DNA of 64,000 nt from Desulfobaccales bacterium (GTDB lineage Bacteria > Desulfobacterota > Desulfobaccia > Desulfobaccales > 0-14-0-80-60-11), in contig JBKQKO010000001.1 of NCBI GenBank assembly GCA_052147455.1, forward strand, positions 9,379-73,378, given 5' to 3'. Below are positions 1 through 64,000 of this stretch, one piece after another (the first letter of the stretch is position 1; each line of letters opens with the position of its first letter). The notes below the pieces were generated by a model. It worked only from the letters and a program-made list of their open reading frames with translations. It searched no databases and was not told the origin of the DNA. Made by a program: the position numbers and the translations under genes.

Positions 1-576
1 GTGGTGGGGGAAGCCAACGACGGTTTCGAGTTGATTGCACTCTTGAAAACGACCTCTCCCCAACTGGTTATTCTGGACATCTCCATGCCCAATTTGCGCG
101 GCCTGGAGGCGACCCGGGAGATCAAGATCATCAATCCGGAAGTCAAGGTCTTGATCCTGACCATGCACAAAGACCAGGAATATCTGTATCACGCCTTGGC
201 GGCCGGGGCGGAGGGCTATCTGCTCAAGGAGGATGCCGACAGTGAGCTGATCTCTGCCATCGACACCCTTAGGAAAGGGGGCACCTATATCTCGCCGCTG
301 CTGGCCCCCCAGTTGGCGGACCTGTTCAAGGAAAAATCCCGGCCCGCCGGGGAGCAGGCGGCCAGTTCGGGTCAGCATCTCACCACCCGGGAGCGGGAGA
401 TCATCAAGCTCATCGCCGAAGGCAAATCCAGCAAGGAAATGGGCGAATTGCTGTTCATCAGCAGCCGCACGGTGCAACACCACCGCGCCAACATCATGAG
501 GAAGTTGAATGTCAAGAAGACCGCGGACCTGGTGAAATACGCCATTCAGAAAGGTTACACCACCACCGCCGCCTGA
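1..576 (+). CDS. NarL/FixJ-family response regulator (REC + LuxR-type HTH), 5' end cut by window edge
   Basis: The receiver core is present (LVILDISMP acceptor Asp, VLILTMH, GYLLKED). A C-terminal LuxR HTH follows (TTREREIIKLIAEGKSSKEMGELLFISSRTVQHHRANIMRKL). The first ~45 aa of a normal receiver are missing. Confidence 0.85.
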   Translation: MVGEANDGFELIALLKTTSPQLVILDISMPNLRGLEATREIKIINPEVKVLILTMHKDQEYLYHALAAGAEGYLLKEDADSELISAIDTLRKGGTYISPLLAPQLADLFKEKSRPAGEQAASSGQHLTTREREIIKLIAEGKSSKEMGELLFISSRTVQHHRANIMRKLNVKKTADLVKYAIQKGYTTTAA

Positions 577-620
577 CCCTGACCCTGTCCCTGACCCTGA
601 CCCTGACCCTGACCCTGACC
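572..620. repeat. (CCCTGA)n hexanucleotide tandem repeat, about 8 units with one CCCTGT variant
   Basis: Read directly from the sequence. The tract begins inside the TGA stop (574-576) of the response regulator gene. Confidence 0.9.
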
Positions 621-984
621 AAGAACTCTCCGGCGGCGCCTGCTTTCCGTCCGCCGCACCCTTCCCCCTCCCCGGAAATGATAGGTGCAGCAGCAAGCTG
701 TGGGAGCGACTGGTGAGCGAAACGAGTCACGACCGCGCCTAATTTAGGTACTTTTACCCATCCCCATATAGGTATTTCTGCCAATTTATTTCATCCCAGC
801 TCTTCGATATTCTCTAAACCAGCATCCCGGCCCGCGATCCTGATGTAGGCAGTTCTGCCCATATGAAAATAGGCACAAATGCCGATTGACCTCTTCTCCG
901 AAAGGAGGTTTGATGAGAGCGTATCCCCAAGCGGGCCTATTCACCATCTAAAGCTAAACCGGCGAAGTAAAGGAGATTAGAAGG

Positions 985-2103
985 ATGGCTACCTACGAAA
1001 TTCTATTATTGGGTGACGGATCACATCTGTTTCGGACAATCGCCTGGGTCTTGGAATACAAAGGATACGCAGTCAGGGCGGCGGCCAGCCCCGAGGCGGC
1101 CCTGGAAGCCCTGGTAAAAAAGAATTATGACCTGGTGCTCGCCAAGCTCAACATGGGGGAACTGGACGGCATCGAGGTCTTAAAGCGGGCCAAACGGTTG
1201 AACCCGGAGGTGAAGGTCATGGTGGTCAGCGGCAACCATGAGGTCACCTTCCCACGGGAAGCCTATCAGATTGAGGTGGACGATTATCTCCTGATGCCGG
1301 TAAGTCCCACCGAGCTGTGGCGGCGAGTCAGCCACTGTCTGGAAAGCCTGGACATCGTCGATTTGGTTCCGGCCGCGAGCCTGGCGGCGCAACCCGCCAC
1401 CGCAGTCAACGAGCGGGCCCTGGATCGCTTGATGATGATCTTTCACGACCTGCGGGGCTCCATGGTATCCACCGCCGCCTCTATGAAGCTCCTGGTCCGG
1501 GGCACCTTCGGGGAGGTGGGCGGAGCCGCCCTGGAAAAGCTGCAGGAAGTCTCCGGCAACATGGATAGATTGATTTGCTTCACCGAAGAGTTCATGACTA
1601 AGGCCTTCCCCCGCGCCGCCGACCAGGAGATGGAAAAGGAGATGCTGGACCTGCGGCATGACGTGGTGGCTCCGGTCCTGGAGGAGCTAGGGGCGGAACT
1701 CCGTAACCACCAGATAAACCTGGACAATCGTCTGGAACGGCGTCCCGCCGCGGTCATCCCGGTGCAGGGCGGCAAGTTGTGGCTCAAGAGCGTCTTCCGA
1801 AATCTGATCAATAACGCCATCAGACACGGAGGCGCCGGTTGCACCATTGTCATTGATTGGCAAAAGCAGGGGGCCAATTGCCGTCTCAATGTTTACAACA
1901 CCGGCAAGCCGGTGCCTGAGAAGGACCGTTCCATGCTGTTTTCCAATTTCGCCAAAAAGATGCAGCGGGCCAAAGGCGATGGCTCGGGCATGGGACTGGG
2001 CCTATATCTCAGCCGGGACATCGTCTCCCAGTACGGCGGCGACCTTCGTTACGAACCGAGGCAAGACGGTTCCAACTTCGTGGTGACCTTGCCCCAAGGC
2101 TGA
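985..2103 (+). CDS. Hybrid receiver-histidine kinase with an atypical (pseudo-)receiver
   Basis: AAGGAG lies upstream of the ATG. The N-terminal domain is CheY-like. It is followed by an H-box (FHDLRGSMVST), an N-box (NLINNAIRHG) and a G-box (GSGMGLGLYLSRDIV). The acceptor position reads DLVLAKLNM and the conserved Lys position reads DYLLMPV. Confidence 0.8.
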   Translation: MATYEILLLGDGSHLFRTIAWVLEYKGYAVRAAASPEAALEALVKKNYDLVLAKLNMGELDGIEVLKRAKRLNPEVKVMVVSGNHEVTFPREAYQIEVDDYLLMPVSPTELWRRVSHCLESLDIVDLVPAASLAAQPATAVNERALDRLMMIFHDLRGSMVSTAASMKLLVRGTFGEVGGAALEKLQEVSGNMDRLICFTEEFMTKAFPRAADQEMEKEMLDLRHDVVAPVLEELGAELRNHQINLDNRLERRPAAVIPVQGGKLWLKSVFRNLINNAIRHGGAGCTIVIDWQKQGANCRLNVYNTGKPVPEKDRSMLFSNFAKKMQRAKGDGSGMGLGLYLSRDIVSQYGGDLRYEPRQDGSNFVVTLPQG

Positions 2104-2234
2104 GGTGAGCGCTCCCCCTGAGAAGGGAGGGGGGTGCGCCCGGAACCGCGGAGAGGGTAGGGGGAAGTGCCGCATTTTCTGAGTGCCCTGGGAAATGGCA
2201 TTGCGGGTTATTGAAAGTTAGTGGCAAGCAGGAG

Positions 2235-2270
2235 CGGAACGGACGGGGGGCCCGCCGTTCCGTCTTTTTT
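2235..2270 (+). terminator. Rho-independent terminator candidate after the kinase gene
   Basis: An 11-bp GC-rich stem (CGGAACGGACGG / CCGCCGTTCCG, one bulge) is followed by TCTTTTTT. Confidence 0.6.
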
Positions 2271-2456
2271 GCGGGAAGGGGCTCACGACTGCCCGCCGGA
2301 ATCATCCCTGTTGCCCCTGAAGGCTGTTGGTCCGCCGCAGGGTCTCGGGCCCCGGAAACCCGGAACTGGGGCCAGGCCCATCCAGAAAGGGATTGACCCG
2401 GGGAGGTTTAGAGGTTATTTTATAAATACTTCGAATAGCCTGAGGCGGGCGGCGGC

Positions 2457-3188
2457 ATGTCCAAGATTGCCAGTTATTTCAACAAAGCAGACCGTAAAAA
2501 GCTCTTCTTTGATTACCTTAAGCTCATCGGCATCCTGGAGATCGTCATTTTTATCGTGGTGGTGCTCTGGGCTTCGGATGATAAGTACCACCGGGTGCAG
2601 ACCGCTTTTCCCTGGCGGGAGTATGTCTTTGTGGCCTTCGCCTTCCCCATTGTAGTCACCTTTCTCATGGGGGTCATCGTTACCGGCTTCAACCACTTTT
2701 TGGGGGAGCCGGAAGTGCAGACCGGGGAAGGCGAGGCATCCGGCTCCCAGATGGAAGCGGTAATCTTCCATCTCAAGCGCTTGCCCTATCTGGCCATTCT
2801 CTTCCTGCTGCTGGTGACCGTGCTGGCCCTGTACAACATGAACCACATCATGGCCTGGCTGAGTTCCCTGGGCTATAACGCCTTTCTCTTCCTCAGTTAC
2901 GTGCTAGCGGGGCTGGGCCTCATCGTGGTCATCTACATGATGTTCTTCCTGTTTTTCAAATACCGCCTCAACCAGCGGCACTTGCAATACCAGTATTACA
3001 CCAATATTTCCGAGCGCCACGGTTTGATTATCCTGGATGATCACACCGTGCTGCATAAGAGCGGCAGCCTATTGGTGCAGGGGCGCCGCTGGCGGCGGCC
3101 CAAGCAGGTGGCCACCGTGGTTTCCCAGACTGAGTTGGCGGCGCCGGCGCCCCAGGGCGGAGACCAACTGCCGGTGGGCAAGTCCTGA
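2457..3188 (+). CDS. Hypothetical polytopic membrane protein
   Basis: The 243-aa ORF has 4-5 hydrophobic helices (ILEIVIFIVVVLW, VFVAFAFPIVVTFLMGVIVTGF, LAILFLLLVTVLALY, LAGLGLIVVIYMMFFLFF). Its stop overlaps the next start (TGATG at 3186-3190). I recognise no family. Confidence 0.6.
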   Translation: MSKIASYFNKADRKKLFFDYLKLIGILEIVIFIVVVLWASDDKYHRVQTAFPWREYVFVAFAFPIVVTFLMGVIVTGFNHFLGEPEVQTGEGEASGSQMEAVIFHLKRLPYLAILFLLLVTVLALYNMNHIMAWLSSLGYNAFLFLSYVLAGLGLIVVIYMMFFLFFKYRLNQRHLQYQYYTNISERHGLIILDDHTVLHKSGSLLVQGRRWRRPKQVATVVSQTELAAPAPQGGDQLPVGKS

Positions 3189-4015
3189 TGCCGGATGGCT
3201 CGCCGGGCCTGGGCGCCACCGGGCCTTGCCGGATGCTGTTATTGGCCGCGCTTCCTTGGGAAGTGCGGCCTTTTTTGGGTCGCAGCCGGTCCCGGCGCCG
3301 CCGGGCCGGGGTGGAAGGCCCGGCCTGGGAATTGGCGGTGGGACCGGGGTGGGGGCTGCTGGCCCTCACGGGGCTGGGCGCCGAGGCGGCCCGCCAGACG
3401 GCTTTCCGCCTGGTTAGCCGTCTCCGCCCCCGCCTGCTGCTCTCCCTGGGGTTCGGCGGCGCCGTCAGCCCGGAGCTGAGCCCCGGAGACCTGGTCCTGG
3501 GAGAATATTTCGCCAATTACGATCCGCTGACCCGGCTGCTGCAGCCGGTGGCGGCGCCGCCGCCGCCCCGGCCCTTGCCGGAGCTGCTCCGGGCCCTGGC
3601 CGCGGCGGGGCCTCCAGCCTTTGCCGGCAGTATCATCACCACGCCCTGGATTATACGCAAGAACGGCCTGGGGGAAGCCCTGGCGCGGCTGAGCCGGCCG
3701 GTGCTGGACCTGGAGACCGCCGCGGTGGCTGAAGTGGCCCGAGCCGAGGGCCTTCCTTTCCTGGGCCTGCGGGCGATTACCGATGCCGCGGCTGAGGAGA
3801 TCCCCGAGTTTCTGGCGCGGCCCCAGCCGAACCCCGGAACCCCCGGATGGATGGACGCCCTGGGCTGGCTGGCGGGGGACCCCCGCCGCATGGCGGACCT
3901 GCTCCACCTCTGGCGTCGCAGCCGGCTGGCCGCGGCGCGGCTGGCCCAGGCCCTCCAGGTCCTGCTACCGCACTTGGCCGGAGGCGGGCAGGTGATTGAG
4001 GGCCAGCCAGGTTAG
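3188..4015 (+). CDS. PNP/UDP-family nucleosidase/phosphorylase (MTA/SAH-nucleosidase or HpnG-like)
   Basis: Motifs are LLLSLGFGGAVSPELSPGDLVLG and LDLETAAVAEVARAEGLPFLGLRAITD. The subfamily cannot be resolved by eye. Confidence 0.6.
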   Translation: MPDGSPGLGATGPCRMLLLAALPWEVRPFLGRSRSRRRRAGVEGPAWELAVGPGWGLLALTGLGAEAARQTAFRLVSRLRPRLLLSLGFGGAVSPELSPGDLVLGEYFANYDPLTRLLQPVAAPPPPRPLPELLRALAAAGPPAFAGSIITTPWIIRKNGLGEALARLSRPVLDLETAAVAEVARAEGLPFLGLRAITDAAAEEIPEFLARPQPNPGTPGWMDALGWLAGDPRRMADLLHLWRRSRLAAARLAQALQVLLPHLAGGGQVIEGQPG

Positions 4016-4357
4016 AAACGGCAGGTAGATAAAGACTCCCACCCAGCCCAGGCAGGTCTCGCCGATGAGAAAGGTCATCCCCAGGTTAAATCCCAGGATT
4101 CCCAAATAGAGGGTGGGCCCCAGCAGGGCCTGGCTGGGAAAGGTCCGGCGTCCCCAATCCCGGATATGGGCCGGGGCAGGGGCGCTGGCCAGGTACTGCA
4201 GCGCCCGGATGAGGATCAGGGCCACCAGGAACCAGCCGGCAAAGTTGCTCAAGGGGACGCCAAAATAGACGCCGCCTTCCGGGTAGCCGTAGGTCTGACC
4301 CAGGAACCAGCGGTAGCCCCGCAGGGCCGCGGGGCGATAGTGCCGCAGGTCAGAGGA
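3965..4357 (-). pseudogene. C-terminal remnant of a polytopic membrane protein (possibly CruF/DUF422-like)
   Basis: The minus frame is open from 4357, bounded by an upstream in-frame TAG at 4358-4360. The only in-frame start is TTG at 4252. The translation reads ...RGYRWFLGQTYGYPEGGVYFGVPLSNFAGWFLVALILIRAL... and no N-terminal half is present. There is a 51-bp convergent overlap with 3188-4015. Confidence 0.35.
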
Positions 4358-4572
4358 CTAAAAAGAGGCGGCGGGCACGGAGGTCCGCCCCACCGGGATG
4401 AGCCGTCATTTTTCACCGCTTTAGGGGTTATGGTTACTGAAGGTGAGAGGGGAGGGCGATACGGCCAGCGGGGGAAAAATGGCGGCAGGAAAATTATAAT
4501 CCATCCGGTTTCTTGGTTGCCAGGTGTATAATCATAAAATTTAGCGAGCTGTCGATAGATCGAGGACTGGAA

Positions 4573-5673
4573 ATGAAACGAATCTTCAAGCTATTGTTCC
4601 TGCTGTGCAAGTGGGTCATCGCCGGCGTCATCCTGGTGGAGCTCACCAGCTTCCTGATCATCTGCGGGAGCAACTACTGGATTTACGGGCAACTCCGGGA
4701 TGGGGAGATAGTCAGCTACGACCCCTACGCCCTGTTTCTGGAGGGGGTGCGGCCCACCCTGAACAATCCCGCGGCGCCGGGGCCGGGGGCCTGGACCTTC
4801 TGGCTGTTCGGCGGGTCCACCATGCGGGGACCCAACCCCATCGACGCCCACACCATTCCCAGCTTCCTGGCCCGGGACTGGAACCGGGAGGAGCCGGACC
4901 GGCCGGCCACCATGGTCAACTTTGGGCAAGACGGTTTCAATTCGCTGATGGAAACCAAGTACCTGCAGAAGCTCCTCATCGAAAAGCGTCCCCCGTCCCT
5001 GATCGTCTTTTACGACGGCGGCAACGACTCCGCTTATTTCGCCCAGGACCGCAACGCTTATGGCCACCAGGGCTACGAACGGGTGCGGGGCATGATCGAG
5101 GATTACCACCGCAGCTTTTTCGGATTGCTGAAGCCCCTGAATGCGGCCATGTGGTCTTCTTTCACCCATGAACTTTATGACAAAATGAGGCAGGGCGTCC
5201 TGCACATCGACCCAGAGGACCCGGATCTGCGGCGATTTGCGGACAGTTGCGCCCAGCGGTACGATTACCTCGATAAGCTGGCCGCCGGCTTCGGGGCCAA
5301 ATTCCTGCTGGTCTATCAGCCTTGCTGGTGGGCGGAGACCAAGCCGGTGGCCGCCACGGTCCTGGCGCAGGAAGACGTGGTCCTGGGAAAAAAACTGGCC
5401 ATGCGCGATAATTTTATAGTGTGTTATCAGGCCCTGGTGAGCCGGCTACAGGGGAAGCCCTATTTCATCAATTTTCGTGACCTCCTGAGCGACCGACGGG
5501 AGCCCCTTTATGAACCGGACGGCATCCACCTCGTGGACGCGGGCTCGGAGATCGTGGCCAGCCGCCTGGAAGAGGTCTTGAAGGAGCGACTCCTGGCCGG
5601 GGCGGCCCCGGGCAAGCCTCTGGCGGGGATGCCCCAAGATTTTTTAAGAAGCGAGGCTCAGAAAAAATTCTGA
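4573..5673 (+). CDS. Membrane-anchored SGNH/GDSL-family hydrolase
   Basis: An N-terminal TM helix is followed by SGNH blocks FGGSTM, FGQDGFNS, FYDGGNDS and PDGIHLVDAG. I moved the start to ATG 4573 (MKRIFKLL). Confidence 0.7.
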   Translation: MKRIFKLLFLLCKWVIAGVILVELTSFLIICGSNYWIYGQLRDGEIVSYDPYALFLEGVRPTLNNPAAPGPGAWTFWLFGGSTMRGPNPIDAHTIPSFLARDWNREEPDRPATMVNFGQDGFNSLMETKYLQKLLIEKRPPSLIVFYDGGNDSAYFAQDRNAYGHQGYERVRGMIEDYHRSFFGLLKPLNAAMWSSFTHELYDKMRQGVLHIDPEDPDLRRFADSCAQRYDYLDKLAAGFGAKFLLVYQPCWWAETKPVAATVLAQEDVVLGKKLAMRDNFIVCYQALVSRLQGKPYFINFRDLLSDRREPLYEPDGIHLVDAGSEIVASRLEEVLKERLLAGAAPGKPLAGMPQDFLRSEAQKKF

Positions 5674-5969
5674 CCTGCTCATCTGATCGAGGCCGGCACT
5701 CCTAAGAAAGCTGCGGTTTGCCGCCGGGCCATTTTGAATGATCTTGGTGCTATCCTGCGTCCTGCAAGATGAGTTGGCTGCAAAAAAAGGAGCCTCTTCG
5801 GGATGGAACCCGGGAGGGGAGGCCTAAAAACCATTTATTAACCGGGATGACCCGGACTGCCGTATAATCTCCGATAACCTGCCTGCCTTCTCAGTCGATT
5901 CCTTTCGCCTGAGGAGCTTGCTCTGGTAGAAACTACCGGGCATCTCCCTCGCTAAAGAAGCTGTTATCT

Positions 5970-6050
5970 GGTTTCGGTTTTCTGTGAAGTCAAAGGCAAA
6001 ATCAAAGGCAAAGGCCCCCTGGCAGAGACAGAAAACGGAAAACGGAAAAC
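5970..6050. repeat. Dispersed ~75-bp repeat, copy A (GGTTTYGGTTTTC-GTGAAGTCAAAGGCAAAATCAAMGGCAARGGCC...CAGAGACAGAAAAC)
   Basis: It is near-identical to 9941-10007, and both copies are intergenic. Confidence 0.8.
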
Positions 6051-6073
6051 AGCAATTTAAGATTAGAGGCTGC

Positions 6074-8038
6074 ATGCCACACCGTCGCTGGAAAATAATA
6101 GCCTGCCTCTTCCTGGTCGTGGCCACGTTGGCCGTCTATGCGGAGGTAAAAAACCACCAGTTTGTCAATTACGATGACGTTCTTTTCGTCACTGATAATC
6201 CTACGGTCCAGGGTGGCCTCACCCTGCATGGGCTTATCGGGGCTTTTACCTCTGCCTGTGCCGGCTTATGGCTTCCGTTGACCATGCTCTCCCACATGCT
6301 GGACTGCCAGCTCTTCGGATTGCATCCCGGGGGGCATCACCTCACCAGTTTACTCTTCCACATTGCCAATACCCTGCTGTTATTTCTGTGGCTCCAGCGG
6401 ACCACCGGGGCCTTGGGACCCAGTTTCCTGGTGGCCGCCCTCTTTGGCCTGCACCCCCTGCACGTGGAGTCGGTGGCCTGGGTGGCCGAACGGAAGGATG
6501 TCCTGAGCACCTTTTTCTGGCTGCTCACCATGTGGGCTTACGTCTGGTACGTGGAGGCCCCGGGGTTAGGGCGATACCTCTTGACCCTGGTCTGCTTTAT
6601 TCTTGGGCTGATGGCCAAGCCCATGCTGGTGACCCTGCCTTTGGTCCTCCTGCTGTTGGACTACTGGCCTCTGCATCGCTGGACGCTAAACCGCTCCGCC
6701 GCAGTTAGCCGATCCAAGGGCCGCTCCAGGGTCTCTCCGGACAAAAAAACCCATCCAGGGGTTTCCATCAAGCGCCTGGTTTGGGAAAAAGCCCCCCTGT
6801 TTGCTCTGGCGGCGCTTTTCAGCATTGTGGCTTTCTTTGCCGAAAAAGAAATTGGCGCGGTAGCGTCGCTGCAGGATCTTGCCTTAACGAGCCGCCTCGC
6901 CAATGCTATGGTGGCCTACGTGAGCTATCTGGGTCAGATGTTCTGGCCCACGCACCTGGCCATTCTTTACCCCCTGCCGAGGCATAATCTGCCCATATGG
7001 CAGGCGCTGGCGGCCGGTTTGGCCCTGGCGGTTCTAACCCTTCTGGCTCTTCGGCAGGCCCGGCGGCATCCCTATCTGCCGGTAGGATGGCTCTGGTACC
7101 TGGGCACCCTGTTGCCAGTCATCGGCCTGGTGCAGCTGGGAGGACAGTCCATGGCGGACCGCTACACCTATGTGCCCTGCATCGGGCTGTTTATCATGGC
7201 AGCCTATGGGATGGCTGACCTTGGGGCCAGATGGCGCGTCCCCAGGTTCCTTTTGCCTGTGGGCGCCGGGTTGGTCTTGTCGGCCTTAATGATCTGCACC
7301 TGGATGCAGGTCGGCTATTGGCGCGATTCCATTTCGCTGTATGAACATACCCTGAAGGTGACCGGGAGCAACCCCCTAATCCAGAGCAATCTGGGGTTCG
7401 CCTTGGCGGCGCAGGGCAAGATGGATCAGGCTGTGGACCAGTATACCGAGGCCCTGCGTCTTCAGCCCGATCTTGCCGATACGCATAATGACCTGGGGAT
7501 GGCCCTGGCGGCGCAGGGGAAGATGGAGCAGGCCCGGGACCAGTTTGCCGAGGCCGTGCGTCTTAAGCCCGGCCTGGCCCGGGCCCATAACAACCTGGGG
7601 CTGGCCCTGGCGGCGCAGGGCCAGCTGGATCAGGCTATGGCCGAGTATGCCGAGGCCCTGCGTCTTAAGCCCGAATTTGCCGAGGCCCATTATAACCTGG
7701 GGCTGGCCTTGGCGGCGCAGGGCAAGCTGGATGAGGCTGTGGCCCAGTATACAGAGGCCCTGCGTCTTCAGCCCGATCTTGCCAAGGCCCATAACAGCCT
7801 GGGGCTGGCCCTGGCGAAACAGGGAAAAATAGATGAAGCCATTGCCCGGTTCCAAAAAGCCATCCAAATAAACCCTGATTTCCCAGGGGCTTACTCCAAT
7901 TTAGGATTAGCTTTGGCGATCCAAGGAAATATTGATAAAGCCATTATTATTTATCAAAATGCTCTCAAAGATAACCCTAATAACCCCAGCGCTCAAAAAA
8001 TGTTAAGTATTTTAAAGGCCCAAAGGTCTAATAATTGA
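6074..8038 (+). CDS. TMTC/PMT_2-like multi-pass membrane protein with C-terminal TPR array
   Basis: I placed the start at ATG 6074 because 5984-6073 is repeat DNA. A ~420-aa polytopic N-domain is followed by about 8 canonical 34-aa TPRs (AxxHxNLGLALAAQGKxDxAxxxYxEALRLxP). Confidence 0.75.
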   Translation: MPHRRWKIIACLFLVVATLAVYAEVKNHQFVNYDDVLFVTDNPTVQGGLTLHGLIGAFTSACAGLWLPLTMLSHMLDCQLFGLHPGGHHLTSLLFHIANTLLLFLWLQRTTGALGPSFLVAALFGLHPLHVESVAWVAERKDVLSTFFWLLTMWAYVWYVEAPGLGRYLLTLVCFILGLMAKPMLVTLPLVLLLLDYWPLHRWTLNRSAAVSRSKGRSRVSPDKKTHPGVSIKRLVWEKAPLFALAALFSIVAFFAEKEIGAVASLQDLALTSRLANAMVAYVSYLGQMFWPTHLAILYPLPRHNLPIWQALAAGLALAVLTLLALRQARRHPYLPVGWLWYLGTLLPVIGLVQLGGQSMADRYTYVPCIGLFIMAAYGMADLGARWRVPRFLLPVGAGLVLSALMICTWMQVGYWRDSISLYEHTLKVTGSNPLIQSNLGFALAAQGKMDQAVDQYTEALRLQPDLADTHNDLGMALAAQGKMEQARDQFAEAVRLKPGLARAHNNLGLALAAQGQLDQAMAEYAEALRLKPEFAEAHYNLGLALAAQGKLDEAVAQYTEALRLQPDLAKAHNSLGLALAKQGKIDEAIARFQKAIQINPDFPGAYSNLGLALAIQGNIDKAIIIYQNALKDNPNNPSAQKMLSILKAQRSNN

Positions 8039-8159
8039 TAAAATTAATTATCTCTTAATCAATTTTAGCAGAGTCGTAATAGCCTTCATGAGACCAAACA
8101 TGCCCCCACCTATACTAAAACCGGAACGGGCCGCCTGGAGGCGGGAGGAGGTTCGTTAG

Positions 8160-9926
8160 ATGAAGGTGGTGCTGGCCCGCACCGCCGGCTTCTGCATCGG
8201 CGTCAAGCGGGCTCTGGAGCTGGTCCTGGAGGCCATCAACGAAACCCAGACCCAGATCTATACCTATGGTCCGCTGATCCACAATCCCCAGGTGCTGGAT
8301 CTGTTGCGGGAGCGGGGGATCACGGTGCTCAAACCCGGTGAAGCGGTGCCGGAGGGACTGGTGGTGATCCGGGCCCACGGCATCCCCCCGCGGGAGCGGC
8401 AGCAGTTGGAGGGCGGCGCCTCCCGCATCATCGACGCCACCTGTCCCCGGGTGGCCAAGGTCCAGGCCATCATCCGGCGCTGGGCCGCCAAGGGCCACGC
8501 CACCATCATCGTCGGCGACGCCGACCACCCGGAGGTGGAGGGTCTGCTGGGCTATACCGGGGGCCGGGGCCACGTGGTGGCCAGCACCCGGGAGGTGGCC
8601 GCCTTGCCGGAGTTGGGCGCCCCCATCGTGGTAGCCCAGACCACCCAGAGCGAAGCCCTGTTCGAGAAGCGGGTGGGGGAAATCAAGACCCGCTTCCCCA
8701 GGGCCCACATCTTCAATACCATCTGCGACGCCACCGCCTTCCGCCAGGCGGAGGTGCAGGAACTGGCCAGCCACGCCGAGGCCCTGGTGGTGGTGGGGGG
8801 GCGCAACAGCGGCAATACCCAGCGCCTGGTGGAGATCTCCCGGGCCACCGGCATCCCCACTTACCACGTGGAGACCGAGCAGGAACTGGACCTGGAGGAG
8901 ATGAGCCGCTACCACACGGTGGGGGTGACCGCCGGGGCCTCCACCCCCCACTGGCTTATCGGCAACGTAGTCAGCACCTTGAAACACGCCTGGGCCTTCC
9001 GTCCCGGTTCCTGGACCAACTACCTCTACCGGGCCTGGCGCTTCTTCCTCAAGTCCAACCTCTATGTGGCCACCGGCGCCGGCTCCCTCAGCTACGTGTC
9101 CTCGCTGCTGCAGCAGGTGGAACCCGAGTTCACCTATTTCTTCGTGGCCTTTTTCTATGTCTACGCCATGCACCTGCTGCACCACTTTACCGACAAGGCC
9201 TCCAAGCTCAACGACCCGGTGCAGACCATGTTTTACGGGCGCCACCGGATGTTTCTCCTGAGCACCGGGGTCATCTCCGCCGGCCTGGCCCTGGCCCTGG
9301 GCGCTTATCTGGGCTGGCTGCCCTTTGTCTTCATCGTCATCATGAGCGGCATCGGCCTGCTTTACAATTTCAAGATCATCCCGGACTCCTTGGCCCGGGT
9401 CACCCTGATCACCACCCTCAAGGCGATTCCCGGCTCCAGGGCGGTGTTCACCGCGGTGGCCTGGGGGGTCCTGGCGGCCCTGATTCCGGTGGTCTGCTCC
9501 GACACCAAACCCGCGGCCTCCGGGGCCACCGCCATCGCCTTCTTGTTCGTGGCGGGGATGATCTTCATCCGTTCCGGCCTCTTTGAGATCATGGCCATGG
9601 AAGGCGACCGGGTGGTGGGCAAAGAGACCCTGGCCATCGCCCTGGGCCGGGAGCGCACCCTGAACCTGTTGTCCGGCTGCTGCCTGGCCTTTGTGGCCAT
9701 GCTGCTGCTGGCCGCCGCGGCCGGGGTCATCCCCTCCCTGGGCTACCTCCTGAGTCTTACGGGCTTCTACGCCCTGGGCTACCTCACCCTCTACCGCCGC
9801 GGCCTCATGGAAGCCGGCCTGATGCTGGAGTCCCTGGTGGAGGGCAACATGATCCTGGCCGGGATTTTGGCCTTTATCTGGGATCCCTATAATACGGTTG
9901 CCGGTTTTTGGTTTTCGATTTTTTAG
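8160..9926 (+). CDS. ispH: IspH (HMBPP reductase) fused to a UbiA-like polytopic membrane domain
   Basis: Residues 1-285 match IspH by eye (AGFCIGVKRA, HNPQV, IRAHG, DATCPRV, HPEVEG, TICDAT, GGRNSGNTQRL, GVTAGASTP). There is no stop at the junction. Residues ~300-588 form 8-9 hydrophobic helices with a UbiA-type motif, EGDRVVGKETLAIALG. Confidence 0.8.
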   Translation: MKVVLARTAGFCIGVKRALELVLEAINETQTQIYTYGPLIHNPQVLDLLRERGITVLKPGEAVPEGLVVIRAHGIPPRERQQLEGGASRIIDATCPRVAKVQAIIRRWAAKGHATIIVGDADHPEVEGLLGYTGGRGHVVASTREVAALPELGAPIVVAQTTQSEALFEKRVGEIKTRFPRAHIFNTICDATAFRQAEVQELASHAEALVVVGGRNSGNTQRLVEISRATGIPTYHVETEQELDLEEMSRYHTVGVTAGASTPHWLIGNVVSTLKHAWAFRPGSWTNYLYRAWRFFLKSNLYVATGAGSLSYVSSLLQQVEPEFTYFFVAFFYVYAMHLLHHFTDKASKLNDPVQTMFYGRHRMFLLSTGVISAGLALALGAYLGWLPFVFIVIMSGIGLLYNFKIIPDSLARVTLITTLKAIPGSRAVFTAVAWGVLAALIPVVCSDTKPAASGATAIAFLFVAGMIFIRSGLFEIMAMEGDRVVGKETLAIALGRERTLNLLSGCCLAFVAMLLLAAAAGVIPSLGYLLSLTGFYALGYLTLYRRGLMEAGLMLESLVEGNMILAGILAFIWDPYNTVAGFWFSIF

Positions 9927-9940
9927 AGGACTGTTTTTCC

Positions 9941-10007
9941 GGCTTTTGGTTTTCGGTGAAGTCAAAGGCAAAATCAACGGCAAGGGCCCTTCCCAGAGAC
10001 AGAAAAC
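9941..10007. repeat. Dispersed ~75-bp repeat, copy B
   Basis: It matches 5970-6050. Confidence 0.8.
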
Positions 10008-10026
10008 CAAACCAGTCTTCTATAAG

Positions 10027-10161
10027 TTGAGACCTTTGCGAAATTCCCCATTTTTGTCATTCTGAGGGAGCGAAGCGACCGAAGAATCTCATAAATACTA
10101 AGGAAATACGAGCTCCTTCGCTTCGCTCAGGATGACAAAGTTGGTTTCGCAGAGGTCTCAA
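10027..10161. mobile_element. MITE-like 135-bp hairpin element nested in another repeat
   Basis: The terminal inverted repeats are TTGAGACCTTTGCGAAA and TTTCGCAGAGGTCTCAA. The inner palindrome is GTCATTCTGAGGGAGCGAAGCGACCGAAGAATCTC...CTTCGCTTCGCTCAGGATGAC. The related repeat at 17845-17987 lacks it at exactly this point. Confidence 0.7.
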
Positions 10162-10273
10162 GCTTTAGCCTGCGCCGCACAGGCGAGACGCCTGTGCCAC
10201 CAGGAAAAGCTTCATCTTCCCGCAAACCGGCACCAGAATTCCCTACCGAAAACCGCAAACCGTCTTCAAAAGG
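10162..10273. repeat. Dispersed ~130-bp repeat, copy B (interrupted; the left part is ~10001-10026)
   Basis: TAGCCTGCGCCGCNCAGGCGAGACGCCTGTGCCACCAG...CCTACCGAAAACCG aligns with 17845-17987. Confidence 0.75.
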
Positions 10274-10302
10274 TGGGGCGCAAATTTTTTTGAAAAATTT
10301 TA

Positions 10303-10331
10303 TTGACAAATGCTATACGCCATTCTAATAT
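10303..10331 (+). promoter_or_regulatory. Sigma70-type promoter candidate for the porin gene
   Basis: TTGACA (10303-10308), a 17-nt spacer and TAATAT (10326-10331), with an A/T-rich UP-like tract upstream. Confidence 0.55.
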
Positions 10332-10446
10332 GGCGCTGGGAAAAACCGAGAGAGAGAAAGGAGGTGGGATAAAGCAGGTAAAAGTGATAGTTAGGCATTT
10401 ACGGAAAGGAGAAACTGGTAACCTACTTTCCTAATCACAAGGGGGA

Positions 10447-11874
10447 ATGATGAAGAAAATTCTAATTTTCGCGGTAGTTTTGTCTCTACTGGTGCCCGCG
10501 GCCGCCTTTGCCGCCACCGAATTTAGCCTGGGTGGCTATGTGAAGTTGGATTCCTATTATGATTCCACCCAGAACGGCTCCGACATTAATGCCCCCGTGT
10601 TACGCAACAACGATAACACGGCGGCGGACACCTTTCACCATGGCAACGTGAGATTCACGGCCATGGGTTCCCGTTTCAACTTCACCATCAAGGGACCCGA
10701 TGTCCTGGGAGCCAAGCTCACCGGCTTCATCGAAATGGACTTCGAGTCAACCACCAACCAGAACGTCAGCGCGTCCAACGCTTATGTACCGCGTTTGCGG
10801 CACGCCATGTTCCGGTTGAACTGGCCCGGCGATACCGAACTGATCTTCGGCCAGTACTGGTCCATGTTCTGCGATTGGTATGCTGAAGTGGATGAAGACG
10901 GGCCCTTCCAGGTCACCGGCACGCCCACCGCCAGACTAGCCCAGATCCGGTTCACTCAGGGGTTCTTGGGGGACTGGAAGGTGGCCGCTCTGATTGGGCA
11001 GGCCAACAATGACGCTGGCATTTTTGCCGGCAGCCCTTATGACTCGACTGCCAGCACCAACAACGGCGGTGAGGCGGAAACGCCCCAGGTACAGGGGCAA
11101 GTCAAGTACCAGCACGACTGGTGGGGCAAGGCCGCCTTTTACGGCCATCCGATACCCTTCACCGCGTCGGTTACCGCGGGCTGGCAGCGCAATGTCGAGC
11201 GGCCTGGTAATGCTGGTCTTAATTCCTTACAAGGCGGCCAGGCTACTGCCGTTACTACCGGTGTTGAGTTTTTTGACCATACCTATGTCGCTCCCTGGAT
11301 GGTGCAGGGCGCTCTGTTCATCCCGATCATCCCGACCCACAGCGACGATCTGACCAACACCATGCATCTCCTGATCACGCCGTGGATCGGCCAGGGCGTC
11401 AATGCCTTTGGTATGACCGGCGACAGCACCAACGTCTTCAAGTTTAACGATAACTTTTTAGCTGGTCATACCCGGGTTGACGCGGAATTGCTGAAGCGTT
11501 ACGGGTTACTGGGCGAAGCGCAGTACTACTTCACCAACCAGTGGTACCTGAACGCTGCCTATGGCGTCACCGCGGCGATGGGTATCAATCAACAATTAAT
11601 TGCTGGTGGTATACCGCAGTTTGCTTACAACGCTGCGGCGGCTCAGATTAGGACCATGCAGCAGGTGGACGCGACCCTGTGGTATCGGCCCGTCGCGGCC
11701 CTCAAGTTCGGCTTGCAGTATTCCTACGCCCATTGCCAATTCTTGATGGATGCCTTTCCCAATGGCACCGTCCCGAATGTCAACAATGGTGTGGCCACCG
11801 CGAATACGGGTCTCAGTCTCTCTAAAGTTGGAGACGAGCACCGCGTAGAGTTCGTCGGTTTCTTCTACTTCTAA
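10447..11874 (+). CDS. Outer-membrane beta-barrel porin
   Basis: The signal peptide is MMKKILIFAVVLSLLVPAAAFA. The body is rich in Gly, Tyr and Asn. The C-terminus EFVGFFYF is typical of OM barrels. Confidence 0.7.
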   Translation: MMKKILIFAVVLSLLVPAAAFAATEFSLGGYVKLDSYYDSTQNGSDINAPVLRNNDNTAADTFHHGNVRFTAMGSRFNFTIKGPDVLGAKLTGFIEMDFESTTNQNVSASNAYVPRLRHAMFRLNWPGDTELIFGQYWSMFCDWYAEVDEDGPFQVTGTPTARLAQIRFTQGFLGDWKVAALIGQANNDAGIFAGSPYDSTASTNNGGEAETPQVQGQVKYQHDWWGKAAFYGHPIPFTASVTAGWQRNVERPGNAGLNSLQGGQATAVTTGVEFFDHTYVAPWMVQGALFIPIIPTHSDDLTNTMHLLITPWIGQGVNAFGMTGDSTNVFKFNDNFLAGHTRVDAELLKRYGLLGEAQYYFTNQWYLNAAYGVTAAMGINQQLIAGGIPQFAYNAAAAQIRTMQQVDATLWYRPVAALKFGLQYSYAHCQFLMDAFPNGTVPNVNNGVATANTGLSLSKVGDEHRVEFVGFFYF

Positions 11875-11898
11875 CCCAAAAGCGGTTGACTTCCAAAA

Positions 11899-11931
11899 GC
11901 CCACAGGGTAATATCCCTGTGGGCTTTTTTT
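11899..11931 (+). terminator. Rho-independent terminator of the porin gene
   Basis: GCCCACAGGG-TAATAT-CCCTGTGGGC is followed by TTTTTTT. Confidence 0.8.
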
Positions 11932-11939
11932 GTTAAAGA

Positions 11940-11974
11940 CGGTTTGCGGTTTCCGGTTTGCGGTTTTCGGTAAA
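11940..11974. repeat. Heptamer tandem repeat (CGGTTTN) x5
   Basis: CGGTTTG CGGTTTC CGGTTTG CGGTTTT CGGTAAA, read directly from the sequence. Confidence 0.9.
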
Positions 11975-12117
11975 ACCTAAAATCGGTTAGCGGATGAGGT
12001 TAGGATTTTACCGGAAACCGAAAATTCTGGATAATTCTCTTTCTTTTTTAGCGAAAATCGAAAACTTAAAAAGGAATGAAAAGGGATAATATAATGTTTA
12101 AGCATCTCTGGGATCTT

Positions 12118-12148
12118 ACCGCAAACCGCAAACCGCAAACCGCAAACC
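12118..12148. repeat. Heptamer tandem repeat (ACCGCAA) x4.4, the inverse orientation of the CGGTTTN family
   Basis: Read directly from the sequence. It lies just upstream of ATG 12151. Confidence 0.9.
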
Positions 12149-12150
12149 TG

Positions 12151-13305
12151 ATGTTCAGGAAATTAAGTGGCTTGCTAGTGGTGATTATGGTTCTGGCCTG
12201 CGGTGTCCCCGTCTTTATGGGTTGCTCTACCACCTGGGGCAATATGAAGCATTGGGCGGGATATCCTGCGGGAGATAAAGAAGAGGAGGCTGAGGCCGTA
12301 CCCCCCGAGGCCCAACAAGAGACGGTGATGATCGACGGCAAGCCTTATGTCCGCAGCAAGAACCCCTACTGGCTTACCTACCCGAATCAGCCGGAATATA
12401 TCTACGTGGAGAAGGGCAGGGAAATGCACACCATGCAAGAATATATAGTCAAATCCCTGGCCACGGCCATTGGTAAGCAACAAGCACAGGCCGCTGGCCA
12501 GCCCATTCCCCCCGATAAGCTGCAGGAGCTGGTGAAGGCCGAGGTGGACCGCATCCTCCGGGAACAGGGGCTGGGCGGCTTTGTCTCCCAGGGGGGAGGA
12601 GCCAAGTCCCCGTATATGGGGCGCTCCGTGGCGGTGATCCCCGACCTGGATACGCCCAGCAGTTATGAAGGCCTTAACCGCACCCTGGCCATTTCGCTGG
12701 GGGAAGCCTTGGGACGGACCAAGGACATCCAGGTGGCGGACCAGGGCAGGGTCAAGGAGGCCCTGGGCAAGGCCGGGATCATGGGGAAGCTGACTCTGCC
12801 GAACAACATCAAGGCCCTGGGTGATAGCCTGGGGGTTCAGGGCATAGTGCTCACCGGCATCATAGCGCCGGAGCAGGGCGCGCCGGGGGCCATGGCCCTG
12901 CAGATTTACGACAGCTTCACCGGGAGCAAGGAGCAATCCGTCGCCGGTACGGCTAATGGCGCCATGAACGCCGAGGCGGTGGCCAAGTTCGCCAATGACA
13001 ATGCCCTGCGGGTGGGCGGCGTCCTGGTGAACACTAGCTGGTTCGGCCGGGTCGATTTTGTCAAAGAGGGCAAGGTTTATCTCAACCTGGGCCAGAACAC
13101 CGGCGTCAAGGTGGGTGACCGCCTGCAGGTGGTGGCTCCGGGTAAAGAGGTGGTCAACCCCACCACCCACGCCACCCTCGGATACACCGCGGACGAGACC
13201 AAGGGGGAATTGAAGGTGACGGGGCTGATAGGGAATACCGGGGCGGAGGCCACTCCGGTGAGCGGCGGCCCCTTCAATGCCAACGACCGGGTGCGGGCGA
13301 AGTGA
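12151..13305 (+). CDS. Putative lipoprotein (family uncertain)
   Basis: I placed the start at ATG 12151. A signal sequence with lipobox VPVFMG-C is present. The 384-aa soluble body has no motif I can name. Confidence 0.6.
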   Translation: MFRKLSGLLVVIMVLACGVPVFMGCSTTWGNMKHWAGYPAGDKEEEAEAVPPEAQQETVMIDGKPYVRSKNPYWLTYPNQPEYIYVEKGREMHTMQEYIVKSLATAIGKQQAQAAGQPIPPDKLQELVKAEVDRILREQGLGGFVSQGGGAKSPYMGRSVAVIPDLDTPSSYEGLNRTLAISLGEALGRTKDIQVADQGRVKEALGKAGIMGKLTLPNNIKALGDSLGVQGIVLTGIIAPEQGAPGAMALQIYDSFTGSKEQSVAGTANGAMNAEAVAKFANDNALRVGGVLVNTSWFGRVDFVKEGKVYLNLGQNTGVKVGDRLQVVAPGKEVVNPTTHATLGYTADETKGELKVTGLIGNTGAEATPVSGGPFNANDRVRAK

Positions 13306-13342
13306 GGGGCGACAGTGGCACAGGCTTCCAGCCGGTGATTGG
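13306..13342. repeat. REP-like module GCACAGTGGCACAGGNNNNCAGCCNGTG (copy 1 of 3)
   Basis: It shares its core with 48316-48355 and 56708-56743, and contains an internal hairpin CACAGG/CCGGTG. Confidence 0.7.
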
Positions 13343-13518
13343 AAAAGTCGCCCGTGTAGGTGAGGGCACTGCCCACCATCAGGCCTAGTCCCGATAACCT
13401 GGGGCCACAGGCTGATTTAAGAGAAAACGTAGGGGCGACCCGCTGGGTCGCCCTTGCTTTGTATGTTTAAGGCTGGGTCCTCCCCTCAATTTTAGTTTTT
13501 CAGGAAAAGCTCGCTTTT

Positions 13519-13627
13519 ATCCCCTCCCCCTTGAGGGGGGAGGGTAGGGTGGGAGTGGTATTGGAGTCTTAGCCGCAACAACTGAGCCACCCTCCCCCCA
13601 GCCCCTTCCCCTCTCAGGGAGGGGGAG
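13519..13627. repeat. Inverted pair of GC-rich REP units (CCCCTCCCCC..GGGGGGAGGGTAGGGTGGGAG type)
   Basis: 13519-13555 and 13587-13627 are mutually complementary. The same unit type recurs at 15038-15174 and around 2112-2160. Confidence 0.75.
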
Positions 13628-13649
13628 TTTGCCAAGGCCTCCTGACCGT

Positions 13650-14933
13650 TCACTGCTTATCGATCTTCTCCATTCCTCCCAGGTAAGGCCGCAGCTTTTC
13701 AGGAATAATGACGCTGCCGTCCGGTTGCTGAAAGTTTTCCAGGATGGCCACCAGGGTGCGGCCCACGGCCAGGCCGGAGCCATTCAGGGTGTGGGCCAGC
13801 TCGGTGCCTTTGGCCCCGGGGCGCCGCAGGCGGATGGCGCCACGCCGGGCCTGGTAGTCCTCAAAGTTGCTGCAGGAGGAAATCTCCCGGTAGAGCCCCT
13901 GGCCCGGCAGCCAGACTTCGAGGTCGTAGGTCTTGGCCGCGGCGAAGCCCAGGTCCCCGGTGCACAATACTACCACCCGGTAAGGCAGCCCCAGTTCCTG
14001 GAGGACCGTCTCCGCATCCCTAAGCAGCAGCTCCAGCTCCTCGTAGGAAGTTTCGGGGGTGGTGAATTTCACCAATTCCACTTTGTCAAACTGGTGCTGG
14101 CGGATCAGGCCCCGGACGTCCTTGCCATGGGAGCCCGCCTCGGAGCGGAAGCAGGGGGTATAGGCGGTGTAACGGATGGGCAGGTTCTCGGCCGGCAGGA
14201 TTTCGTCGCGGTGGATGTTGGTCACCGGAACCTCGGCGGTGGGCACCAGGAAATAGTCCCAGCCCTCCAGTTTGAAGAGGTCGTCCCGGAACTTGGGGAG
14301 TTGTCCGGTTGCCAACATGGAGGCCGAGTTGGTCATAAAGGGGGGCAGCACCTCCAGATAGCCGTGCCGAAGGGTGTGCAGGTCCAGCATAAAGTTGATC
14401 AAGGCCCGCTCCAGGGCTGCGCCCGCGCCCCTGAGCAGGGCGAAGCGAGCGCCGGTGATCTTGGCGGCCCGCTCGAAGTCGAGAATTCCCAGGGCTTCCC
14501 CGATCTCCCAATGGGGCCGCGGGGGAAAATCGAAGGCCGGGGGCTCGCCCCAGGTCTTGACCACTGGATTATCATCGCTGCCGGCGCCCAGGGGCACAGA
14601 GGAGTGGGGCAGGTTGGGCGAGGTCAGGAGAAAATCCCGCAGCCAGGCGTCGTGTTGCTCCGCCCTGGCCTCCAGGTCATGGATCTCCTCATTGATCAGC
14701 GCCACCCTGGCTCTGAGGACCTTGGCCTCCTCCTGTTCTCCCTTTTTTATCAGGCCCCCGATTTCCTGGGACAGGCTATTCCGCTGGCGCCGCAGTTCCT
14801 CTACCAGGGTCAGCAGACGGCGGCGCTCGCCCTCGTGGAGGAGAAAGTCAGCCAGAGAGACCTCCAACCCCCGGTTTTTCATGGCCAGTTCCACTTGCGG
14901 CAGATGGTCCCGGACAAATTTCAGATCAAGCAT
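13650..14933 (-). CDS. serS: Seryl-tRNA synthetase
   Basis: The N-terminus is [22 protein letters not shown]. Class II motifs are present ([41 protein letters not shown]). I moved the start to ATG 14933, giving 427 aa. Confidence 0.93.
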
Positions 14934-15037
14934 GGTTCCCCCCATCAAAGCGAATTCCGCGATTCCCGCAGGCGCGAGGTCTCCAGGCCCGGTTGGGCTA
15001 GTACCTGGTTTCTTAAATATGGTACGTTTCTTGTCGT

Positions 15038-15174
15038 CCCCCCTCACCCCAGCCCTCTCCCCCCGCTGGGGGAGAGGAAGTAAAAAGCCGGTTTCCCCGG
15101 GTTTACTGAGAGGGTCAATGGATTGTATCTTAATCCCCTCTCCCCCGCTGGGGGAGAGGGTTAGGGTGAGGGGG
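15038..15174. repeat. Inverted pair of GC-rich REP units
   Basis: 15038-15077 (CCCCCTCACCCCAGCCCTCTCCCCCCGCTGGGGGAGAGG) is complementary to 15133-15174 (..CCCGCTGGGGGAGAGGGTTAGGGTGAGGGGG). Confidence 0.75.
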
Positions 15175-15233
15175 AATTAATCAGTTGCTCCCGCTATTAA
15201 TAAATACGTTAGCGGATTTATGAAATCGGGTGC

Positions 15234-16064
15234 TCAGGAAACTTCGCCAGGAAGCGGTTGGTCCTCAGTTCCCTGGCCCTCAGGTTTGTCCTGTTCAACA
15301 AATCTTTCCCTGACGCTCTCGATGAGCTTAACCAGGCCGTCGGCATCTTGGCGCTGGATAAAATAGAGGATATCGGCCACCGCATCTTCCAGGGCCCGCA
15401 GGGCCGCTCGGTTGGCGGGGTTCTGCAGCTGGATGCAGGCATACAGCTTGGCGTCCTGGCTGAAGAGGCGCCGGGCCAGGTGGTGCAGGGTGGAAAAGGT
15501 GGGCGTGGCAAAATCCTCCAGGTCTTGGGGGGCCACCCCCAGTTCCCGGATAGCCATCTCCAGGGCGATGAGGCTGAAGTGGGCCAGGCCCTGGACCACG
15601 GACATGAGGCGGTCGTGCTCCTTGGCGGTGGTAATCTTCACCCGGGCCCCGGCGTTGGTGAGGAGGTCCCTGAGCCAGTCGAACCAACGCTCCCCCCGGC
15701 CGTGGCAGAGGACCACGGTTTGGCCGGTGATGTCCTTGGCGCTGGGGCCGAAGAGGGGATGGGTTCCCACCACCTCCCCCGGAAAGTGGGCCAGCATGTC
15801 GCTCATGGGGCCCTGCTTCACCGAAGTCAGGTCCATCAAGGCGGCCTGGGGATGGAGATGGGGGGCCAGTGCCCGAACGGTCTTGGCTACCTCGGGAATA
15901 GGCACGGCAAGCATCACCACGTCGGACAAATGGGCCACTTCCTGGGGAGTCGGCTCCGTATTCAGGTCCGCCACCAGCACTTCCAGGCCCTGGGAGGCGA
16001 AGAAGCGCTGGAACCAGCGGCCCATCTGGCCGCGGCCGCCGATCAGGCCGATCTTTACGGCCAT
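15234..16064 (-). CDS. tyrA: Prephenate dehydrogenase
   Basis: A Rossmann N-terminus KIGLIGGRGQMGRW is present. The protein is 276 aa, and the gene overlaps aroC by 10 nt in an aro operon. Confidence 0.8.
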   Translation of the reverse strand: MAVKIGLIGGRGQMGRWFQRFFASQGLEVLVADLNTEPTPQEVAHLSDVVMLAVPIPEVAKTVRALAPHLHPQAALMDLTSVKQGPMSDMLAHFPGEVVGTHPLFGPSAKDITGQTVVLCHGRGERWFDWLRDLLTNAGARVKITTAKEHDRLMSVVQGLAHFSLIALEMAIRELGVAPQDLEDFATPTFSTLHHLARRLFSQDAKLYACIQLQNPANRAALRALEDAVADILYFIQRQDADGLVKLIESVRERFVEQDKPEGQGTEDQPLPGEVS

Positions 16065-17113
16065 GAGATGGCCTTCTGGCGCAGCAGGAAATCCGCCAGG
16101 GTAAGGCGCACCATGGCCAGAATCACCGGGACGATGCGGGGAATGGCGCTGATGTCGTGGCGGCCGCCCACCGAGATAGTGCGGGGGCGGCCCTCCAGGT
16201 CAACGGTCTGCTGCTTCCGGGCGATGGAGGAAATGGGTTTGACCGCGGCGGTGACCACCAGGTCGTCACCGGTGCTGATGCCTGCCAGGATGCCGCCGGC
16301 GTGGTTGGAGGCGAAGCCTCCGGGGATTAGGGGGTCGTTGTGCTCCGAGCCCAACATGCGGGCTGCCCCAAAGCCGGCGCCGATCTCCACCCCTTTCACC
16401 GCGCCCACGGACATCACTGCCTGGGCCAGGATGGCGTCCAGCTTGTCAAAGACCGGCTCGCCCAGGCCAGGGGGGCAGCCCTGCACCCGCACCTGCACCA
16501 GGCCGCCCAGGGAGTCTCCCCGGTCCTTGACTTCCTGCACCCGGGCGGCCATGGCCGGCACCACCTCCAGGTCCGGGCAAAAGAAGGGATTGTCCCAGAT
16601 GCTGGCCTCGTCTAGCTTTTCGGCCCGGATGCCGCCCAGTTCCAGGGTATAGGCAAGCACCCGGATGTGGTCCCGATCCAGAACCTTCTGGGCCACCGCT
16701 GCCGCGGCCACCCGGGCCACGGTTTCCCGGGCTGAGGCCCGGCCGCCCCCCCGGTGGTCCCGAATGCCGTATTTGGCCTGAAAGGTGAAGTCGCCGTGCC
16801 CGGGGCGGAAGACCTCCCGCAGGGCCTCGTAGTCCTGGCTCTTAACGTCCCGGTTGTAAACGATGAGGCTGATGGGGGTGCCGGTGGTGCGGCCCTCAAA
16901 GACGCCGGAGAGGATTTCCACTGCATCGGGCTCTTGCCGCGAGGTGGCGTGGGCCTGAACCCCCGGACGGCGCCGCTCCAACTCCAGTTGCACATCTCCG
17001 GGGCTCAAAGGCAGCCGGGGCGGGCAGCCGTCAATGACCGCGCCCAGGGCCGGGCCGTGGGACTCGCCCCAGGTGGTGACCCGAAATACCTGGCCAAAGG
17101 TGTTACCCGCCAT
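16055..17113 (-). CDS. aroC: Chorismate synthase
   Basis: The signature N-terminus is MAGNTFGQVFRVTTWGESHGPALGAVIDGCPP. The protein is 352 aa. Confidence 0.93.
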   Translation of the reverse strand: MAGNTFGQVFRVTTWGESHGPALGAVIDGCPPRLPLSPGDVQLELERRRPGVQAHATSRQEPDAVEILSGVFEGRTTGTPISLIVYNRDVKSQDYEALREVFRPGHGDFTFQAKYGIRDHRGGGRASARETVARVAAAAVAQKVLDRDHIRVLAYTLELGGIRAEKLDEASIWDNPFFCPDLEVVPAMAARVQEVKDRGDSLGGLVQVRVQGCPPGLGEPVFDKLDAILAQAVMSVGAVKGVEIGAGFGAARMLGSEHNDPLIPGGFASNHAGGILAGISTGDDLVVTAAVKPISSIARKQQTVDLEGRPRTISVGGRHDISAIPRIVPVILAMVRLTLADFLLRQKAISWP

Positions 17114-17672
17114 GGCATGCGACTCCGAGAGGCCGAGTGGCAGCCAGGATCAGATCGGCAACCTGGGAGATGCCAAGACCGCCGGTGTCGATTTCCAGGT
17201 CCGCGGCCTGCCGGTAAAGAGATTGCCGTTCAGCGAGCACTCGTTCCACCTCCGCCAGATAGTTATCCGTGGTGAGGCTGGGACGATTCGACGCCTGTGC
17301 CTGGTCCTGCGCCAGGCGTTCCCTGATGGTTTCAGGATCGGCCTTCAGCCAGACCACAACCCCATTTTCTTTTAATTTCTCCACGTTTTCCGGGTCCAGA
17401 ATCACGCCGCCGCCGGTGGCCAGCACCTGGCCCCGGAGCCGGTGGTAGCGGGCCACCAGCGCCTTCTCCCGGCGCCGGAACTCGTCCCAGCCGCCCTGGG
17501 CCACGATTTCGGCCACTGATTGGCGGGCTTCGACCACCAGCACCCGGTCCAGGTCCACGAAGGGACGCTTCAGGACCCGGGCCAGTTTGGCGCCCACCGA
17601 GGTCTTCCCGGTGGCCCGGTAGCCGATGAGGACCAGGTTGCGGTCCGGGCGCTGGTTGCTGGCCTTATCCAT
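17103..17672 (-). CDS. aroK: Shikimate kinase
   Basis: P-loop LIGYRATGKTSVG is present. The protein is 189 aa and the gene sits in the operon with aroC. Confidence 0.85.
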   Translation of the reverse strand: MDKASNQRPDRNLVLIGYRATGKTSVGAKLARVLKRPFVDLDRVLVVEARQSVAEIVAQGGWDEFRRREKALVARYHRLRGQVLATGGGVILDPENVEKLKENGVVVWLKADPETIRERLAQDQAQASNRPSLTTDNYLAEVERVLAERQSLYRQAADLEIDTGGLGISQVADLILAATRPLGVACHGG

Positions 17673-17844
17673 TAAACACCCAGGTCTGATCCTAAAAAAT
17701 CAGGAGGACTAGCGCAAAAATCCCAATATTGGCAATCGGTTGGCCTAAGTTTACCAAAAACTTCCCGAAAAGAGAAGAGAGGAAGAATTACCGGGGCTTA
17801 TAGCTCTCAGCTTTCCGCGGTCAGCTTTCAGTCTGATGCTTAGG

Positions 17845-17987
17845 AAAACAGAAAACAGTCTTCTATAAGCTCTAGCCTGCGCCGCCCAGGCGAGACGCCT
17901 GTGCCACCAGAAAATTGTTCACCTGCCGGCAAACCGTTACCAGACCCCCCTACCGAAAACCGAAAACCGCCTTAAGGCGCAAACCGC
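17845..17987. repeat. Dispersed ~130-bp repeat, copy C (uninterrupted), ending in CCGAAAA heptamers
   Basis: It aligns with 10001-10026 plus 10162-10273, and it abuts the stop codon of the gene at 17990. Confidence 0.75.
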
Positions 17988-17989
17988 CT

Positions 17990-18832
17990 TCAAGGCAGGC
18001 GAAAACTGGCCCCTTCCCGGGCGGCGTCGAGATAGTGAAGCTTGGTACTTTTAGCCGCCAGTTTCCGGGCCTGGGTGATGATCTTTTTCACCTCGGCGTC
18101 GCTGCGGCCAGGATCGTGGTGGGTCAGGATCAGGCTGCGGGCTCCCGCCATTTGGGCCAGGGTCACCGCCTCCGCGTAGGTGGAGTGACCCCAGCCCAGG
18201 TGCTTCGACATATCGGAAGGCAGAAATTGGGCGTCATGGATCAACAGGTCGCAGTCCCGGGCGAATTCCGCAAATTCCGGCATCCTCCGGCCCTGGTCGG
18301 TCCCCAGCTCGTTGTCGGTGATGAAGACCATGGAGTGGTCTCCCTCCCGGAAGCGGAAGCCGAAGCCCCCCTGGGGATGATTAGTGTGAATGGAGTCAAT
18401 GCGGACCCCGTCCACTTCCAGGGGCCCATGGGCCAGGCGGTTGAGAAAGTCGATGCGGGCCTTAAGATTTTCAAAGGCCACCGGGAAAAATCCGTCCCCC
18501 AAGTTGCTGTCGAAGACCCGGGTCATGGCCTGAAAGGCCGGCGGCCAACCGTCCACCTGGATCTCGGTGGTTCCCTGGTAAATGGGAAGAAAGAAGGGGA
18601 TGCCCAGGAGGTGGTCCCAATGGCCATGGCTGAGGAGCAAGTGGATTTTGACGGGAGCGGCGTTCTCCAGCAAATGTTTCCCCAGGAGGCGCAGGCCGGT
18701 GCCGCCGTCGATGATGAGGCGTTTTCCGCGGTTCAGCAAGACTTCCACGCAGGTGGTGTTGCCCCCGAACTCCAGGGTATCAGGCCCGGGAGAAGGAATT
18801 GAGCCCCGGGTCCCCCAAAACTTGATCTCCAT
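17990..18832 (-). CDS. MBL-fold metallo-hydrolase
   Basis: The HGHWDH metal-binding motif is present. The protein is 280 aa. Confidence 0.8.
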   Translation of the reverse strand: MEIKFWGTRGSIPSPGPDTLEFGGNTTCVEVLLNRGKRLIIDGGTGLRLLGKHLLENAAPVKIHLLLSHGHWDHLLGIPFFLPIYQGTTEIQVDGWPPAFQAMTRVFDSNLGDGFFPVAFENLKARIDFLNRLAHGPLEVDGVRIDSIHTNHPQGGFGFRFREGDHSMVFITDNELGTDQGRRMPEFAEFARDCDLLIHDAQFLPSDMSKHLGWGHSTYAEAVTLAQMAGARSLILTHHDPGRSDAEVKKIITQARKLAAKSTKLHYLDAAREGASFRLP

Positions 18833-19095
18833 CGTCTCAGCTCCTCTCAGGATTGATGCCGCACCTTATAATTAAGCCGGCCGTTAGGGACGTTAGCCTT
18901 CCAGACATTAAAGACCATAGCCGGGTTGGGGTCAAGTTAATGATGCAATTTCTCATTTCCGGGAGCACCGGCGTTTCGCCTGTGTATGATGCAGGGAGCG
19001 CACCGTGCCCCTCCCGCGTGGGCAGGCATCTCGCCCGACCCTTACAGGACGCCGCTCCCCGCTTTTCAGAGAATTTGATTGTTCTCAACAGCCGG

Positions 19096-20166
19096 TCATT
19101 CCCCCAGGGAAACGGGAAGCCGCTCCATTTCCAGGAAGGCGGCCACCAGCCCGAAGCAGCCGGTGAGCATCATATCTCCCAGGGGAGCCGCGAAGACGCC
19201 GGGCCAGCCCCGGGCCAGGCGCCGCCGGGGGCCGGTGACGATGGTAAAGGTAAAGGGAGCCGCCGGCGGATAACCGGGGGCATAGGCGCAGCCGTGTCCC
19301 TGGTCGGCGAAGACCTCGTCGTTGGTTAACTCTCCGGACTGAAAGCGCCCCAACTGGGCAAACAGTTTGCTCTGATCCAAAAGACCGGTGTGGTGCTCAT
19401 AGATGCCCCAGAGGCGGTCTTCCCGGACCAGGGCTGCAAAGGTGTGGGCGTTGCCCAGGTTGACCACCATCAGGCCGGAGTTCAGGTGTTGCTGGGCCTG
19501 GGGGTCCAGCAGCGCTCCCCGTACTCCGGCAGTGCAGGTGTCCATAAGCAGCACCCCTGGCAGGGTCTCGGCCACGGCCTGCATCCGGGTGAAGAACTCG
19601 GGAGGCTGGCGGCTGGCCAGGTCCCGCAAGACTCCGCCCCGGGAGAGCATCTCTTCCCAATAGCGGAAGCGGAAACGGCGATTGCTCCCCTGAGGATAAA
19701 ACCCGTGGTCCTGCACCGCCACCGCAAAGTGGCGTGGGCAAGGGACCTCAAAGGCCGCCAGCAGCCGGCCCAAACCTTCCGGGTCCACATCGCCCAAGGT
19801 CAGGGGAGTGGCCTCCGGGGGCGGGGTTTCGGTGAGGGCCACCCCCCAGGCCGCCACCTGCTCCAGGCGGTCGCTCAGGGTGAGGGCGGCCTGGCGGGTG
19901 GCAGAGACCGGCAGCCCCAGGGCCAGGTGGCGCCGCACCGCCTGGCTGACCGCGCCGCCGCCCATCAGTCGGCCTTGCAAAAAGATGGGCCGTCCCTCAT
20001 CGCCCAGGCGGCCGATGCGGCGGGCCAGGATTTGGGTGGGGGCCGGCAGCACCAGCTTCACCGCGTTCTCCACCGGTTGGCCCGGCTCCCAGATAAACAG
20101 GTCCTGGGTGCCGCCCCCTATATCCAGGGCCATGATGGGACCGCGGCGCGGATGATTAGTAGCCAT
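19096..20166 (-). CDS. ASKHA-fold (actin/sugar-kinase-like) protein, DUF1786-like
   Basis: An N-terminal phosphate-1 motif ALDIGGGTQD is present. The protein is 356 aa. The start could be the second Met at 20133. Confidence 0.5.
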   Translation of the reverse strand: MATNHPRRGPIMALDIGGGTQDLFIWEPGQPVENAVKLVLPAPTQILARRIGRLGDEGRPIFLQGRLMGGGAVSQAVRRHLALGLPVSATRQAALTLSDRLEQVAAWGVALTETPPPEATPLTLGDVDPEGLGRLLAAFEVPCPRHFAVAVQDHGFYPQGSNRRFRFRYWEEMLSRGGVLRDLASRQPPEFFTRMQAVAETLPGVLLMDTCTAGVRGALLDPQAQQHLNSGLMVVNLGNAHTFAALVREDRLWGIYEHHTGLLDQSKLFAQLGRFQSGELTNDEVFADQGHGCAYAPGYPPAAPFTFTIVTGPRRRLARGWPGVFAAPLGDMMLTGCFGLVAAFLEMERLPVSLGE

Positions 20167-20181
20167 GCAAGTAACGAGAGG

Positions 20182-20802
20182 TCAGCCGGTTTCAGGCGGC
20201 GACCCGGACGCTTTGAGTTTCCATAGTAAATAGGCAGCCAGCCCCAGCATTCCGGCCAGCACGAGATAATCCAGGATGTGGGTATAATCCTGGATGAGGC
20301 GCCAGTTTTCCTTGAGGCGTATCCCCAGGTAGGCCAGGAAGCCGTTATATAACGTGGCTCCCGCCGCGGTATACAGGATAAAGGGCACCAAGGACATGCG
20401 GGCCAGGCCCGCCGGGATGGAGATCAAGTGGCGCACCACCGGGAGGAAGCGGGACAGGAAAATTGTCTTGCCGCCGTGGCGGCGGAAAAACCTGTTGGTC
20501 CACTCCAGGTGGTGCGGATTGAGGAACAGGTAGCGGCCGTAACGGAGCACCACCGGCTCCCCCAGCATTCCCATGCCGTAGGATAGCAGCGAGCCGCAAA
20601 TGGACCCCAGGCTGCTGGCCGTCATCACCGCCAGGAAATCCAATTGGCCGCTGAAGATTAAGAAGCCGGCAAAGGGCATGACCAGTTCGTTGGGAACCGG
20701 GGCGATCATGCTCCCCAGGGCCATCAGCACGAAGATGCCCGGGTAGCTGCACTGGCTGATGAACAGAGTATTAGCGTAACAGAGAGATTCGGTAAGTCCC
20801 AT
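20182..20802 (-). CDS. DedA-family membrane protein
   Basis: VPNELVMPFAGF and SRFLPVVRHLISIPAG motifs are present, with 5-6 TM helices. Confidence 0.8.
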   Translation of the reverse strand: MGLTESLCYANTLFISQCSYPGIFVLMALGSMIAPVPNELVMPFAGFLIFSGQLDFLAVMTASSLGSICGSLLSYGMGMLGEPVVLRYGRYLFLNPHHLEWTNRFFRRHGGKTIFLSRFLPVVRHLISIPAGLARMSLVPFILYTAAGATLYNGFLAYLGIRLKENWRLIQDYTHILDYLVLAGMLGLAAYLLWKLKASGSPPETG

Positions 20803-20982
20803 GCGGCGTCAACTTTCTCCTAATTCGCCATTTTGCAGTTGCCACTCTCCTTCCTCAAAATCAACGGTTTATTATAACTAAAGGAAGATATCTCTAAAAG
20901 AGCTTATCTTGCGGTTTTCCCTTGAAATGCGCCTGGTTTAAGAAGATAAATAATATAATTATCTTCTTCATGAGGTTTGACT

Positions 20983-21942
20983 ATGAGCCAATGCGAAATC
21001 TACGATCTGATTATCGTGGGAGGAGGCCCGGGCGGTCTCAGCGCCGGGATCTATGCCATGCGGGCGGCGCTGAAGACGGTTCTCATCGAAAAGGGGCTTC
21101 CAGGCGGCCAGGTGAATCTTACCGAGTCGGTGGAGAATTACCCCGGTTTTGACAAGATCAGCGGCTTCGACCTGTCCCAGAAGTTCTTGCAGCATGCCCA
21201 GGGCTACGGCCTGGAGGTGAGGCAGCAGGAAGTGGCGGAGGTGCAACCGGGGCTGGAGTTCCATTCGGTGCGGCTGGCCAACGGCGACCTTCTCAACGCC
21301 CACGCGGTGATCCTGGGCACCGGCGGCAAGGCCCGCAAGCTGAAGATCCCCGGGGAATCGGAATACTACGGACATGGGGTTTCCTATTGCGCCACCTGCG
21401 ACGGTTTTTTCTTCCGGGGCAAGAATGTGGCTGTGGTGGGCGGTGGTGATACCGCCCTGGAGGAAGCCCTTTACCTGGCCAAGATAACCCGGCAGGTGCA
21501 CCTGGTCCATCGTCGGAACGCCTTGCGCGGCGGCCGCATCTTGCAGCAGCGGGTCATGGCGGAGGCCAACATTGAAATCCTCTGGAACACTATCCCCACG
21601 GAAATCCTGGCCAATGACCAGGGGGTGCGGGGCGTCACCCTGCAAGACAAGCAGACCGGGATTTTGAGGGAGCTGCCGGTGGACGGCGTCTTCATCTTCA
21701 TCGGCTTCCTTCCCAATAACCAGCTGGTGCCCGAGGGCGTTCGCATGGATCACGACGGCTACGTGATGACCGATGAGAAGTGCGAAACCAACATCTCGGG
21801 AATCTTCGCCATTGGCGACCTCAGGCAAAAGTACGCCAGGCAGATCGTCACGGCCGCGGCGGAGGGCTGCACCGCGGCCCTGGCCGCGGCCCTCTGCGTG
21901 GAAATGAAAAAGAGCGGCCAGGCCTGTCTTCATCAAAAATAG
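20983..21942 (+). CDS. trxB: Thioredoxin-disulfide reductase
   Basis: The FAD motif is GGGPGG, the redox centre is CATCDG and the NADPH motif is GGGDTALEEA. I placed the start at ATG 20983, downstream of a GAGG. Confidence 0.92.
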   Translation: MSQCEIYDLIIVGGGPGGLSAGIYAMRAALKTVLIEKGLPGGQVNLTESVENYPGFDKISGFDLSQKFLQHAQGYGLEVRQQEVAEVQPGLEFHSVRLANGDLLNAHAVILGTGGKARKLKIPGESEYYGHGVSYCATCDGFFFRGKNVAVVGGGDTALEEALYLAKITRQVHLVHRRNALRGGRILQQRVMAEANIEILWNTIPTEILANDQGVRGVTLQDKQTGILRELPVDGVFIFIGFLPNNQLVPEGVRMDHDGYVMTDEKCETNISGIFAIGDLRQKYARQIVTAAAEGCTAALAAALCVEMKKSGQACLHQK

Positions 21943-22049
21943 CGGTCAGCTAGCAGCGGTCAGCTAAAGCAAAACCGAAAACGAAAATCCAAAAGTTGAC
22001 CGCGGACCGCTAATCGGCTGACGGCTAAGAAAATCGTCCCTGCCCTGCC

Positions 22050-23057
22050 CTAACCCCGGGAGAAGACGTCCGCCTCCAGGTCGAGGCGGGCCCCGGCCGC
22101 CAGCAGATGGTAACCCAGGGCCGCCACCATGGCGGCATTGTCGCCGCACAAGTGGAGGGGCGGCAGGAACAGCCCGGCGCCGCTTGCTGCGGCCCGCTCC
22201 TGAAGAACCTGGCGCAGGCGGCCATTGGCCGCTACCCCGCCACAGACCAGCAGGCGGTCGCCGCCGGTCTGGGAATTTTTGGTTAGTGCCAGCCAGGAGC
22301 GGCTCACCAGGGCCTCCACCACCGCTTCCTGGAAGCCGGCGGCCAGGTCGGCCCGGGCCTGGGGGTCGGTAAGAATCTCCGGGTGTCTTTTGAGGGTAAG
22401 GGCCACCGCGGTCTTCAGGCCGCTGAAGCTGAAGGTCAGGGGCTCCTCCAAGATGCGGGGCCGGGGCAGGTGGAAGGTGGCGGCGCGGCCCACGGCCGCC
22501 AATTTTTCGATCCTGGGGCCGCCGGGATAGCCCAGGCGCAGGAGCCTGGCCACCTTATCAAAGGCCTCCCCGGCGGCGTCATCCCGGCTTCTACCCAGAA
22601 GTTTCATTTCCAAAAAGCCGTTTACCCGGTAGAGGTTGGTGTGGCCGCCGGAAACCACCAGGGCCACCAGGGGGAAGGACGGCGGCTTCCCGGTCAGAAA
22701 GGCCGACAGGATATGGGCCTGGAGGTGGTGGACCCCGGCCAGCGGCAAGCGGTGCAGGAAGGCCAGGGTCTTGGCCACGGCCATCCCGATGACCAGGGCG
22801 CCGATGAGCCCGGGCCCCTGGGTCACGGCCAGGCCGTCCAGCTCTTTAAGGGTCACGCCGGCCTGGTCCAGGGCCGCCTGGATCACCGGCAGGATGTTCT
22901 CCAGGTGCCGCCGGGCCGCTATCTCCGGCACCACCCCCCCGTAGGCGGCGTGCAAATCGAACTGGGTGGCCACCACCGAGGAGAGGATGCGCCGGCCATC
23001 CGCCACTACCGCGGCCGCGGTCTCATCGCAGGAAGTCTCGATGCCCAAGATAAGCAT
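22050..23057 (-). CDS. tsaD: tRNA N6-adenosine threonylcarbamoyltransferase
   Basis: MLILGIETSCDETAAAVV is at the N-terminus. The metal site is GVHHLQAHI. The protein is 335 aa. Confidence 0.92.
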   Translation of the reverse strand: MLILGIETSCDETAAAVVADGRRILSSVVATQFDLHAAYGGVVPEIAARRHLENILPVIQAALDQAGVTLKELDGLAVTQGPGLIGALVIGMAVAKTLAFLHRLPLAGVHHLQAHILSAFLTGKPPSFPLVALVVSGGHTNLYRVNGFLEMKLLGRSRDDAAGEAFDKVARLLRLGYPGGPRIEKLAAVGRAATFHLPRPRILEEPLTFSFSGLKTAVALTLKRHPEILTDPQARADLAAGFQEAVVEALVSRSWLALTKNSQTGGDRLLVCGGVAANGRLRQVLQERAAASGAGLFLPPLHLCGDNAAMVAALGYHLLAAGARLDLEADVFSRG

Positions 23058-23062
23058 TTTTT

Positions 23063-23668
23063 TCAGGGGCGCGCCGCGGCACTATCCGGGCTTTCTGAGA
23101 TGATTAGATGAGGCCTGAGGTTCTCCAGTTTTTTCAGGCCGATGCCGGAAACTTGCAGCAGGTCGTCGATTTTCCTAAAGGGGCCGTAGGCGGTCCGATA
23201 GGTGACGATGGCTTGGGCCAGGGCCGGGCCGATCCCGGGGATGGCCTTAAGATCGTCGGCACTGGCGGTGTTCAGCTCCAGGGGCAGGCCCAGGGTGAGG
23301 AGTTGGGCGCCGGCCATGCGACTCAGCTGGTATTGCCGATCCGGGCTGATGGTAACCAGGCTGCCCGAGGTGATTTTACCTATTTTATCAGTCTGGTCAG
23401 GACCAGGGGCGGGCGCGGCCATCCCCGTGCCGCCGCCCTGACGCCAGACCTCCGCCAGGCTCGGAGAGTGGTCGAAGGAATAGACCCCGGGCGTGGCCAC
23501 CGCGCCGCGCACTTCCACAAACACCGGGTTGAAGTCTGGTCCCAGGGGCGGGGGAGGTGCGGGACCCAAACCGAAATTGGCCCGCCAGGCCCATAATAGT
23601 AAAAGGCCCGCCCCCAGCAGCAAAATGACTCCCAGTTGCGACCGGCTGAAGCAGGGGAGGTTTTTCAT
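23063..23668 (-). CDS. ComEA-like helix-hairpin-helix DNA-binding protein
   Basis: An N-terminal TM anchor is followed by C-terminal tandem HhH motifs (LNTASADDLKAIPGIGPALAQAIV...LLQVSGIGLKKLENL). Confidence 0.8.
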   Translation of the reverse strand: MKNLPCFSRSQLGVILLLGAGLLLLWAWRANFGLGPAPPPPLGPDFNPVFVEVRGAVATPGVYSFDHSPSLAEVWRQGGGTGMAAPAPGPDQTDKIGKITSGSLVTISPDRQYQLSRMAGAQLLTLGLPLELNTASADDLKAIPGIGPALAQAIVTYRTAYGPFRKIDDLLQVSGIGLKKLENLRPHLIISESPDSAAARP

Positions 23669-23906
23669 TAAGTTACGAGGTCTCGCTTTTAGGAAAGAAT
23701 ATATATGGCCGCCGGAAGGGAGGGGCGCCCCACGCCTGACACGGCAAACCGCCGCGGTGATTTGGCGTTTTTTTAGCGAACCATCATGACCTAGAGGTCA
23801 CATCGAATAATGAAAATTAGCAGTGATGGTGGGGCGGCCGTCCCTGGCCGCCTCTATTTGGCGATTACTGCGGCCCGCCCCACCGGAAGATCAGGGCCAA
23901 GGCCGG

Positions 23907-25556
23907 TTAGCGGGCCTGCGCTTCGTCTTTGAAGAGCTTGTAGCTGATGCCATCCACCAGGGCGGCCCAGGAGGCCTCGATGATGTCATGCGAAACCCCA
24001 ACGGTGCCCCAACGGTCGTGGGCGTCCCGGGACTCGATGAGGACCCGCACCTTGGCGTCGGTGCTGCCGGAGCCCGGCAGGACCCGCACCTTGTAGTCAT
24101 CCAGGCGCATCTCGGCCAGCCGCGGGTAGAAGCGGAGCAAGGCCTTGAGCAGGGCCTTGAACAGGGCGTTCACCGGGCCGTTGCCCATGGCCGCGGTGTG
24201 TACCTCGTGGAGGCCGACCCGCACCCGGATGGTGGCCTCCGGCACCGGCACATCCTCTTCCCCCGACTTCTGGTCTACCACCCGGTAGCTCAGGAGGCGA
24301 AAGTACTCCCGATATTGGCCCAGGGCGGCCCGGAGCAGCAGCTCCAGGGAGGCCTCGGCGCTTTCGAACTGGTAGCCTTCGGATTCCAGGTCCTTGACCC
24401 GCTCCAGGATGGTTTGCAGGGCTCCGGTGCTCTTGGGCGGGATCTTCAGGCCCATCTCCTGGATCTTCTCCAGGGCGAATTGCACGTCCCGGTCATGGGC
24501 CTCCGGCTCCAATCCCAGCTCCTTGGCCTTGAGGAAGATGCTGCTCTTGCCGGAGAGGTCAGAGACCGGAAATTGCCGGACGTTGCCGACCAGCTCGGGC
24601 GAGAGGTGCTCGTAGGCCCGGGGGTTGCGCTTCACCGCGGCGGCGTGCACCCCGCCTTTGTGGGCAAAGGCGCTGACGCCCACGTAAGGCTGGTAACGAT
24701 TGGGATGGACATTGGCCAGCTCGTAGACGAAGCGGGAGAGCTCCGTCAATCGTTTGAGGTTCGCATTGCTGAGGCAATCAATCCCCATCTTCAGCTTCAA
24801 TGCCGGAATGATGGAGCAGAGATTGGCGTTGCCGCAGCGTTCCCCGAAGCCGTTGATGGTTCCATGCACCTGCTGGCAGCCCAGCTCGACCGCGGCCAGG
24901 CTGTTGGCCACCGCCAGCTCCGAGTCGTTGTGGGCGTGGATGCCTAAAGGAACCCGGCGGAACTTCTTCTGTACCGCCTTGATGATGCCGGCCAATTCGG
25001 AGGTTAGGGTGCCGCCGTTGGTGTCGCACAGTATCAGACACTGGGCCCCGCCGGCCACCGCGGCCTCCAGACTCTGGAGGGCGTATTCCCGGTCATCCTT
25101 GAAGCCGTCGAAAAAGTGCTCGGCGTCATAAAACAGCTCCGCCACATGGGCCTTGACATAGCTCAGGGAATGGCGGATGAGTTCCAGGTTGCGCTCCGGG
25201 GTGGTCTGCAGGATCTCCTTCACCTGGAAGAGGGAGGATTTCCCGAAGATGGTGATCACCTGGGCCCGGCTGAGTAACAGTTCCTGGAAAACCGGGTCCG
25301 ACTCCGGAGGCCGATCCTTATGATGGGTGCTGCCAAAGGCGGTGATGCGGCTGCCATTGAGCTCGCCGTATTGGCGAATTTCCTCAAAAAAATCACGATC
25401 CTTGGGATTGGAGCCAGGCCAGCCGCCCTCGATATAATGGACCCCGAACTGCGCCAGCTTCCTGGCGATGCGGATCTTGTCAGCCAGGGACAAGGAGAAA
25501 TATTCCGCCTGGGTGCCGTCCCTCAGGGTGGTGTCGTAGATCTTTACCTGGCGCAT
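23907..25556 (-). CDS. cimA: (R)-citramalate synthase (LeuA/CimA family, Geobacter-type)
   Basis: MRQVKIYDTTLRDGTQAE, HYIEGGWPGSNPKD and GTINGFGERCGNANLCSIIPALKLKMG are present, with a C-terminal regulatory domain. I placed the start at ATG 25556. Confidence 0.85.
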   Translation of the reverse strand: MRQVKIYDTTLRDGTQAEYFSLSLADKIRIARKLAQFGVHYIEGGWPGSNPKDRDFFEEIRQYGELNGSRITAFGSTHHKDRPPESDPVFQELLLSRAQVITIFGKSSLFQVKEILQTTPERNLELIRHSLSYVKAHVAELFYDAEHFFDGFKDDREYALQSLEAAVAGGAQCLILCDTNGGTLTSELAGIIKAVQKKFRRVPLGIHAHNDSELAVANSLAAVELGCQQVHGTINGFGERCGNANLCSIIPALKLKMGIDCLSNANLKRLTELSRFVYELANVHPNRYQPYVGVSAFAHKGGVHAAAVKRNPRAYEHLSPELVGNVRQFPVSDLSGKSSIFLKAKELGLEPEAHDRDVQFALEKIQEMGLKIPPKSTGALQTILERVKDLESEGYQFESAEASLELLLRAALGQYREYFRLLSYRVVDQKSGEEDVPVPEATIRVRVGLHEVHTAAMGNGPVNALFKALLKALLRFYPRLAEMRLDDYKVRVLPGSGSTDAKVRVLIESRDAHDRWGTVGVSHDIIEASWAALVDGISYKLFKDEAQAR

Positions 25557-25635
25557 AGCAGGCCCTCTTGAAATGGATTCAAAGTTCAAGGTTCAAAGTT
25601 CAAGGTTAAGTAAAAGTCCAAATCCAATAAATTTT

Positions 25636-26886
25636 TTAACTTGGAACCTTAAACTTATTTTTTTCCGGCGGCGGCTGACCCAGGTCGAAGGCGTCATGGA
25701 GGACCCGCACCGCCAGTTCGCCGTACTTGTCCGCGATGACGCAAGAGATCTTGATCTCCGAAGTGCTGATCATCAAGATGTTGATGTTTTCCCCGGACAG
25801 GGCATCAAACATCCGGGCTGCCACCCCGGCGTTATTCTTCATGCCCACGCCCACGATGGAGATCTTGGCGATATTTTTATCGCCTACCACTTGCTGGGCG
25901 CCGACCTCGGCGGCCACCGGCCGGATCAGCTCCATGGTCTTCTTCAAGTCACCCTCGGGCACGGTGAAGGTTAGATCCGTGTAGCCCTCGATGCTGGTGT
26001 TCTGGATGATCATATCCACCACGATGTTGGCGTCGGCTACCGGCCGGAAGAGGCGCACCGCAATGCCGGGGCGGTCGGGGACCCGGGTGATGGTGACCCG
26101 GGCGTCGTTTCTACTCAAAGCTACGCCGGATACCGGCACAATTTCCATTTCTTCATCCTCCTCGGTCACCAGGGTGCCCGGCGTCTCGGTAAAGCTGCTG
26201 CGCACCACCAGGGGTACGCCGTACCGCCTGGCAAAACCCACGGAGCGGATCTCCAGTACCTTGGCGCCCAGGGAAGACATCTCCAACATCTCGTCATAAG
26301 TGATCCGCTCCAGCTTCCGGGCCTTGGGGCAGATGCGGGGATCGGCGGTGTAAACTCCATCCACATCAGTGTAAATTTCGCAGCAGTCGGCCTTCAAGGC
26401 CGCGGCCATGGCCACCGCAGTGGTGTCGGAGCCTCCCCTTCCCAAGGTGGTGATGTCGCCCACTTCATCCACTCCCTGGAAGCCGGCCACGGTGACTACC
26501 CGGTCCTTCTTCAATTCTTCTTTGATGCGGGCCGTGTCGATCCCCAGGATGCGAGCCCGGCCATAGGCCCGGTCGGTGTAGATGCGGGCCTGGTGACTCA
26601 ACAGCGAGGTGGCCGGCACTCCCTGGGAGTGCAGGAAGATGCTGAATAGGGAGACGGTAACCTGCTCGCCGGTGGCCAACAGGACGTCCAGTTCCCGGGG
26701 ATCGGGGTCATCCGCCAGCTCTTTGCCCAATCCGATGAGGCGGTCGGTTTCGCCAGCCATGGCGCTCAGGACCACCACCATTTTATGGCCGTCCCGCCAG
26801 GACTTGATCACCCGGTTGGCCACGTTGGCGATGCGATCCGAGTTGGCCACCGAAGAGCCGCCATATTTTTGTACGATCAGAGCCAG
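25636..26886 (-). CDS. lysC: Aspartate kinase
   Basis: ALIVQKYGGSSV forms the N-terminus and two ACT domains form the C-terminus. The probable start is the codon at 26886 (CTG), preceded by AGGAGG. See the start-codon finding. Confidence 0.88.
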   Translation of the reverse strand: MALIVQKYGGSSVANSDRIANVANRVIKSWRDGHKMVVVLSAMAGETDRLIGLGKELADDPDPRELDVLLATGEQVTVSLFSIFLHSQGVPATSLLSHQARIYTDRAYGRARILGIDTARIKEELKKDRVVTVAGFQGVDEVGDITTLGRGGSDTTAVAMAAALKADCCEIYTDVDGVYTADPRICPKARKLERITYDEMLEMSSLGAKVLEIRSVGFARRYGVPLVVRSSFTETPGTLVTEEDEEMEIVPVSGVALSRNDARVTITRVPDRPGIAVRLFRPVADANIVVDMIIQNTSIEGYTDLTFTVPEGDLKKTMELIRPVAAEVGAQQVVGDKNIAKISIVGVGMKNNAGVAARMFDALSGENINILMISTSEIKISCVIADKYGELAVRVLHDAFDLGQPPPEKNKFKVPS

Positions 26887-27024
26887 TGCCGAACCTCCTG
26901 AATTATTAAGATATTTATTATAGCCAAATTTGGAAAAAAGGAAAGCGCCAGTCTGGCGGACCAGCCCCAATGTTTCTTTGATCTCATATCTGGGGGCAGA
27001 TCAAGACACCGGTGAATTTTTCCA

Positions 27025-27054
27025 TTGACGCTGGGGAAAAATTGATGGTATTAA
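27025..27054 (+). promoter_or_regulatory. Promoter candidate for folD
   Basis: TTGACG (27025-27030), an 18-nt spacer and TATTAA (27049-27054). Confidence 0.4.
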
Positions 27055-27085
27055 TGAAATAAATCACAAGAAGGAGACCAGATAA

Positions 27086-27988
27086 ATGGCTGCTAAATTG
27101 ATCAAAGGGGCGGAGGTGGCCGCCCAGATCCGCGAGGAATTAAAGAAGGAAGTGGATGAACTGAAGGCCAAACACCACGTCACCCCCGGCTTGGTCACCA
27201 TCCTGGTGGGGGAAAATCCCGCCTCCGTCAGCTATGTCACCGCCAAGCAGAAGACCTCCCATGAATTGGGCTTCCATTCCATTCAGGACACTCAGTCCGC
27301 CGACATCACCGAGGCGGCCCTCCTGGCCCTGATCGACAAATACAACCAAGACCCCAAGATCCACGGCATCCTGATCCAGTTGCCCCTGCCCAAGCACATC
27401 GATTCCAATAAGGTGCTCTACGCCATCGATCCCAACAAGGACGTGGACGCCTTCCATCCGGTGAACGTAGGCCGGATTCTTATCGGCAACTATGCCTTTC
27501 TGCCCTGCACTCCGGCTGGCTGCCAGGAGCTCATCAACCGCGCCTACGGCGACCCCAAGGGCAAGGAAGTGGTGGTGCTGGGCCGCTCCAATATCGTGGG
27601 CAAACCCATGGTGGCCATCATGATCCAGAAGCGCGCCGGGGCCAACGCCACCGTGACCTGCGTCCACACCGGGACCCCCAAGGATAAGATCATTGAGCAC
27701 TGCCGCCGGGCCGATATCCTCATCGTGGCCGCCGGGGTGCCCAGGTATGTCCAGGGAGACTGGGTGAAAGAAGGGGCCTGCGTCATCGACGTGGGCGTCA
27801 ACCGCATCGGCGTCAGCGAAAAGACCGGCAAGGCCATCCTGGCCGGCGACGTGGACTTCGATTCGGTCTCCCAGAAGGCCGCCTACATCACCCCGGTGCC
27901 GGGCGGCGTCGGCCCCATGACCATCACCATGCTTATGAAGAATACCGTCATGGCCGCTAAAATGGCCGCGGGCCTGGTGAAGATTTAA
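27086..27988 (+). CDS. folD: Bifunctional methylene-THF dehydrogenase/methenyl-THF cyclohydrolase
   Basis: The protein is 300 aa, with TPGLVTILVGENPASVSYV, GRSNIVGKPM and PGGVGPMT. Confidence 0.93.
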   Translation: MAAKLIKGAEVAAQIREELKKEVDELKAKHHVTPGLVTILVGENPASVSYVTAKQKTSHELGFHSIQDTQSADITEAALLALIDKYNQDPKIHGILIQLPLPKHIDSNKVLYAIDPNKDVDAFHPVNVGRILIGNYAFLPCTPAGCQELINRAYGDPKGKEVVVLGRSNIVGKPMVAIMIQKRAGANATVTCVHTGTPKDKIIEHCRRADILIVAAGVPRYVQGDWVKEGACVIDVGVNRIGVSEKTGKAILAGDVDFDSVSQKAAYITPVPGGVGPMTITMLMKNTVMAAKMAAGLVKI

Positions 27989-28009
27989 GGGATTATCGAA
28001 ATTGATTTT

Positions 28010-28051
28010 GGGGGAGGGGGCAAAGGGCCGATGGCCCTTTCCCCCTCCCCC
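28010..28051. terminator. Long GC hairpin between convergent folD and hisI (possible bidirectional terminator or REP)
   Basis: GGGGGAGGGGGCAAAGGGCC-GAT-GGCCCTTTCCCCCTCCCCC forms a ~19-bp stem with one bulge. There is no clear U-tract. Confidence 0.45.
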
Positions 28052-28065
28052 CACAATCATCTCTC

Positions 28066-28485
28066 CTAATGCGAAAAGGCTAACTCCGGGTAGACCTCCT
28101 CCGGGTTAAAGACCTTGGGGTCGGCGATTTCCCAGCCTTGCTGGCCCAGGCGGCGGTAGAAGCAGGACTGGTAGCCCAGCTCGCAGGCGCCGCCGGCGGG
28201 ACGCACCCGGATGAGCAGTTGGTCGCTCTGACAGTTGAGGCGAATCTCCAACACCTCCTGGAAGTGCCCCGAAGCCTCCCCCTTGGCCACCACCTTGCGC
28301 CTTTGGGGATGGTAATAATGGAGACGGCCGGTGGCGGCCACCAGTTCCAGGGCCTCCCGGTTCAATTCCACCAGCATCAGCACCGCGCCCGAATCGGCCT
28401 CCTGGATGACTGCGGGCAGGGCGCGGCCGTGGGGCAAGGGGAGTAACGCAGGCAAGTGCCGCCATTTCTGGAAATTTTGGTTCAA
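28066..28485 (-). CDS. hisI: Phosphoribosyl-AMP cyclohydrolase
   Basis: The HisI core is AVIQEADSGAVLMLVELNREALELVAATGRLHYYHPQRRKVVAKGEASGH...LNCQSDQLLIRV..GGACELGYQSCF. An N-terminal extension of ~25 aa is present. Confidence 0.75.
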   Translation of the reverse strand: MNQNFQKWRHLPALLPLPHGRALPAVIQEADSGAVLMLVELNREALELVAATGRLHYYHPQRRKVVAKGEASGHFQEVLEIRLNCQSDQLLIRVRPAGGACELGYQSCFYRRLGQQGWEIADPKVFNPEEVYPELAFSH

Positions 28486-28592
28486 GGGGTCCTCCTAACC
28501 GTCCTTGTCCTTGCGGTCCAATTTTTTCTAACATAACTGCTCTCGTATCGGTCCTTTTTTTGCCGATGGTCCCTTTTGGTCTAGAAAAAGCC

Positions 28593-28622
28593 TTGACATA
28601 TTTGGTAGATGGATGGTATTTA
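28593..28622 (+). promoter_or_regulatory. Promoter candidate for the 140-aa ORF
   Basis: TTGACA (28593-28598), an 18-nt spacer and TATTTA (28617-28622). Confidence 0.45.
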
Positions 28623-28679
28623 TGAGCCAGGGAAAGTGAAAAAGAGCACAAATAAGCCGAATAGGGGAGGAGCCCGCCA

Positions 28680-29102
28680 ATGGCAAGACTCGGTTACATT
28701 GAATTTTACTACAGCAAGAAGCATAAACCCGTCGATAAATATAAATGCGATAACACCAATGTGCTCAACCTGCTGAAGAGCATTCAGTCCAAGGGGGTGG
28801 AAACGGCGGCTGTTGACCTGGGCGACACTCCCGATCCCTTCCGGCAATACCATAAAGCATCCAGTGGCCCCGCCTCCGAGTATCGCCCCATCTTTGGTGA
28901 GGTGCGGGGGTCCGATTATAAGGAATACTTCGGCAAAACCATCCCGGCCCTCTGCTGCTATGCCAAGAAAGGCGACCGGGCCCCCCTGGAGGTATTTCCC
29001 CGCATGGATCATAAGCTGGCGCGGGTCTATCTCATTGAGGAATTCCTGGAGAATTATATCGGCGAGCTGGAAGGCCGGCCAGAAACCGACGAAGCCCACT
29101 AG
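28680..29102 (+). CDS. Hypothetical protein (140 aa)
   Basis: It has its own promoter candidate, an SD (GGGGAGGAG) and a strong terminator. I recognise no family. I preferred it over the antisense ORF 28620-29114. Confidence 0.55.
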   Translation: MARLGYIEFYYSKKHKPVDKYKCDNTNVLNLLKSIQSKGVETAAVDLGDTPDPFRQYHKASSGPASEYRPIFGEVRGSDYKEYFGKTIPALCCYAKKGDRAPLEVFPRMDHKLARVYLIEEFLENYIGELEGRPETDEAH

Positions 29103-29122
29103 TCCGCTAAACATTGCCTTCA

Positions 29123-29154
29123 GGCTCCACCCGGGGACGGGTGGGGCCTTTTTT
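29123..29154 (+). terminator. Rho-independent terminator
   Basis: GGCTCCACCCG-GGGA-CGGGTGGGGCC is followed by TTTTTT. Confidence 0.8.
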
Positions 29155-29186
29155 GTCGTTTTTGTCAGCGGGGCAGCCGCGATTAC

Positions 29187-29744
29187 TCAGCGCCCCCCGG
29201 AATCTGCAGGGCTCTCCAGTAATTCCCTCAGGGTCTTTTCGTAAACTGCATAGGCGGGGCGGCCAAACAGGACGAAGCGGACCACCTTGATCTCCGCATG
29301 TTGGTCCAGATAAGCCAGCGCCACTTGCAAGGCGATACGGGCGGCCGCGGCCAGGGGATAGCCGTAGGCGCCGGTAGAAATGGAAGGGAAGGCCACGGAG
29401 GTGATGCCTTGGCCGGAGGCCAACTTCAAGCTCTCCCGGTAGCAGGAAGCCAGTAATTCGGCCTGCTGCGCCCCTCCGTCCTTATAGACCGGACCCACCG
29501 TATGGATGACGTAGCGGGCCTTGAGGTTGCCGCCGCGGGTGAGGCGGGCCTCACCCGTGGGGCAGCCCCCCAAGCGGCGGCACTCTTCCAGGATACCGGG
29601 ACCGCCGGCCCGATGAATGGCGCCGTCCACCCCACCGCCGCCCAACAGCGAGGGATTGGCGGCGTTGACGATGGCCTCGGTATCTTGCCGGGTGATATCT
29701 CCCTCCAGCAATTCCAGGCGCGACTCGCCGATCTTCACTTCCAT
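29187..29744 (-). CDS. Macro-domain protein (ADP-ribose/O-acetyl-ADP-ribose hydrolase type)
   Basis: GDITRQDTEAIVNAANPSLLGGGGVDGAIHRAGGP is present, with SVAFPSISTGAYGYP. The start abuts the upstream stop (TAAATG). Confidence 0.88.
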   Translation of the reverse strand: MEVKIGESRLELLEGDITRQDTEAIVNAANPSLLGGGGVDGAIHRAGGPGILEECRRLGGCPTGEARLTRGGNLKARYVIHTVGPVYKDGGAQQAELLASCYRESLKLASGQGITSVAFPSISTGAYGYPLAAAARIALQVALAYLDQHAEIKVVRFVLFGRPAYAVYEKTLRELLESPADSGGR

Positions 29745-30320
29745 TTATTTGCTAATCAAGCGGTAATGGTCCGCCTGTTTGGTCCAGCTGCTGGTGGGAA
29801 ATTTAGCGGTCAGCTCGTCGTAGGCTGCCCGCAAAATTTTGGGGTCTGGGCTCATCTTGTATTTGGCCACTCCCAGGAAAAACAGGGCCTCCGCGGCCGT
29901 CTCCATATCGGGGTGACCGGAGATGACCTCCTCGAAGAGGGCGCGGGCCTCGGCAAACTGGCCAGTATCCAGGGCCCACCTGCCTTTGGCCGTCATCAAG
30001 GTGGGAATCAGGTCTTCCGGGGCGAAAAACCCCACGCCGCGGTAGTGCTCCCGCCCCTCCGCGTCCAGCACCAGCACGGTGGGAGTCCAACTCACCGAGA
30101 ACCTCTGCATCATGGCGGTGTTGGAGGTTTCAATCTTTACCGGGACAAAGTTCAAGGAAATAAACTTGGCCACCTTCTCGTTGGGGTACGTAACCGCACC
30201 CATCTGTTGGCAGCCCAGTCACTTGGGTTTAAAAAAATCCAGGAAAATAGGCTTATTGATCTGGCGCGCGGTTTCCTGGCCCTTGGCCAAATCGTCCAGC
30301 CAGCAGATCTCCAACGCCAT
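29745..30320 (-). CDS. Thioredoxin-fold protein, candidate selenoprotein (in-frame TGA at 30219-30221 read as Sec; U-L-G-C motif)
   Basis: AAGGAG lies 6 nt upstream of ATG 30320. There are 33 sense codons (MALEICWLDDLAKGQETARQINKPIFLDFFKPK), then TGA, then LGCQQM. The frame continues into the track ORF 29745-30203. The pattern W..D...A...A....KPIFLDF....U(C)xxC is a thioredoxin-like active-site context. Confidence 0.6.
30184..30221 (-). promoter_or_regulatory. UGA codon plus candidate bacterial SECIS hairpin
   Basis: The hairpin lies 17 nt after the UGA. It is GGGUGC-GGUUAC-GUACCC, a 6-bp stem with an apical loop containing GGU, at 30184-30201 on the minus strand. Confidence 0.45.
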
Positions 30321-30617
30321 CTGTATCTCCTTTTACCAAAGACGCCCCGCCCCTTGGGGGCGTCCGGGCCTCCTCCCGGGGGCGCACCGGGATTCCAGCG
30401 CCATGGCTAAAAATGATTTGGGCCCAATTCGGCCCACAGGTGATACTGTTTGAGGGAAACATAATCATCACCGGGCAAAAAGCAAGGAGCCGTTAGCCCA
30501 CGGGTAATAAGCCGCTCCGAAAAACCGGGCGCCCCTGCGCCAATAAAATGGCAGCCGGTTGCGGCGGCCTTGCCTCATCCTTATCTTAAATATGCAAAAT
30601 CGAGGGGAGGTTCCATT

Positions 30618-31484
30618 ATGAGCGGCAAATATCAGGTGGCGGAGCTGGAAGGGCGCGAGCTCGATTCCTATGACATGATTACGGCCCTGGGTCTCTTGAA
30701 GGAATACGACTGGAAGGAAATCTGGCGGCGCTATGGGTCCGAAGGGGCGCCGGCCGGGAGGATCAACATGTTTCTGAGCACCCCAAGCTATTACGTGGAG
30801 ATGACCTTGGAGATGCTCGCTTCCCTGGCCTTGTCTCCCAAGTACCAGGCCTCCCCCAACTTGATGCAAGCCTTGATTCGCCGCCTTCTTTGCAGCCACC
30901 GCCACGGCCTCATCATGGAGAAGCTGAAGAGCTACGGAGTGCCCGTTGAAGACGAGAACCAGTTTAACCTTTCCTGCTCAGTGGGCACCATCGGGGTAGA
31001 TATGGTGGTGAACTTCCACGCCAACGCCCCCGAGTACCGCTTCCGCAACTTCGGCACCAGCCGGGTAGAGCAAGAGGAGCAACGCCCCCTGGACCACTAC
31101 GATCTGGTTTCCATCCTCTACCTGGCCCAGCAGAACCGCACCCGGCAGGTGCTGCAGCATTATGTGCCCCAGGAGATTTTAAACGAAGGGAGCGAAGCAG
31201 AGCAGGTGGTGCGCTTCCAAAGCCTGGCGGGGGACTATCAAGTGGATTTCTTCTTCCAGAGAATCCAAAATGATGTGCCTCGGGGGGTGCCATCCCGGGG
31301 CAATGTCTCTTCGGCCACCATGCACAACGTCTTGCGACGCTTGTTTGCCGGCCACGCCCCGGAGTTGACCGTCAAGGAATTGGCGGACACGGGCATCCGG
31401 ATCAGCAAAGAGGAGGTTTCCCGGGGCTTTGACCTGGCCCGCATCATCAATGATAATTTTATTGAAATGCAGTTTACGCGTTAA
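30618..31484 (+). CDS. Hypothetical protein (288 aa)
   Basis: ATG 30618 lies downstream of GAGGGGAGG. Codon usage is host-like. I recognise no family. Confidence 0.6.
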   Translation: MSGKYQVAELEGRELDSYDMITALGLLKEYDWKEIWRRYGSEGAPAGRINMFLSTPSYYVEMTLEMLASLALSPKYQASPNLMQALIRRLLCSHRHGLIMEKLKSYGVPVEDENQFNLSCSVGTIGVDMVVNFHANAPEYRFRNFGTSRVEQEEQRPLDHYDLVSILYLAQQNRTRQVLQHYVPQEILNEGSEAEQVVRFQSLAGDYQVDFFFQRIQNDVPRGVPSRGNVSSATMHNVLRRLFAGHAPELTVKELADTGIRISKEEVSRGFDLARIINDNFIEMQFTR

Positions 31485-31556
31485 GCAGCCGGGTGAATTG
31501 GGGTCGGAGCAGAGTCAACTGGGCCGTAATGTAGTTTTTCGCTGGAAAAATGGCTC

Positions 31557-31583
31557 AGGGCGGGGATTACCCCGCCCTTTCCT
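31557..31583. terminator. Hairpin between convergent genes (weak terminator candidate)
   Basis: AGGGCGGGG-ATTA-CCCCGCCCT is followed by TTCCT. Confidence 0.4.
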
Positions 31584-31597
31584 CAGATGTGGGGAAG

Positions 31598-32077
31598 TTA
31601 AGCCACAATGGTCACGGCGCAGCCGCTGGCATTATCCACCACCTTCCGGGTGATGCTGCCCAGGAGGAGGGATCTGGCCAGCCCCAGCCCGCGGCGACCC
31701 AGGACCACGGCGTCATAAGCGCCCACCTGGGCCTCTTCCAGGATATCCTCGGCCACGTCGAAGTACTTGGGTTTGAACTGGTGGTGCACCTTTTTGGGGT
31801 CCAGACCCGCGGCGCTGAGATGCAGGTGGGCCTTGTGGACCAGGTCCCGCCACTTCTCCTCCTGGTCCTGCTGCCAGGCGGCCACCAGCCGCTGCCGGCT
31901 ATCCCGTTCCTTCTCCTCCAGGATGTGGCCATCATCCCAGAAGGCCGGAGGCAGGCCCGACAGGACGTGAAACAAGGTGACCTGCACCCCCGGGGTATTC
32001 CCGAAGGTCTTGGCCACATATTCCACGGCGCTCCAGGCCCCTTTGGAACTATCCAGCGCGATCAGCAACTTGGCCAT
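31598..32077 (-). CDS. Universal stress protein (UspA family)
   Basis: The protein is 159 aa, with a C-terminal ATP-binding motif VVLGRRGLGLARSLLLGSITRKV. Confidence 0.85.
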   Translation of the reverse strand: MAKLLIALDSSKGAWSAVEYVAKTFGNTPGVQVTLFHVLSGLPPAFWDDGHILEEKERDSRQRLVAAWQQDQEEKWRDLVHKAHLHLSAAGLDPKKVHHQFKPKYFDVAEDILEEAQVGAYDAVVLGRRGLGLARSLLLGSITRKVVDNASGCAVTIVA

Positions 32078-32421
32078 CTCTGCCTCCTTATTCGGCGGAA
32101 ATACGTGGGCGTTATTTAATCATCCCCAGCCCCGGAGTCAACGACTCCGGGGGCGAGTCCGACAAACTCCTTGCAATGCCGCCCGGTTAACCATAGAATC
32201 TTTTTGGAGCCAGGGTCTGCGTGGTTATTATTGGCCCCCCAAACCGGGAGCTCTTCTTTGCTGTGACGGACCCTGAAGCCGGTGGAAGATAGCTATCTGC
32301 GCCCGGCGCACCATTTAAGCCACCGGCGGGATGGCCTGTGCCAGCAATAGTGAGATGCAGTAAGACTGATTTTTGCTGGCCCGGCGATGTTTGCCGAAAA
32401 CCGCAAACCTAAGGAATTTAA

Positions 32422-33399
32422 GTGTCCTCCAAGATCCTGGACCTGGCCCGGGAAGTTCTGACCATCGAAGCCGAGGGCCTTACCACCCTGATCCAAAAGC
32501 TGGACGATAGCTTCGTCAAGGCGGTGGATTTGATATACCGGGCCAAGGGCAGGGTCATTGTCACCGGGGTGGGCAAGTCCGGGATCGTGGCCCGGAAGAT
32601 CGTGGCCACCTTCAACTCCACCGGGACCCCGGCTCTCTTCCTGCACCCGGTGGAGGCCATGCACGGCGATCTGGGCATGGTGTCCGCCGCGGACGTGGTT
32701 CTGGCCCTGTCCAACAGCGGCGAAACCCGGGAGCTCACCATCCTCATTCCCAGCCTGGAGCGCCTGGGCGCGCCGCTCATCGCCATGACCGGGCGGCCTA
32801 ACTCCACCCTGGGCCGGCTCAGCCAGGTGGCCATCGACACCGGGGTGCCCCGGGAGGCCTGCCCCCTGGGACTGGCCCCCACCGCCAGCACCACCGCCAT
32901 GCTGGCCATGGGCGACGCCCTGGCAGTGGCCCTCCTCACCAGTCGAGGGTTTCAGGCCGCCGACTTCCGCCGCTTCCATCCCGCGGGCCGCCTGGGAGAG
33001 CACCTCTCCCTGGCCATCTCCGAGGTGATGCTCGCCGGGGCGCCGGTGCCCCGGACGTTGCTATCCCACACCCTGAGCCGGGCCATCGGAGAGATGGACG
33101 CCAAAGGATTGGGAGTTACTCTGGTGGTGGACCGCCGCGGCGCCTTACAGGGGATCATTACCGACGGCGATCTGCGCCGGGCCTTGAAAAAGTGGGGTAA
33201 TCTCCAGGGCCGGGGGGTGAAAGAGGTAATGACCTCGCAGCCCCGGACCATCGGTCCCGAGTCCCTGGCCTCCCAGGCCCTGGAACTGATGGAGGACCAC
33301 GCCATCACGGCGCTGCCGGTAGTGGACCAGGATCGCCGGGTCCTGGGTATCGTCCACCTCCACGACCTCTTGGGGCGGGGAGAGTTTAAGTTCCGCTAA
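32422..33399 (+). CDS. kdsD: Arabinose-5-phosphate isomerase (KpsF/KdsD; SIS + 2 CBS)
   Basis: The SIS motif is GRVIVTGVGKSGIVARK. SNSGET is present and a C-terminal CBS pair follows. The start codon is GTG. Confidence 0.85.
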   Translation: MSSKILDLAREVLTIEAEGLTTLIQKLDDSFVKAVDLIYRAKGRVIVTGVGKSGIVARKIVATFNSTGTPALFLHPVEAMHGDLGMVSAADVVLALSNSGETRELTILIPSLERLGAPLIAMTGRPNSTLGRLSQVAIDTGVPREACPLGLAPTASTTAMLAMGDALAVALLTSRGFQAADFRRFHPAGRLGEHLSLAISEVMLAGAPVPRTLLSHTLSRAIGEMDAKGLGVTLVVDRRGALQGIITDGDLRRALKKWGNLQGRGVKEVMTSQPRTIGPESLASQALELMEDHAITALPVVDQDRRVLGIVHLHDLLGRGEFKFR

Positions 33400-33748
33400 G
33401 CTCCTGGCGCCGGTTCCCTGGCTCCCCGGACCACCCTGACCAGAAAGCGCCAATTTGCCGAGGTGAGGCTGGCTAAGTGAATTATTTAATTTAAATTAAA
33501 TTGCATGTAAGATTATGAAATAATTGGTTAATATTGTTCATATTAACATATTATAACAATCAGTTTTCCCAGCCTGAAAAATTATCCACCCAAGGCCTAA
33601 AAATAGGCTAAATCAAGGAAATTCCCTCCATTTTCCAGAAAAATCAGCCGAAACCCGAGCAGTAATCTCTGAAAATCATGGAAATAAAATATTGCGCAGC
33701 TAATTAGTAAGTTATTACCATATGTTATATAATAATTCGATTTTTTTC

Positions 33749-33777
33749 TTGACAGCCTCTGAAATATTGTGATAAAT
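33749..33777 (+). promoter_or_regulatory. Sigma70-type promoter candidate
   Basis: TTGACA (33749-33754), a 17-nt spacer and ATAAAT (33772-33777), at the edge of an AT-rich block. Confidence 0.45.
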
Positions 33778-33784
33778 GGAACAA

Positions 33785-34020
33785 ACAAATCACAGCGGTC
33801 CTTTTGGTTGTTCGCCAAGTGAACTTCACCGGTGGATTGATGGGGATGGGAACCTGAGACCGGGTGCCGTTAATGCTCGGGTTGATCCCGAAGCGGCCCA
33901 AGGCCGAAGGCGACAAAATCACTTGCAAAGAAATCCGGGGGCCTCGGCCCCAAACTTAACCCTGTCGCGTATCTAAATTATTCCCCAGCCATCAGAAGCA
34001 ATCCTGAACTGTCTCTAAAG
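33785..34020 (+). promoter_or_regulatory. Long GC-rich structured 5' leader candidate upstream of the 3D-domain gene
   Basis: About 240 nt lie between the promoter candidate and the SD (AAGGGAGGGA). Several local hairpins are visible (CACCGG...CCGGGTG, GCCG-TTAATGC-TCGGG-TTGAT-CCCGA-AG-CGGC, GGCC-CAA-GGCC). The class has not been identified. Confidence 0.3.
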
Positions 34021-34029
34021 GGAGGGAAC

Positions 34030-34407
34030 ATGAAAACGATGGCGATCGTCGGTCTCCTGGGGGTCGGCATAATATTCGCCCCTCGACCTACCATGTGCGT
34101 CAGCATGTCCATTGTCACGGTTACCGCTTATTGTTATCCGTCGGCCTATTGCCCCGGCTCCTCCAAGGGGATCACCGCCTCGGGCGAACGGGTGCGGGAA
34201 GGCATCCTGGCGGTTAGCCGGGATGTGGAAGAGGGCATGAACCTGGGGTTCGGCGACCGGGTCTTGTTGAATGGGCTGGGGGTCTATGAGTTTAAAGACC
34301 GCATGGCCTCTCGGATGCACAAGAAAGTGGACATCTATATGAGCTGCAAGGAAAGGGCCATACATTTCGGGGTGCGGCGCTATGTGGTCCTGGTGAAGCT
34401 GGCTTGA
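34030..34407 (+). CDS. 3D-domain (MltA/RlpA-like barrel) secreted protein
   Basis: An N-terminal signal or anchor is followed by VTAYC...GITASGERVREGILAVSRDV...GDRVLLNGLGVYEFKDRMASRMHKKVDIYM, the Asp pattern of 3D domains. Confidence 0.7.
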   Translation: MKTMAIVGLLGVGIIFAPRPTMCVSMSIVTVTAYCYPSAYCPGSSKGITASGERVREGILAVSRDVEEGMNLGFGDRVLLNGLGVYEFKDRMASRMHKKVDIYMSCKERAIHFGVRRYVVLVKLA

Positions 34408-34416
34408 ATCCCGTCC

Positions 34417-34977
34417 TCACTTAACCCTCTCAATATAACCGCCGGTGCGGCTGTCTACCTTGACCCGGTCCCCTTCATTGATGAATAAGGGCACCTGGAT
34501 GTTGGCACCGGACTCCAGGACCGCGGGCTTGGTCCCGCCAGCCGCGGTGTCGCCTTTGAATCCGGGTTCGGTCTGAGCCACCGCCAGCTCCACAAAGTTG
34601 GGCAACTCCACCCCCACCGCCTCTTTATTGAAGAAGAGGACCTTGAGGTCCAGGTTTTCAATGAGATAGAGGTGCGCCTCACCCACCTGCGCCTCGGTGA
34701 GCATGATCTGCTCGTAGCTGTCGTTGTCCATCATGCAGTAGCGGTCCCCCTCCCGGTAGAGATACTGCATCTCCCGTTCCATGAGGTCCGGCTTCTTGAC
34801 CCGCTCCCCCGAGCGGAAGGTCTGATCCACCACCCGCCCGCTGAGGAGGTTTTTCAGCTTAGTGCGCACAAAGGCGCCACCTTTGCCGGGCTTGACGTGT
34901 TGAAAATCTACTATGATGTATGGAGTGCCGTCCAACTCGATCTTCAGGCCTTTTTTAAACTCGGTGGTGGAGTACAT
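34417..34977 (-). CDS. efp: Elongation factor P
   Basis: MYSTTEFKKGLKIELDGTPYIIVDFQHVKPGKGGAFVRTKLKN. I placed the start at ATG 34977, giving 186 aa. Confidence 0.93.
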   Translation of the reverse strand: MYSTTEFKKGLKIELDGTPYIIVDFQHVKPGKGGAFVRTKLKNLLSGRVVDQTFRSGERVKKPDLMEREMQYLYREGDRYCMMDNDSYEQIMLTEAQVGEAHLYLIENLDLKVLFFNKEAVGVELPNFVELAVAQTEPGFKGDTAAGGTKPAVLESGANIQVPLFINEGDRVKVDSRTGGYIERVK

Positions 34978-35104
34978 AGGCCAGCTTTTCCCTTCCGTGT
35001 CGTGAAATACCAAGCTCTACGAAGTGGGGCGCCACCCTGAGGCTATCCGGCTTTACCGGGGCAACCCGCAGCCGTGGCGAGTTAAACGGCCACCCCTCCT
35101 GGCT

Positions 35105-35578
35105 TCAGCGGGTATTCTGGGGGCTGGGTTTGGGAGCCCCCACCAGGTAATCCCGAGGCCAGGGGTGCTTGCCGGCTTCCGGCGGGGCTCCGGCCTCGGC
35201 TGGGGACTCAGCAAGAGGGCCGCCGGCGGGCGGCGAGGGTGATGCGGAGTGCTGACTTTGGCCAGGGGGCAACTGAAAGATTATCTCGGTTTTCTTAACG
35301 AAATTCAACTCCCGGTGAATGAGATCCTGGATCATTGCCGGATCGTTCTGCAAGCGGTCGATGGTGCGGGCCAGGCGGGCGTTCTCCTCGGCCAGGCGGG
35401 CGTTCTCCTGATCCAGACGCAACTGTTCCTGATGAGAGCAGTAGATCTGATAGAGGCTCCGGTGGCTGAAGAACACCATGACCAGGATCATCCCCCCCAG
35501 GATGACGACCAATCCGGTCAGCAGTCTATGGCTGCTCTTTGGGCTGGCGACCTCGAATGGAGCAGTCGGCGCAGTCAT
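35105..35578 (-). CDS. ftsB: Septum formation initiator (FtsB/DivIC family)
   Basis: A single TM helix is followed by a coiled coil (LRLDQENARLAEENARLARTIDRLQNDPAMIQDLIHRELNFV) and a Pro-rich tail. Confidence 0.6.
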   Translation of the reverse strand: MTAPTAPFEVASPKSSHRLLTGLVVILGGMILVMVFFSHRSLYQIYCSHQEQLRLDQENARLAEENARLARTIDRLQNDPAMIQDLIHRELNFVKKTEIIFQLPPGQSQHSASPSPPAGGPLAESPAEAGAPPEAGKHPWPRDYLVGAPKPSPQNTR

Positions 35579-35852
35579 ATTTTCCCCCCCCACCCAGACT
35601 TCAGAATTGATTTTGCCTCAAAAATTTCTCGAATGCAAGCAAAAATGAGGGTTTTGGGGGGGTGGCGCGAGGATAACTGATATTTTTGACTAAGTCGCGG
35701 TTCCGGCAAAGAGTTTTTTATAATTTCGGGTATTTTGGGTAAGGGTGAGACCGGGGCGAGGCCACGAGTTTCGTCTCAAGTGAGAAAAGCAGATCTTAAT
35801 CCCGGAGCCCGGACCTTCTCTCCGGAAGATGAGGTCTGGTCCAGGGCCTCTA

Positions 35853-35881
35853 TTGACAAGTGCGGGTAAAAATTATAGATT
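35853..35881 (+). promoter_or_regulatory. Promoter candidate
   Basis: TTGACA (35853-35858), a 17-nt spacer and TAGATT (35876-35881). Confidence 0.4.
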
Positions 35882-35938
35882 TTTGCCAGTTAGGGGATCC
35901 GTGAAAAAGGATTCCAACCGTCAGGTGAGAGGAGCAAA

Positions 35939-37021
35939 GTGACGAAGAGCGAGCTGCCCTTGACTCCCATGGCCGCCACCGGCGTCGGTTCGGTGCCTTT
36001 TACCGATCCGCAGGAGGCGGTGTCCCTGATCCTGGAGGCCATGCCCGGGATGCCCTATTGGCCTCAAATGGTGCGCTTGGGGTTTAGGGAGGAGATGACT
36101 GCCCAGGCCGCCGGGGGCCTGGCGGCCTTGAAGATCGACGAGGTGGCCCGCACCGTGCAGGTGGACCCGGATGTTCCCCGGGACCAGGCCCTGGCGGAAT
36201 TTTATGAGGCGGTCCTGGCTGGTGAGCTAACCCCATTTGCCATGGAGGAGGAGGAGGCCCGCGGGTTCTTTGCCCTGCTCCGGGCCGCGGCTGCCGGAGA
36301 GCTTCCCTGCCAGACTTTAAAAGGTCAACTGGCGGGACCGGTGACCTTTGCCGGGATGGTCAAGGACCAGGAGGGCAAGGCCATCCTGTTCGACCGGGAA
36401 CTGACCCAGGCGGTCTGCCTGGGTCTGGCCCGCAAGGCCGCCTGGCAGGCCCGCAGGTTCCTGGATGTGGGGAAGGCCCCGGTCATCTTTTTGGATGAGC
36501 CTTATCTTACCGGTTTCGGGTCCGCATATTTACCCATCTCCCGGGAGGAAGTCCTGGAGATCCTGGGCGAGACCATCGGAGAGATGCGCCAGGCCGCGGA
36601 CGCTCCCGTGGTCGTGGGCCTGCACTGTTGCGGCAACACTGACTGGGGTCTGCTGCTGGAGGCCCCCATCGATCTTCTCAGTTTCGATTCCTATGGTTAC
36701 TTTGAAAGCCTGCAACTGTATGGGCAGGCGCTGGTGAAATTTTTTCAGCGGGGCGGCTGGCTAGCCTGGGGGCTGGTGCCCACCGGCGAGGATTTCCGCC
36801 ACGAAACCGCCGAGGGCCTGTGGATGCGGTTCACCCGGCAAGTGGCCCAACTGGCGCAGGAGCTTAAGACCACCCCCAGGGAGATTCTGTCCCGGGGCAT
36901 TCTCACCCCGGCTTGCGGCATGGGTTATCTCAGTCCGGACGAGGCCCGGCGGGCCTTGAGGATTCTGGCGAACCTGAGCGCCCGGGGCCAAGAGTGGTTG
37001 GCATCAATGGAAGGCGGGTGA
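35939..37021 (+). CDS. MetE-C-terminal/UROD-like methyltransferase-family protein
   Basis: The protein is 360 aa with a GTG start downstream of GAGAGGAG. The N-terminus is GVGSVPFTDPQEA and a metal-site-like HCCGNTDW is present. The assignment is tentative. Confidence 0.45.
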   Translation: MTKSELPLTPMAATGVGSVPFTDPQEAVSLILEAMPGMPYWPQMVRLGFREEMTAQAAGGLAALKIDEVARTVQVDPDVPRDQALAEFYEAVLAGELTPFAMEEEEARGFFALLRAAAAGELPCQTLKGQLAGPVTFAGMVKDQEGKAILFDRELTQAVCLGLARKAAWQARRFLDVGKAPVIFLDEPYLTGFGSAYLPISREEVLEILGETIGEMRQAADAPVVVGLHCCGNTDWGLLLEAPIDLLSFDSYGYFESLQLYGQALVKFFQRGGWLAWGLVPTGEDFRHETAEGLWMRFTRQVAQLAQELKTTPREILSRGILTPACGMGYLSPDEARRALRILANLSARGQEWLASMEGG

Positions 37022-37097
37022 TGAGCCAGGGGTGATGGGTGAGGCGCTCACCCACCAGGTGTCACCTATCACGCTAATTACTCCCAGGAGACGCTGA

Positions 37098-37511
37098 ATG
37101 AAGGTCAAGGAAGTGATGGTCAAGGAAGTGGCCACCCTGGATGTTAACGACGAACTCAGTCTGGCCAACGACATCATGCGATTAGGGAGGATCCGGCATC
37201 TGCCGGTGGTGGATGGCGCCAGGCTGGTGGGGATCGTTTCGGAGCGGGACCTGTTTCGCAGTTCCCTGGCCCAGGCCCTGGGTTGCGGCGGCCAGACCCC
37301 TCGCGAACTGATGAAGGCCGTGCGCATTAAGGACATCATGGTGCGAGAGCTGGTCACTATCTCCCCGGAGCTAAATCTGTGCAAGGCCGTCAGGATGATG
37401 GTTGACAAGAAGATCGGCTGCCTGCCGGTGGTGGACCAGGACCGCCTGGTGGGCCTGATTACCGAAACCGATATTATGCTGCAATATCTTAAGGGCTGCG
37501 GCAGCGAATAA
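37098..37511 (+). CDS. CBS-pair domain protein
   Basis: There are two CBS motifs (HLPVVDGARLVGIVSERDL and CLPVVDQDRLVGLITETDI). The protein is 137 aa. Confidence 0.85.
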   Translation: MKVKEVMVKEVATLDVNDELSLANDIMRLGRIRHLPVVDGARLVGIVSERDLFRSSLAQALGCGGQTPRELMKAVRIKDIMVRELVTISPELNLCKAVRMMVDKKIGCLPVVDQDRLVGLITETDIMLQYLKGCGSE

Positions 37512-37544
37512 GGCGGTTTCCGGTTTTCGGTAAACAGGAAAAAA

Positions 37545-37586
37545 GGGCCTGGGAGAGCTTTACTCTCCCGGGCCCTTTTCCATTTT
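37545..37586 (+). terminator. Rho-independent terminator
   Basis: A 13-bp stem GGGCCTGGGAGAG-CTTTA-CTCTCCCGGGCCC is followed by TTTTCCATTTT. Confidence 0.75.
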
Positions 37587-37589
37587 CTA

Positions 37590-37651
37590 GTGTGATCCTT
37601 CAAAATCGCTAGGACATTTCAAACTACGGTTTTTTAACCCCCCTTTGAAAA
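37590..37651. repeat. ~197-bp MITE-like repeat, copy 1, left part (split by the IS insertion)
   Basis: It aligns with 56810-56873 and ends with TTTGAAAA. Confidence 0.85.
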
Positions 37652-37683
37652 CGGGATATTATACTTTACAAACCCAAAAGGAG

Positions 37684-38529
37684 GTGGTATGCTTTGACCA
37701 ATCAAATGAATTAAATCCTCTGCGATTGGTGAGCCTCTTGGAAATTTTACAAGTTCATGCAGATGTTTTTGTAATGTTAATGAGTACAATGCAAGTCATA
37801 GAGAGTACACTTCTAACTATAGCTAAACTACCAGCCGTTGATACTGATAAATTTATAAAATATAGAGACAATTTAGAAGAACCCTTAGCAGGTTTATTTG
37901 CAGAATGTAGGCAGTTAGAGTTGGATGGCTCTCTGCGAATGATTAATATAATAATTAATAAGTTACCCAATCTGGATGCAAGTGGATTAACAGCAAATAT
38001 AGCAACACTTCGGGAGATGATTTGGGCTGAGTTGGGGGATCGCTTTGTATTACACATACCCCAACAACGCCTTATATGGTTTGATAATGCAAATAGTTTT
38101 GGTAATGAAACTGTTATTGCCTTTAAAAAAGCTATTCCCGATATTACAGAAGCTGGAAATTGTTACGCGTTAGGTTTATATACCGCTTGTATTTTCCATT
38201 TAATGCGTGTTCTTGAACATGGCCTTGGTGCGCTCACAAAAGATGTTGACCTAAAATTCTATCGACAATCTTGGGGCACAATCATAAATAAGATTCGTGA
38301 GAAAATTGATGATGAAATAAAATTACTAAACAAACAACCTAAGGACCCTTCAAGAACTGACAGATTAACATTTCTTTCGCAGGCCGCAAAAGAATTTGTT
38401 TATTTTAAGGATGGTTGGCGTAATTATGCTATGCATGGTTTAGAAGAATATGATGCTCCAAAAGCCTTAAGCGTTCTTAATCATGTAAAAGCATTTATGG
38501 CTCATCTTTCAACTCGGTTGACTGAATAG
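37684..38529 (+). CDS. Passenger ORF: HEPN/Abi_C-like protein (Rx4H motif WRNYAMHG)
   Basis: The C-terminal half has a HEPN-like helix pattern (DITEAGNCYALGLYTACIFHLMRVLEHGL ... FKDGWRNYAMHGLEEYD). The track's TTG start at 37645 lies outside the element, so the start must be internal. GTG 37684 is a guess, and 37726 or 37774 are also possible. Confidence 0.55.
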   Translation: MVCFDQSNELNPLRLVSLLEILQVHADVFVMLMSTMQVIESTLLTIAKLPAVDTDKFIKYRDNLEEPLAGLFAECRQLELDGSLRMINIIINKLPNLDASGLTANIATLREMIWAELGDRFVLHIPQQRLIWFDNANSFGNETVIAFKKAIPDITEAGNCYALGLYTACIFHLMRVLEHGLGALTKDVDLKFYRQSWGTIINKIREKIDDEIKLLNKQPKDPSRTDRLTFLSQAAKEFVYFKDGWRNYAMHGLEEYDAPKALSVLNHVKAFMAHLSTRLTE

Positions 38530-38674
38530 TTTGTCGTCTCTTTTTAATAATTTTGCTCAATGCTTCTTCAAAGGCTTTTTTTGCATCGGGGTTGTCGATT
38601 CGCTTGGCAGCCTCAATAAACCGGGCATATTGCTCTTTGTCATCGGGTTCGGGTTTACTCTTTTTTGCATTCAT
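38495..38674 (-). CDS. Passenger small ORF (59 aa, below the ORF-track cutoff)
   Basis: I translated it by hand as MNAKKSKPEPDDKEQYARFIEAAKRIDNPDAKKAFEEALSKIIKKRRQTIQSTELKDEP. Its ATG overlaps the upstream stop (TAATG). Its 3' end overlaps the convergent HEPN-like ORF by 35 nt. Confidence 0.4.
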   Translation of the reverse strand: MNAKKSKPEPDDKEQYARFIEAAKRIDNPDAKKAFEEALSKIIKKRRQTIQSTELKDEP

Positions 38675-38955
38675 TAGTGCTGTTCTCCCTCTGTTTCAGG
38701 TTTGGCAGGACCCTTATAAGGCACGTATATAGCTGTTTCTGGTGGCGGGACTATCTTTTCGCCATAGTAGGTATAAAGGTTGCCAGTAAGCGTATCAAAG
38801 ACCAGAGTATGTACATAACCACCATATTTATTTTTTACTTGGTAGACTTCTTTCTTTAATTCATACCTCCCCTTAAGGGCTTGTAGACCGAAAATGAGCA
38901 GGAAAATGACCGCCAAAACCAGGATTGCAGGCTTAAACAATTTATCTATATTCAT
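38674..38955 (-). CDS. Passenger small membrane-anchored protein (93 aa)
   Basis: GAGGA lies 9 nt upstream of ATG 38955. An N-terminal TM helix (PAILVLAVIFLLIFGL) is followed by a Tyr/Pro-rich soluble part. Confidence 0.5.
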   Translation of the reverse strand: MNIDKLFKPAILVLAVIFLLIFGLQALKGRYELKKEVYQVKNKYGGYVHTLVFDTLTGNLYTYYGEKIVPPPETAIYVPYKGPAKPETEGEQH

Positions 38956-38982
38956 TTTTACGGTCCTCAAAATAGGATGAAT

Positions 38983-39273
38983 TTATGTCTTTTCACTTCG
39001 GCCCCGAATGGTATTGGGATCAAACCCGCCCGGAAGCCATTCGGGCGCATGTTCAAATGGAAGAATTCCATAAAGGACTCCAACAGCGTCGGCGGCAGAG
39101 ACAAGATAGGAAAGAGGTGCAGGATTTTCTTGAAAGTTCACTACCCAGACATTTTCTGCTAGGCATGAAACATTTGGGTATGTGTGTAATTCTACTTTTG
39201 CTGTCTTTAAAAAACGTTCCCATTTATTTGGTTCAACTCCTGAAATCCGAGCAACGAAAAGGGCGCTGTGCAT
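38983..39273 (-). CDS. Passenger hypothetical protein (96 aa)
   Basis: GGGAG lies 6 nt upstream of ATG 39273. It sits directly downstream of the transposase stop on the same strand. I recognise no family. Confidence 0.45.
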   Translation of the reverse strand: MHSALFVARISGVEPNKWERFLKTAKVELHTYPNVSCLAENVWVVNFQENPAPLSYLVSAADAVGVLYGILPFEHAPEWLPGGFDPNTIRGRSEKT

Positions 39274-39297
39274 AATTACTCCCATTCCTTTGATTTG

Positions 39298-40221
39298 TTA
39301 ATGAGTCGTTTGATAAGTGAGTCTTTTACCAACAACGCCACAAAGGAGTTTTTCGGCCCGCTCGGTATCGTCAATGCCCCTGGCAATACGCTTGCCATAG
39401 CGGAAGTCAAACTCGGCAAGATAGCGGTGAAGATGATGTTTCTTGCAATGCTGGTACACACCCTTCATACCACGTTTGAAGATGGAGAAAAAGCCCTCCA
39501 CGGTGTTGGTGTGAATGGAAGGATCGGCAAGCGAAACATACTCCCCGGTGCTGTGGCAGATGGCCTCATGCTCCGCAAAGTGTTCTTTCAGATATTTGTA
39601 TTGACCTGCATCATCGGTCATAACCCTGGCTTCATGGGCAATATTATCTTTCAAGATCGGGACAATGGTAGCGGCATTGAGGCTGTCAATTACGATGCTC
39701 CGGGCTTCGCCGGAATCCCGATCCACCAGGGAAAGAACCTTGCGCTTGTGGGCGTATCCACGGCGCTTGGGCATATTAGCTTCATTCCATAGAAAGGTTT
39801 CGTCAACTTCCACGATTCCACCATTGGAGCCAAAAGGAGTTAATACACCTTCTCTCATAGCTTCACGGATACGATGACCCATGAACCAGGCGGTTTTGAG
39901 AGTCACCCCAAGGGTTCTATGAAGCTGATTAGCACTAAAGCCCTTCTTGGATGCAGACAACAGGTATATCGCCTGGAGCCAGAGGCGCATAGAAACGTGA
40001 CTATCCTCAAAGATGGTCCCGATCTTGACGGTAAACTGTTTTCGGCAGGCATAGCACTTATAGAGGCCAATGCGGGTAGCCTTGCCGTTCATCTTGCTGA
40101 TACGCTCCCGGCTTCCACAGTGAGGGCAAACTGGACCGTTGGGCCAAATTTTGGATTCAGCGAAGGCATAGGCAGCTTCTTCACTGAGGAATTGGGGAGC
40201 CGAAAAAATTGATTTACTCAT
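39298..40221 (-). CDS. IS1595-family transposase (zinc-ribbon + ISXO2-like DDE domain)
   Basis: AAGGAG lies upstream of ATG 40221. The N-terminal zinc ribbon is CPHCGSRERISKMNG...YKCYACRKQFTVKIGTIFEDSHV, followed by LWLQAIYLLSASKKGFSANQLHRTLGVTLKTAWFMGHRIREAM and then the catalytic region (VEVDETF...). Confidence 0.88.
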   Translation of the reverse strand: MSKSIFSAPQFLSEEAAYAFAESKIWPNGPVCPHCGSRERISKMNGKATRIGLYKCYACRKQFTVKIGTIFEDSHVSMRLWLQAIYLLSASKKGFSANQLHRTLGVTLKTAWFMGHRIREAMREGVLTPFGSNGGIVEVDETFLWNEANMPKRRGYAHKRKVLSLVDRDSGEARSIVIDSLNAATIVPILKDNIAHEARVMTDDAGQYKYLKEHFAEHEAICHSTGEYVSLADPSIHTNTVEGFFSIFKRGMKGVYQHCKKHHLHRYLAEFDFRYGKRIARGIDDTERAEKLLCGVVGKRLTYQTTH

Positions 40222-40285
40222 GGCTATCTCCTTCTTATGAATCAAGATAGCACAGGGTTTGGGGTTTGTCAAGTATAATATTGCG

Positions 40286-40426
40286 TTTGAAAAAGGGGGG
40301 CAGGGGGGATTTAAAATAACCTCCTGAAATCCCCCTAAATCCCCCTTTTCCAAAGGGGGACTTTAATACCCTGGGAACTTAGGTTTTCATTTGATTTAAT
40401 GCCATGGTATTTACGAAGCCTAATAC
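40286..40426. repeat. ~197-bp MITE-like repeat, copy 1, right part
   Basis: It starts with the duplicated TTTGAAAA and aligns with 56866-57006. Confidence 0.85.
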
Positions 40427-40466
40427 CAGTTAATTTTTGACCGAAAATTGAAAACCGGAAACCGCC

Positions 40467-41384
40467 TTAAATATAGGTGAGCCAGTCCCGATAGCGCGGG
40501 TCCTGGCCCAGGACCAGGTCAAAGAAGGTGGTCTGCAGTTTCAGGGTGATGGGGCCAGGTTTCCCAGGGCCAATGACCCGGCCGTCCACTTCCCGGATGG
40601 GGGTGACTTCGGCGGCGGTGCCGGTGAGGAAGGCCTCGTCGGCCAGGTAGAGTTCATCCCGGGAGAAGAGGTCTTCCCTCACCGGCAAGCCCAGGTCCTG
40701 GGCCAGGGTGATGATACTGGCGCGGGTGATCCCCGACAACACCGAGGTCAGTGGCGGCGTGCGCAGCACCCCATCCGAGACGATGAAGATGTTCTCCCCG
40801 GAGGCCTCGGCCACATAGCCGTCGGTATCCAGCATCAGGGCCTCGTCAAAACCCAGGTAGGTGGCTTCCCGCTTGGCCAGGATGGAGTTGACATAGTTGG
40901 CCGTGGTCTTGGCCTTGGTCATCATGACGTTGACGTGGTGCCGGGTGAACGAGGAGATTTTGGCCCGGATACCATTCTTCAGGCCCTCCTCTCCCAGATA
41001 AGCTCCCCAAACCCAACTGATGAGGGCCACCCGGATGGGGTTGTCCTGGGGATGCAGGCCCATGACTCCTTCGCCCACAAACACCAGGGGGCGCAGGTAG
41101 GCGGATGCCTGGCCGTTCCGCCGCAGCAGGTCGCAGCAGACCTCCTCGATTAAGGAACGGCTGAAGGGGATCTCCATCTGCATAATGTGGGCGGAGTCGT
41201 ACAGCCGGCGGATATGCTCCTTCAGGCGAAAAATGGCGGTGCGGCCGTCCTGGCAGTGGTAAGCCCGGATACCCTCGAAGACCCCCAGTCCATAATGCAA
41301 AGAATGGGTCATGATGTGCACCTGGGCCTCAGCCCAGGGGATGAATTTGCCGTCCAGCCAGATATATTTAGCCTTCTCCACCAT
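40467..41384 (-). CDS. ilvE: Branched-chain amino acid aminotransferase (class IV)
   Basis: The protein is 305 aa, with [12 protein letters not shown] and [16 protein letters not shown]. Confidence 0.9.
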
Positions 41385-41642
41385 CCATCCGCCCTCCTAA
41401 GGAGCATCTGGAAATTTTTATCGTTTCCCAGGGCGCTTGTCAAACGGTTTTCCCCCGGATATCATTGCCTCCGGGCCTCCTTTTCCGGTATGATGAGCCT
41501 GGCCGGCTAGCAATATTTATTACCAGCCATCTCAAAACCATGGTTTTTAGGGGCACCCGGGCTGTCCCCCCCGTTAAAGGCGGAGACGCGGGACCGTTCT
41601 TCCCTGTAAACACGGGATCTCCTCTGGAGGAATCTGTTCATC

Positions 41643-42587
41643 ATGGTTTCACCCTTAAGAGTCGGGGTTATCGGCGTCGGCTATCTGGGGCGCTTCCACG
41701 CCGAGAAATACGCCCATCTAAAAGAGACGGAACTGGTGGGGGTGGCCGACCTCGACCAGGCCAGGGCCCAGGAGGTGGCCCGGGCCCTGGGAGCCGAAGC
41801 TTACCGAGATTACCGGCCGCTGCTGCGAGAGGTCAGCGCGGTGAGCGTCGCGGTGCCCACCTCCTCCCATTTTGCGGTGGTGCGGGATGCCCTGGAGGCA
41901 GGCTGCCAGGTGCTGGTGGAAAAGCCTCTCAGCGTCACGGTGGCCGAGGCCGACTCCTTGGTGGGTCTGGCCCGGGAGCGCCGCCGCATCCTTATGGTGG
42001 GGCACCTGGAGCGCTTCAATTCCGCCATGGAGGAGCTCAAGACCCGGGTGCGCGGACCCCGTTTCATCGAAAGCCACCGGCTGGCGTTTTTCAAGGAGCG
42101 GGGCACTGATGTGGACGTGGTCCTGGACCTGATGATCCATGACCTGGACCATGTTCTCTCCCTGGTCCAGGCACCGGTGCAGGAGATCAGGGCGGCGGGC
42201 ATCTCGGTGCTCACCGACCGCATCGATCTGGCCAACGCCCGTCTGGAGTTCGCCGGCGGCTGCATCGCTAACCTCACCGCCTCTCGCATGTCCTTCAAGA
42301 GCATGCGCAAGTTCCGCCTCTTCCAGGCCGACGCCTACCTGGCCGTGGATTTTGAGAACCGGGAACTGACCGTGGCCTTCAAAAAGGAGGGAGAGGTGGG
42401 CCCGATTCCGGGTGTGGCCCTGGAAAGCCGGCGCTTTCCCCAGGAAGACGTCCTGCTGAAGGAGATCAGCGCCTTTGTGCAGGCGGTTTTAAATGAGCAG
42501 GAGCCGCCCATCAGCGGCGAGGCTGGCCGGGCTGCCCTGGATTTGGCGTTGAAGATTAATGCCGCCATGAAGATAGTAAAAGGCTGA
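41643..42587 (+). CDS. Gfo/Idh/MocA-family oxidoreductase (lipid A neighbourhood)
   Basis: The Rossmann motif is RVGVIGVGYLGRFH and EKP is present. The gene lies directly upstream of lpxB. Confidence 0.75.
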   Translation: MVSPLRVGVIGVGYLGRFHAEKYAHLKETELVGVADLDQARAQEVARALGAEAYRDYRPLLREVSAVSVAVPTSSHFAVVRDALEAGCQVLVEKPLSVTVAEADSLVGLARERRRILMVGHLERFNSAMEELKTRVRGPRFIESHRLAFFKERGTDVDVVLDLMIHDLDHVLSLVQAPVQEIRAAGISVLTDRIDLANARLEFAGGCIANLTASRMSFKSMRKFRLFQADAYLAVDFENRELTVAFKKEGEVGPIPGVALESRRFPQEDVLLKEISAFVQAVLNEQEPPISGEAGRAALDLALKINAAMKIVKG

Positions 42588-42677
42588 GGGGCCAGGGGTT
42601 AGGGGTTAGAAAGGAAAAAGCAAAAAGGCAAAATTGAGCATATAGGGTGGGCACCGCTAAGATTTCTTATCAAGGAA

Positions 42678-43862
42678 ATGGCCAAGACTGATAAAAAACC
42701 TGGGAAAATCCTCGTCGTTGCCGGGGAGGCGTCGGGGGACGAGCATGCGGCCCGGTTGGTGGCGGCCATTAAGGATCGGTCGCCCCAGGCGGAGTTCTTC
42801 GGCATCGGTGGGGAGGCCCTGGCCGCCCAGGGGGTGCGCCTCCTTTGCCCCGCCTCGGAGCTGGCGGTGGTGGGCCTCTGGGAGGTGGCGGGCCGCCTGG
42901 GGGCGGTAATGCGTGCCTTGTGGGACGTGGGCCGGGCCCTGAAGAGCCAGGAGCCCGCCCTGGTCATCCTGGTGGATTTTCCGGATTTCAACTTCTGGGT
43001 GGCCCGCCTGGCCAGGTATTACCGGGTGGCGGTGATGTATTATATCAGCCCCCAGGTGTGGGCCTGGCGCAGCTACCGGGTGCGCACCCTGGCCCGCCTG
43101 GTGGACCGCCTGGTGGTGATCTTCCCTTTTGAGGCCGATTTTTACCGGGAACGAGGGGTGCCGGCGACCTATGTGGGCCACCCGCTGCTGGAGACCCTGC
43201 GGCGGCCGGAGGAGCGGCGTTCCTGGCTGGCCCGGGTGGGCCTGGACCCGGGACGCCTTACCGTCGCCCTGCTCCCGGGCAGCCGGGCCAGCGAAATTGA
43301 GCGGCACCTGCCTCCCATGCTGGAGGCCGCGGCCTTGATCCATAAAGCCATCCCGCAATGCCAGTTCCTCCTGCCCCTGGCCTCCACCGCCCCGGCGGAG
43401 CTGGTTAAGGGGATGGTAAAACAATGGTTGCGGGAGGCCCCCGGTAGCCGGGGGCCTTTGGCAATCCTTTCCGGACAATCCTACGAGTCCCTGGCCGCAG
43501 CGCACCTGGCCGTGGTGGCCTCGGGCACGGCCACAGTGGAAGCGGCCCTGGCCGGCACTCCCACGGTGATAGTATATCGGGTGTCGCCCCTGACTTTCCG
43601 GGTGGGCCGATGGCTGGTGCGGGTGCCGCACGTGGGCATGGCCAACCTCCTGGCCGGGGAGCGGCTCTTCCCGGAGCTGATCCAGAAAGACTTTACCCCG
43701 GAGCGCCTGGCCAGGGAGGCACTGGACTGGATAGGCGATCGGGAGCGCCTGGCCGCCCTGGGGCCGGGTCTGGCCCGGATCGTTAAGAGCCTGGAAGGCC
43801 GTGACGCCTCGCAAGGGGCGGCCCAGGTGGCCCTGGAGTTGATGGCCGCGGGGAAAAAATAG
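42678..43862 (+). CDS. lpxB: Lipid-A-disaccharide synthase
   Basis: KILVVAGEASGDEHAARLVAAIK, the DFPDFN block and GTATVEAALAGTP are present. Confidence 0.9.
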   Translation: MAKTDKKPGKILVVAGEASGDEHAARLVAAIKDRSPQAEFFGIGGEALAAQGVRLLCPASELAVVGLWEVAGRLGAVMRALWDVGRALKSQEPALVILVDFPDFNFWVARLARYYRVAVMYYISPQVWAWRSYRVRTLARLVDRLVVIFPFEADFYRERGVPATYVGHPLLETLRRPEERRSWLARVGLDPGRLTVALLPGSRASEIERHLPPMLEAAALIHKAIPQCQFLLPLASTAPAELVKGMVKQWLREAPGSRGPLAILSGQSYESLAAAHLAVVASGTATVEAALAGTPTVIVYRVSPLTFRVGRWLVRVPHVGMANLLAGERLFPELIQKDFTPERLAREALDWIGDRERLAALGPGLARIVKSLEGRDASQGAAQVALELMAAGKK

Positions 43863-44027
43863 AAAAAATATTTGCCATTGCCTAAGTTTAGATGGGTCTT
43901 ATCTTATTAGCTGAGGGAGATCCTTTGACTGATGGCGGCATCTTGCCGGTTCCCCCGCAAAAATCAAAGAAACTGAAGCCTGAAATTTGAAAACCGAAAA
44001 CCGAAAACTGCTTTTCAGGAGGTGACG

Positions 44028-45089
44028 ATGGCCATGATTAAAAAGATTCAATCTTTGCTGGGCCCCGAGGCGGATGACCTTTTGACCCATACCTGTAAGG
44101 GGTTCCCCAAAGAGAGCCTGCACCTGCCGGGGCCGGACTTCATCGACCGGGTCTTAGTGGGGAGCGACCGCTCGGCCAGGGTGCTGTGTTCCCTGGCGGC
44201 CCTCTTCGGCCATGGCCGGCTGGCGGGCCGCAGCTATCTCTCCATCCTGCCGGTGGACCAGGGGGTGGAGCATTCCGCCGGGGCCTCCTTTGCTCCCAAT
44301 CCAATTTATTTCGATCCTGAAAACATCGTTAAGTTGGCCCTGGAGGGGGGCTGCAACGCGGTGGCCTCCACTCTGGGGGTCTTGGGCGCGGTGGCCCGGA
44401 AATACGCCCACAAGATTCCTTTCATCGTCAAGCTGAATCACAACGAGATACTTAGCTATCCCAATTTCTATGACCAGACCATGTTCGCCAGCGTGGAACA
44501 GGCCTTTGATTTGGGGGCGGTGGCGGTGGGGGCCACCATCTATTACGGCTCCGTTGAGTCCCGGCGCCAGATCCAGGAGGTCAGCGAGGCCTTCAAAATG
44601 GCCCACGAACTGGGGATGGCCTGCATCCTCTGGTGCTATCTGCGCAATCCCGCCTTCAAGACGGAGCAGGGGGATATGCACGCCTCCGCCGACCTCACCG
44701 GCCAGGCCAATTATCTGGGAGTGACCATCGAGGCGGACATCATCAAGCAGAAATTGCCGGAGTGCAACGGCGGCTACAAGGCCCTGCCGAAATTCGGCAA
44801 GACCAATGAGTTGGTCTACACCAAGCTGGCGGGCGCCCACCCCATCGACATGTGCCGCTATCAGGTGGCCAACTGCTTCATGGGCCGGGCCGGGCTCATC
44901 AATTCCGGCGGCGGCTCCGGAAAGAACGACCTGGCCGAGGCGGTGCGCACCGCGGTGATCAACAAACGGGCCGGGGGCATGGGGCTGATCTCCGGGCGCA
45001 AGACCTTCCAGCGTCCCATGAAGGAAGGGGTGGAGCTCTTCAACGCCATCCAGGACGTCTTCCTCAGCCCCGAGGTGACGGTGGCTTAA
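44028..45089 (+). CDS. fbaB: Class I fructose-bisphosphate aldolase (FbaB/DhnA type)
   Basis: It is collinear by eye with E. coli FbaB ([62 protein letters not shown]). I placed the start at ATG 44028, downstream of AGGAGG. Confidence 0.9.
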
Positions 45090-45180
45090 GCGCCCTGGCG
45101 GGGCCGCCTGCGGCAAGGTTTCCCTGGTCGCCAATAAATTGTAAAATCTTAAAGCAAATCGCCGCTTCAGGATAAGCTTC

Positions 45181-45825
45181 ATGTTTACCGGATTAGTGGA
45201 AGGGGTGGGGGAGATCGTCGGGCTCACGCCCCAGGCGGAAGGACTCAAGGTCACGGTCAAGACCCCGTTCCCGGCGGCGGAGCTGAGCCTGGGGGAGTCG
45301 GTGGCGGTGGCCGGAGCCTGCCTGACGGTGGTGGCCATCGCCCCGCCGGCGGCCAGCTTTGAGGTCTCGCCGGAAACCCTGGCCCGCACCACTTTCCCCT
45401 TGAAAAAGGTGGGTGACCGGGTAAACTTAGAAAGATCCCTGCGACTTGGCGACCGCCTGGGGGGACACCTGGTCACCGGCCACGTGGACGCCGCCGGCGG
45501 GGTGGGGCAGGTCCGGTCCGGCCCGGCCTATATCCAGTTACAGATAGAGCTGCCCGCGCCCCTGGGCCTCCTGGTCATTGAGAAGGGCTCCATTGCGGTG
45601 GACGGGGTTTCCCTGACGGTGAACTCGATCAAAGGAGCCGTCTTCAGCGTCAACATCATTCCCTTCACCGCCGGGAAAACCACCCTGGGGGCTTTGCGGG
45701 TGGGGGACCGGGTCAACCTGGAGGCGGACCTCATCGGCAAATACGTGGCCCGGTTATTGGGGAAGGACTCCGGGACAGGCCAGGGAGTCACCCTGGAGGT
45801 ACTGGCCCGGCACGGATTTCTCTAG
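45181..45825 (+). CDS. ribE: Riboflavin synthase (alpha chain)
   Basis: MFTGLVEGVGEI... is at the N-terminus, with duplicated lumazine-binding repeats (GESVAVAGACLTV and GSIAVDGVSLTV). Confidence 0.92.
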   Translation: MFTGLVEGVGEIVGLTPQAEGLKVTVKTPFPAAELSLGESVAVAGACLTVVAIAPPAASFEVSPETLARTTFPLKKVGDRVNLERSLRLGDRLGGHLVTGHVDAAGGVGQVRSGPAYIQLQIELPAPLGLLVIEKGSIAVDGVSLTVNSIKGAVFSVNIIPFTAGKTTLGALRVGDRVNLEADLIGKYVARLLGKDSGTGQGVTLEVLARHGFL

Positions 45826-45903
45826 TGGGCAGTGGGCCAAAGAATCACCGGCTCAGATGCCGGGCCAGCCAAAACCGGAAACCGAAAACAGGAACCAAGA
45901 GAA

Positions 45904-47112
45904 ATGTCGTTAGCACCTATTGAAGAAGTCATCAAAGATATACGCCAGGGCAAGATGATCATCCTGGTGGATGACGAAGACCGGGAAAACGAAGGCGACC
46001 TCACCATGGCCGCGGAACTGGTGACCCCGGAGGCCATCAATTTCATGGCCCGTTTCGGACGCGGGCTCATCTGCCTGGCCCTGGAGCCGGACCTGATAGA
46101 GCGCCTGAAATTGCCCCAAATGGTGCGGGACAACCAGTCGGGCTTCAAGACCGCGTTCTGCATCTCGGTGGAAGCCCGGCGAGGGGTGACCACCGGCATC
46201 TCGGCCGCGGACCGGGCCACCACCATCCTCACTGCGGTGGCGGACCACACCCGTCCCGAGGACCTGGTGAGCCCCGGGCACGTTTTTCCCATCCGGGCCC
46301 GGAGGGGCGGGGTCCTGGTGCGCACGGGCCAGACCGAGGGCTCCGTGGACCTGACCCGTCTGTCAGGGCTGAAGGGCGCCGCGGTGATCTGCGAGGTTAT
46401 GAAAGACGACGGCACCATGGCCCGGATGCCGGATCTGGAGAAGTTTGCCGAAGAGCATCGCCTGAAGATCGCCACCATCGCCGCCCTGGTGGAATACCGG
46501 CTGCGGCACGAATCCTTCGTGCACCGCCGGGCCAGCGTCAAGCTGCCCACCTATTTTGGGGAATTCACTGCCATTGCCTATGACAACGACGTGGACGACA
46601 ACCAGCACGTGGCCCTGGTGAAGGGGGAGATTGCTCCGGAGCAGCCGGTGCTGGTGCGGGTCCATTCCGAATGCGTCACCGGTGATGTCTTCCATTCCCT
46701 GCGTTGCGACTGCGGCGACCAGTTGGAAGCCGCCATGCAACTGGTGGAGTGCGAAGGCAACGGGATCATCCTGTACATGCACCAGGAGGGCAGGGGCATC
46801 GGTCTGGTCAACAAGCTGCGGGCCTATGAGCTGCAGGACCAAGGCGCCGATACGGTGGAAGCCAACGAAGCCCTGGGTTTTAAGGCGGACCTGCGGGATT
46901 ACGGCATCGGGGCCCAGATCTTGCGGGACCTGGGAGTCCGCCAGATGCGCCTGATGACTAACAATCCCAAGAAGATCATCGGCCTGGAGGGCTACGGCCT
47001 CAAGATGGTGGAGCGGGTTCCCCTGGAGATTCCTCCCAACCGGATGAATCGCAACTATCTCAAGACCAAGTGTCAGAAGATGGGGCACCTGTTGAAGCTG
47101 GTGGAAAACTAG
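45904..47112 (+). CDS. ribBA: Bifunctional DHBP synthase/GTP cyclohydrolase II
   Basis: I placed the start at ATG 45904. DDEDRENEGDL and HSECVTGDVFHSLRCDCGDQLE are present. Confidence 0.92.
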   Translation: MSLAPIEEVIKDIRQGKMIILVDDEDRENEGDLTMAAELVTPEAINFMARFGRGLICLALEPDLIERLKLPQMVRDNQSGFKTAFCISVEARRGVTTGISAADRATTILTAVADHTRPEDLVSPGHVFPIRARRGGVLVRTGQTEGSVDLTRLSGLKGAAVICEVMKDDGTMARMPDLEKFAEEHRLKIATIAALVEYRLRHESFVHRRASVKLPTYFGEFTAIAYDNDVDDNQHVALVKGEIAPEQPVLVRVHSECVTGDVFHSLRCDCGDQLEAAMQLVECEGNGIILYMHQEGRGIGLVNKLRAYELQDQGADTVEANEALGFKADLRDYGIGAQILRDLGVRQMRLMTNNPKKIIGLEGYGLKMVERVPLEIPPNRMNRNYLKTKCQKMGHLLKLVEN

Positions 47113-47343
47113 TGTCATGTTTCATAATTAGCTGGATATAATATCAGGACTGGAACGCCGGCGTGGGCATGATTAAGTCCCCCTTTTTCAAAGGGGTTTT
47201 TAAAATCAGTCATTTTCAATGGATAATCCATGGCGGAACAGACCACTAGTACCAGCAAGCAGGCGTTAGCTCTCTCCTGACCAGGGGCTTGCGGAACAGA
47301 AAAATACCAAAAACTCAAACTGAGAAACTCAGAAGGGGGAAGG

Positions 47344-47811
47344 ATGCGTACGGTAGAAGGCAAGCTCAACGGCGCCGGCCTGAAATTTGCCCTGGTGGTC
47401 AGCCGCTTCAATTCCTTTATTACCGAGCGCCTGCTGGAAGGGGCCCTGGATTGCCTGCGGCGCCAGGGGGTGGCGGAAGACGATTTAATGGTGGTGCGGG
47501 TACCCGGGGCCTGGGAAATCCCGTTGGTGGCCAAACGTCTGGCAGCCTCCAAGGCCCACGACGCCGTGGTCTGCCTGGCCGCGGTGATTAGGGGCTCCAC
47601 TCCCCACTTCGATTACGTGGCCGGGGAAGTGAGCAAGGGGATCGCGCAGGTGGCCCTGGAGAGCGGGGTGCCCATCTCCTTCGGCATTCTCACCACCGAA
47701 ACCCTGGAGCAGGCTATCGAGCGGGCCGGCAGCAAGGCGGGCAACAAAGGGTTTAGCGCCGCGGAAGCCGCCATCGAGATGGCCAATCTTCTGAAGGGCT
47801 GGGGGGCCTGA
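47344..47811 (+). CDS. ribH: 6,7-dimethyl-8-ribityllumazine synthase
   Basis: [20 protein letters not shown] and [10 protein letters not shown] are present. The protein is 155 aa. Confidence 0.92.
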
Positions 47812-47815
47812 TTTC

Positions 47816-48253
47816 TTGCCGGCTTATTCCCGCAGCCACTGCCGGGAATGGGCCCTGCAATTTCTCTATCACGGTGAATTCGCCCGGAGCGACCACCCGG
47901 AGGATTTAGAGGGCTTCTGGAGCCATTTTCATCCGGAAGGCCCCGGCGTCCCTGCCTATCTGCGGGTATTGACGGCCGGGGTGGCTTCCCATCAGGGAGA
48001 ATTGGACGCCCTCATCCGCCACTTTTCCGAACACTGGCGCCTGGAGCGCATGGGTGCGGTGGACCGCAACCTCCTGCGCCTGGCAGCCTATGAACTCCTC
48101 TATCAGCACAAAATTCCGCCCAAAGTGGTGATCAACGAAGCCATCGAGATGGCCAAGCGTTACGGGACCGAGGACTCGGGGGCCTTTGTCAATGGCATCC
48201 TGGACCAGGTCCTGGCGGACCGGAAGAAGTTAGCCTTGAGCGGTGAACAGTGA
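47816..48253 (+). CDS. nusB: Transcription antitermination factor NusB
   Basis: SRSHCREWALQFLY and LRLAAYELLY are present. The protein is 145 aa and the gene follows ribH, as is usual. Confidence 0.88.
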   Translation: MPAYSRSHCREWALQFLYHGEFARSDHPEDLEGFWSHFHPEGPGVPAYLRVLTAGVASHQGELDALIRHFSEHWRLERMGAVDRNLLRLAAYELLYQHKIPPKVVINEAIEMAKRYGTEDSGAFVNGILDQVLADRKKLALSGEQ

Positions 48254-48315
48254 GGAAAAAGTAGTTGCTGGTTAATTATCCCAAGGTACAATCACAGCAT
48301 TAGAAATATTCTCCG

Positions 48316-48355
48316 TAGGGGGGCACAGTGGCACAGGCTTTCAGCCTGTGCTGGG
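48316..48355. repeat. REP-like module (copy 2 of 3)
   Basis: GTAGGGGGGCACAGTGGCACAGGCTTTCAGCCTGTGCTGGG is followed by a GCGCCCTCCGGGGGCGGACACCTGGGTC module. Confidence 0.7.
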
Positions 48356-48531
48356 ATGCGCCCTCCGGGGGCGGACACCTGGGTCTGCCCCTGCTGATCC
48401 CCGCCTTTGCTTTTGGCTGGCAAACTTGCACACCGGGAAATAAAGACTTATTTTGTTAATTTATAAATTGCCATCCGGTACCCAAAGAATCTGAACCGGC
48501 TCCGCCGGCACTGCAAAAGGAGGAATTTGAG

Positions 48532-49170
48532 ATGTTCCGGAGAATCCTGGCATTGGCAATGATAGTCATTTTCCCCCTGGCGCTGGCGGGTTGCATGACT
48601 GAAAGCGGGTATTATTCGCCGGGAGAGTCCGCTGGCGCGGGCGCCTTGGGAGGTGCGGCCACCGGGGCGGCCCTCGGCGCCATCATCGGTGCGGCCACCG
48701 GCGCGCCCGCCACCGGCGCCTGGATAGGCGCCGCCGCCGGCGGGCTCGTGGGAGGAGTGGGCGGCTATCTCTATGCCGAAAACCGTAATAGTGAGATCGC
48801 CTCCAGTCAGGCCGCGGCCCAGTCCTACAATTACAACCCCTCTCAGGGCAACCTGGTGAAAATCGACCGGGTATCCGTCAACCCTTCGGTGGCACACCCT
48901 GGCCAGCAGGTTAACCTGGAGACGAATTACACCATCCTGACCCCGGACAATAATCCGGCCTCGGTCAACCTGGTGTGGGAAGTCCGCTACGGGGGCCAGT
49001 TGATGGGGCAGCCGTACCAGACCACGGTCAACAATGCCAACGGTTCCTTCACCGATTCCGTGGAATATGCCCTGCCCAACGGCGCGGCCTCTGGGAGTTA
49101 TACCGTCACCAGCCGGGTGAACAGCAATTACGGCGGCGACCAGCGGGATGCCTATTTCAGCATCCAGTAA
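48532..49170 (+). CDS. Lipoprotein with glycine-zipper region
   Basis: The lipobox is LALAG-C. A Gly/Ala zipper follows (GAGALGGAATGAALGAIIGAATGAPATGAWIGAAAGGLVGGVGG). Confidence 0.7.
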   Translation: MFRRILALAMIVIFPLALAGCMTESGYYSPGESAGAGALGGAATGAALGAIIGAATGAPATGAWIGAAAGGLVGGVGGYLYAENRNSEIASSQAAAQSYNYNPSQGNLVKIDRVSVNPSVAHPGQQVNLETNYTILTPDNNPASVNLVWEVRYGGQLMGQPYQTTVNNANGSFTDSVEYALPNGAASGSYTVTSRVNSNYGGDQRDAYFSIQ

Positions 49171-49292
49171 GGTCCTGGCCAGGTCAGCAGGGGGCGGCAG
49201 GTGAGAATCGTCACTGGCCGCCTCATTCCCGCCGGTTCCCGGGGCGCGTCCCGGAGATCCATTATTGAAGTACTTTTAGGGTTACCTGCCGG

Positions 49293-49321
49293 TTGACAAG
49301 AATCCACCCTTTTGTTAAACT
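49293..49321 (+). promoter_or_regulatory. Promoter candidate for the rpsF operon
   Basis: TTGACA (49293-49298), a 17-nt spacer and TAAACT (49316-49321). Confidence 0.5.
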
Positions 49322-49386
49322 TTCATTTTTTACTCTCCTTGCCCTGGGCCGAAGGCGCCAGGGCCATCAGGCCATAAGGAGGAAGA

Positions 49387-49848
49387 ATGCGCCGCTATGA
49401 GTCGGTCTGGGTGGTGAACGGCGACCTCCCGGACGAAGAGATTAAGGGCACCATCGACAAGTTCAGCCGGATCCTTTCCACCCAGGGAGGCACCCTGGTG
49501 CGCCTGGAGGAATGGGGCCGCAAGAAGTTGGCCTACCGGATCCAGGGGGTTACCCGGGGTTACTACGTCGTGGTGGACTACGCCGGCACGCCGGCCACCG
49601 TCAAGGAACTGGAGCGGAACTACCGCATCGACGACCGTCTCATCCGCTCTCACACCAGCAGAAAATCCGATAAAGTAAACCTCGAGGCCCTGCAGGCGGA
49701 GATCGCCGCCGGGGTCCAGGCGGTTGCGGCGGCCCCCGCCCCGGAAGTGGAACCCGCGGGGGTGGTCCCGGAGGCTGTAGCGGCAGTTGAGGCCGCGGCG
49801 GCACCCGTTGCGGAGGTGGAAGCCGCGCCTCAGGGACAGGAGGACTAA
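49387..49848 (+). CDS. rpsF: 30S ribosomal protein S6 (with Ala/Glu-rich C-terminal tail)
   Basis: MRRYESVWVVNGDLPDEEIKGTIDKF...WGRKKLAYRI. Confidence 0.92.
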   Translation: MRRYESVWVVNGDLPDEEIKGTIDKFSRILSTQGGTLVRLEEWGRKKLAYRIQGVTRGYYVVVDYAGTPATVKELERNYRIDDRLIRSHTSRKSDKVNLEALQAEIAAGVQAVAAAPAPEVEPAGVVPEAVAAVEAAAAPVAEVEAAPQGQED

Positions 49849-49851
49849 GCC

Positions 49852-50109
49852 ATGCCGGTAATGCCTCGCCGCAAACGGAAACAGTTCTACGTCAGGCGCA
49901 AGGTTTGCCGCTTCTGCGTGGATGCCAACCTGCCCATCGACTATAAAGACTACAACACCTTGAGGCAGTTTGTCACGGAGAGGGGCAAGATCATCCCCCG
50001 GCGAATTTCGGGAAATTGCGCCCGCCACCAGCGCCGGGTCACCAGGGCCATCAAGCAAGCCCGGCTGCTGGCCCTGATTCCGTACACTCCCACGGCGCCG
50101 CCAGCATGA
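49852..50109 (+). CDS. rpsR: 30S ribosomal protein S18
   Basis: CRFCVD...[33 protein letters not shown]. Confidence 0.92.
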
Positions 50110-50125
50110 TGGCTGGAGCAGAGCC

Positions 50126-51091
50126 TTGTTACCCGCAGGCCGCCTTTCCATCTGGTTCGCCTGTTTAAGCCTCCTGCTGCTGCTCTTGATCGGGGCGCAG
50201 CTGCACCCCATGGGTTACCTGCTAGCGGGCATCCTGGCGCCCCTGCCGGTGCTGCTGGTAGGATGGCGCCTGGGAGACCGGGATGCCCTGCTGCTGGCCC
50301 TGGCCGGCGTCGTGGTTGTCCTGGCCTTGAATCCCGGGCTGGAAACCCTCTGGACGCATCTTAGCTTCCTGAGTCTGCTGCTCATGGGCTTCTTGTTGAG
50401 CGCCCTGCAACACCGGGGCCTGTCCGCCCCCGGGGCCATCATGCTCACGGTGCTGACCCTGAGCGGCCTGGCCCTGCTGCTATTTCTGGGACAGGCCGCT
50501 TATCAGGGGGTGAGCCCCCAGGTTCTCCTGGACCAGCGGGGCGCAGAAATCATGAAGTCGGTGCACCAGGTGCTGGGGGAAGGCAGTGGCGCCTCCGGGG
50601 CCGCAATAACGCCGGGGATTTCCCCGGGCGAACTGGAAGCCCTGCTTAAACGGCTGCTGCCGGCCCTGGTGCTCACCAATACCGGCCTGGTGGCCTGGCT
50701 CAACGTGGTGCTGGCCCGGCAATTGACCTGGCTGCTGAGCGGCCAGAAGCCCGAGCCGCCCCTTTATTATTGGGCCCTGCCCGAATGGCTCATCTTCGTG
50801 GCTCTGGGCGCCGGCTTTATGCTGTTGGTTCCGGTGGCCGCGTTGCGTTCCCTCAGCCTCAACCTGTTGCTGATCCTGGCGGTCCTCTATTTCTGTCAGG
50901 GTTTGGGGGTGGTGGCCGGCTGGTTCCAGCGTCTGAGACTGCCCCGGGTTCTGCGGATCATCGGCTACGCGGTGCTGTTTTTTAACCCGTTGTTTTTTTT
51001 GATCACCATCCTGGGAGTGCTGGACCTCTGGTTCGATTTTCGCCGCTTGCACCGGCAACCCGGGGACGCCGGAGGAGGAATCAAAAGTTGA
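50126..51091 (+). CDS. DUF2232-like (YybS-type) membrane protein
   Basis: It is polytopic and sits between rpsR and rplI, the usual position for this family. The start is uncertain (TTG 50126 or a downstream Met). Confidence 0.6.
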   Translation: MLPAGRLSIWFACLSLLLLLLIGAQLHPMGYLLAGILAPLPVLLVGWRLGDRDALLLALAGVVVVLALNPGLETLWTHLSFLSLLLMGFLLSALQHRGLSAPGAIMLTVLTLSGLALLLFLGQAAYQGVSPQVLLDQRGAEIMKSVHQVLGEGSGASGAAITPGISPGELEALLKRLLPALVLTNTGLVAWLNVVLARQLTWLLSGQKPEPPLYYWALPEWLIFVALGAGFMLLVPVAALRSLSLNLLLILAVLYFCQGLGVVAGWFQRLRLPRVLRIIGYAVLFFNPLFFLITILGVLDLWFDFRRLHRQPGDAGGGIKS

Positions 51092-51537
51092 AGATCATTC
51101 TGACGAAAGACGTTGCCGCCCTGGGCGTACTCGGCTCCGTGGTGGAGGTGGCCCGGGGTTATGCCAGAAATTACCTGATTCCCCAGGGCCTGGCCATGGA
51201 AGCCAACCGGGGCAACCTGGCCCAGGTGGAACAGGTTAAAGCCAGATATGTTGACCTCCGGGCCAAGGAGCAGGAAGCCGCTTTGGCCAATGTCGCCCAA
51301 CTGGAAGGGGTGAGCGTCACCATTACCCAGCGGGTGGGAGAGGGAGAGCGCCTCTACGGGTCGGTGACCGCGGCCATGATCATCACGGCACTGGAGGCCA
51401 AGGGCTTCAATATCGACCGCAAGCAATTGGACCTGCCGGAGCCGATTAAAAAGCTGGGCAGCTACCAGGTCCCCGTCCGCCTGGCCCCGGAAGTCCAGGC
51501 CGAAATCACCGTGGCCGTGGTGGCCGAGGCAGATTAG
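51088..51537 (+). CDS. rplI: 50S ribosomal protein L9
   Basis: MKIILTKDVAALGVLGSVVEVARGYARNYLIPQGLA. The start codon is TTG. Confidence 0.92.
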   Translation: MKIILTKDVAALGVLGSVVEVARGYARNYLIPQGLAMEANRGNLAQVEQVKARYVDLRAKEQEAALANVAQLEGVSVTITQRVGEGERLYGSVTAAMIITALEAKGFNIDRKQLDLPEPIKKLGSYQVPVRLAPEVQAEITVAVVAEAD

Positions 51538-51973
51538 CTTTTCCCTGTATGGTTTTCCGGGGCAAGGGGTGGCTGGCGCAAGCTAAAGCCTGCGGCTACA
51601 GTTAAATTCCCCATCTGGAACTTGTTTTTTGCTCCGATTGCTAATTGCTGGCGCCGGCGCTCCGCCCGGGCGCCTTGATACAAAAAATTCAAAAATTGGC
51701 TGCATTTAATGGGAATGAAGGCAGTATTGAGAGCCATCAGGTGAAAAATCCAGCTAACCCCTGGGGAAGATCGCTTAATCTTCTGTAACAACATTAACTT
51801 GGTTGTAAATCTTTAACTTTCCTTCCCTCCCCGCCTCCCTGGGGCGCCCAACCCCTATTTGCAATCCCGCCGGGTTTTCGATATGATGCAAGAAGAGACC
51901 CCGTGTAATAATTAATCTATTTAATTCAGCTAGTTATTAACAGAGAACCGTTCTGCCACCTGGGGGAGTCACC

Positions 51974-53380
51974 ATGCCTGGAAGCATTCGGCGCAACGCC
52001 CAACGGATGGCCGCGGCCCCGGCGGAAGACGCCCACCCCGGCGGCTTTACCCCGCCGGCCTCGCCCGAGGCGGAGCAATCGGTCCTGGGGGCCATCCTGG
52101 TGCGTCCGGAGGTGCTGGACCGGGTGGCCGATGTGATCGCGGCCGGCGACTTTTATCGGGAGGCCCACGGAAGAATCTTTCAGGCCATGCTGGACCTCTA
52201 CGGCCGGGGCGACCCGGTGGACCTGGTGACCGTTACCGCCCTGTTGGATGAGCGGGGCCAGTTGGCAGGAGTGGGGGGCCCGGTCTTCCTGGCGGGCCTG
52301 AGCGAGCAGGTGGGGTTCGCCACCAACGCCGACTATTATGCCGGCCTGGTGCACGACAAGGCGATCCTGCGCCGCCTGCTGGACGCCACCCAGGAGATCG
52401 CCGGCTCCTGCTTTGGCCCGGTGGAGGATGTCGGCGAGTTTCTGGACGCCGCCGAGCAGAAGGTCTTCGAGGTGGCCGAGTCCAAGGTGCGCCTGGGGTT
52501 CCAGCCCTTGTCGGCCCTGGTGGAAAAGGAGATCACCCACCTGGAGGCCATCTGGCACCGGGAATTGGGCCGGATTACCGGGGTGCCCAGTGGCTTCAAT
52601 GACCTGGACAACCTCACCGCGGGCTTCCAGAACAGCGACCTGATTATCATCGCCGCCCGCCCCAGCATGGGCAAGACCGCCCTGGCCCTGAACATCGCCT
52701 ACAACGCCGCCTACAACAAGGACCCAAAGCACGTGGCCTTTTTCTCCCTGGAGATGTCCAGTGAACAGTTGGTGCGGCGGCTGCTCTCCAGCGCCGGCGA
52801 GGTGGACGCCTCCAACCTGCGCCGGGCCTTCCTGAGCAGCCTGGAATGGACCAACCTGCAGACCGCCGCGGGTTATCTTTTGGATTGCTCCATCTACATC
52901 GACGACACCCCGGCGGCCACCGTTCTGGACATCCGGGCCAAGTCCCGGCGCCTCAAGGCGGACGGCAAACTGGATATGCTGATCATCGACTACCTGCAGC
53001 TCATGCGCGGCCGGGCTGACGTGCACAGCCGGGAACAGGAGATCTCGGAGATTTCCCGGTCCCTGAAGGCCCTGGCCAAGGAACTGAAGGTGCCGGTCAT
53101 CGTGCTCTCCCAGTTAAACCGTAAGGTGGAAGAACGCCCCAATAAACGGCCGCAACTGGCGGACTTGCGCGAATCCGGGGCCATCGAGCAGGATGCCGAC
53201 GTGGTCATCTTCATCTACCGGGATGAAGTCTACCGGGAAGACTCCCCGGACCAGGGCATCGCCGAGATCATCGTCGGCAAGCAGCGGAACGGCCCCACCG
53301 GCAAGGTCAAGCTCATTTTCCGGGCCAAGTACACCACCTTCGGTGCCTATGAGCGGGAAGGGGCCCCGGCGGGAAATTGA
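51974..53380 (+). CDS. dnaB: Replicative DNA helicase
   Basis: PEAEQSVLGAIL is present. Walker A is ARPSMGKTALALN and the Walker B region is IIDYLQLM, followed by SQLNR. Confidence 0.93.
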   Translation: MPGSIRRNAQRMAAAPAEDAHPGGFTPPASPEAEQSVLGAILVRPEVLDRVADVIAAGDFYREAHGRIFQAMLDLYGRGDPVDLVTVTALLDERGQLAGVGGPVFLAGLSEQVGFATNADYYAGLVHDKAILRRLLDATQEIAGSCFGPVEDVGEFLDAAEQKVFEVAESKVRLGFQPLSALVEKEITHLEAIWHRELGRITGVPSGFNDLDNLTAGFQNSDLIIIAARPSMGKTALALNIAYNAAYNKDPKHVAFFSLEMSSEQLVRRLLSSAGEVDASNLRRAFLSSLEWTNLQTAAGYLLDCSIYIDDTPAATVLDIRAKSRRLKADGKLDMLIIDYLQLMRGRADVHSREQEISEISRSLKALAKELKVPVIVLSQLNRKVEERPNKRPQLADLRESGAIEQDADVVIFIYRDEVYREDSPDQGIAEIIVGKQRNGPTGKVKLIFRAKYTTFGAYEREGAPAGN

Positions 53381-53830
53381 GGCCTCGACGCGGCTCTCTG
53401 ATTCATACCGTCTCTGACCCTGGCGGCCGCCGCGGGCGTGAAAACACGGGCCGAGGTCGAAAGATTTTTTATGCCTGGCCGCGGGCATAGGGGCCTTTCC
53501 CGCGGGAGAGGCGCTGGTGACGCAGACCGACCCTGGGGGCCAGGCGAGCGGGAATTTTTGGGGAGCCCGGTTAAGGCGCCGGGCACAGCCCGCCTTATGA
53601 GCGGGCAGCACGTAGGGTGGGCACTGCCCACCATTTTGTTCTGGTGTGCCTTGGTGGTGAACCACCAAGCCACCAAGATACAAAAAGGAATAGGGCGGCC
53701 TATGGCCGCCGGTTATCGGGGCTATGCCAAACTATCTGCACCTGGTTTTTCAGGGTGGTGACCTATAAGCCGGCAAAATGGCAGGCCGGCAACGGCGGCC
53801 AACCCCGCTGACCCGCATCCCCGGCGGGGT

Positions 53831-55213
53831 TTGATCCTCTTCACCGCCTGCCTGGGGGCCTTCATGGCCACCCTGGACACCAGCATCGTCAACATCGCCT
53901 TGCCCCAGATGGCCCGGGAATTAGGCAGCTCCCTTTCGCAAATCTCCTGGGTCATGGTCGCCTATCTGCTGGTCCAGGTTTCCCTGCTCCTGATCAGCGG
54001 CCGTTTAGGGGATCTGCTGGCTCCCGGGCGCCTCTTCCTCCTGGGGCTGCTGGTTTTCACCGGCTCGTCGGCTCTCTGCGGCCTGGCCTCCGACCTTCCC
54101 CGGCTGGTGGCGGCCCGCTCCTGCCAGGGGATAGGGGCCGCCCTGATGCTGGGCCTGGCGCCCAAGCTGATCGCGGCGACCTTTGGCGAAGGAGAGCGGG
54201 GTCTGCCCCTGGGCCTGTTTTCCACCGCCTTTGCTGCGGGCATCAGCGTGGGCGCCCCGGCGGGCGGGCTCATCACCTCCCACCTGGGCTGGCCCTATAT
54301 CTTTTTCATCAATATCCCCATCTGCGCCCTGGCCCTGCTGGTGGGCGCGACTTCCCTGGGAAGGCTCCGGTCCCAGATGGCCTGGGACCGGCGGGCCTTG
54401 GACCTCTGGGGCTCTCTGGTCCTGGCCCTCGCCCTGGGCTCGCTGGTCCTGGCCCTGACCCGGCTGCGGGAATCGGGTTGGGGTGACGGTCTGACGGAGG
54501 GTTTCCTGGCCCTGGGGCTCGGGCTGCTCCTGATCCTGATCTTCCTGGAGCGCCGCCAGCCCTTCCCCTTGATCCACGGCGAGTTATGGCGAAGTTGGCC
54601 CTTCGTGGCCGGGTCGCTGGCGGTGGTTCTGACCTTCGCCGCGGTAATGGGGACCTTTTTCCTGCTGCCCTTCTTCCTGGAGCAGGTTTACCGCTACTCC
54701 CCGGATCAGGCGGGCCTGCTGCTGGGCGTCCTGGCCCTGACCAACGCCGCGGTGGCCGGGGTGGGTGGGTACCTGGCGGACCGCTGGGGGAATCTGCTGG
54801 TGCTTAGGAGCGGCTGCCTGCTGATGGTGGGCGGCCTGGCCTCCCTAATGTTCACCGGGCCCGGCGACACCGCCCTGGGCCTGGCGGCCAGGTTCGTCCT
54901 CCTGGGGCTGGGCTTGGGTCTGTTCCAGGCCCCGAATCTCAACGAGATTCTCCGGGGGGTGCAGCCGTCCCTGGTGGGTCTGGCGGCCAGCACCAATGCG
55001 GTGTTAAAAAATCTGGGGTCCTTGATCGGGATCACCCTGATGGTGACGGTCTTTGCCTGGCTGGCCCCGCACCAGCCCCGCCTGGGGCAGGAATTCTCCC
55101 CGGGACTGGGGCCTTACCAGCGAGCCTTTGCCGCGGCCCTCCTGGTCGCGGCTCTCAACCTGCTCATCACTCTTCTGCCCCGGAAGACGCCTGCCGCTAA
55201 CCGCGGCCAATAA
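53831..55213 (+). CDS. MFS transporter (DHA2/EmrB-like, 14-TM type)
   Basis: FMATLDTSIVNIALPQMAREL and LISGRLGDL are present. TTG 53831 is the first start codon in the open frame. Confidence 0.85.
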   Translation: MILFTACLGAFMATLDTSIVNIALPQMARELGSSLSQISWVMVAYLLVQVSLLLISGRLGDLLAPGRLFLLGLLVFTGSSALCGLASDLPRLVAARSCQGIGAALMLGLAPKLIAATFGEGERGLPLGLFSTAFAAGISVGAPAGGLITSHLGWPYIFFINIPICALALLVGATSLGRLRSQMAWDRRALDLWGSLVLALALGSLVLALTRLRESGWGDGLTEGFLALGLGLLLILIFLERRQPFPLIHGELWRSWPFVAGSLAVVLTFAAVMGTFFLLPFFLEQVYRYSPDQAGLLLGVLALTNAAVAGVGGYLADRWGNLLVLRSGCLLMVGGLASLMFTGPGDTALGLAARFVLLGLGLGLFQAPNLNEILRGVQPSLVGLAASTNAVLKNLGSLIGITLMVTVFAWLAPHQPRLGQEFSPGLGPYQRAFAAALLVAALNLLITLLPRKTPAANRGQ

Positions 55214-55240
55214 CCAACCTGAAGGAACCTGAGACCGGAT

Positions 55241-55288
55241 AGCCGCAGGCTTTAGCCTGCGCCAGCTAAAGCCTGCGGCTACATTTTA
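55241..55288 (+). terminator. Perfect 16-bp hairpin (REP-derived), likely terminator of the MFS gene
   Basis: AGCCGCAGGCTTTAGC-CTGCGCCA-GCTAAAGCCTGCGGCT is followed by ACATTTTA. A half-copy lies at ~51578-51603. Confidence 0.55.
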
Positions 55289-55719
55289 AAGGCAATTTAT
55301 TTAATGCCCTGATTAACAAGACCTCTGCGCCTGGTCCATGAGGACCTGGGCCACGAGGACCTGGCCACAACCCGGATTTGCAGCAATACGAGTGAACGAG
55401 GAACTGGGGGACACCATGAAAGTTATTAGAACTGGAGGGGGGGTAAGTAGGTTACGAGATTGATTTACAACTATGATCTGCTCCGGGGGGTAAGGTTCCT
55501 GCTAATCTCCCGGCCTCCCAGGGCATTGGGCCAGTCCACAAGGGGTTGTTTGGGCTTGAGTACGGCTGCAGAGCGGTTAATTGAGTCCATTTTTGATTAT
55601 CTTGGTATATGTGCAGTCGCCTATCGGTTGGTCAGGTGACGGCGGCGGGTTAACGGAAAGAGATTACAAAAAACCAAGCCACGGGGATACTGTCGAATCA
55701 AGTCTGATTAAGGGCAACT

Positions 55720-55754
55720 CATAACAAAGGCAGGGCCAACAATGACCCTGCCTT
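55720..55754 (-). terminator. Terminator candidate for the repeat-protein gene
   Basis: On the minus strand AAGGCAGGG-(10 nt)-CCCTGCCTT is followed by TGTTATGAG. Confidence 0.4.
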
Positions 55755-55861
55755 GGCATATGATAAAGATACTGAGGACCAGTTTGATAACTGGGGATGT
55801 AATGTTCACCTCAGTTTTTATTACGGGCCTTAGTCTATAATGGCCAACAGTAGGTTATCTA

Positions 55862-56308
55862 TCACTCACTCTCATGGCTGGAACTCTCGTGGCTGGAACT
55901 CTCGTGGCTTGAACCCCCAGGGCTGGAACTCTCATGGCTTGAACTCTTATAGGTTGAACCCTCAGGGCTGGAACTCTCATGGCTTGAACTTTTATAGGTT
56001 GAACCCTCAGGGCTGGAACTCTTATAGCTTGAACTCTTAGAGATTGAACCCTCAGGGCCTGAACTCTCATGGCTTGAACTCTTATAGGTTGAACCCTCAG
56101 GGCCTGAACTCTTATAGGTTGAACTCTTATAGGTTGAACTCTCAGGGGTTGAACTCACATGGCTTGAACTCTTATAGGTTGAACTCTCATGGCTTGAACT
56201 TCCTTGGACAACGCCTTCCTGGGGTTCAGGCCCCGGTTGGTTTGTTTGGGCATTAACAGTTGTCACACCAATTGTCAACATCAACAATAACAGAAGTATG
56301 GTTTTCAT
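55862..56308 (-). CDS. Secreted Ser/His/Tyr/Glu-rich tandem-repeat protein
   Basis: AAGGAGG lies upstream of ATG 56308. The signal peptide is MKTILLLLLMLTIGVTTVNA. About 22 pentapeptide units follow (SSHES, STYKS, SGPEG) and the protein ends ...SSHESSSHESSSHESE. Confidence 0.65.
   Translation of the reverse strand: MKTILLLLLMLTIGVTTVNAQTNQPGPEPQEGVVQGSSSHESSTYKSSSHVSSTPESSTYKSSTYKSSGPEGSTYKSSSHESSGPEGSISKSSSYKSSSPEGSTYKSSSHESSSPEGSTYKSSSHESSSPGGSSHESSSHESSSHESE
55866..56203. repeat. 15-nt tandem repeat array (higher-order 45-nt unit), coding
   Basis: GGCTTGAACTCTCAT-type units were read directly. Several frames stay open across it. Confidence 0.9.
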
Positions 56309-56684
56309 AAACATAACCTCCTTTAGGATGGTCTATTGGTAATCATTAGATTAAAAAAAGGCAAGAGGAGCCCCGGGAATTAATTTCGTTAATGTGTTTA
56401 AAAAGGGAAATCTGACTCTAATTTTCTAAGAGTATTGGCTTTAAACCGGAGGTGTTCTTCAGAATTACCCCCCAGAGTCAGTGGTGATAGATACCTTGCC
56501 ACAATGAACACCTATCAGAGCGGCGGGAAAAATTGCGGATATGACCTGGATAGTATGTCTGAAGACTAACCGGGCCGGGGAAGATCCCGCCGTGCTCGGT
56601 GCCCTTCAGGGTAACCCCGCAGGCGCCTAATGTTGTGCCCCGGATTTTCCTTTCAAGATGATTTTCCTTTTTTGGTAGGGGCGG

Positions 56685-56781
56685 ATCCAGGTGTCCGCCC
56701 CCAGAGGGCGCACAGTGGCACAGGATCTCAGCCTGTGATTGGGTGCGCCACTGTAGGGGCGGGTTTAAAACCCGCCCCTAC
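56685..56781. repeat. REP cluster (module copy 3 plus GTAGGGGCGGGTTTAAAACCCGCCCCTAC hairpin)
   Basis: GGCGGATCCAGGTGTCCGCC hairpin, GCGCACAGTGGCACAGGATCTCAGCCTGTGATTGGG module and a terminal 11-bp perfect hairpin. Confidence 0.75.
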
Positions 56782-56809
56782 TATTGATAGCACCTGGGAC
56801 GCAACCCAA

Positions 56810-57006
56810 GTGTGATGCTTCATAATTGCCAGGACATTTCAAACTACGGTTTTTTTTAAACCCCCTTTGAAAAAGGGGGGCAGGGGGGATTTTAAATAAG
56901 GTCCTGAAATTCCCCTAAATCCCCCTTTCCCAAAGGGGTACTTTAATACCCTGGGAATTTAGGTTTTCACTTGATTTAATGCCATACTATTTATGAAGCA
57001 CAACAC
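56810..57006. mobile_element. ~197-bp MITE-like repeat, copy 2 (intact; the empty site for the IS1595 insertion)
   Basis: The terminal inverted repeats are GTGTGATGCTTCATAA and (reverse complement) GTGTTGTGCTTCATAA, matching at 14/16. A single TTTGAAAA lies at 56866-56873. Confidence 0.8.
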
Positions 57007-57142
57007 TAGAAGCTATTGCAACCCCCCGGTCTGCCCCAAAAGGTCATTCTGAGTGAAGCGAAGAATCTCGTATTTTTAGTGATTTGAGATCCTTCACTCC
57101 GTTCAGGATGACCGTGAAATCAGGTTTTGCAATAGCTTCTAG
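57006..57142. mobile_element. MITE-like hairpin element (second member of the GTCATTCTGAG...CTCAGGATGAC family)
   Basis: It has perfect 16-bp TIRs (CTAGAAGCTATTGCAA / TTGCAATAGCTTCTAG). The inner palindrome is shared with 10027-10161. Confidence 0.7.
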
Positions 57143-57222
57143 CCCTTCCCCCCAAAAAAAAGGTGGGAGGCGCAGCTCCCGGAGCCGCGTCTCCCACCGC
57201 CGGGCGCCCAAGCTTTTCCAGC

Positions 57223-57624
57223 TCAGGCGGTCTTCACCTTTATCTTCCGGGGCTTGGCCCGCTCCACCTTGGACAGCACCAGGCGCAGCACCCCGTCTTT
57301 CATGAGGGCCTCGATCTTGCCCTGATCGATCAGACTGCCCAGGTGGAATTCCCGGATGTAGTCCCCGGTGTAGTATTCCTGCCCCACCATGGTTTCGCCC
57401 TGGCTCAGCGGCGGGCCCACTTCGCCGGAGATGACCAGTTGATTGTCCCGCAAGTCCACGGTCACTTTATCCGCCGGCACCCCGGGCATATCGGCCACCA
57501 GTACCAGGGCCTCGGGGGTCTCGAAGATATCCACCGCCGGCAGGAAGACGCGGCCGGGACGAACCCGCTCTCCCTTGGCCGGAGCCTCTTTCTTGGCCTT
57601 TACCTGCAATTCCTTTTCAGTCAT
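57223..57624 (-). CDS. Hsp20/alpha-crystallin small heat-shock protein
   Basis: I placed the start at ATG 57624, downstream of GGGAGG. The alpha-crystallin core is PAVDIFETPEALVLVADMPGV...DGVLRLVLSK. Confidence 0.88.
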   Translation of the reverse strand: MTEKELQVKAKKEAPAKGERVRPGRVFLPAVDIFETPEALVLVADMPGVPADKVTVDLRDNQLVISGEVGPPLSQGETMVGQEYYTGDYIREFHLGSLIDQGKIEALMKDGVLRLVLSKVERAKPRKIKVKTA

Positions 57625-57634
57625 GAGTCCTCCC

Positions 57635-58090
57635 TCAGGCAACCTTCACTTTGATCTTCCGGGGTTTGACTTCTTCCGCCTTAGCCAGCTTGATGGTCAG
57701 GACGCCGTCCTTACAGGTGGCTTCCACCTTATCCAGCTGAACTCGGGAAGACAGGGCCAGCACCCGCCGGAAAAAACCCGATTCCCGTTCCCGGCGCTGG
57801 TAATTGACCTGCTTTTCCTCGGAGGCGATCTTGCGTTCGCCCCGAAGAATCAGGCTGAGGTCCTGGATGGTGATTTCCAGGTCTTCCGCCCTGACCCCGG
57901 GCAGTTCGGCCCGCACATAGATATGATCCCGGTCTTCGGAGAGATTCACCAGGGGGTAGACTCCCACCTGCCAGGGTGAGCCCTCCGGGCTGAAGTCGCC
58001 CTGAAAGAGCCGGTCCATACGGCGCTGCAGTTGTTCCAGCTCTCGGAGGGGGTCTTGGGTTAGCCCCGGTTCCCGAAAAATTATAGGCAT
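57635..58090 (-). CDS. Hsp20/alpha-crystallin small heat-shock protein
   Basis: YPLVNLSEDRDHIYVRAELPGV...DGVLTIKLAK. It lies in tandem with the previous gene. Confidence 0.88.
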   Translation of the reverse strand: MPIIFREPGLTQDPLRELEQLQRRMDRLFQGDFSPEGSPWQVGVYPLVNLSEDRDHIYVRAELPGVRAEDLEITIQDLSLILRGERKIASEEKQVNYQRRERESGFFRRVLALSSRVQLDKVEATCKDGVLTIKLAKAEEVKPRKIKVKVA

Positions 58091-58241
58091 TATTATGCTC
58101 CTCCGGCTTTTGATAAGTTTAAACTCAACTATAAAATTTAAGCATCAATATCGCGGAGTCAAGGGGCGCGCGGCGCTTGCAAAATCGCCGCAATCATCTA
58201 TAACTATAAGGAAAAACGAGAGAGATTGGGAAGAATAGCCC

Positions 58242-58895
58242 ATGGCATTCCCCTGGCAGCCCGTTACCTGGGTGCTCCTGGACATGGACGGCACCCTGCT
58301 GGATAAACACTTTGACGACTACTTCTGGGAAACCCTGGTGCCCCAGGAATACGCCCGGCGCCAGGCGCTCCCCTTGCCGGAGGCCCGGCAACTGGTCTTC
58401 GCCCGCTATCGGCGGGAGGAAGGCACCCTCAACTGGACCGACATCGACTTCTGGTCCCGGGAGCTGGAACTGGATATCCCGGCGCTGAAGGAGGGCATCC
58501 GCCACCTCATCGAGGTCCACCCCGACACCGAAGATTTCTTGAAATTCCTGGGGGAGGCGGGGAAGAGGGTGGCCCTGGTGACTAATGCCCATACCAAGAC
58601 CCTGGCCTTAAAGATGGACCAGACCGGCCTGTTGGCCTATTTCGAGGCAGTGGTCTCCTCCTTCGACCTGGGAGCCCCCAAGGAAGAAGTGCGCTTCTGG
58701 AAGATCCTGCAAGAGAGATTGGCATTTGACCCCGGGTCCACCTTGTTGGTGGACGACAATGCCGAGGCCCTGGCCGCGGCCCGGGTCTCCGGCATCCGCT
58801 ACCCCGTCTTCAAGGCCAAATCCAGCTCCCGGCAGGAGGCCGAATCCCACCCGGACTTCCCCTCCATCGAGTCATTTTACGAGCTGATGGAATGA
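58242..58895 (+). CDS. HAD-superfamily hydrolase
   Basis: Motif I is LLDMDGTLLD, motif II is LVTNA and motif IV is VDDN. Confidence 0.8.
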   Translation: MAFPWQPVTWVLLDMDGTLLDKHFDDYFWETLVPQEYARRQALPLPEARQLVFARYRREEGTLNWTDIDFWSRELELDIPALKEGIRHLIEVHPDTEDFLKFLGEAGKRVALVTNAHTKTLALKMDQTGLLAYFEAVVSSFDLGAPKEEVRFWKILQERLAFDPGSTLLVDDNAEALAAARVSGIRYPVFKAKSSSRQEAESHPDFPSIESFYELME

Positions 58896-59087
58896 TGATT
58901 TTTGGGGGAGGGGGGAGGGCCAGGAACCCTTACAGAAAATACCAAAAATACAAGAAATACAAAAAGCAAAGCCCCAATTCGCCAGCCAAATCATATCTGG
59001 AATTTTTATCACACTACTCATAAGAGAAGCTCTTGGCAAGCTAGCGCCGCAATCACTAGTCCTGCATCTCTTGGTTGGATAAGGCCA

Positions 59088-59119
59088 CAAAAAAGGCAGG
59101 GCCACGGAGGGCCCTGCCT
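59088..59119 (-). terminator. Rho-independent terminator of the PEP-CTERM gene
   Basis: On the minus strand a 10-bp stem AGGCAGGGCC/GGCCCTGCCT is followed by TTTTTT. Confidence 0.8.
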
Positions 59120-59148
59120 GAGGATTGTCAGTCTCGTTTAGAGGCGGC

Positions 59149-59808
59149 TTACTTCTTCAGACTCCACTTGCGGCGCAGCATGCCTAGCCCCATCAGCCCG
59201 GAGCCCAGGAGGAGCAGGCTCGGAGGCAACGGCACTGCGTTCAGGGCAATCTTATCGAAGCCGACCTGCGGGCCGCTGTCCGACAGCCGGATTTCCAAAG
59301 TATCTCCCAGAAATGCCGATCCAGTGCTGTTGTACGACACTATGAAGGGTGCAAAAGTTCCTTGGGGTCCAGTGCCGGAGGTCGAGGCCAGAACGTTGCC
59401 CCCAGCCAGCAATTGCATGGTGTACGTTGCGAAATAGCCAATATCATTTCCCACCACACCGGTCAAGGCGTACGTGGTGTTGTTTAAGAGCGGAAAGCCG
59501 GTGAGGACCTGGGAGAATGTATTGCCTGCGGACTGGCCTCCGACACCGAGCCAGCCGATCTGGCTACCCTGAGGCGCCGGTACTGTCCATAAGCCATAAT
59601 TGTTCAAATCGATATTCCAGACCCCTCCTCCACCCGTCCCCAATGAAGTCCAACCGGGAGGATCCACATAGGTGGCATCCCGACCTGTGGTAATTGAGGG
59701 ATCTTCAAAACCAGCATTGATGATAGGAATAGAAGTTGCAAGGGCCCCCGAAGTTCCCAGCGCTAAGGCCATGAGCATCAGCGCTATCACCAGCCATAAC
59801 TTTTTCAT
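59149..59808 (-). CDS. PEP-CTERM sorting-domain secreted protein
   Basis: A signal peptide is present (MKKLWLVIALMLMALALGTSGALA). The C-terminus VPLPPSLLLLGSGLMGLGMLRRKWSLKK has the VPxP motif, a TM helix and a basic tail. Confidence 0.85.
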   Translation of the reverse strand: MKKLWLVIALMLMALALGTSGALATSIPIINAGFEDPSITTGRDATYVDPPGWTSLGTGGGGVWNIDLNNYGLWTVPAPQGSQIGWLGVGGQSAGNTFSQVLTGFPLLNNTTYALTGVVGNDIGYFATYTMQLLAGGNVLASTSGTGPQGTFAPFIVSYNSTGSAFLGDTLEIRLSDSGPQVGFDKIALNAVPLPPSLLLLGSGLMGLGMLRRKWSLKK

Positions 59809-59963
59809 CGGCTTTCCCCTCTAATATCGGTCCGAAATTTCCGGTTATCTATGCATAAAACCCGCGCTGCCTATTCCAGGCAACCCGGCCGTCTCTCCAT
59901 CCTCATAGACCCGTGGCTTTCCATCTCCATCGTGCGATGAGTTTGGCTCTTCTGGTACATCTC

Positions 59964-59992
59964 ATACTAAAAACATAAAATACGCTTGTCAA
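59964..59992 (-). promoter_or_regulatory. Promoter candidate for the PEP-CTERM gene (implies a ~150-nt leader)
   Basis: On the minus strand: TTGACA (59992-59987), a 17-nt spacer and TAGTAT (59969-59964). Confidence 0.4.
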
Positions 59993-60249
59993 GAAAAATA
60001 TTAAAAATAATATATTTTTTTAAAGACCCCGCAGCCCGCAGTCCGTAGGGCTGGAAAGCGAAGCGCCTCCCACCATTAGCATTATTCCATCTCTAGACTG
60101 CGAACGTTATCATCTGCCACCCATTCTTTGCCTGCCCTGGGTTGTGCCTTGCACCGAAAACCGCAAACCGAGATAGAAATTCAGCGCGGAGGCCCAGAGA
60201 GCGCAGAGAAAAACCCAGAAAACCGAAAACCGAGAACAGAAAACCGCCC

Positions 60250-61578
<1,329 letters not shown>

Positions 61579-61676
61579 GATTACAGCCTTGGGAAAAACC
61601 CGCTGAGGTCAAAGCAGACGGCTTCCCCGCCGCCCTGCTTCAGCTGGATTTCCCTGCGGTCCCAGACCTGGCCCGG

Positions 61677-62609
61677 TCAGGTTGAGATTACCAGGTCTAA
61701 AACCCCCTGATTTTTATGCTCCAAAAGAAATTGATTGATTCTTTTATTAGCTAAACTGGAATAATTTTCATCGGTCTCATAGCCAACGTAATGGCGATTT
61801 GTCTGAATAGCGGCCAGGGCCGCCTGACCGCTTCCCATAAAGGGGTCCAGCACTACTTCACCGTCAAAAGTGTATAGTTGTATCAGTCGATAAGGCAATT
61901 CCACCGGAAAGGGCGCTGGATGCCCAACTTTCTTTGCTGAAACGGCAGGGAAGGTCCACACGCTCTTAGTCAATTCTAGGAATTCCTCTTTGGAAATAGT
62001 GGGTTTTCGCTTAGCAGGGTTTTTGCGCGCGAAGGTTCCTTTTGAAAAAATCAAAATATATTCATGTATATCTCGAAGAGTTGGGTTTGCGGCAGTGCAC
62101 CAGCTTCCCCAGGCAGTGGAAGGGGAGGCGCTGGACGCTTTATTCCAAATGATTTCCCCCCGCATGAGAAAACCGATATTCAGCATCTCTTGAATAATAA
62201 AAGAATGGAGTGGGATATAAGGTTTGCGCCCCAGGTTGGCGACGTTGACGCAGGCCCGGCCGCCGGGCGCCAGCACCCGGTGAACCTCCCGCCAGACCCG
62301 GCCCAGGAACTCCAGGTACTCAGCCAGGGTGGCGTCCCGGTCATATTCCTTGCCCACGTTGTAAGGGGGCGAGGTCACCATCAGGTGGACGCTGTTATTC
62401 GGCAGTTCCGTCATGTTTTCCGATGACTTGCAAAAAATTTGATCCAGGTACTTTATGGGAATGCGGTTCTCCACATAATCAAGCTCTTGCTCCTGGGGCA
62501 TCTGCTCATATAATTTGCTGGCGTAAAAGGACGAGGCATCGTGGGAGATGCGTCCCGGGGCGCCGAAGGCGCTGGTGCGGGTCTTTTTCCGGAGAGGAGA
62601 ATTCTTCAT
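61677..62609 (-). CDS. DNA methyltransferase (N4-C/N6-A, beta class), no adjacent endonuclease
   Basis: Motif IV TSPPYNVGKEY precedes motif I DPFMGSGQAALAAIQTNRHYVGYE, which is the beta-class order. The 3' two-thirds of the gene is visibly AT-richer than its neighbours. Confidence 0.85.
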   Translation of the reverse strand: MKNSPLRKKTRTSAFGAPGRISHDASSFYASKLYEQMPQEQELDYVENRIPIKYLDQIFCKSSENMTELPNNSVHLMVTSPPYNVGKEYDRDATLAEYLEFLGRVWREVHRVLAPGGRACVNVANLGRKPYIPLHSFIIQEMLNIGFLMRGEIIWNKASSASPSTAWGSWCTAANPTLRDIHEYILIFSKGTFARKNPAKRKPTISKEEFLELTKSVWTFPAVSAKKVGHPAPFPVELPYRLIQLYTFDGEVVLDPFMGSGQAALAAIQTNRHYVGYETDENYSSLANKRINQFLLEHKNQGVLDLVIST

Positions 62610-62785
62610 GAGGACCAGGATTTGCTGGTTTTTTTATGACTCGGGGTCCGGGCGCGAGCATTACCTCACGCCAAGGCGCCGAGAGCGCTATGTGCCGGCC
62701 ATCCCCTTGATTTTGCCTTGGTTTACGGCCTCTGCTATGGTAGCATGATTATACTTGCGCTTTGAGGGGAAGAAAAGGAAAAATC

Positions 62786-63430
62786 ATGAATCCCTGGGTG
62801 CTGGCGGGAGTGGCTGGCACTTCTTTTATCGTAGCCCTGTCCGGGGCCATGATGCCGGGGCCGCTGCTCACGGTGACCGTGGGCGAGTCGGCCCGCCGCG
62901 GTTTCTGGGCCGGACCCCTGATCATCGTGGGCCACGCCCTGCTGGAGGCGGTCCTGGTCGTGCTATTATTGCTGGGTCTGGGAACCTGGCTGAATCAGCC
63001 CCCGATCCTGGGAGGGGTGGGCGTGCTGGGGGCAGTCCTGTTGGGCTGGATGGGTCTCCTGACCCTGAAGGCCTCCCGCCAGGGGCGCCTGGATCTGGTG
63101 GCCGGCAAGGGCTCTGGCCTAAACCCGGTGCTGGCCGGGGTGCTGATGAGCGCCGCCAATCCTTACTGGGTCATCTGGTGGCTCACCATCGGCCTGGGCT
63201 ACGTGATGTTCTCCAGAAAATACGGATTTGCCGGGGTGTCCCTCTTCTACCTGGGGCACGTCCTGGCGGACTTCACCTGGTACACCCTGGTATCCGGGGC
63301 GGTGGCCCAGGGACGGCGCTTCCTCTCCGACGGCCTCTACCGCGGCTTCCTGGCGTGCTGCGGCGTCTTTCTGGTGGGCTTCGGGGGTTATTTCGGGCTC
63401 CAGGGAGTAAAGTTTTTTCTGAACCTCTAG
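62786..63430 (+). CDS. LysE-family amino-acid exporter
   Basis: I placed the start at ATG 62786. PGPLLTVTVGES and NPYWVIWW motifs are present, with 6 TM helices. Confidence 0.8.
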   Translation: MNPWVLAGVAGTSFIVALSGAMMPGPLLTVTVGESARRGFWAGPLIIVGHALLEAVLVVLLLLGLGTWLNQPPILGGVGVLGAVLLGWMGLLTLKASRQGRLDLVAGKGSGLNPVLAGVLMSAANPYWVIWWLTIGLGYVMFSRKYGFAGVSLFYLGHVLADFTWYTLVSGAVAQGRRFLSDGLYRGFLACCGVFLVGFGGYFGLQGVKFFLNL

Positions 63431-63469
63431 GCGCGGACTTGCTATGATTGACTTGATAATGGAGGCTTC

Positions 63470-64000
63470 ATGATTCAAAAAGACCTGACGGTGGGATTGC
63501 TGGAGGTCAACTGCTATATCCTGGGGGATGAGGAGAGCAAAGAGGCGGTGGTCATCGACCCGGGGGGCGACGAGGAGAAAATCCTGGAGGCCTTGAAGCG
63601 CGCAGAACTCAATCTTAAATATATTATCGACACCCATGGCCATTTCGACCACGTGGACGCCAACCAGCCCTTAAAGGAGGCCACCGGGGCCAAGATCGCC
63701 ATCCACGAGGCGGATGCCCAGATGTTGAGCCAACCTTCGGAGGAGGCCATGTTCTTCACCGGCAACCGCCTCCACTTGTCCCAGGCGGACCTGCTGCTGA
63801 AAGAGGACGACCTCCTCAGTTTCGGACCCTACCGGTTGAAGGTCCTGCACACCCCGGGGCATACCCCGGGGGGCATCAGCCTGGTCCTGGAAGGGCAGCC
63901 TTGCGTGTACGTGGGGGACTTGCTGTTTGCCGGCTCCATCGGGCGCACCGACTTCCCCGGCGGTTCCTTAGATAACCTGATCCAGGCGGTGCGCACCAAG
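63470..64000 (+). CDS. MBL-fold hydrolase (glyoxalase II-like), 3' end cut by window edge
   Basis: This ORF is absent from the track because it has no stop before base 64000. I translated it by hand. GGAGG lies upstream of ATG 63470. The protein reads MIQKDLTVGLLEVNCYILGDEE...IDTHGHFDHVDAN...HTPGHTPGG. Confidence 0.85.
   Translation, partial: MIQKDLTVGLLEVNCYILGDEESKEAVVIDPGGDEEKILEALKRAELNLKYIIDTHGHFDHVDANQPLKEATGAKIAIHEADAQMLSQPSEEAMFFTGNRLHLSQADLLLKEDDLLSFGPYRLKVLHTPGHTPGGISLVLEGQPCVYVGDLLFAGSIGRTDFPGGSLDNLIQAVRTK

Follow-up and report, generated by a model that had tools for sequence, protein, structure and literature searches.

The minus-strand segment 29745..30320 of the window, i.e. 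of the whole 64-kb stretch of Desulfobaccales DNA that was analysed, very probably (at about 92%) encodes one cytoplasmic selenoprotein of 191 residues, in which an in-frame UGA codon specifies selenocysteine (Sec). Judging from its sequence, the gene is a member of the known 'Thiol:disulfide interchange protein' selenoprotein family and not the founder of a new one.

Organization of the gene

The full coding sequence comprises 191 codons including that of Sec34, and it ends with the stop codon TAA 29747-29745. We read from the sequence a Shine-Dalgarno motif, AAGGAG (30327..30332, minus strand), separated by a 6-nt spacer from ATG 30320-30318. Between this ATG and the in-frame TGA (30219..30221) are 33 sense codons on the minus strand (MALEICWLDDLAKGQETARQINKPIFLDFFKPK). 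LGCQQM directly follows the TGA, and its Met corresponds to ATG 30203-30201, the start of the 152-aa ORF that standard gene finders report (29745..30203, minus strand). Upstream of that second ATG the sequence harbours no Shine-Dalgarno site. The UGA thus occupies position 1 of a U-L-G-C redox motif (residues 34 to 37), with TGC 30210..30212 coding for the resolving Cys37 of UxxC. The original prediction had placed the Shine-Dalgarno motif, the start codon, the 33 codons, the TGA, the LGCQQM peptide and a downstream hairpin at coordinates that proved exact to the base.

Five in-frame TGA codons of the 64-kb window, the target included, lie between two stretches with coding signal. We read the target alone as splitting a single gene. 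One of the others, at 20184-20182, is an ordinary stop codon after which the next gene continues in frame.

Conservation of the TGA codon and Cys/Sec exchange

We collected the locus from 80 species-representative genomes of Desulfobaccales, Syntrophobacterales, Syntrophales, Syntrophorhabdaceae, Geobacteraceae and Desulfomonilaceae, with tblastn alignments that span residues 1-191. One orthologue, L004, lies on the closed chromosome OY969108.1 of a relative and shares 89% identity. The start Met is shared by the homologues and preceded by purine-rich codons in the alignment, and conservation extends over the N-terminal ~33 codons. The original prediction had proposed to look for Cys or Sec at residue 34 of homologues. 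A TGA is present at the aligned codon in 77 of the 80 genomes (77/79 intact loci), and TGC in two, L046 and L070, giving CLGC and CIGC, respectively. The consensus around the site is KPILLDFFNPQ-TGA-[IL]GC[QK]QMG; UIGC occurs 45 times and ULGC 30 times, and codon +3 specifies Cys in 77/77 Sec forms. Frameshifts interrupt the locus in two relatives (L012 and L066), and in P0115, a database protein, the residue is Arg; these are single records and probable assembly errors.

More distant, full-length homologues of ~190 residues carry CVGC, CIGC, CPGC, CGGC and similar motifs at this position. Most of the 34 that were retrieved are CxGC or CxxC proteins, and some are devoid of the first Cys. These Cys-bearing homologues, together with alignments to PDI, 3f9u and DsbD-gamma, bear out the proposal that the TGA falls on the first Cys of a CxxC motif.

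The Met six codons past the UGA is conserved in 95% of the loci. We considered selenium-dependent re-initiation at this codon, and rejected it because many Cys forms also have that Met, which is present in many but not all of those listed.

A conserved, predicted SECIS hairpin downstream of the UGA

The hairpin GGGUGC-GGUUAC-GUACCC (30184..30201, minus strand) starts 17 nt past the UGA. In its 6-bp stem, 30201-30196 are base-paired to 30189-30184, and G30195 and C30190 may add a seventh pair; the loop, 30195-30190, holds the invariant G30194 followed by U30193. The 66 nt past the UGA fold at -26.1 kcal/mol (z = -3.3), and one of 200 shuffled sequences folds equally well.

The hairpin is found in 74/74 distinct Sec-form sequences, and their RNAalifold consensus is a 6-bp hairpin with 442 of 444 cells paired. 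Pair 23-36 is GC in 50 sequences, AU in 18 and GU in 5, and pair 22-37 is GC in 68, AU in 4 and GU in 2. The 22 compensatory double-change cells, which are confined to these two stem pairs, were matched in 0 of 500 shuffles, a control that overstates the significance because the sequences are related; controls slid along the alignment paired at 26-70%. Synonymous third positions within the stem are frozen, namely T in 58/58 sequences for the Gly codon at +7 and G in 70/70 for the Thr codon at +10, as compared with 1.2-1.8 bits of entropy at four-fold sites elsewhere. In a Geobacteraceae/Desulfuromonadaceae subgroup the peptide differs (MNTGPYS), and the hairpin is retained as GAAUAC-GGGUCC-GUAUUC.

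Five Cys forms were compared. Three of them, L070 (-1.3 kcal/mol), L085 (-3.7 kcal/mol) and L086 (-0.3 kcal/mol), have lost the canonical hairpin or have it in weakened form, and in a fourth, L084, the only hairpin is shifted to another register (-7.6 kcal/mol). L046 retains the hairpin (-14.8 kcal/mol) and is apparently a recent Sec-to-Cys conversion.

Bacterial SECIS (bSECIS) elements are described as having an apical loop of 3-9 nt on an upper stem of 4-16 bp, at least one G in loop positions 1-2 that is usually followed by G or U, a distance of 16-37 nt from the UGA to the apical loop, and a minimum free energy of at most -7.5 kcal/mol (PMC13188914, Fig. 2 legend). The loop of the window element is within these size limits whether it is taken as 4 nt (GUUA) on a 7-bp stem or 6 nt (GGUUAC) on a 6-bp stem. 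Loop column 28 is invariably G (74/74 sequences); in column 29, at least 90% of the sequences have U and the rest G. The UGA-to-loop distance is 23-24 nt in alignment columns, and the free energy is -12.4 kcal/mol in the window and at most -7.5 kcal/mol in 72 of the 77 Sec-form loci. The earlier assignment of this hairpin as a bacterial SECIS thus stands: it is conserved, it covaries and it fits all four published constraints.

Rfam searches of 29900-30500, both at the gathering threshold and at E <= 10, returned chance-level matches and no SECIS family; this says little since nothing in Rfam reached threshold for so short an element. The E. coli fdhF element is the prototype of bacterial SECIS elements, and the consensus model, along with the bSECISearch program, is said to come from Zhang and Gladyshev in 2005. 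The window element shares with that model a stem-loop inside the coding sequence just past the UGA, a loop G followed by U or G, and the spacing and energy limits; its sequence is unrelated to that of the fdhF element. A longer lower stem suggested by the single-sequence fold, UGACUGGGCUGCC with GGUGGCCAAGUU, was not supported by the 74-sequence consensus, and we treat it as probably clade-specific or fortuitous.

Predicted fold and domains

The window protein, with Cys in place of Sec, matches the Pfam families Thioredoxin_2, Thioredoxin_7 and DsbH over residues 7-106. Since these matches run across the TGA, the called ORF starts inside the thioredoxin-like domain, as had been noted from the sequence. 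PF13098 scores 39.4 bits for a cut-off of 27. The canonical thioredoxin models are below their cut-offs (TIGR01068, 26.2 versus 96.8; PF00085, 20.9 versus 23.5), and so is the DsbD model NF001419 (33.8 bits versus 330), of which only the C-terminal thioredoxin domain aligns (positions 463-569). Sequence searches of the PDB identified DsbD-gamma and 3f9u (E ~4e-6). The domain, residues ~7-106 (30003..30302, minus strand), is thus predicted to be of the DsbD-gamma/DsbH/Thioredoxin_7 subtype.

Structures were modelled separately for P0063, a natural Cys-form homologue, and for the 152-aa ORF. In the AlphaFold model of P0063 (pLDDT 87.6), residue 34 immediately precedes helix 35-41 of the thioredoxin fold, and Foldseek retrieved DsbD-gamma, DsbH and Thioredoxin_7 structures at TM 0.6-0.7. 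The C-terminal, TPR-like domain, residues ~111-185 (29766..29990, minus strand), is modelled as all-helical with a pLDDT of 92.8. Its top folds are the TPR domains of YbgF/CpoB (rmsd 2.0 Å over 86 columns), and its sequence gives weak Pfam TPR matches and a TIGR02795 (YbgF) match below the cut-off. No signal peptide, membrane segment or hydrophobic N-terminus was detected in the window protein.

By both sequence and fold, the nearest relatives of solved structure are the DsbD-gamma and DsbH/Thioredoxin_7 domains (2fwe, 1vrs, 1uc7, 2ju5, 3f9u and 7tkv), in which the redox motif occupies the same structural position. Nevertheless, DsbD-gamma is periplasmic, belongs to a three-domain membrane protein and uses Cys, whereas the window protein combines Sec with a TPR-like tail. 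The chaperedoxin CnoX/YbbN (3qou and 3qdn, Foldseek ranks 36 and 46) is likewise cytoplasmic, with a thioredoxin domain followed by TPR repeats. However, it is ~285 residues long with a longer TPR region, it is devoid of Sec, and no sequence-family match between it and the window protein was found; a functional analogy with CnoX might be envisaged, as an idea only. The best NCBIfam matches, TsoB (NF045694), VPGUxxT (NF041382/3) and Trx7/PDZ (NF041199), also describe thioredoxin-fold proteins with Sec in or near a CxxC motif, but they score far under their cut-offs (41 versus 805, 34 versus 350 and 30 versus 300 bits, respectively) and differ in motif and architecture.

For this organism, the incorporation of Sec, the redox reactions of the protein and the role of its TPR-like domain are inferred as follows. 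When the ribosome reaches the UGA at 30221-30219, the hairpin at 30201-30184 would recruit SelB.GTP.Sec-tRNA(Sec), and selenocysteine would be inserted instead of termination taking place, as in the established bacterial Sec pathway. The fold and the motif predict a thioredoxin fold of the DsbD-gamma/DsbH type, with Sec34 at the N-terminus of its helix alpha-1. Sec34 and Cys37 would make up the selenol/thiol pair of the U-L-G-C motif, presumably cycling through a selenenylsulfide in disulfide reduction or exchange. The YbgF-like TPR domain probably binds a partner or substrate. Standard gene callers end the frame at the UGA and take the Met six codons downstream as a new start, giving the 152-aa 'hypothetical protein' of the databases.

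Alternative interpretations of the UGA

No selA, selB, selD or tRNA-Sec gene was found in the 64-kb window, in which ARAGORN detected no tRNA and Pfam analyses of 20 of the larger ORFs identified only housekeeping genes, and no Sec-insertion gene is present in the 80 flanking loci either. These observations would fit a decoding of the UGA as another amino acid, by a near-cognate Trp or Cys tRNA or a Cys-mischarged tRNA(Sec), with a hairpin that only stimulates read-through; downstream hairpins are generally capable of doing so. We consider this very unlikely. The hairpin has the specific bSECIS pattern, with the invariant loop G, the U or G next to it and the spacing of 23-24 nt, the family occurs in documented Sec-using lineages (G. 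metallireducens, G. uraniumreducens and Syntrophus aciditrophicus), and the codon sits at a catalytic Cys/Sec site, typical of Cys-to-Sec exchange.

The lack of Sec machinery in the window would also agree with the UGA being a true stop; the 33 codons would then be an upstream ORF of their own, and ATG 30203 the start of another protein, of 152 residues and with the TPR-like domain. The conservation of this Met and the 152-aa annotation of nearly all the listed database homologues would agree with such a stop as well. However, the 33 upstream codons are conserved as protein across orders and provide strand beta-1 and the active-site turn, both of which the 152-aa product would lack. Two genomes and many distant homologues read through the site with Cys, and ATG 30203 has no Shine-Dalgarno site. 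The conservation of the Met looks like a protein-level property rather than a start signal, because the same residue recurs in many, albeit not all, Cys forms. We thus regard termination at this codon as extremely improbable. As for a pseudogene or a sequencing or assembly error, of which the frameshifts in L012 and L066 and the Arg in P0115 might be taken as signs, it is effectively refuted and of negligible probability because the TGA is conserved across genomes. As many as 77 independent genomes have the identical codon between two intact stretches of reading frame, and GC3 is coding-like both upstream (0.73) and downstream (0.82). The selenoprotein reading is therefore the one that we retain.

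Known relatives and database annotation

The 'Thiol:disulfide interchange protein' selenoprotein family was reportedly first described by Kryukov and Gladyshev (EMBO Rep, 2004). It was listed by Zhang et al. (2006, Genome Biol 7:R94; PMC1794560, supplementary file 4), with Sec-form members in G. metallireducens, G. uraniumreducens and Syntrophus aciditrophicus, for which SelD and FdhA selenoproteins are listed too. A 2026 review describes the family (PF13098, UxxC) as 'predicted with high confidence'. When translated, the G. metallireducens locus gives exactly the protein listed in supplementary file 4, and the window protein shares 41% identity with it over 188/191 residues (BLASTP, E 6e-57). 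Met40 of the window protein, encoded by ATG 30203, corresponds to Met39 in G. metallireducens. PF13098 is the top Pfam model of both the family and the window protein, which has the same ~190-residue thioredoxin plus TPR-like build, Sec position, U-x-G-C motif and SECIS position as G. metallireducens WP_011366075.1. The suspicion voiced in the original prediction that the family might not be new was thus justified. The window copy differs in its motif, U-L-G-C as compared with U-I-G-C in Geobacter, and comes from Desulfobaccales, an order absent from the three members of 2006. Our alignment indicates that the family is far wider in Thermodesulfobacteriota and Desulfuromonadota than those three members.

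In the databases, the window gene exists in its shortened form, as had been anticipated for standard gene callers. The 152-aa ORF exactly matches NCBI MGO9619805.1 and MGP8105130.1, both named 'MAG: hypothetical protein [Desulfobaccales bacterium]'. Nearly all of the ~240 database homologues among the matches listed are 152 residues long and start at the Met of ATG 30203, including those of cultured Geobacter hydrogenophilus, G. metallireducens RCH3 and G. grbiciae, and the truncated records are labelled 'hypothetical' or 'TPR repeat protein'. A uniform start at this Met had been named beforehand as evidence against a selenoprotein. Superficially, the database proteins do display it; nevertheless, the DNA upstream is conserved, and the uniform start is therefore an annotation artefact. 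A profile search of NCBIfam with the window protein identified no curated model for the family, which may explain the many truncated NCBI records. The point is thus practical, a known selenoprotein being stored as a truncated hypothetical protein, and there is little new in it scientifically. The 80-genome alignment, with its SECIS element, frozen synonymous sites and Sec/Cys distribution, could seed a model of the NCBIfam type.

Gene neighbourhood

The co-oriented gene immediately downstream (29187..29744, minus strand) codes for a Macro-domain protein of the O-acetyl-ADP-ribose deacetylase type (Pfam Macro, E 9e-47; NCBIfam NF001664, 225 bits for a cut-off of 200). The TAA at 29747-29745 abuts its ATG at 29744. 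This TAAATG junction, noted at the outset as an unexplained pairing, is real, but no other genome shares it: the two genes are a median of 131 nt apart in 42 relatives, and the gap varies overall from 0 to 505 nt. Of the 50 close-clade loci, 43 have the macro gene next to the selenoprotein gene, downstream and on the same strand, as compared with none of the 30 distant ones. In G. metallireducens the pentose-phosphate genes rpiB-gnd-zwf-pgl are found downstream instead, and the Cys-form loci have unrelated neighbours. A comparison of close-clade, Geobacter and Cys-form loci revealed no partner gene conserved family-wide. The macro neighbour is thus synteny of one clade and not a trait of the family.

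This clade-limited adjacency is what would speak for a functional pairing of the two proteins, the Sec-thioredoxin/TPR protein and the macro-domain ADP-ribose hydrolase, in Desulfobaccales and close relatives, which we consider unlikely. Such a pair might, for instance, carry out a redox-controlled or redox-repairing step in O-acetyl-ADP-ribose turnover or in the removal of ADP-ribose from proteins, and the TPR domain would dock the partner. After the macro gene, a pattern scan identified a GC-rich, 12-bp hairpin with U/A tracts (29122..29149, listed without strand), a consensus match only, which probably marks the end of a two-gene transcription unit.

Layout of the split gene

Re-reading the minus strand confirmed every coordinate of the original prediction, which had proposed a thioredoxin-fold selenoprotein gene at 29745-30320. 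A Shine-Dalgarno sequence read from the DNA (AAGGAG, 30332-30327) precedes the ATG start codon (30320-30318) with a 6-nt spacer; 33 sense codons, MALEICWLDDLAKGQETARQINKPIFLDFFKPK, come next, followed by the in-frame TGA (30221-30219) and, directly after it, LGCQQM. The mechanically listed ORF 29745-30203 begins at the Met codon of this motif (30203-30201). A hairpin, GGGUGC-GGUUAC-GUACCC (30201-30184), begins 17 nt past the UGA. In Pfam searches with the 191-aa conceptual protein, with Sec written as Cys, the Thioredoxin_2, Thioredoxin_7 and Thioredox_DsbH matches covered residues 7-106 and thus crossed the TGA, and weak TPR matches covered residues 111 to 152. Scanning the 64-kb window for in-frame TGA codons yielded five sites with coding-like composition on both sides; of the two that were looked at, one was the target and the other an ordinary gene boundary, and we read TGA 30221-30219 as the only one in the window that splits a single gene.

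Upstream of the gene, a divergent intergenic region of 250 nt (30321-30569) contains many GC hairpins, including four terminator-like sites on the minus strand (five in the scanned region, for 2.3 expected). Rfam searches of this upstream region returned only chance-level matches (sbcD, E 0.9).

Conservation of the TGA codon and Cys/Sec pairing

The protein search collected 159 homologues at E <= 1e-3, and nearly all of the 120 listed are exactly 152 aa long. Taken at face value, such entries could mean that the family starts at the Met encoded at 30203 and lacks the preceding segment, against the original prediction, and we therefore examined the DNA of the loci. Using one genome per species, 80 loci had a tblastn match to residues 1-191. 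Their translation revealed a TGA at the aligned codon in 77 loci with both flanks conserved (consensus KPILLDFFNPQ-TGA-[IL]GC[QK]QMGAVTYP), so that the upstream segment is present in the DNA even where the deposited proteins lack it. Cys occupies the position of residue 34 in two loci, L046 from a Desulfobaccales MAG (CLGC) and L070 from Geomonas (CIGC). The other active-site motifs are UIGC (45 loci), ULGC (30), UTGC (1) and UGGC (1).

When 1.84 billion cluster representatives were searched exhaustively with a profile, 118 proteins reached E <= 1e-30. Some are ~150-aa entries beginning at the Met after the UGA, and the others are full-length (~186-203 aa). In the full-length group, Cys takes the place of Sec (CVGC, CIGC, CPGC, CGGC, CSGC, CAGC and others), except for a few proteins that have lost this first Cys. 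Cys/Sec pairing is thus observed many times over, and the TGA does fall on the first Cys of the CxxC motif, as had been proposed.

The taxa represented among the 80 loci include Desulfobaccales, Syntrophobacterales, Syntrophales, Syntrophorhabdaceae, Geobacteraceae (including the cultured Geobacter hydrogenophilus) and Desulfomonilaceae, with one Dehalococcoidia bin (L079) and one Bacteroidota bin (L052). In these two bins, outside Thermodesulfobacteriota/Desulfuromonadota, the Sec forms are on short contigs; mis-binning or horizontal transfer could explain their placement. Three sequences are aberrant. Two long-read MAGs have a frameshift at the Sec site (L012:4001-4574 and L066:4001-4571), and an ENA protein, P0115, has an Arg at that site, presumably encoded by CGA; the N-terminal extension of P0115 is junk sequence and its C-terminus is frameshifted. 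These are probably assembly errors, and they could also reflect genuine gene decay.

The SECIS element

For 74 distinct Sec-form sequences, the 57 nt starting at the UGA could be aligned without gaps. In the RNAalifold consensus, columns 21-26 pair with 33-38 (six pairs; 30201-30196 with 30189-30184 in the window), which is exactly the hairpin predicted from the single sequence. A longer lower stem found in the single-sequence fold is not conserved in this consensus. Over the 74 sequences 442/444 stem cells are paired, and pairing falls to 26-70% once the 3' arm is slid. Pair 23-36 is GC in 50 sequences, AU in 18 and GU in 5; pair 22-37 is GC in 68, AU in 4 and GU in 2; and pair 25-34 is GU in 63 and AU in 11. 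Counting an optional seventh pair, 22 cells have changed on both sides, a number reached by 0/500 shuffles. At pair 23-36 the G-to-A change alters the protein (Gly to Asp), and the opposite arm compensates with a synonymous TAC-to-TAT change. In a Geobacteraceae/Desulfuromonadaceae subgroup the peptide MNTGPYS replaces MGAVTYP, and the hairpin is kept as GAAUAC-GGGUCC-GUAUUC. The third positions of two codons at stem sites are invariant (T in 58/58 for Gly +7, G in 70/70 for Thr +10), as opposed to entropies of 1.2-1.8 bits at other nearby four-fold sites; these frozen synonymous sites argue independently for the hairpin.

Bacterial SECIS elements are described as having a loop of 3-9 nt with a G in position 1-2, a stem of 4-16 bp, a UGA-to-loop distance of 16-37 nt and an MFE <= -7.5 kcal/mol (PMC13188914). 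The window hairpin agrees with this description throughout, with a loop of 4-6 nt, a stem of 6-7 bp, a spacing of 23-24 nt and an MFE of -12.4 kcal/mol, and 72/77 Sec-form loci pass the energy limit. In the loop, the G of column 28 is invariant, and the next base is U in at least 90% of sequences and G in the rest. Among five Cys forms, L046 retains the canonical hairpin (-14.8 kcal/mol) and is apparently a recent conversion. L070 (-1.3 kcal/mol), L085 (-3.7) and L086 (-0.3) have a weak hairpin or none, and L084 has only one in a different register (-7.6).

Family assignment and annotation

The window protein passed no NCBIfam model; its best scores, for TsoB (41 bits), DsbD (34), VPGUxxT (34) and Trx7/PDZ (30), are to be compared with cut-offs of 300-805. 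The original prediction had allowed that the family might not be new, and indeed it matches the published 'Thiol:disulfide interchange protein' selenoproteins. Recent reviews list this family (PF13098, UxxC, representative WP_011366075.1) and credit it to Kryukov & Gladyshev 2004; in one of them it is still graded 'predicted with high confidence' rather than verified. Supplementary file 4 of Zhang et al. 2006 includes members from G. metallireducens, G. uraniumreducens and Syntrophus aciditrophicus (PMC1794560). The G. metallireducens RCH3 protein EHP89026.1 (152 aa) is in the same 90% cluster as the G. hydrogenophilus orthologue, with which a second homologue search was seeded. Its contig has the typical split into a 32-aa and a 152-aa call, and translation across the TGA gives MAQIEWITSLAEGLSMAGRENRLVLLDFFNPG-TGA-IGCKQMDAVAYPD..., identical to the G. 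metallireducens entry of that supplementary file. With 41% identity to this sequence over 188 residues (E 6e-57), the window protein is a new, more distant member, from Desulfobaccales, of a family that has been known for two decades.

Truncation by gene callers had been anticipated. The shortened ORF of the window is identical to NCBI MGO9619805.1 / MGP8105130.1 ('MAG: hypothetical protein [Desulfobaccales bacterium]'), and the database entries for the orthologues in G. hydrogenophilus, G. metallireducens RCH3, G. grbiciae and a Trichlorobacter species are likewise 152-aa proteins, named as hypothetical or as TPR proteins. The window gene is an unannotated selenoprotein gene, as first called, and its main value is as evidence for a large family systematically truncated in public databases.

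Predicted fold and role

Sequence comparison with solved structures places the protein closest to the C-terminal thioredoxin domain of DsbD (E ~4e-6), 3f9u and PDI A4, in all of which the first Cys of CxxC aligns with the Sec position. The AlphaFold model of a natural Cys-form homologue, P0063 (pLDDT 87.6), adopts a thioredoxin fold in which helix 35-41 starts directly after residue 34. Its Foldseek neighbours are 3f9u, DsbH-type domains, DsbD-gamma and thioredoxins, with E. coli YbbN/CnoX lower in the list. A further sequence match to a solved structure links residues 113-184 with the CpoB/YbgF TPR domain (E 7e-4). The C-terminal half is all-helical in the model of the 152-aa ORF (pLDDT 92.8), for which the TPR domains of YbgF and CpoB are the best matches (E ~1e-2, rmsd 2.0 A, 86 columns). 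Since no family member among the aligned loci has a signal-peptide-like N-terminus, the protein is predicted to be cytoplasmic, in contrast with DsbD-gamma. Judging from fold and motif, it most likely works as a selenol/thiol (U-x-G-C) oxidoreductase and would recruit a partner through its TPR tail.

Genetic environment

The stop codon TAA (29747-29745) adjoins the ATG at 29744 of the downstream gene, a genuine member of the Macro / O-acetyl-ADP-ribose deacetylase type (NF001664, 225 bits for a cut-off of 200). A terminator-like hairpin lies 3' of it (29122-29149). Of the 50 loci from closer relatives, 43 have a co-oriented macro gene next to the selenoprotein gene, as against none of the 30 distant loci; the gene order in the close clade is Usp, selenoprotein, macro, 140-aa ORF, 139-aa ORF, FolD. 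The median gap between selenoprotein and macro genes in the relatives is 131 nt (range 2-505). The abutment first noted is real in the window, but this TAAATG junction is a local peculiarity, because the two closest relatives, with 91-94% identical proteins, have gaps of ~400 nt (L001:4576-4970 and L002:4576-5017). The gapless junction (29745-29744) points to a recent deletion or, alternatively, to an insertion in the relatives.

In G. metallireducens the downstream genes differ (rpiB-gnd-zwf-pgl), and three Cys-form loci have unrelated neighbours. For these reasons we read the pairing of selenoprotein and macro genes as lineage synteny; a functional link is conceivable but unsupported. In the G. 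metallireducens locus (L081:4509-8267), the selenoprotein gene is followed by rpiB and the genes for 6-phosphogluconate dehydrogenase, glucose-6-phosphate dehydrogenase and 6-phosphogluconolactonase. This is an NADPH-generating oxidative pentose-phosphate cluster, and it hints at a possible link of the selenoprotein to NADPH-dependent redox.

Selenocysteine machinery and other features of the window

We found no tRNA genes in the 64-kb window, no selA, selB or selD among the 20 larger ORFs scanned (which include IspH, SerRS, AroC, TsaD, a LeuA-like protein, aspartokinase, LpxB, RibBA, DnaB, AroA and an MFS transporter) and no tRNA-Sec in the flanking DNA of the family loci searched. A host genome devoid of Sec machinery nevertheless seems very unlikely, because the TGA and SECIS are conserved across 77 genomes and because Sec use is documented in Geobacter and Syntrophus hosts of the family.

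Elsewhere in the window, the minus-strand ORF 59149-59808 is preceded by a c-di-GMP-I riboswitch aptamer (59876-59957, minus strand; RF01051, 46.5 bits for a gathering score of 35, E 6e-6). The region 37645-40353 may be a horizontally acquired island, with ORF third-position GC of 0.26-0.53 vs 0.75-0.86 in the surrounding genes. Lastly, the 588-aa ORF at 8160-9926 (plus strand) may be an unusual fusion; it has a full LytB/IspH domain (E 5e-89) and, in its C-terminal half, a weak, sub-threshold UbiA prenyltransferase match (32.7 vs 34.2 bits).

Follow-up and report, generated by a model that had tools for sequence, protein, structure and literature searches.

In a Desulfobaccales genome, within the 64,000-nucleotide stretch that was analysed and is called the window here, an A+T-rich segment between a CBS-domain gene and ilvE holds a transposase gene and four further open reading frames (ORF96, ORF93, o59 and ORF-A). 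Does this segment constitute a single mobile unit, and which of its genes are cargo as opposed to part of the element itself? We conclude, with a probability of roughly 0.9, that positions 37652-40285 are an intact IS1595-family transporter insertion sequence (tIS), which is not a new kind of element but a very clean instance of one already known. The transporter IS concept was reportedly introduced for the IS1595 family by Siguier, Gagnevin and Chandler in 2009, in Res Microbiol 160:232. The element and its ends are read as follows:

37652-40285, minus strand (that of the transposase): complete IS1595-family transporter IS, 2,634 bp, placed by inverted repeats, 8-bp duplication and empty-site copy
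37652-37675, plus strand: distal terminal inverted repeat CGGGATATTATACTTTACAAACCC, matching the proximal repeat at 21/24 positions
40262-40285, minus strand: transposase-proximal terminal inverted repeat CGCAATATTATACTTGACAAACCC (inward reading)
37644-37651, no strand: target-site duplication TTTGAAAA, left copy
40286-40293, no strand: target-site duplication TTTGAAAA, right copy
39298-40221, minus strand: transposase, 307 aa, with N-terminal zinc ribbon and IS1595-type DDE domain (Pfam, NCBIfam)

Terminal inverted repeats and an 8-bp duplication, both marks of the IS1595 family, are plainly present. When 37652-37675 is set against the reverse complement of 40262-40285, 21 of 24 positions are identical, and the 20-nt core of the repeat occurs only at these two sites in the window, inverted to each other (none expected, from 100 shuffles). 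The TTTGAAAA duplication is perfect and exactly 8 bp long, the adjoining bases differing between its two sides, and GC content is 33-51% in the element interior as opposed to 58-66% in the flanks. The transposase matches PF12762 DDE_Tnp_IS1595 (1.4e-31; 110 bits, cut-off 27) and the NCBIfam profile NF033547, IS1595 family transposase (1.1e-52; 179 bits against 75), and its residues 12-62 (CPHCGS...CYACRKQF) match PF12760 Zn_ribbon_IS1595 (6.4e-15). It has, then, both the ISXO2-like domain and the N-terminal zinc ribbon, the latter being found in all IS1595 subgroups except IS1016 (PMC8101967). Its catalytic residues, read by eye, are D..D..E(x7)K, its dN/dS is 0.09-0.12 against the sister elements L007 and L011, and the transposases of plasmid relatives are annotated merely as "IS1595 family transposase". 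The closest subgroup may be ISNwi1, which has passenger genes and is marked by a DDEK motif and the sequence of its repeat ends. A preliminary description had seen here an IS1595-family element that carries more genes than its transposase and lies in a MITE, an empty-site copy of which is found elsewhere in the window; on every testable point, including the repeats, the flanking TTTGAAAA, the A+T-rich interior and the zinc-ribbon, ISXO2-like transposase, it proved right.

The proximal inverted repeat carries an inward -35-like TTGACA, with a -10-like TATCTT 17 nt further in (40272 to 40244), and nearly all relatives have a -10-like TAnnnT at about 17 nt on the transposase side. We infer that tnp-ORF96-ORF93-o59 would form a single operon, driven by a putative promoter in this repeat. 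At the other end, two inward promoter-like sites, TTTACA-17-TATGCT within the distal repeat (37665-37693) and a hybrid of flank and repeat, TTAACC-17-TATTAT (37634-37662), are consensus matches alone, and a distal-side promoter is not conserved, a good -10 being present in just 8 of 53 relatives.

The element occupies the identical site in five assemblies (among them L001, L002, L004 and L115), and no further copy or occupied site of this exact element was found beyond one copy at one site. Nor was an empty CBS-ilvE allele found among the assemblies examined, and for these two reasons recent activity is not demonstrated. The wider clade is much richer. We found 55 related elements with perfect 8-bp duplications at the same outer ends, an inverted-repeat consensus of GGCGATATTATACTTGACAAACCC and lengths of 1,830-6,746 bp. 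The clade is large and occurs in Desulfobacterota, many Alphaproteobacteria and also Leptospira. Every one of them carries extra genes and none is transposase-only; the transposase's share of about one third (924 of 2,634 bp, 35%), which the preliminary description considered unusual, is therefore normal for the clade.

Gene content was compared across the 53 complete relatives. Three things remain invariant: the inverted repeats, the transposase and o59, a helical-hairpin protein of roughly 55 aa. Around these lie two variable slots, one in the gap between transposase and o59, the other beyond o59 and read convergently from just inside the distal repeat. The present clade shares with the IS1595 tIS a zinc-ribbon and DDE_Tnp_IS1595 transposase, terminal repeats, the 8-bp duplication and extra genes inside the repeats; the IS1595 family as described in PMC8101967 has a single transposase gene, whereas this clade adds a conserved 55-aa gene and two exchangeable slots. 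In the window's element two small proteins, one of 96 aa and the other, membrane-anchored, of 93 aa, share the proximal slot, and ORF-A fills the distal one:

38983-39285, minus strand: ORF96/100, small protein of an uncharacterised family; likely start ATG 39273 after GGAG, giving 96 aa
38674-38970, minus strand: ORF93/98, N-terminal hydrophobic anchor KPAILVLAVIFLLIFGLQAL and a small domain; gene-caller start 38955, giving 93 aa
38495-38674, minus strand: o59, 59 aa, basic tail and two-helix hairpin, clade core gene (52/53 relatives)
37684-38529, plus strand: ORF-A, candidate divergent HEPN-domain protein; GTG 37684 gives the longest frame (281 aa), gene-caller starts at 37729 or 37738

In L009 (transposase 92% identical) and L010/L011 (88-89%), a DUF3800 gene stands in ORF-A's place, and DNA similarity to the window's element is limited to the segment of inverted repeat plus transposase and to the o59 segment. 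Cargo has been swapped between near-identical backbones. Sister elements hold DUF3800, PIN or other genes in the distal slot, and the defence-type cargo among relatives includes AbiLi (2e-49) with PDC-M38B, DUF3800 as PDC-M04A (4e-35), PIN and N6_N4_Mtase-HNH.

Are all four extra genes, then, true passengers, picked up by chance and unrelated to the element's own biology? None of them matches a transposition-related family, ORF-A and ORF93 do vary among sister elements, and a tIS with unrelated passenger genes is a published IS1595 concept (PMC3129680, citing Siguier 2009). We nonetheless think this improbable, above all on account of o59, which occurs in 52 of the 53 complete relatives, across phyla, invariably on the transposase's strand and downstream of it, and under purifying selection (dN/dS 0.14-0.22), as its surroundings are exchanged. 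Its homologues form 2,541 clusters, every one "hypothetical" and none with a Pfam domain, and the two sampled blind both adjoin IS1595 transposases. The protein, with the motif Q..RF.E.A+E.G.DES..AFE+AF.KI, has an AF2 model of pLDDT 74 and no structural or sequence match in the PDB; the start of its gene overlaps the stop of ORF93, and 35 bp at the 3' end are shared with ORF-A. This pattern makes o59 a clade-specific core gene and not cargo. Its conservation is likewise what suggests that it would serve the element, in regulation or assembly of transposition, as opposed to the host.

ORF96 also speaks against chance acquisition. Its relatives recur directly after IS1595 transposases, as in the 49%-identical homologue P0214, and it is carried by the sister elements L007 and L011. 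It has no Pfam match, yet the protein family behind it is real, recurs beside IS1595 transposases and numbers at least 123 representative clusters (50 with E<=1e-10; motif MHSALFVA...RLAENVWL.N...YGILPF..P.WLP); substitutions among three close copies are without codon periodicity. ORF93 was seen solely in the window's element and as a decayed remnant in L007 (37% identity), has no family match in Pfam, PADLOC or NCBIfam searches, and is lineage-specific cargo. The "four passenger ORFs" of the preliminary description thus stand for ORF-A and ORF93, which behave as exchangeable cargo, but not for o59, a core gene, or for ORF96, a recurrent IS1595-linked family. That the extra genes of a tIS have nothing to do with transposition is plausible here for ORF-A and ORF93 and doubtful for o59.

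ORF-A has 71 homologues, two of which (P0037, P0044) have no IS nearby; it is present in 16 of the 53 relatives, convergent to o59 and abutting it. ORF-A itself falls below every Pfam, PADLOC and NCBIfam threshold, and 23 of 58 family members match Pfam HEPN PF05168 weakly. HEPN proteins are recognized by an Rx4-6H motif with a polar residue after the arginine and by a conserved acid in helix 2 (PMC3710099). ORF-A has the motif R246-N-Y-A-M-H251, encoded at 38419-38436, in which R246 and H251 are invariant and the asparagine nearly so among 38-58 aligned family members; across 58 sequences R175, E178, K242, R246 and H251 are all invariant. In the AF2 model (pLDDT 88), R246 ends a long helix (222-246) and E178 lies inside predicted helix 166-187, so that in the predicted four-helix bundle the acid falls in helix 2 and the motif where helix 3 ends. 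Among PDB folds the best match is to 2hsb, a HEPN protein (probability 0.99, E 0.18, with a modest TM of 0.59 on the target), followed by the HEPN entries 1ufb and 4nqf. As modeled, ORF-A is a divergent HEPN-domain protein with an RNxxxH motif, and it is probably an RNA-cutting toxin or defence protein.

The natural comparison is with the HEPN toxins of abortive-infection and toxin-antitoxin systems (AbiD/F, AbiU2, AbiV, RnlA/LsoA, HepT; Anantharaman et al. 2013, PMC3710099). ORF-A resembles these in its R-N-x3-H ending helix 3, helix-2 acid and all-helical bundle, all as predicted, and in its location on a mobile element with defence-type neighbors in sister elements. It differs in having no significant match to a curated HEPN family, in an additional helical domain, about 120 aa long, at the N-terminus and in having no MNT or other recognizable antitoxin partner. 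That the adjacent o59 combines just as readily with unrelated distal genes speaks against its being a specific antitoxin.

The start of ORF-A requires separate consideration:

37677-37698, plus strand: anomalous ORF-A start region AAAGGAGG-TGGT-ATG-CTT-TGA-C (from sequence reading and relatives' starts)

A Shine-Dalgarno (SD) sequence and ATG (37689; together 37680-37691) stand at the relatives' usual position, yet the frame that they open ends after two codons and ORF-A lies in the +1 frame. The resulting ATG-CTT-TGA-C (37689-37698) reads as an oddity of the RF2 type, in which a CUU UGA C slippery/stop site precedes a downstream +1 frame. The RF2 arrangement has an SD-like stimulator 3 nt upstream of CUU, whereas here the distance is 7 nt and the one SD also serves initiation. 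The same start is found in L007 and L116, but L001, L007 and L116 are nearly identical DNA here and are not independent instances. With SD and ATG out of frame, expression of ORF-A is uncertain. One might suppose that it is a decaying pseudogene, cut off from its SD and ATG by a 1-nt frameshift and no longer expressed, particularly as the in-frame GTG at 37684 lacks usable SD spacing and the internal starts lack an SD. We regard decay as unlikely: the frame is open over 281 codons and evolves under purifying selection (L001 versus L007, dN/dS 0.19 at dS 0.23), as do the frames of the transposase and o59, the invariant family residues are all intact, and three elements retain the start arrangement, one of them (L116) with an ORF-A body just 39% identical.

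The site of insertion is itself a mobile sequence, represented in the window by the following:

37590-37651, plus strand: MITE copy A (interrupted), left part, from left terminal inverted repeat through hairpin-1 loop; TA at 37588-37589
40286-40426, plus strand: right part of copy A, hairpin-1 loop to right terminal inverted repeat
56810-57006, plus strand: uninterrupted MITE copy B, 197 bp; target TTTGAAAA at 56866-56873, TA at 57007-57008
47112-47205, plus strand: short degenerate MITE relative, left-end-like sequence and one CCCCC-TTTTTCAAA-GGGG hairpin

The earlier claim that the flanks are two halves of a repeat of about 197 bp, with an intact copy bearing a single TTTGAAAA, holds under pairwise alignment: MAFFT places the single TTTGAAAA of 56810-57006 exactly at the junction, and blastn gives 88% identity over 68 nt for the left half (E 5e-19) and 92% over 134 nt for the right (E 1e-51). 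The whole 2,634 bp, judged against this empty-site copy, was inserted as one piece, so that non-transposase genes inside the repeats have moved along with the element, as in a tIS. Within the MITE, the insertion fell in the loop, TTTGAAAA, of its first C6/G6 hairpin. Copy B has 30-nt imperfect terminal inverted repeats (56809-56838 and 56978-57007, 73% complementary over 30 nt) and two C5-6/G5-6 hairpins. The 197-bp repeat, short and non-coding, is a genuine MITE, found with the same ends and unrelated flanks at at least six loci (copies A and B, L096/L103, L104, L099/L100, L095/L102), most of its ends being flanked by TA, which is more evidence for the label than the preliminary description had.

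One class of TA-flanked MITEs derives from IS630/Tc1-mariner-type elements. The present repeat resembles these in its length, terminal repeats, non-coding character, many copies and mostly bilateral TA; it differs in that its terminal repeats are imperfect and its interior consists of two C/G-stem hairpins resembling REP-type elements or terminators.

The MITE hairpin loop is a repeated target of different IS1595 elements. Six relatives, from Desulfobaccales and other deltaproteobacterial MAGs, are inserted in C5-6/G5-6 hairpin loops. At further loci the occupants of the MITE's hairpin-1 loop are L104, an IS1595 element 52% identical, and L099/L100, a 5'-deleted relative, and L116 occupies a similar C-rich hairpin loop. 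Alphaproteobacterial relatives lie at other A+T-rich sites, often terminator T-tracts. Duplications average 6.4/8 A+T, as against 3.1 in controls, and stems of at least 5 bp adjoin 13% of sites, as against 1.5% of controls. The elements seem to favor A+T-rich 8-mers of the TTTNNAAA type, which in a 60% GC genome happen to fall in hairpin loops. IS1397 and ISKpn1 target BIME/REP loops, and IS110-family elements target REPs. Repeated insertion in the loop of a repeated extragenic hairpin, a "safe" intergenic site, is common to these and to the present clade, the difference being the apparent preference here for A+T-rich 8-mers.

The presence of one repeat family around several relatives might instead reflect inheritance, a single ancient IS-in-MITE having spread as a composite; a nested IS could in principle be mobilized by the MITE's own transposase. 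This is very unlikely, as the duplications differ between loci (TTTGAAAA, TTTAGAAA, TTTCTAAA, TTTCTTAA, TTAGAAAA) and are identical on both sides of each, insertions affect hairpin 1 at some loci and hairpin 2 at others, with both orientations seen, the elements inserted have different cargo and transposases 52-92% identical, and uninterrupted MITE copies exist (copy B in the window, L096, L103). Least credible of all is a minimal IS of roughly 1.1 kb beside host genes closed off by a stray solo repeat and not mobile as a whole, which the cargo GC of 33-43%, unlike the transposase's about 50%, might suggest: there is no internal copy of the inverted repeat even at 3 mismatches, duplication and empty-site copy bracket the full 2,634 bp, the 55 relatives share the layout, and sister element L007 has the same gene order at a different site with its own duplication.

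The element is thus best read as a tIS in which ORF-A and ORF93 are exchangeable and o59 is kept. A conserved core with highly variable, defence-rich cargo recalls the Tn7-like defence carriers (Benler et al. 2021, PMC8649781), although the present elements are far smaller (2-7 kb), belong to another family and have a single DDE transposase and one to few cargo genes. The DDE transposase, with its zinc ribbon and ISXO2-like domain, would recognize the 24-bp terminal repeats and make an 8-bp staggered cut in an A+T-rich target, and the whole 2.6-kb unit would have entered the TTTGAAAA loop of the 197-bp TA-flanked MITE in this way. ORF-A, as a putative metal-independent HEPN-type RNase, may be an abortive-infection or addiction module made of a single gene, and would then aid the persistence of the element, much like the defence-type cargo of its sisters (an AbiL-like pair, DUF3800/PDC-M04A, PIN, methylase-HNH).

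By every family criterion that could be tested, the segment at 37652–40285 is an IS1595-family element, and it is therefore, as such, an element of a known kind. The features concerned, with one RNA element from elsewhere in the window (Rfam has no match inside the IS itself), are the following.

37652–40285: IS1595-family element, 2,634 bp
37684–38529, plus strand: ORF-A, the gene at the distal end
38495–38674, minus strand: o59
38674–38970, minus strand: ORF93/98
38983–39285, minus strand: ORF96
39298–40221, minus strand: transposase, at the proximal end
37590–37651 and 40286–40426: MITE copy A, interrupted by the element
56810–57006: MITE copy B, intact
59876–59957, minus strand: c-di-GMP-I riboswitch aptamer (Rfam RF01051; 46.5 bits, gathering score 35)

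The terminal inverted repeats (IRs), 37652–37675 and 40262–40285, match in inverted orientation at 21 of 24 positions, and no further instance of their 20-nt core exists in the 64-kb window with up to three mismatches allowed, shuffled sequences likewise giving zero matches. Directly outside both ends lies TTTGAAAA, the target-site duplication, which is exactly 8 bp because the bases beyond it differ. The sequence to the left of the element (from 37590) and that to its right (up to 40426) pair by alignment with the two halves of the uninterrupted copy at 56810–57006, which has a single TTTGAAAA, at the junction (blastn: 88% identity over 68 nt, E 5e-19, for the left half; 92% over 134 nt, E 1e-51, for the right). 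The interior is AT-rich, at 33–51% GC versus about 60–65% in the flanks, and its 307-aa minus-strand ORF matches DDE_Tnp_IS1595, Zn_ribbon_IS1595 and the NCBIfam IS1595 model, all far over their cut-offs. The element's subgroup may be ISNwi1. An 8-bp duplication, a zinc finger and a DDE domain are features of the IS1595 family (PMC8101967), and members that carry passenger genes were defined as “transporter ISs” by Siguier et al. (2009), as that definition is cited in PMC3129680. The preliminary description had read these boundaries, the AT-rich interior and the transposase from the sequence, and its core, an IS1595 element seated in a MITE, stands; its “four passengers” has to be corrected in part, as o59 proves to be a core gene of the clade.

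A Desulfobaccales MAG (GCA_052325785.1) and several metagenome assemblies have the exact transposase too, in every case between the same CBS-domain gene and ilvE. The search for further copies that had been proposed earlier has thus recovered same-site copies in other assemblies and no second locus for the exact element, and no empty CBS–ilvE allele was found, all four contigs with an identical CBS protein carrying the element. A sister element at a different site (L007), with its own TTTGAAAA duplication, has a transposase 90% and an ORF-A 91% identical to those of the window and the same gene order, except that ORF93 is decayed.

The repeat of 197 bp that the element interrupts is indeed a MITE. 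When metagenomes were scanned for 18 nt of its left arm, ten contigs were recovered. The same ends, GTGTGATGCTTCATAA… and …TTATGAAGCACAACAC, which are imperfect inverted repeats of one another, recur at six or more loci whose flanks are unrelated. Most copies have TA on both sides, an arrangement typical of IS630/Tc1-mariner-type MITEs. The interior consists of two hairpins, each with a C5-6/G5-6 stem and an A+T-rich loop, and it is in these loops that IS1595 elements are repeatedly found. A different element (L104, 5863–8136; transposase 52% identical to the window's, IRs CGCAATTATTTACTTGACATACCA and GGGGATTATATACTTGACAGACCA, no o59 detected) sits in the hairpin-1 loop of another MITE copy, likewise with a TTTGAAAA duplication. 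In L099 (1777–3574) and L100 the same loop contains a 5'-truncated form of a close relative, the left MITE half abutting transposase residue 224 while o59 and the distal IR are kept. One relative (L116) occupies the loop of a comparable C-rich hairpin, and others, in Desulfobaccales and other deltaproteobacterial MAGs, are seated in either hairpin of related repeats. The duplications at the latter sites, TTTAGAAA, TTTCTAAA, TTTCTTAA and TTAGAAAA, are the same within a locus and different between loci, so that the insertions are independent. Across 53 sites the duplications average 6.4 A+T out of 8, versus 3.1 for random 8-mers from the same loci, and 13% of the sites, versus 1.5% of controls, have a stem of 5 bp or more next to the duplication. 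This is most simply read as a preference for A+T-rich, TTTNNAAA-like 8-mers; a GC-rich genome has such 8-mers mainly in hairpin loops and terminator tails.

Several other repeats occur in the window. A short repeat family of GGTTTNC-type heptamers (GCGGTTTCCGGTTTTCGGT...), seen at several intergenic sites, flanks copy A on both sides in inverted orientation (37513–37542 and 40436–40465) and recurs at 5960, 9894, 9932, 11946 and 12116. A REP-like palindromic repeat (…GGCACAGTGGCACAGGCTTTCAGCCTGTG…) occurs at 13306–13349, 48317–48392 and 56677–56752, the last of these directly upstream of copy B, and a related hairpin flanks the MITE in L096/L103. Between this repeat and copy B is a GTAGGGGCGGGTTTAAAACCCGCCCCTAC hairpin (56755–56783), and just downstream of copy B, at 57043–57070, is GTCATTCTGAGTGAAGCGAAGAATCTC, a motif often met between the genes of many bacteria. 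A 15-nt unit, with a five-codon period, is repeated in tandem at least 19 times at 55823–56245, just upstream of the copy B region, and 7381–7890 holds four to five tandem copies of a 102-nt unit (74–80% identity), probably a 34-residue coding repeat.

With the transposase as query and one genome per species, 80 loci are recovered: Desulfobaccales and other deltaproteobacterial MAGs (69–92% identity), many Alphaproteobacteria (55–65%) and one Leptospira interrogans (58%). Plasmid-borne relatives, at no more than 56% identity, are annotated just as “IS1595 family transposase.” When both ends are placed with the IR consensus and a perfect 8-bp duplication is demanded, 55 elements remain, with lengths of 1,830–6,746 bp and IR ends (GGCGATATTATACTTGACAAACCC) that show little variation. 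None of the 55 is a bare transposase; the low transposase share, which at one third of the element had been called unusual, is therefore the rule in this clade. The order of parts across the clade is: IR, transposase, from none to several variable genes, o59, and a convergent distal gene of 230–330 aa that starts 30–70 nt inside the distal IR and abuts or overlaps the end of o59. At one locus (L111, 726–2802) two head-to-head IS1595 transposase genes adjoin a single o59 and an IS256-type (Transposase_mut) gene, an arrangement resembling nested insertions.

What fills the distal position varies. Of the 53 elements, 16 have ORF-A there and at least 12 a DUF3800 protein, which in one case (L074) matches the PADLOC candidate PDC-M04A at 4e-35; other occupants include the unknown family C7, a PIN protein and a trypsin-like protein. 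The DUF3800 genes are not remote relatives of ORF-A (hhalign probability 0.4%). The proximal slot of relatives holds gene pairs including a PIN-like protein, a DNA methylase–HNH fusion (L030) or, in a sister IS (L086, 8425–10190), a two-gene AbiL-like system of ATPase and partner (AbiLi, 2e-49, with PDC-M38B/DUF3226). One element (L009) has a transposase 92% identical to the window's, yet a DUF3800 protein as its distal gene, and DNA similarity among such near-identical backbones is confined to the IR–transposase segment and the o59 segment. Near-identical backbones with different distal genes, alike in these two segments, imply that cargo is exchanged at fixed slots. By inspection, the cargo of the clade seems enriched in toxin- and defence-type genes. 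In the literature searched we found no paper on IS1595 elements as carriers of defence genes, the nearest published parallel being the defence cargo of Tn7-like transposons (PMC8649781).

The one constant companion of the transposase is o59. An iterative search among all their ORFs finds a homologue in 52 of 53 complete elements, in each case encoded on the same strand as the transposase and downstream of it, with the alignment motif Q..RF.E.A+E.G.DES..AFE+AF.KI; more distant IS1595 elements (transposase 52% and 37% identical) are without it. A profile search of 5.8 billion proteins gives 2,541 clusters, all unnamed and none with a Pfam domain, and the two members picked solely for their long contigs both lie downstream of IS1595 transposases. 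Its dN/dS is 0.14–0.22. The predicted structure is a basic tail with a two-helix hairpin (pLDDT 74), for which a fold search of the PDB gives no match and a sequence-profile search chance matches only. We accordingly count o59 among the clade's core genes and not as cargo; from its conservation, it would serve the element itself.

On the minus strand, transposase, ORF96, ORF93 and o59 follow in succession with gaps of at most 12 nt or overlapping stop and start codons, and probably form one operon. The proximal IR carries an inward TTGACA with TATCTT 17 nt further in, and a comparable −10-like hexamer is present on the transposase side of nearly all relatives. ORF93/98 has an N-terminal hydrophobic anchor and is seen only in the window's element, with a remnant in L007. 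The coding status of ORF96 could be doubted, because in three close copies dN/dS is 0.7–0.95, substitutions lack codon periodicity (14/16/16 by position) and an ORF is open on the opposite strand too; ORFs of ~96–100 codons are open on both strands of 38983–39285 in three diverged copies, and dS is lower than in the transposase. That the transposase-strand frame is non-coding, or that the other strand is the coded one, is nevertheless ruled out by the 123 representative-level relatives that an exhaustive search returns, mostly full-length (90–100 aa), 35–55% identical and with a clear motif. None of them has a Pfam domain, and one, 49% identical, directly follows another IS1595 transposase. 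Among the 53 elements the family is confined to the window's, L007 and one other (L011). The transposase-strand frame is thus a real protein family, under an extra constraint at the nucleotide level.

In public records the element's non-transposase genes are all labelled “hypothetical,” as are the 71 homologues of ORF-A, and Pfam, PADLOC, NCBIfam and PHROGs give nothing significant for the four proteins. Alignments of 38 and 58 ORF-A sequences nonetheless show invariant R175, E178, K242, R246 and H251, with an Asn after R246, giving W-R-N-x3-H. The signature of HEPN RNases is Rx4-6H with a polar residue after the Arg and a conserved acidic residue upstream (PMC3710099), and ORF-A fits it in all of these respects. 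The AlphaFold model (pLDDT 88) is all-helical, with R246 closing a long helix and E178 lying in helix 2 of the C-terminal bundle. Among PDB folds it is matched best by the HEPN protein AF_0298 (2hsb), at a probability of 0.99 but an E of 0.18, with two further HEPN entries lower in the list; a profile search against PDB sequences gives chance matches only. Weak matches to PF05168 (HEPN) occur in 23 of 58 relatives, and no second family recurs. Relative to the L007 copy, its dN/dS is 0.19. ORF-A is probably a HEPN protein; that it acts as an RNase toxin of Abi or addiction type is a more tentative prediction. Its presence in 16 of 53 elements, in a separate IS1595 lineage (L089, with a transposase of 37% identity) and in places without any IS nearby indicates an independent module captured by IS1595 elements more than once.

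The start of ORF-A is odd. In relatives a Shine–Dalgarno (SD) sequence comes right after the distal IR and an ATG 5–9 nt further on. The window has AAAGGAGG-TGGT-ATG at that position (37677–37698), in a frame that reads ATG-CTT-TGA-C, while ORF-A proceeds in the +1 frame (…GAC CAA TCA…). In prfB (RF2), the programmed +1 frameshift uses CTT-TGA-C as its slippery/stop heptamer. If such a shift operates in the window's sub-lineage, the HEPN toxin would come solely from an RF2-type +1 frameshift at CUU-UGA-C, codons 2–3. L007 and L116 have the same ATG-CTT-TGA-C arrangement, the ORF-A body of L116 being only 39% identical; the distal IR and the first ~100 nt inside it are near-identical DNA in both, a sign that the end segment is shared through recombination instead of being conserved independently, and suggestive of either a recombination breakpoint or constraint on a subterminal site. 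The SD-to-CTT distance in the window is 7 nt, versus the 3 nt expected of an RF2-type site. ORF-A could otherwise start at the internal GTG/TTG (37729/37738), the choice of gene callers, or at GTG 37684, where usable SD spacing is lacking. A real +1 frameshift at the start of ORF-A we regard as unlikely. A good promoter-like site, TTTACA-17-TATGCT, lies on the distal side in the window; a conserved inward promoter in the distal IR is ruled out, only 8 of 53 relatives having one.

Taken jointly, these results could describe a clade that is a dedicated miniature shuttle for one- or two-gene defence or toxin modules, with o59 bounding two exchange slots, and with a HEPN toxin made by frameshifting; we give this reading as a whole a probability of about 0.12. 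With both junctions, the duplication and an unoccupied target in one 64-kb stretch, the window is a very clean example, and its element is well suited as a reference for annotating an IS family whose annotation in MAGs is poor. At the level of the clade the leads, of moderate novelty, are the o59 family, the exchangeable defence-type slots, the hairpin-loop targeting and the odd HEPN gene start. Repeated landing in MITE hairpin loops keeps insertions harmless. If the frameshift is real, toxin output would be coupled to the termination capacity of the cell, as a sensor of translational stress or phage. The ~55-aa protein family that travels with this one IS1595 clade, in more than 2,500 clusters, may be an unrecognised transposition accessory factor, and the slots are evidence that small ISs, beyond large transposons and islands, swap defence-type genes at fixed positions.
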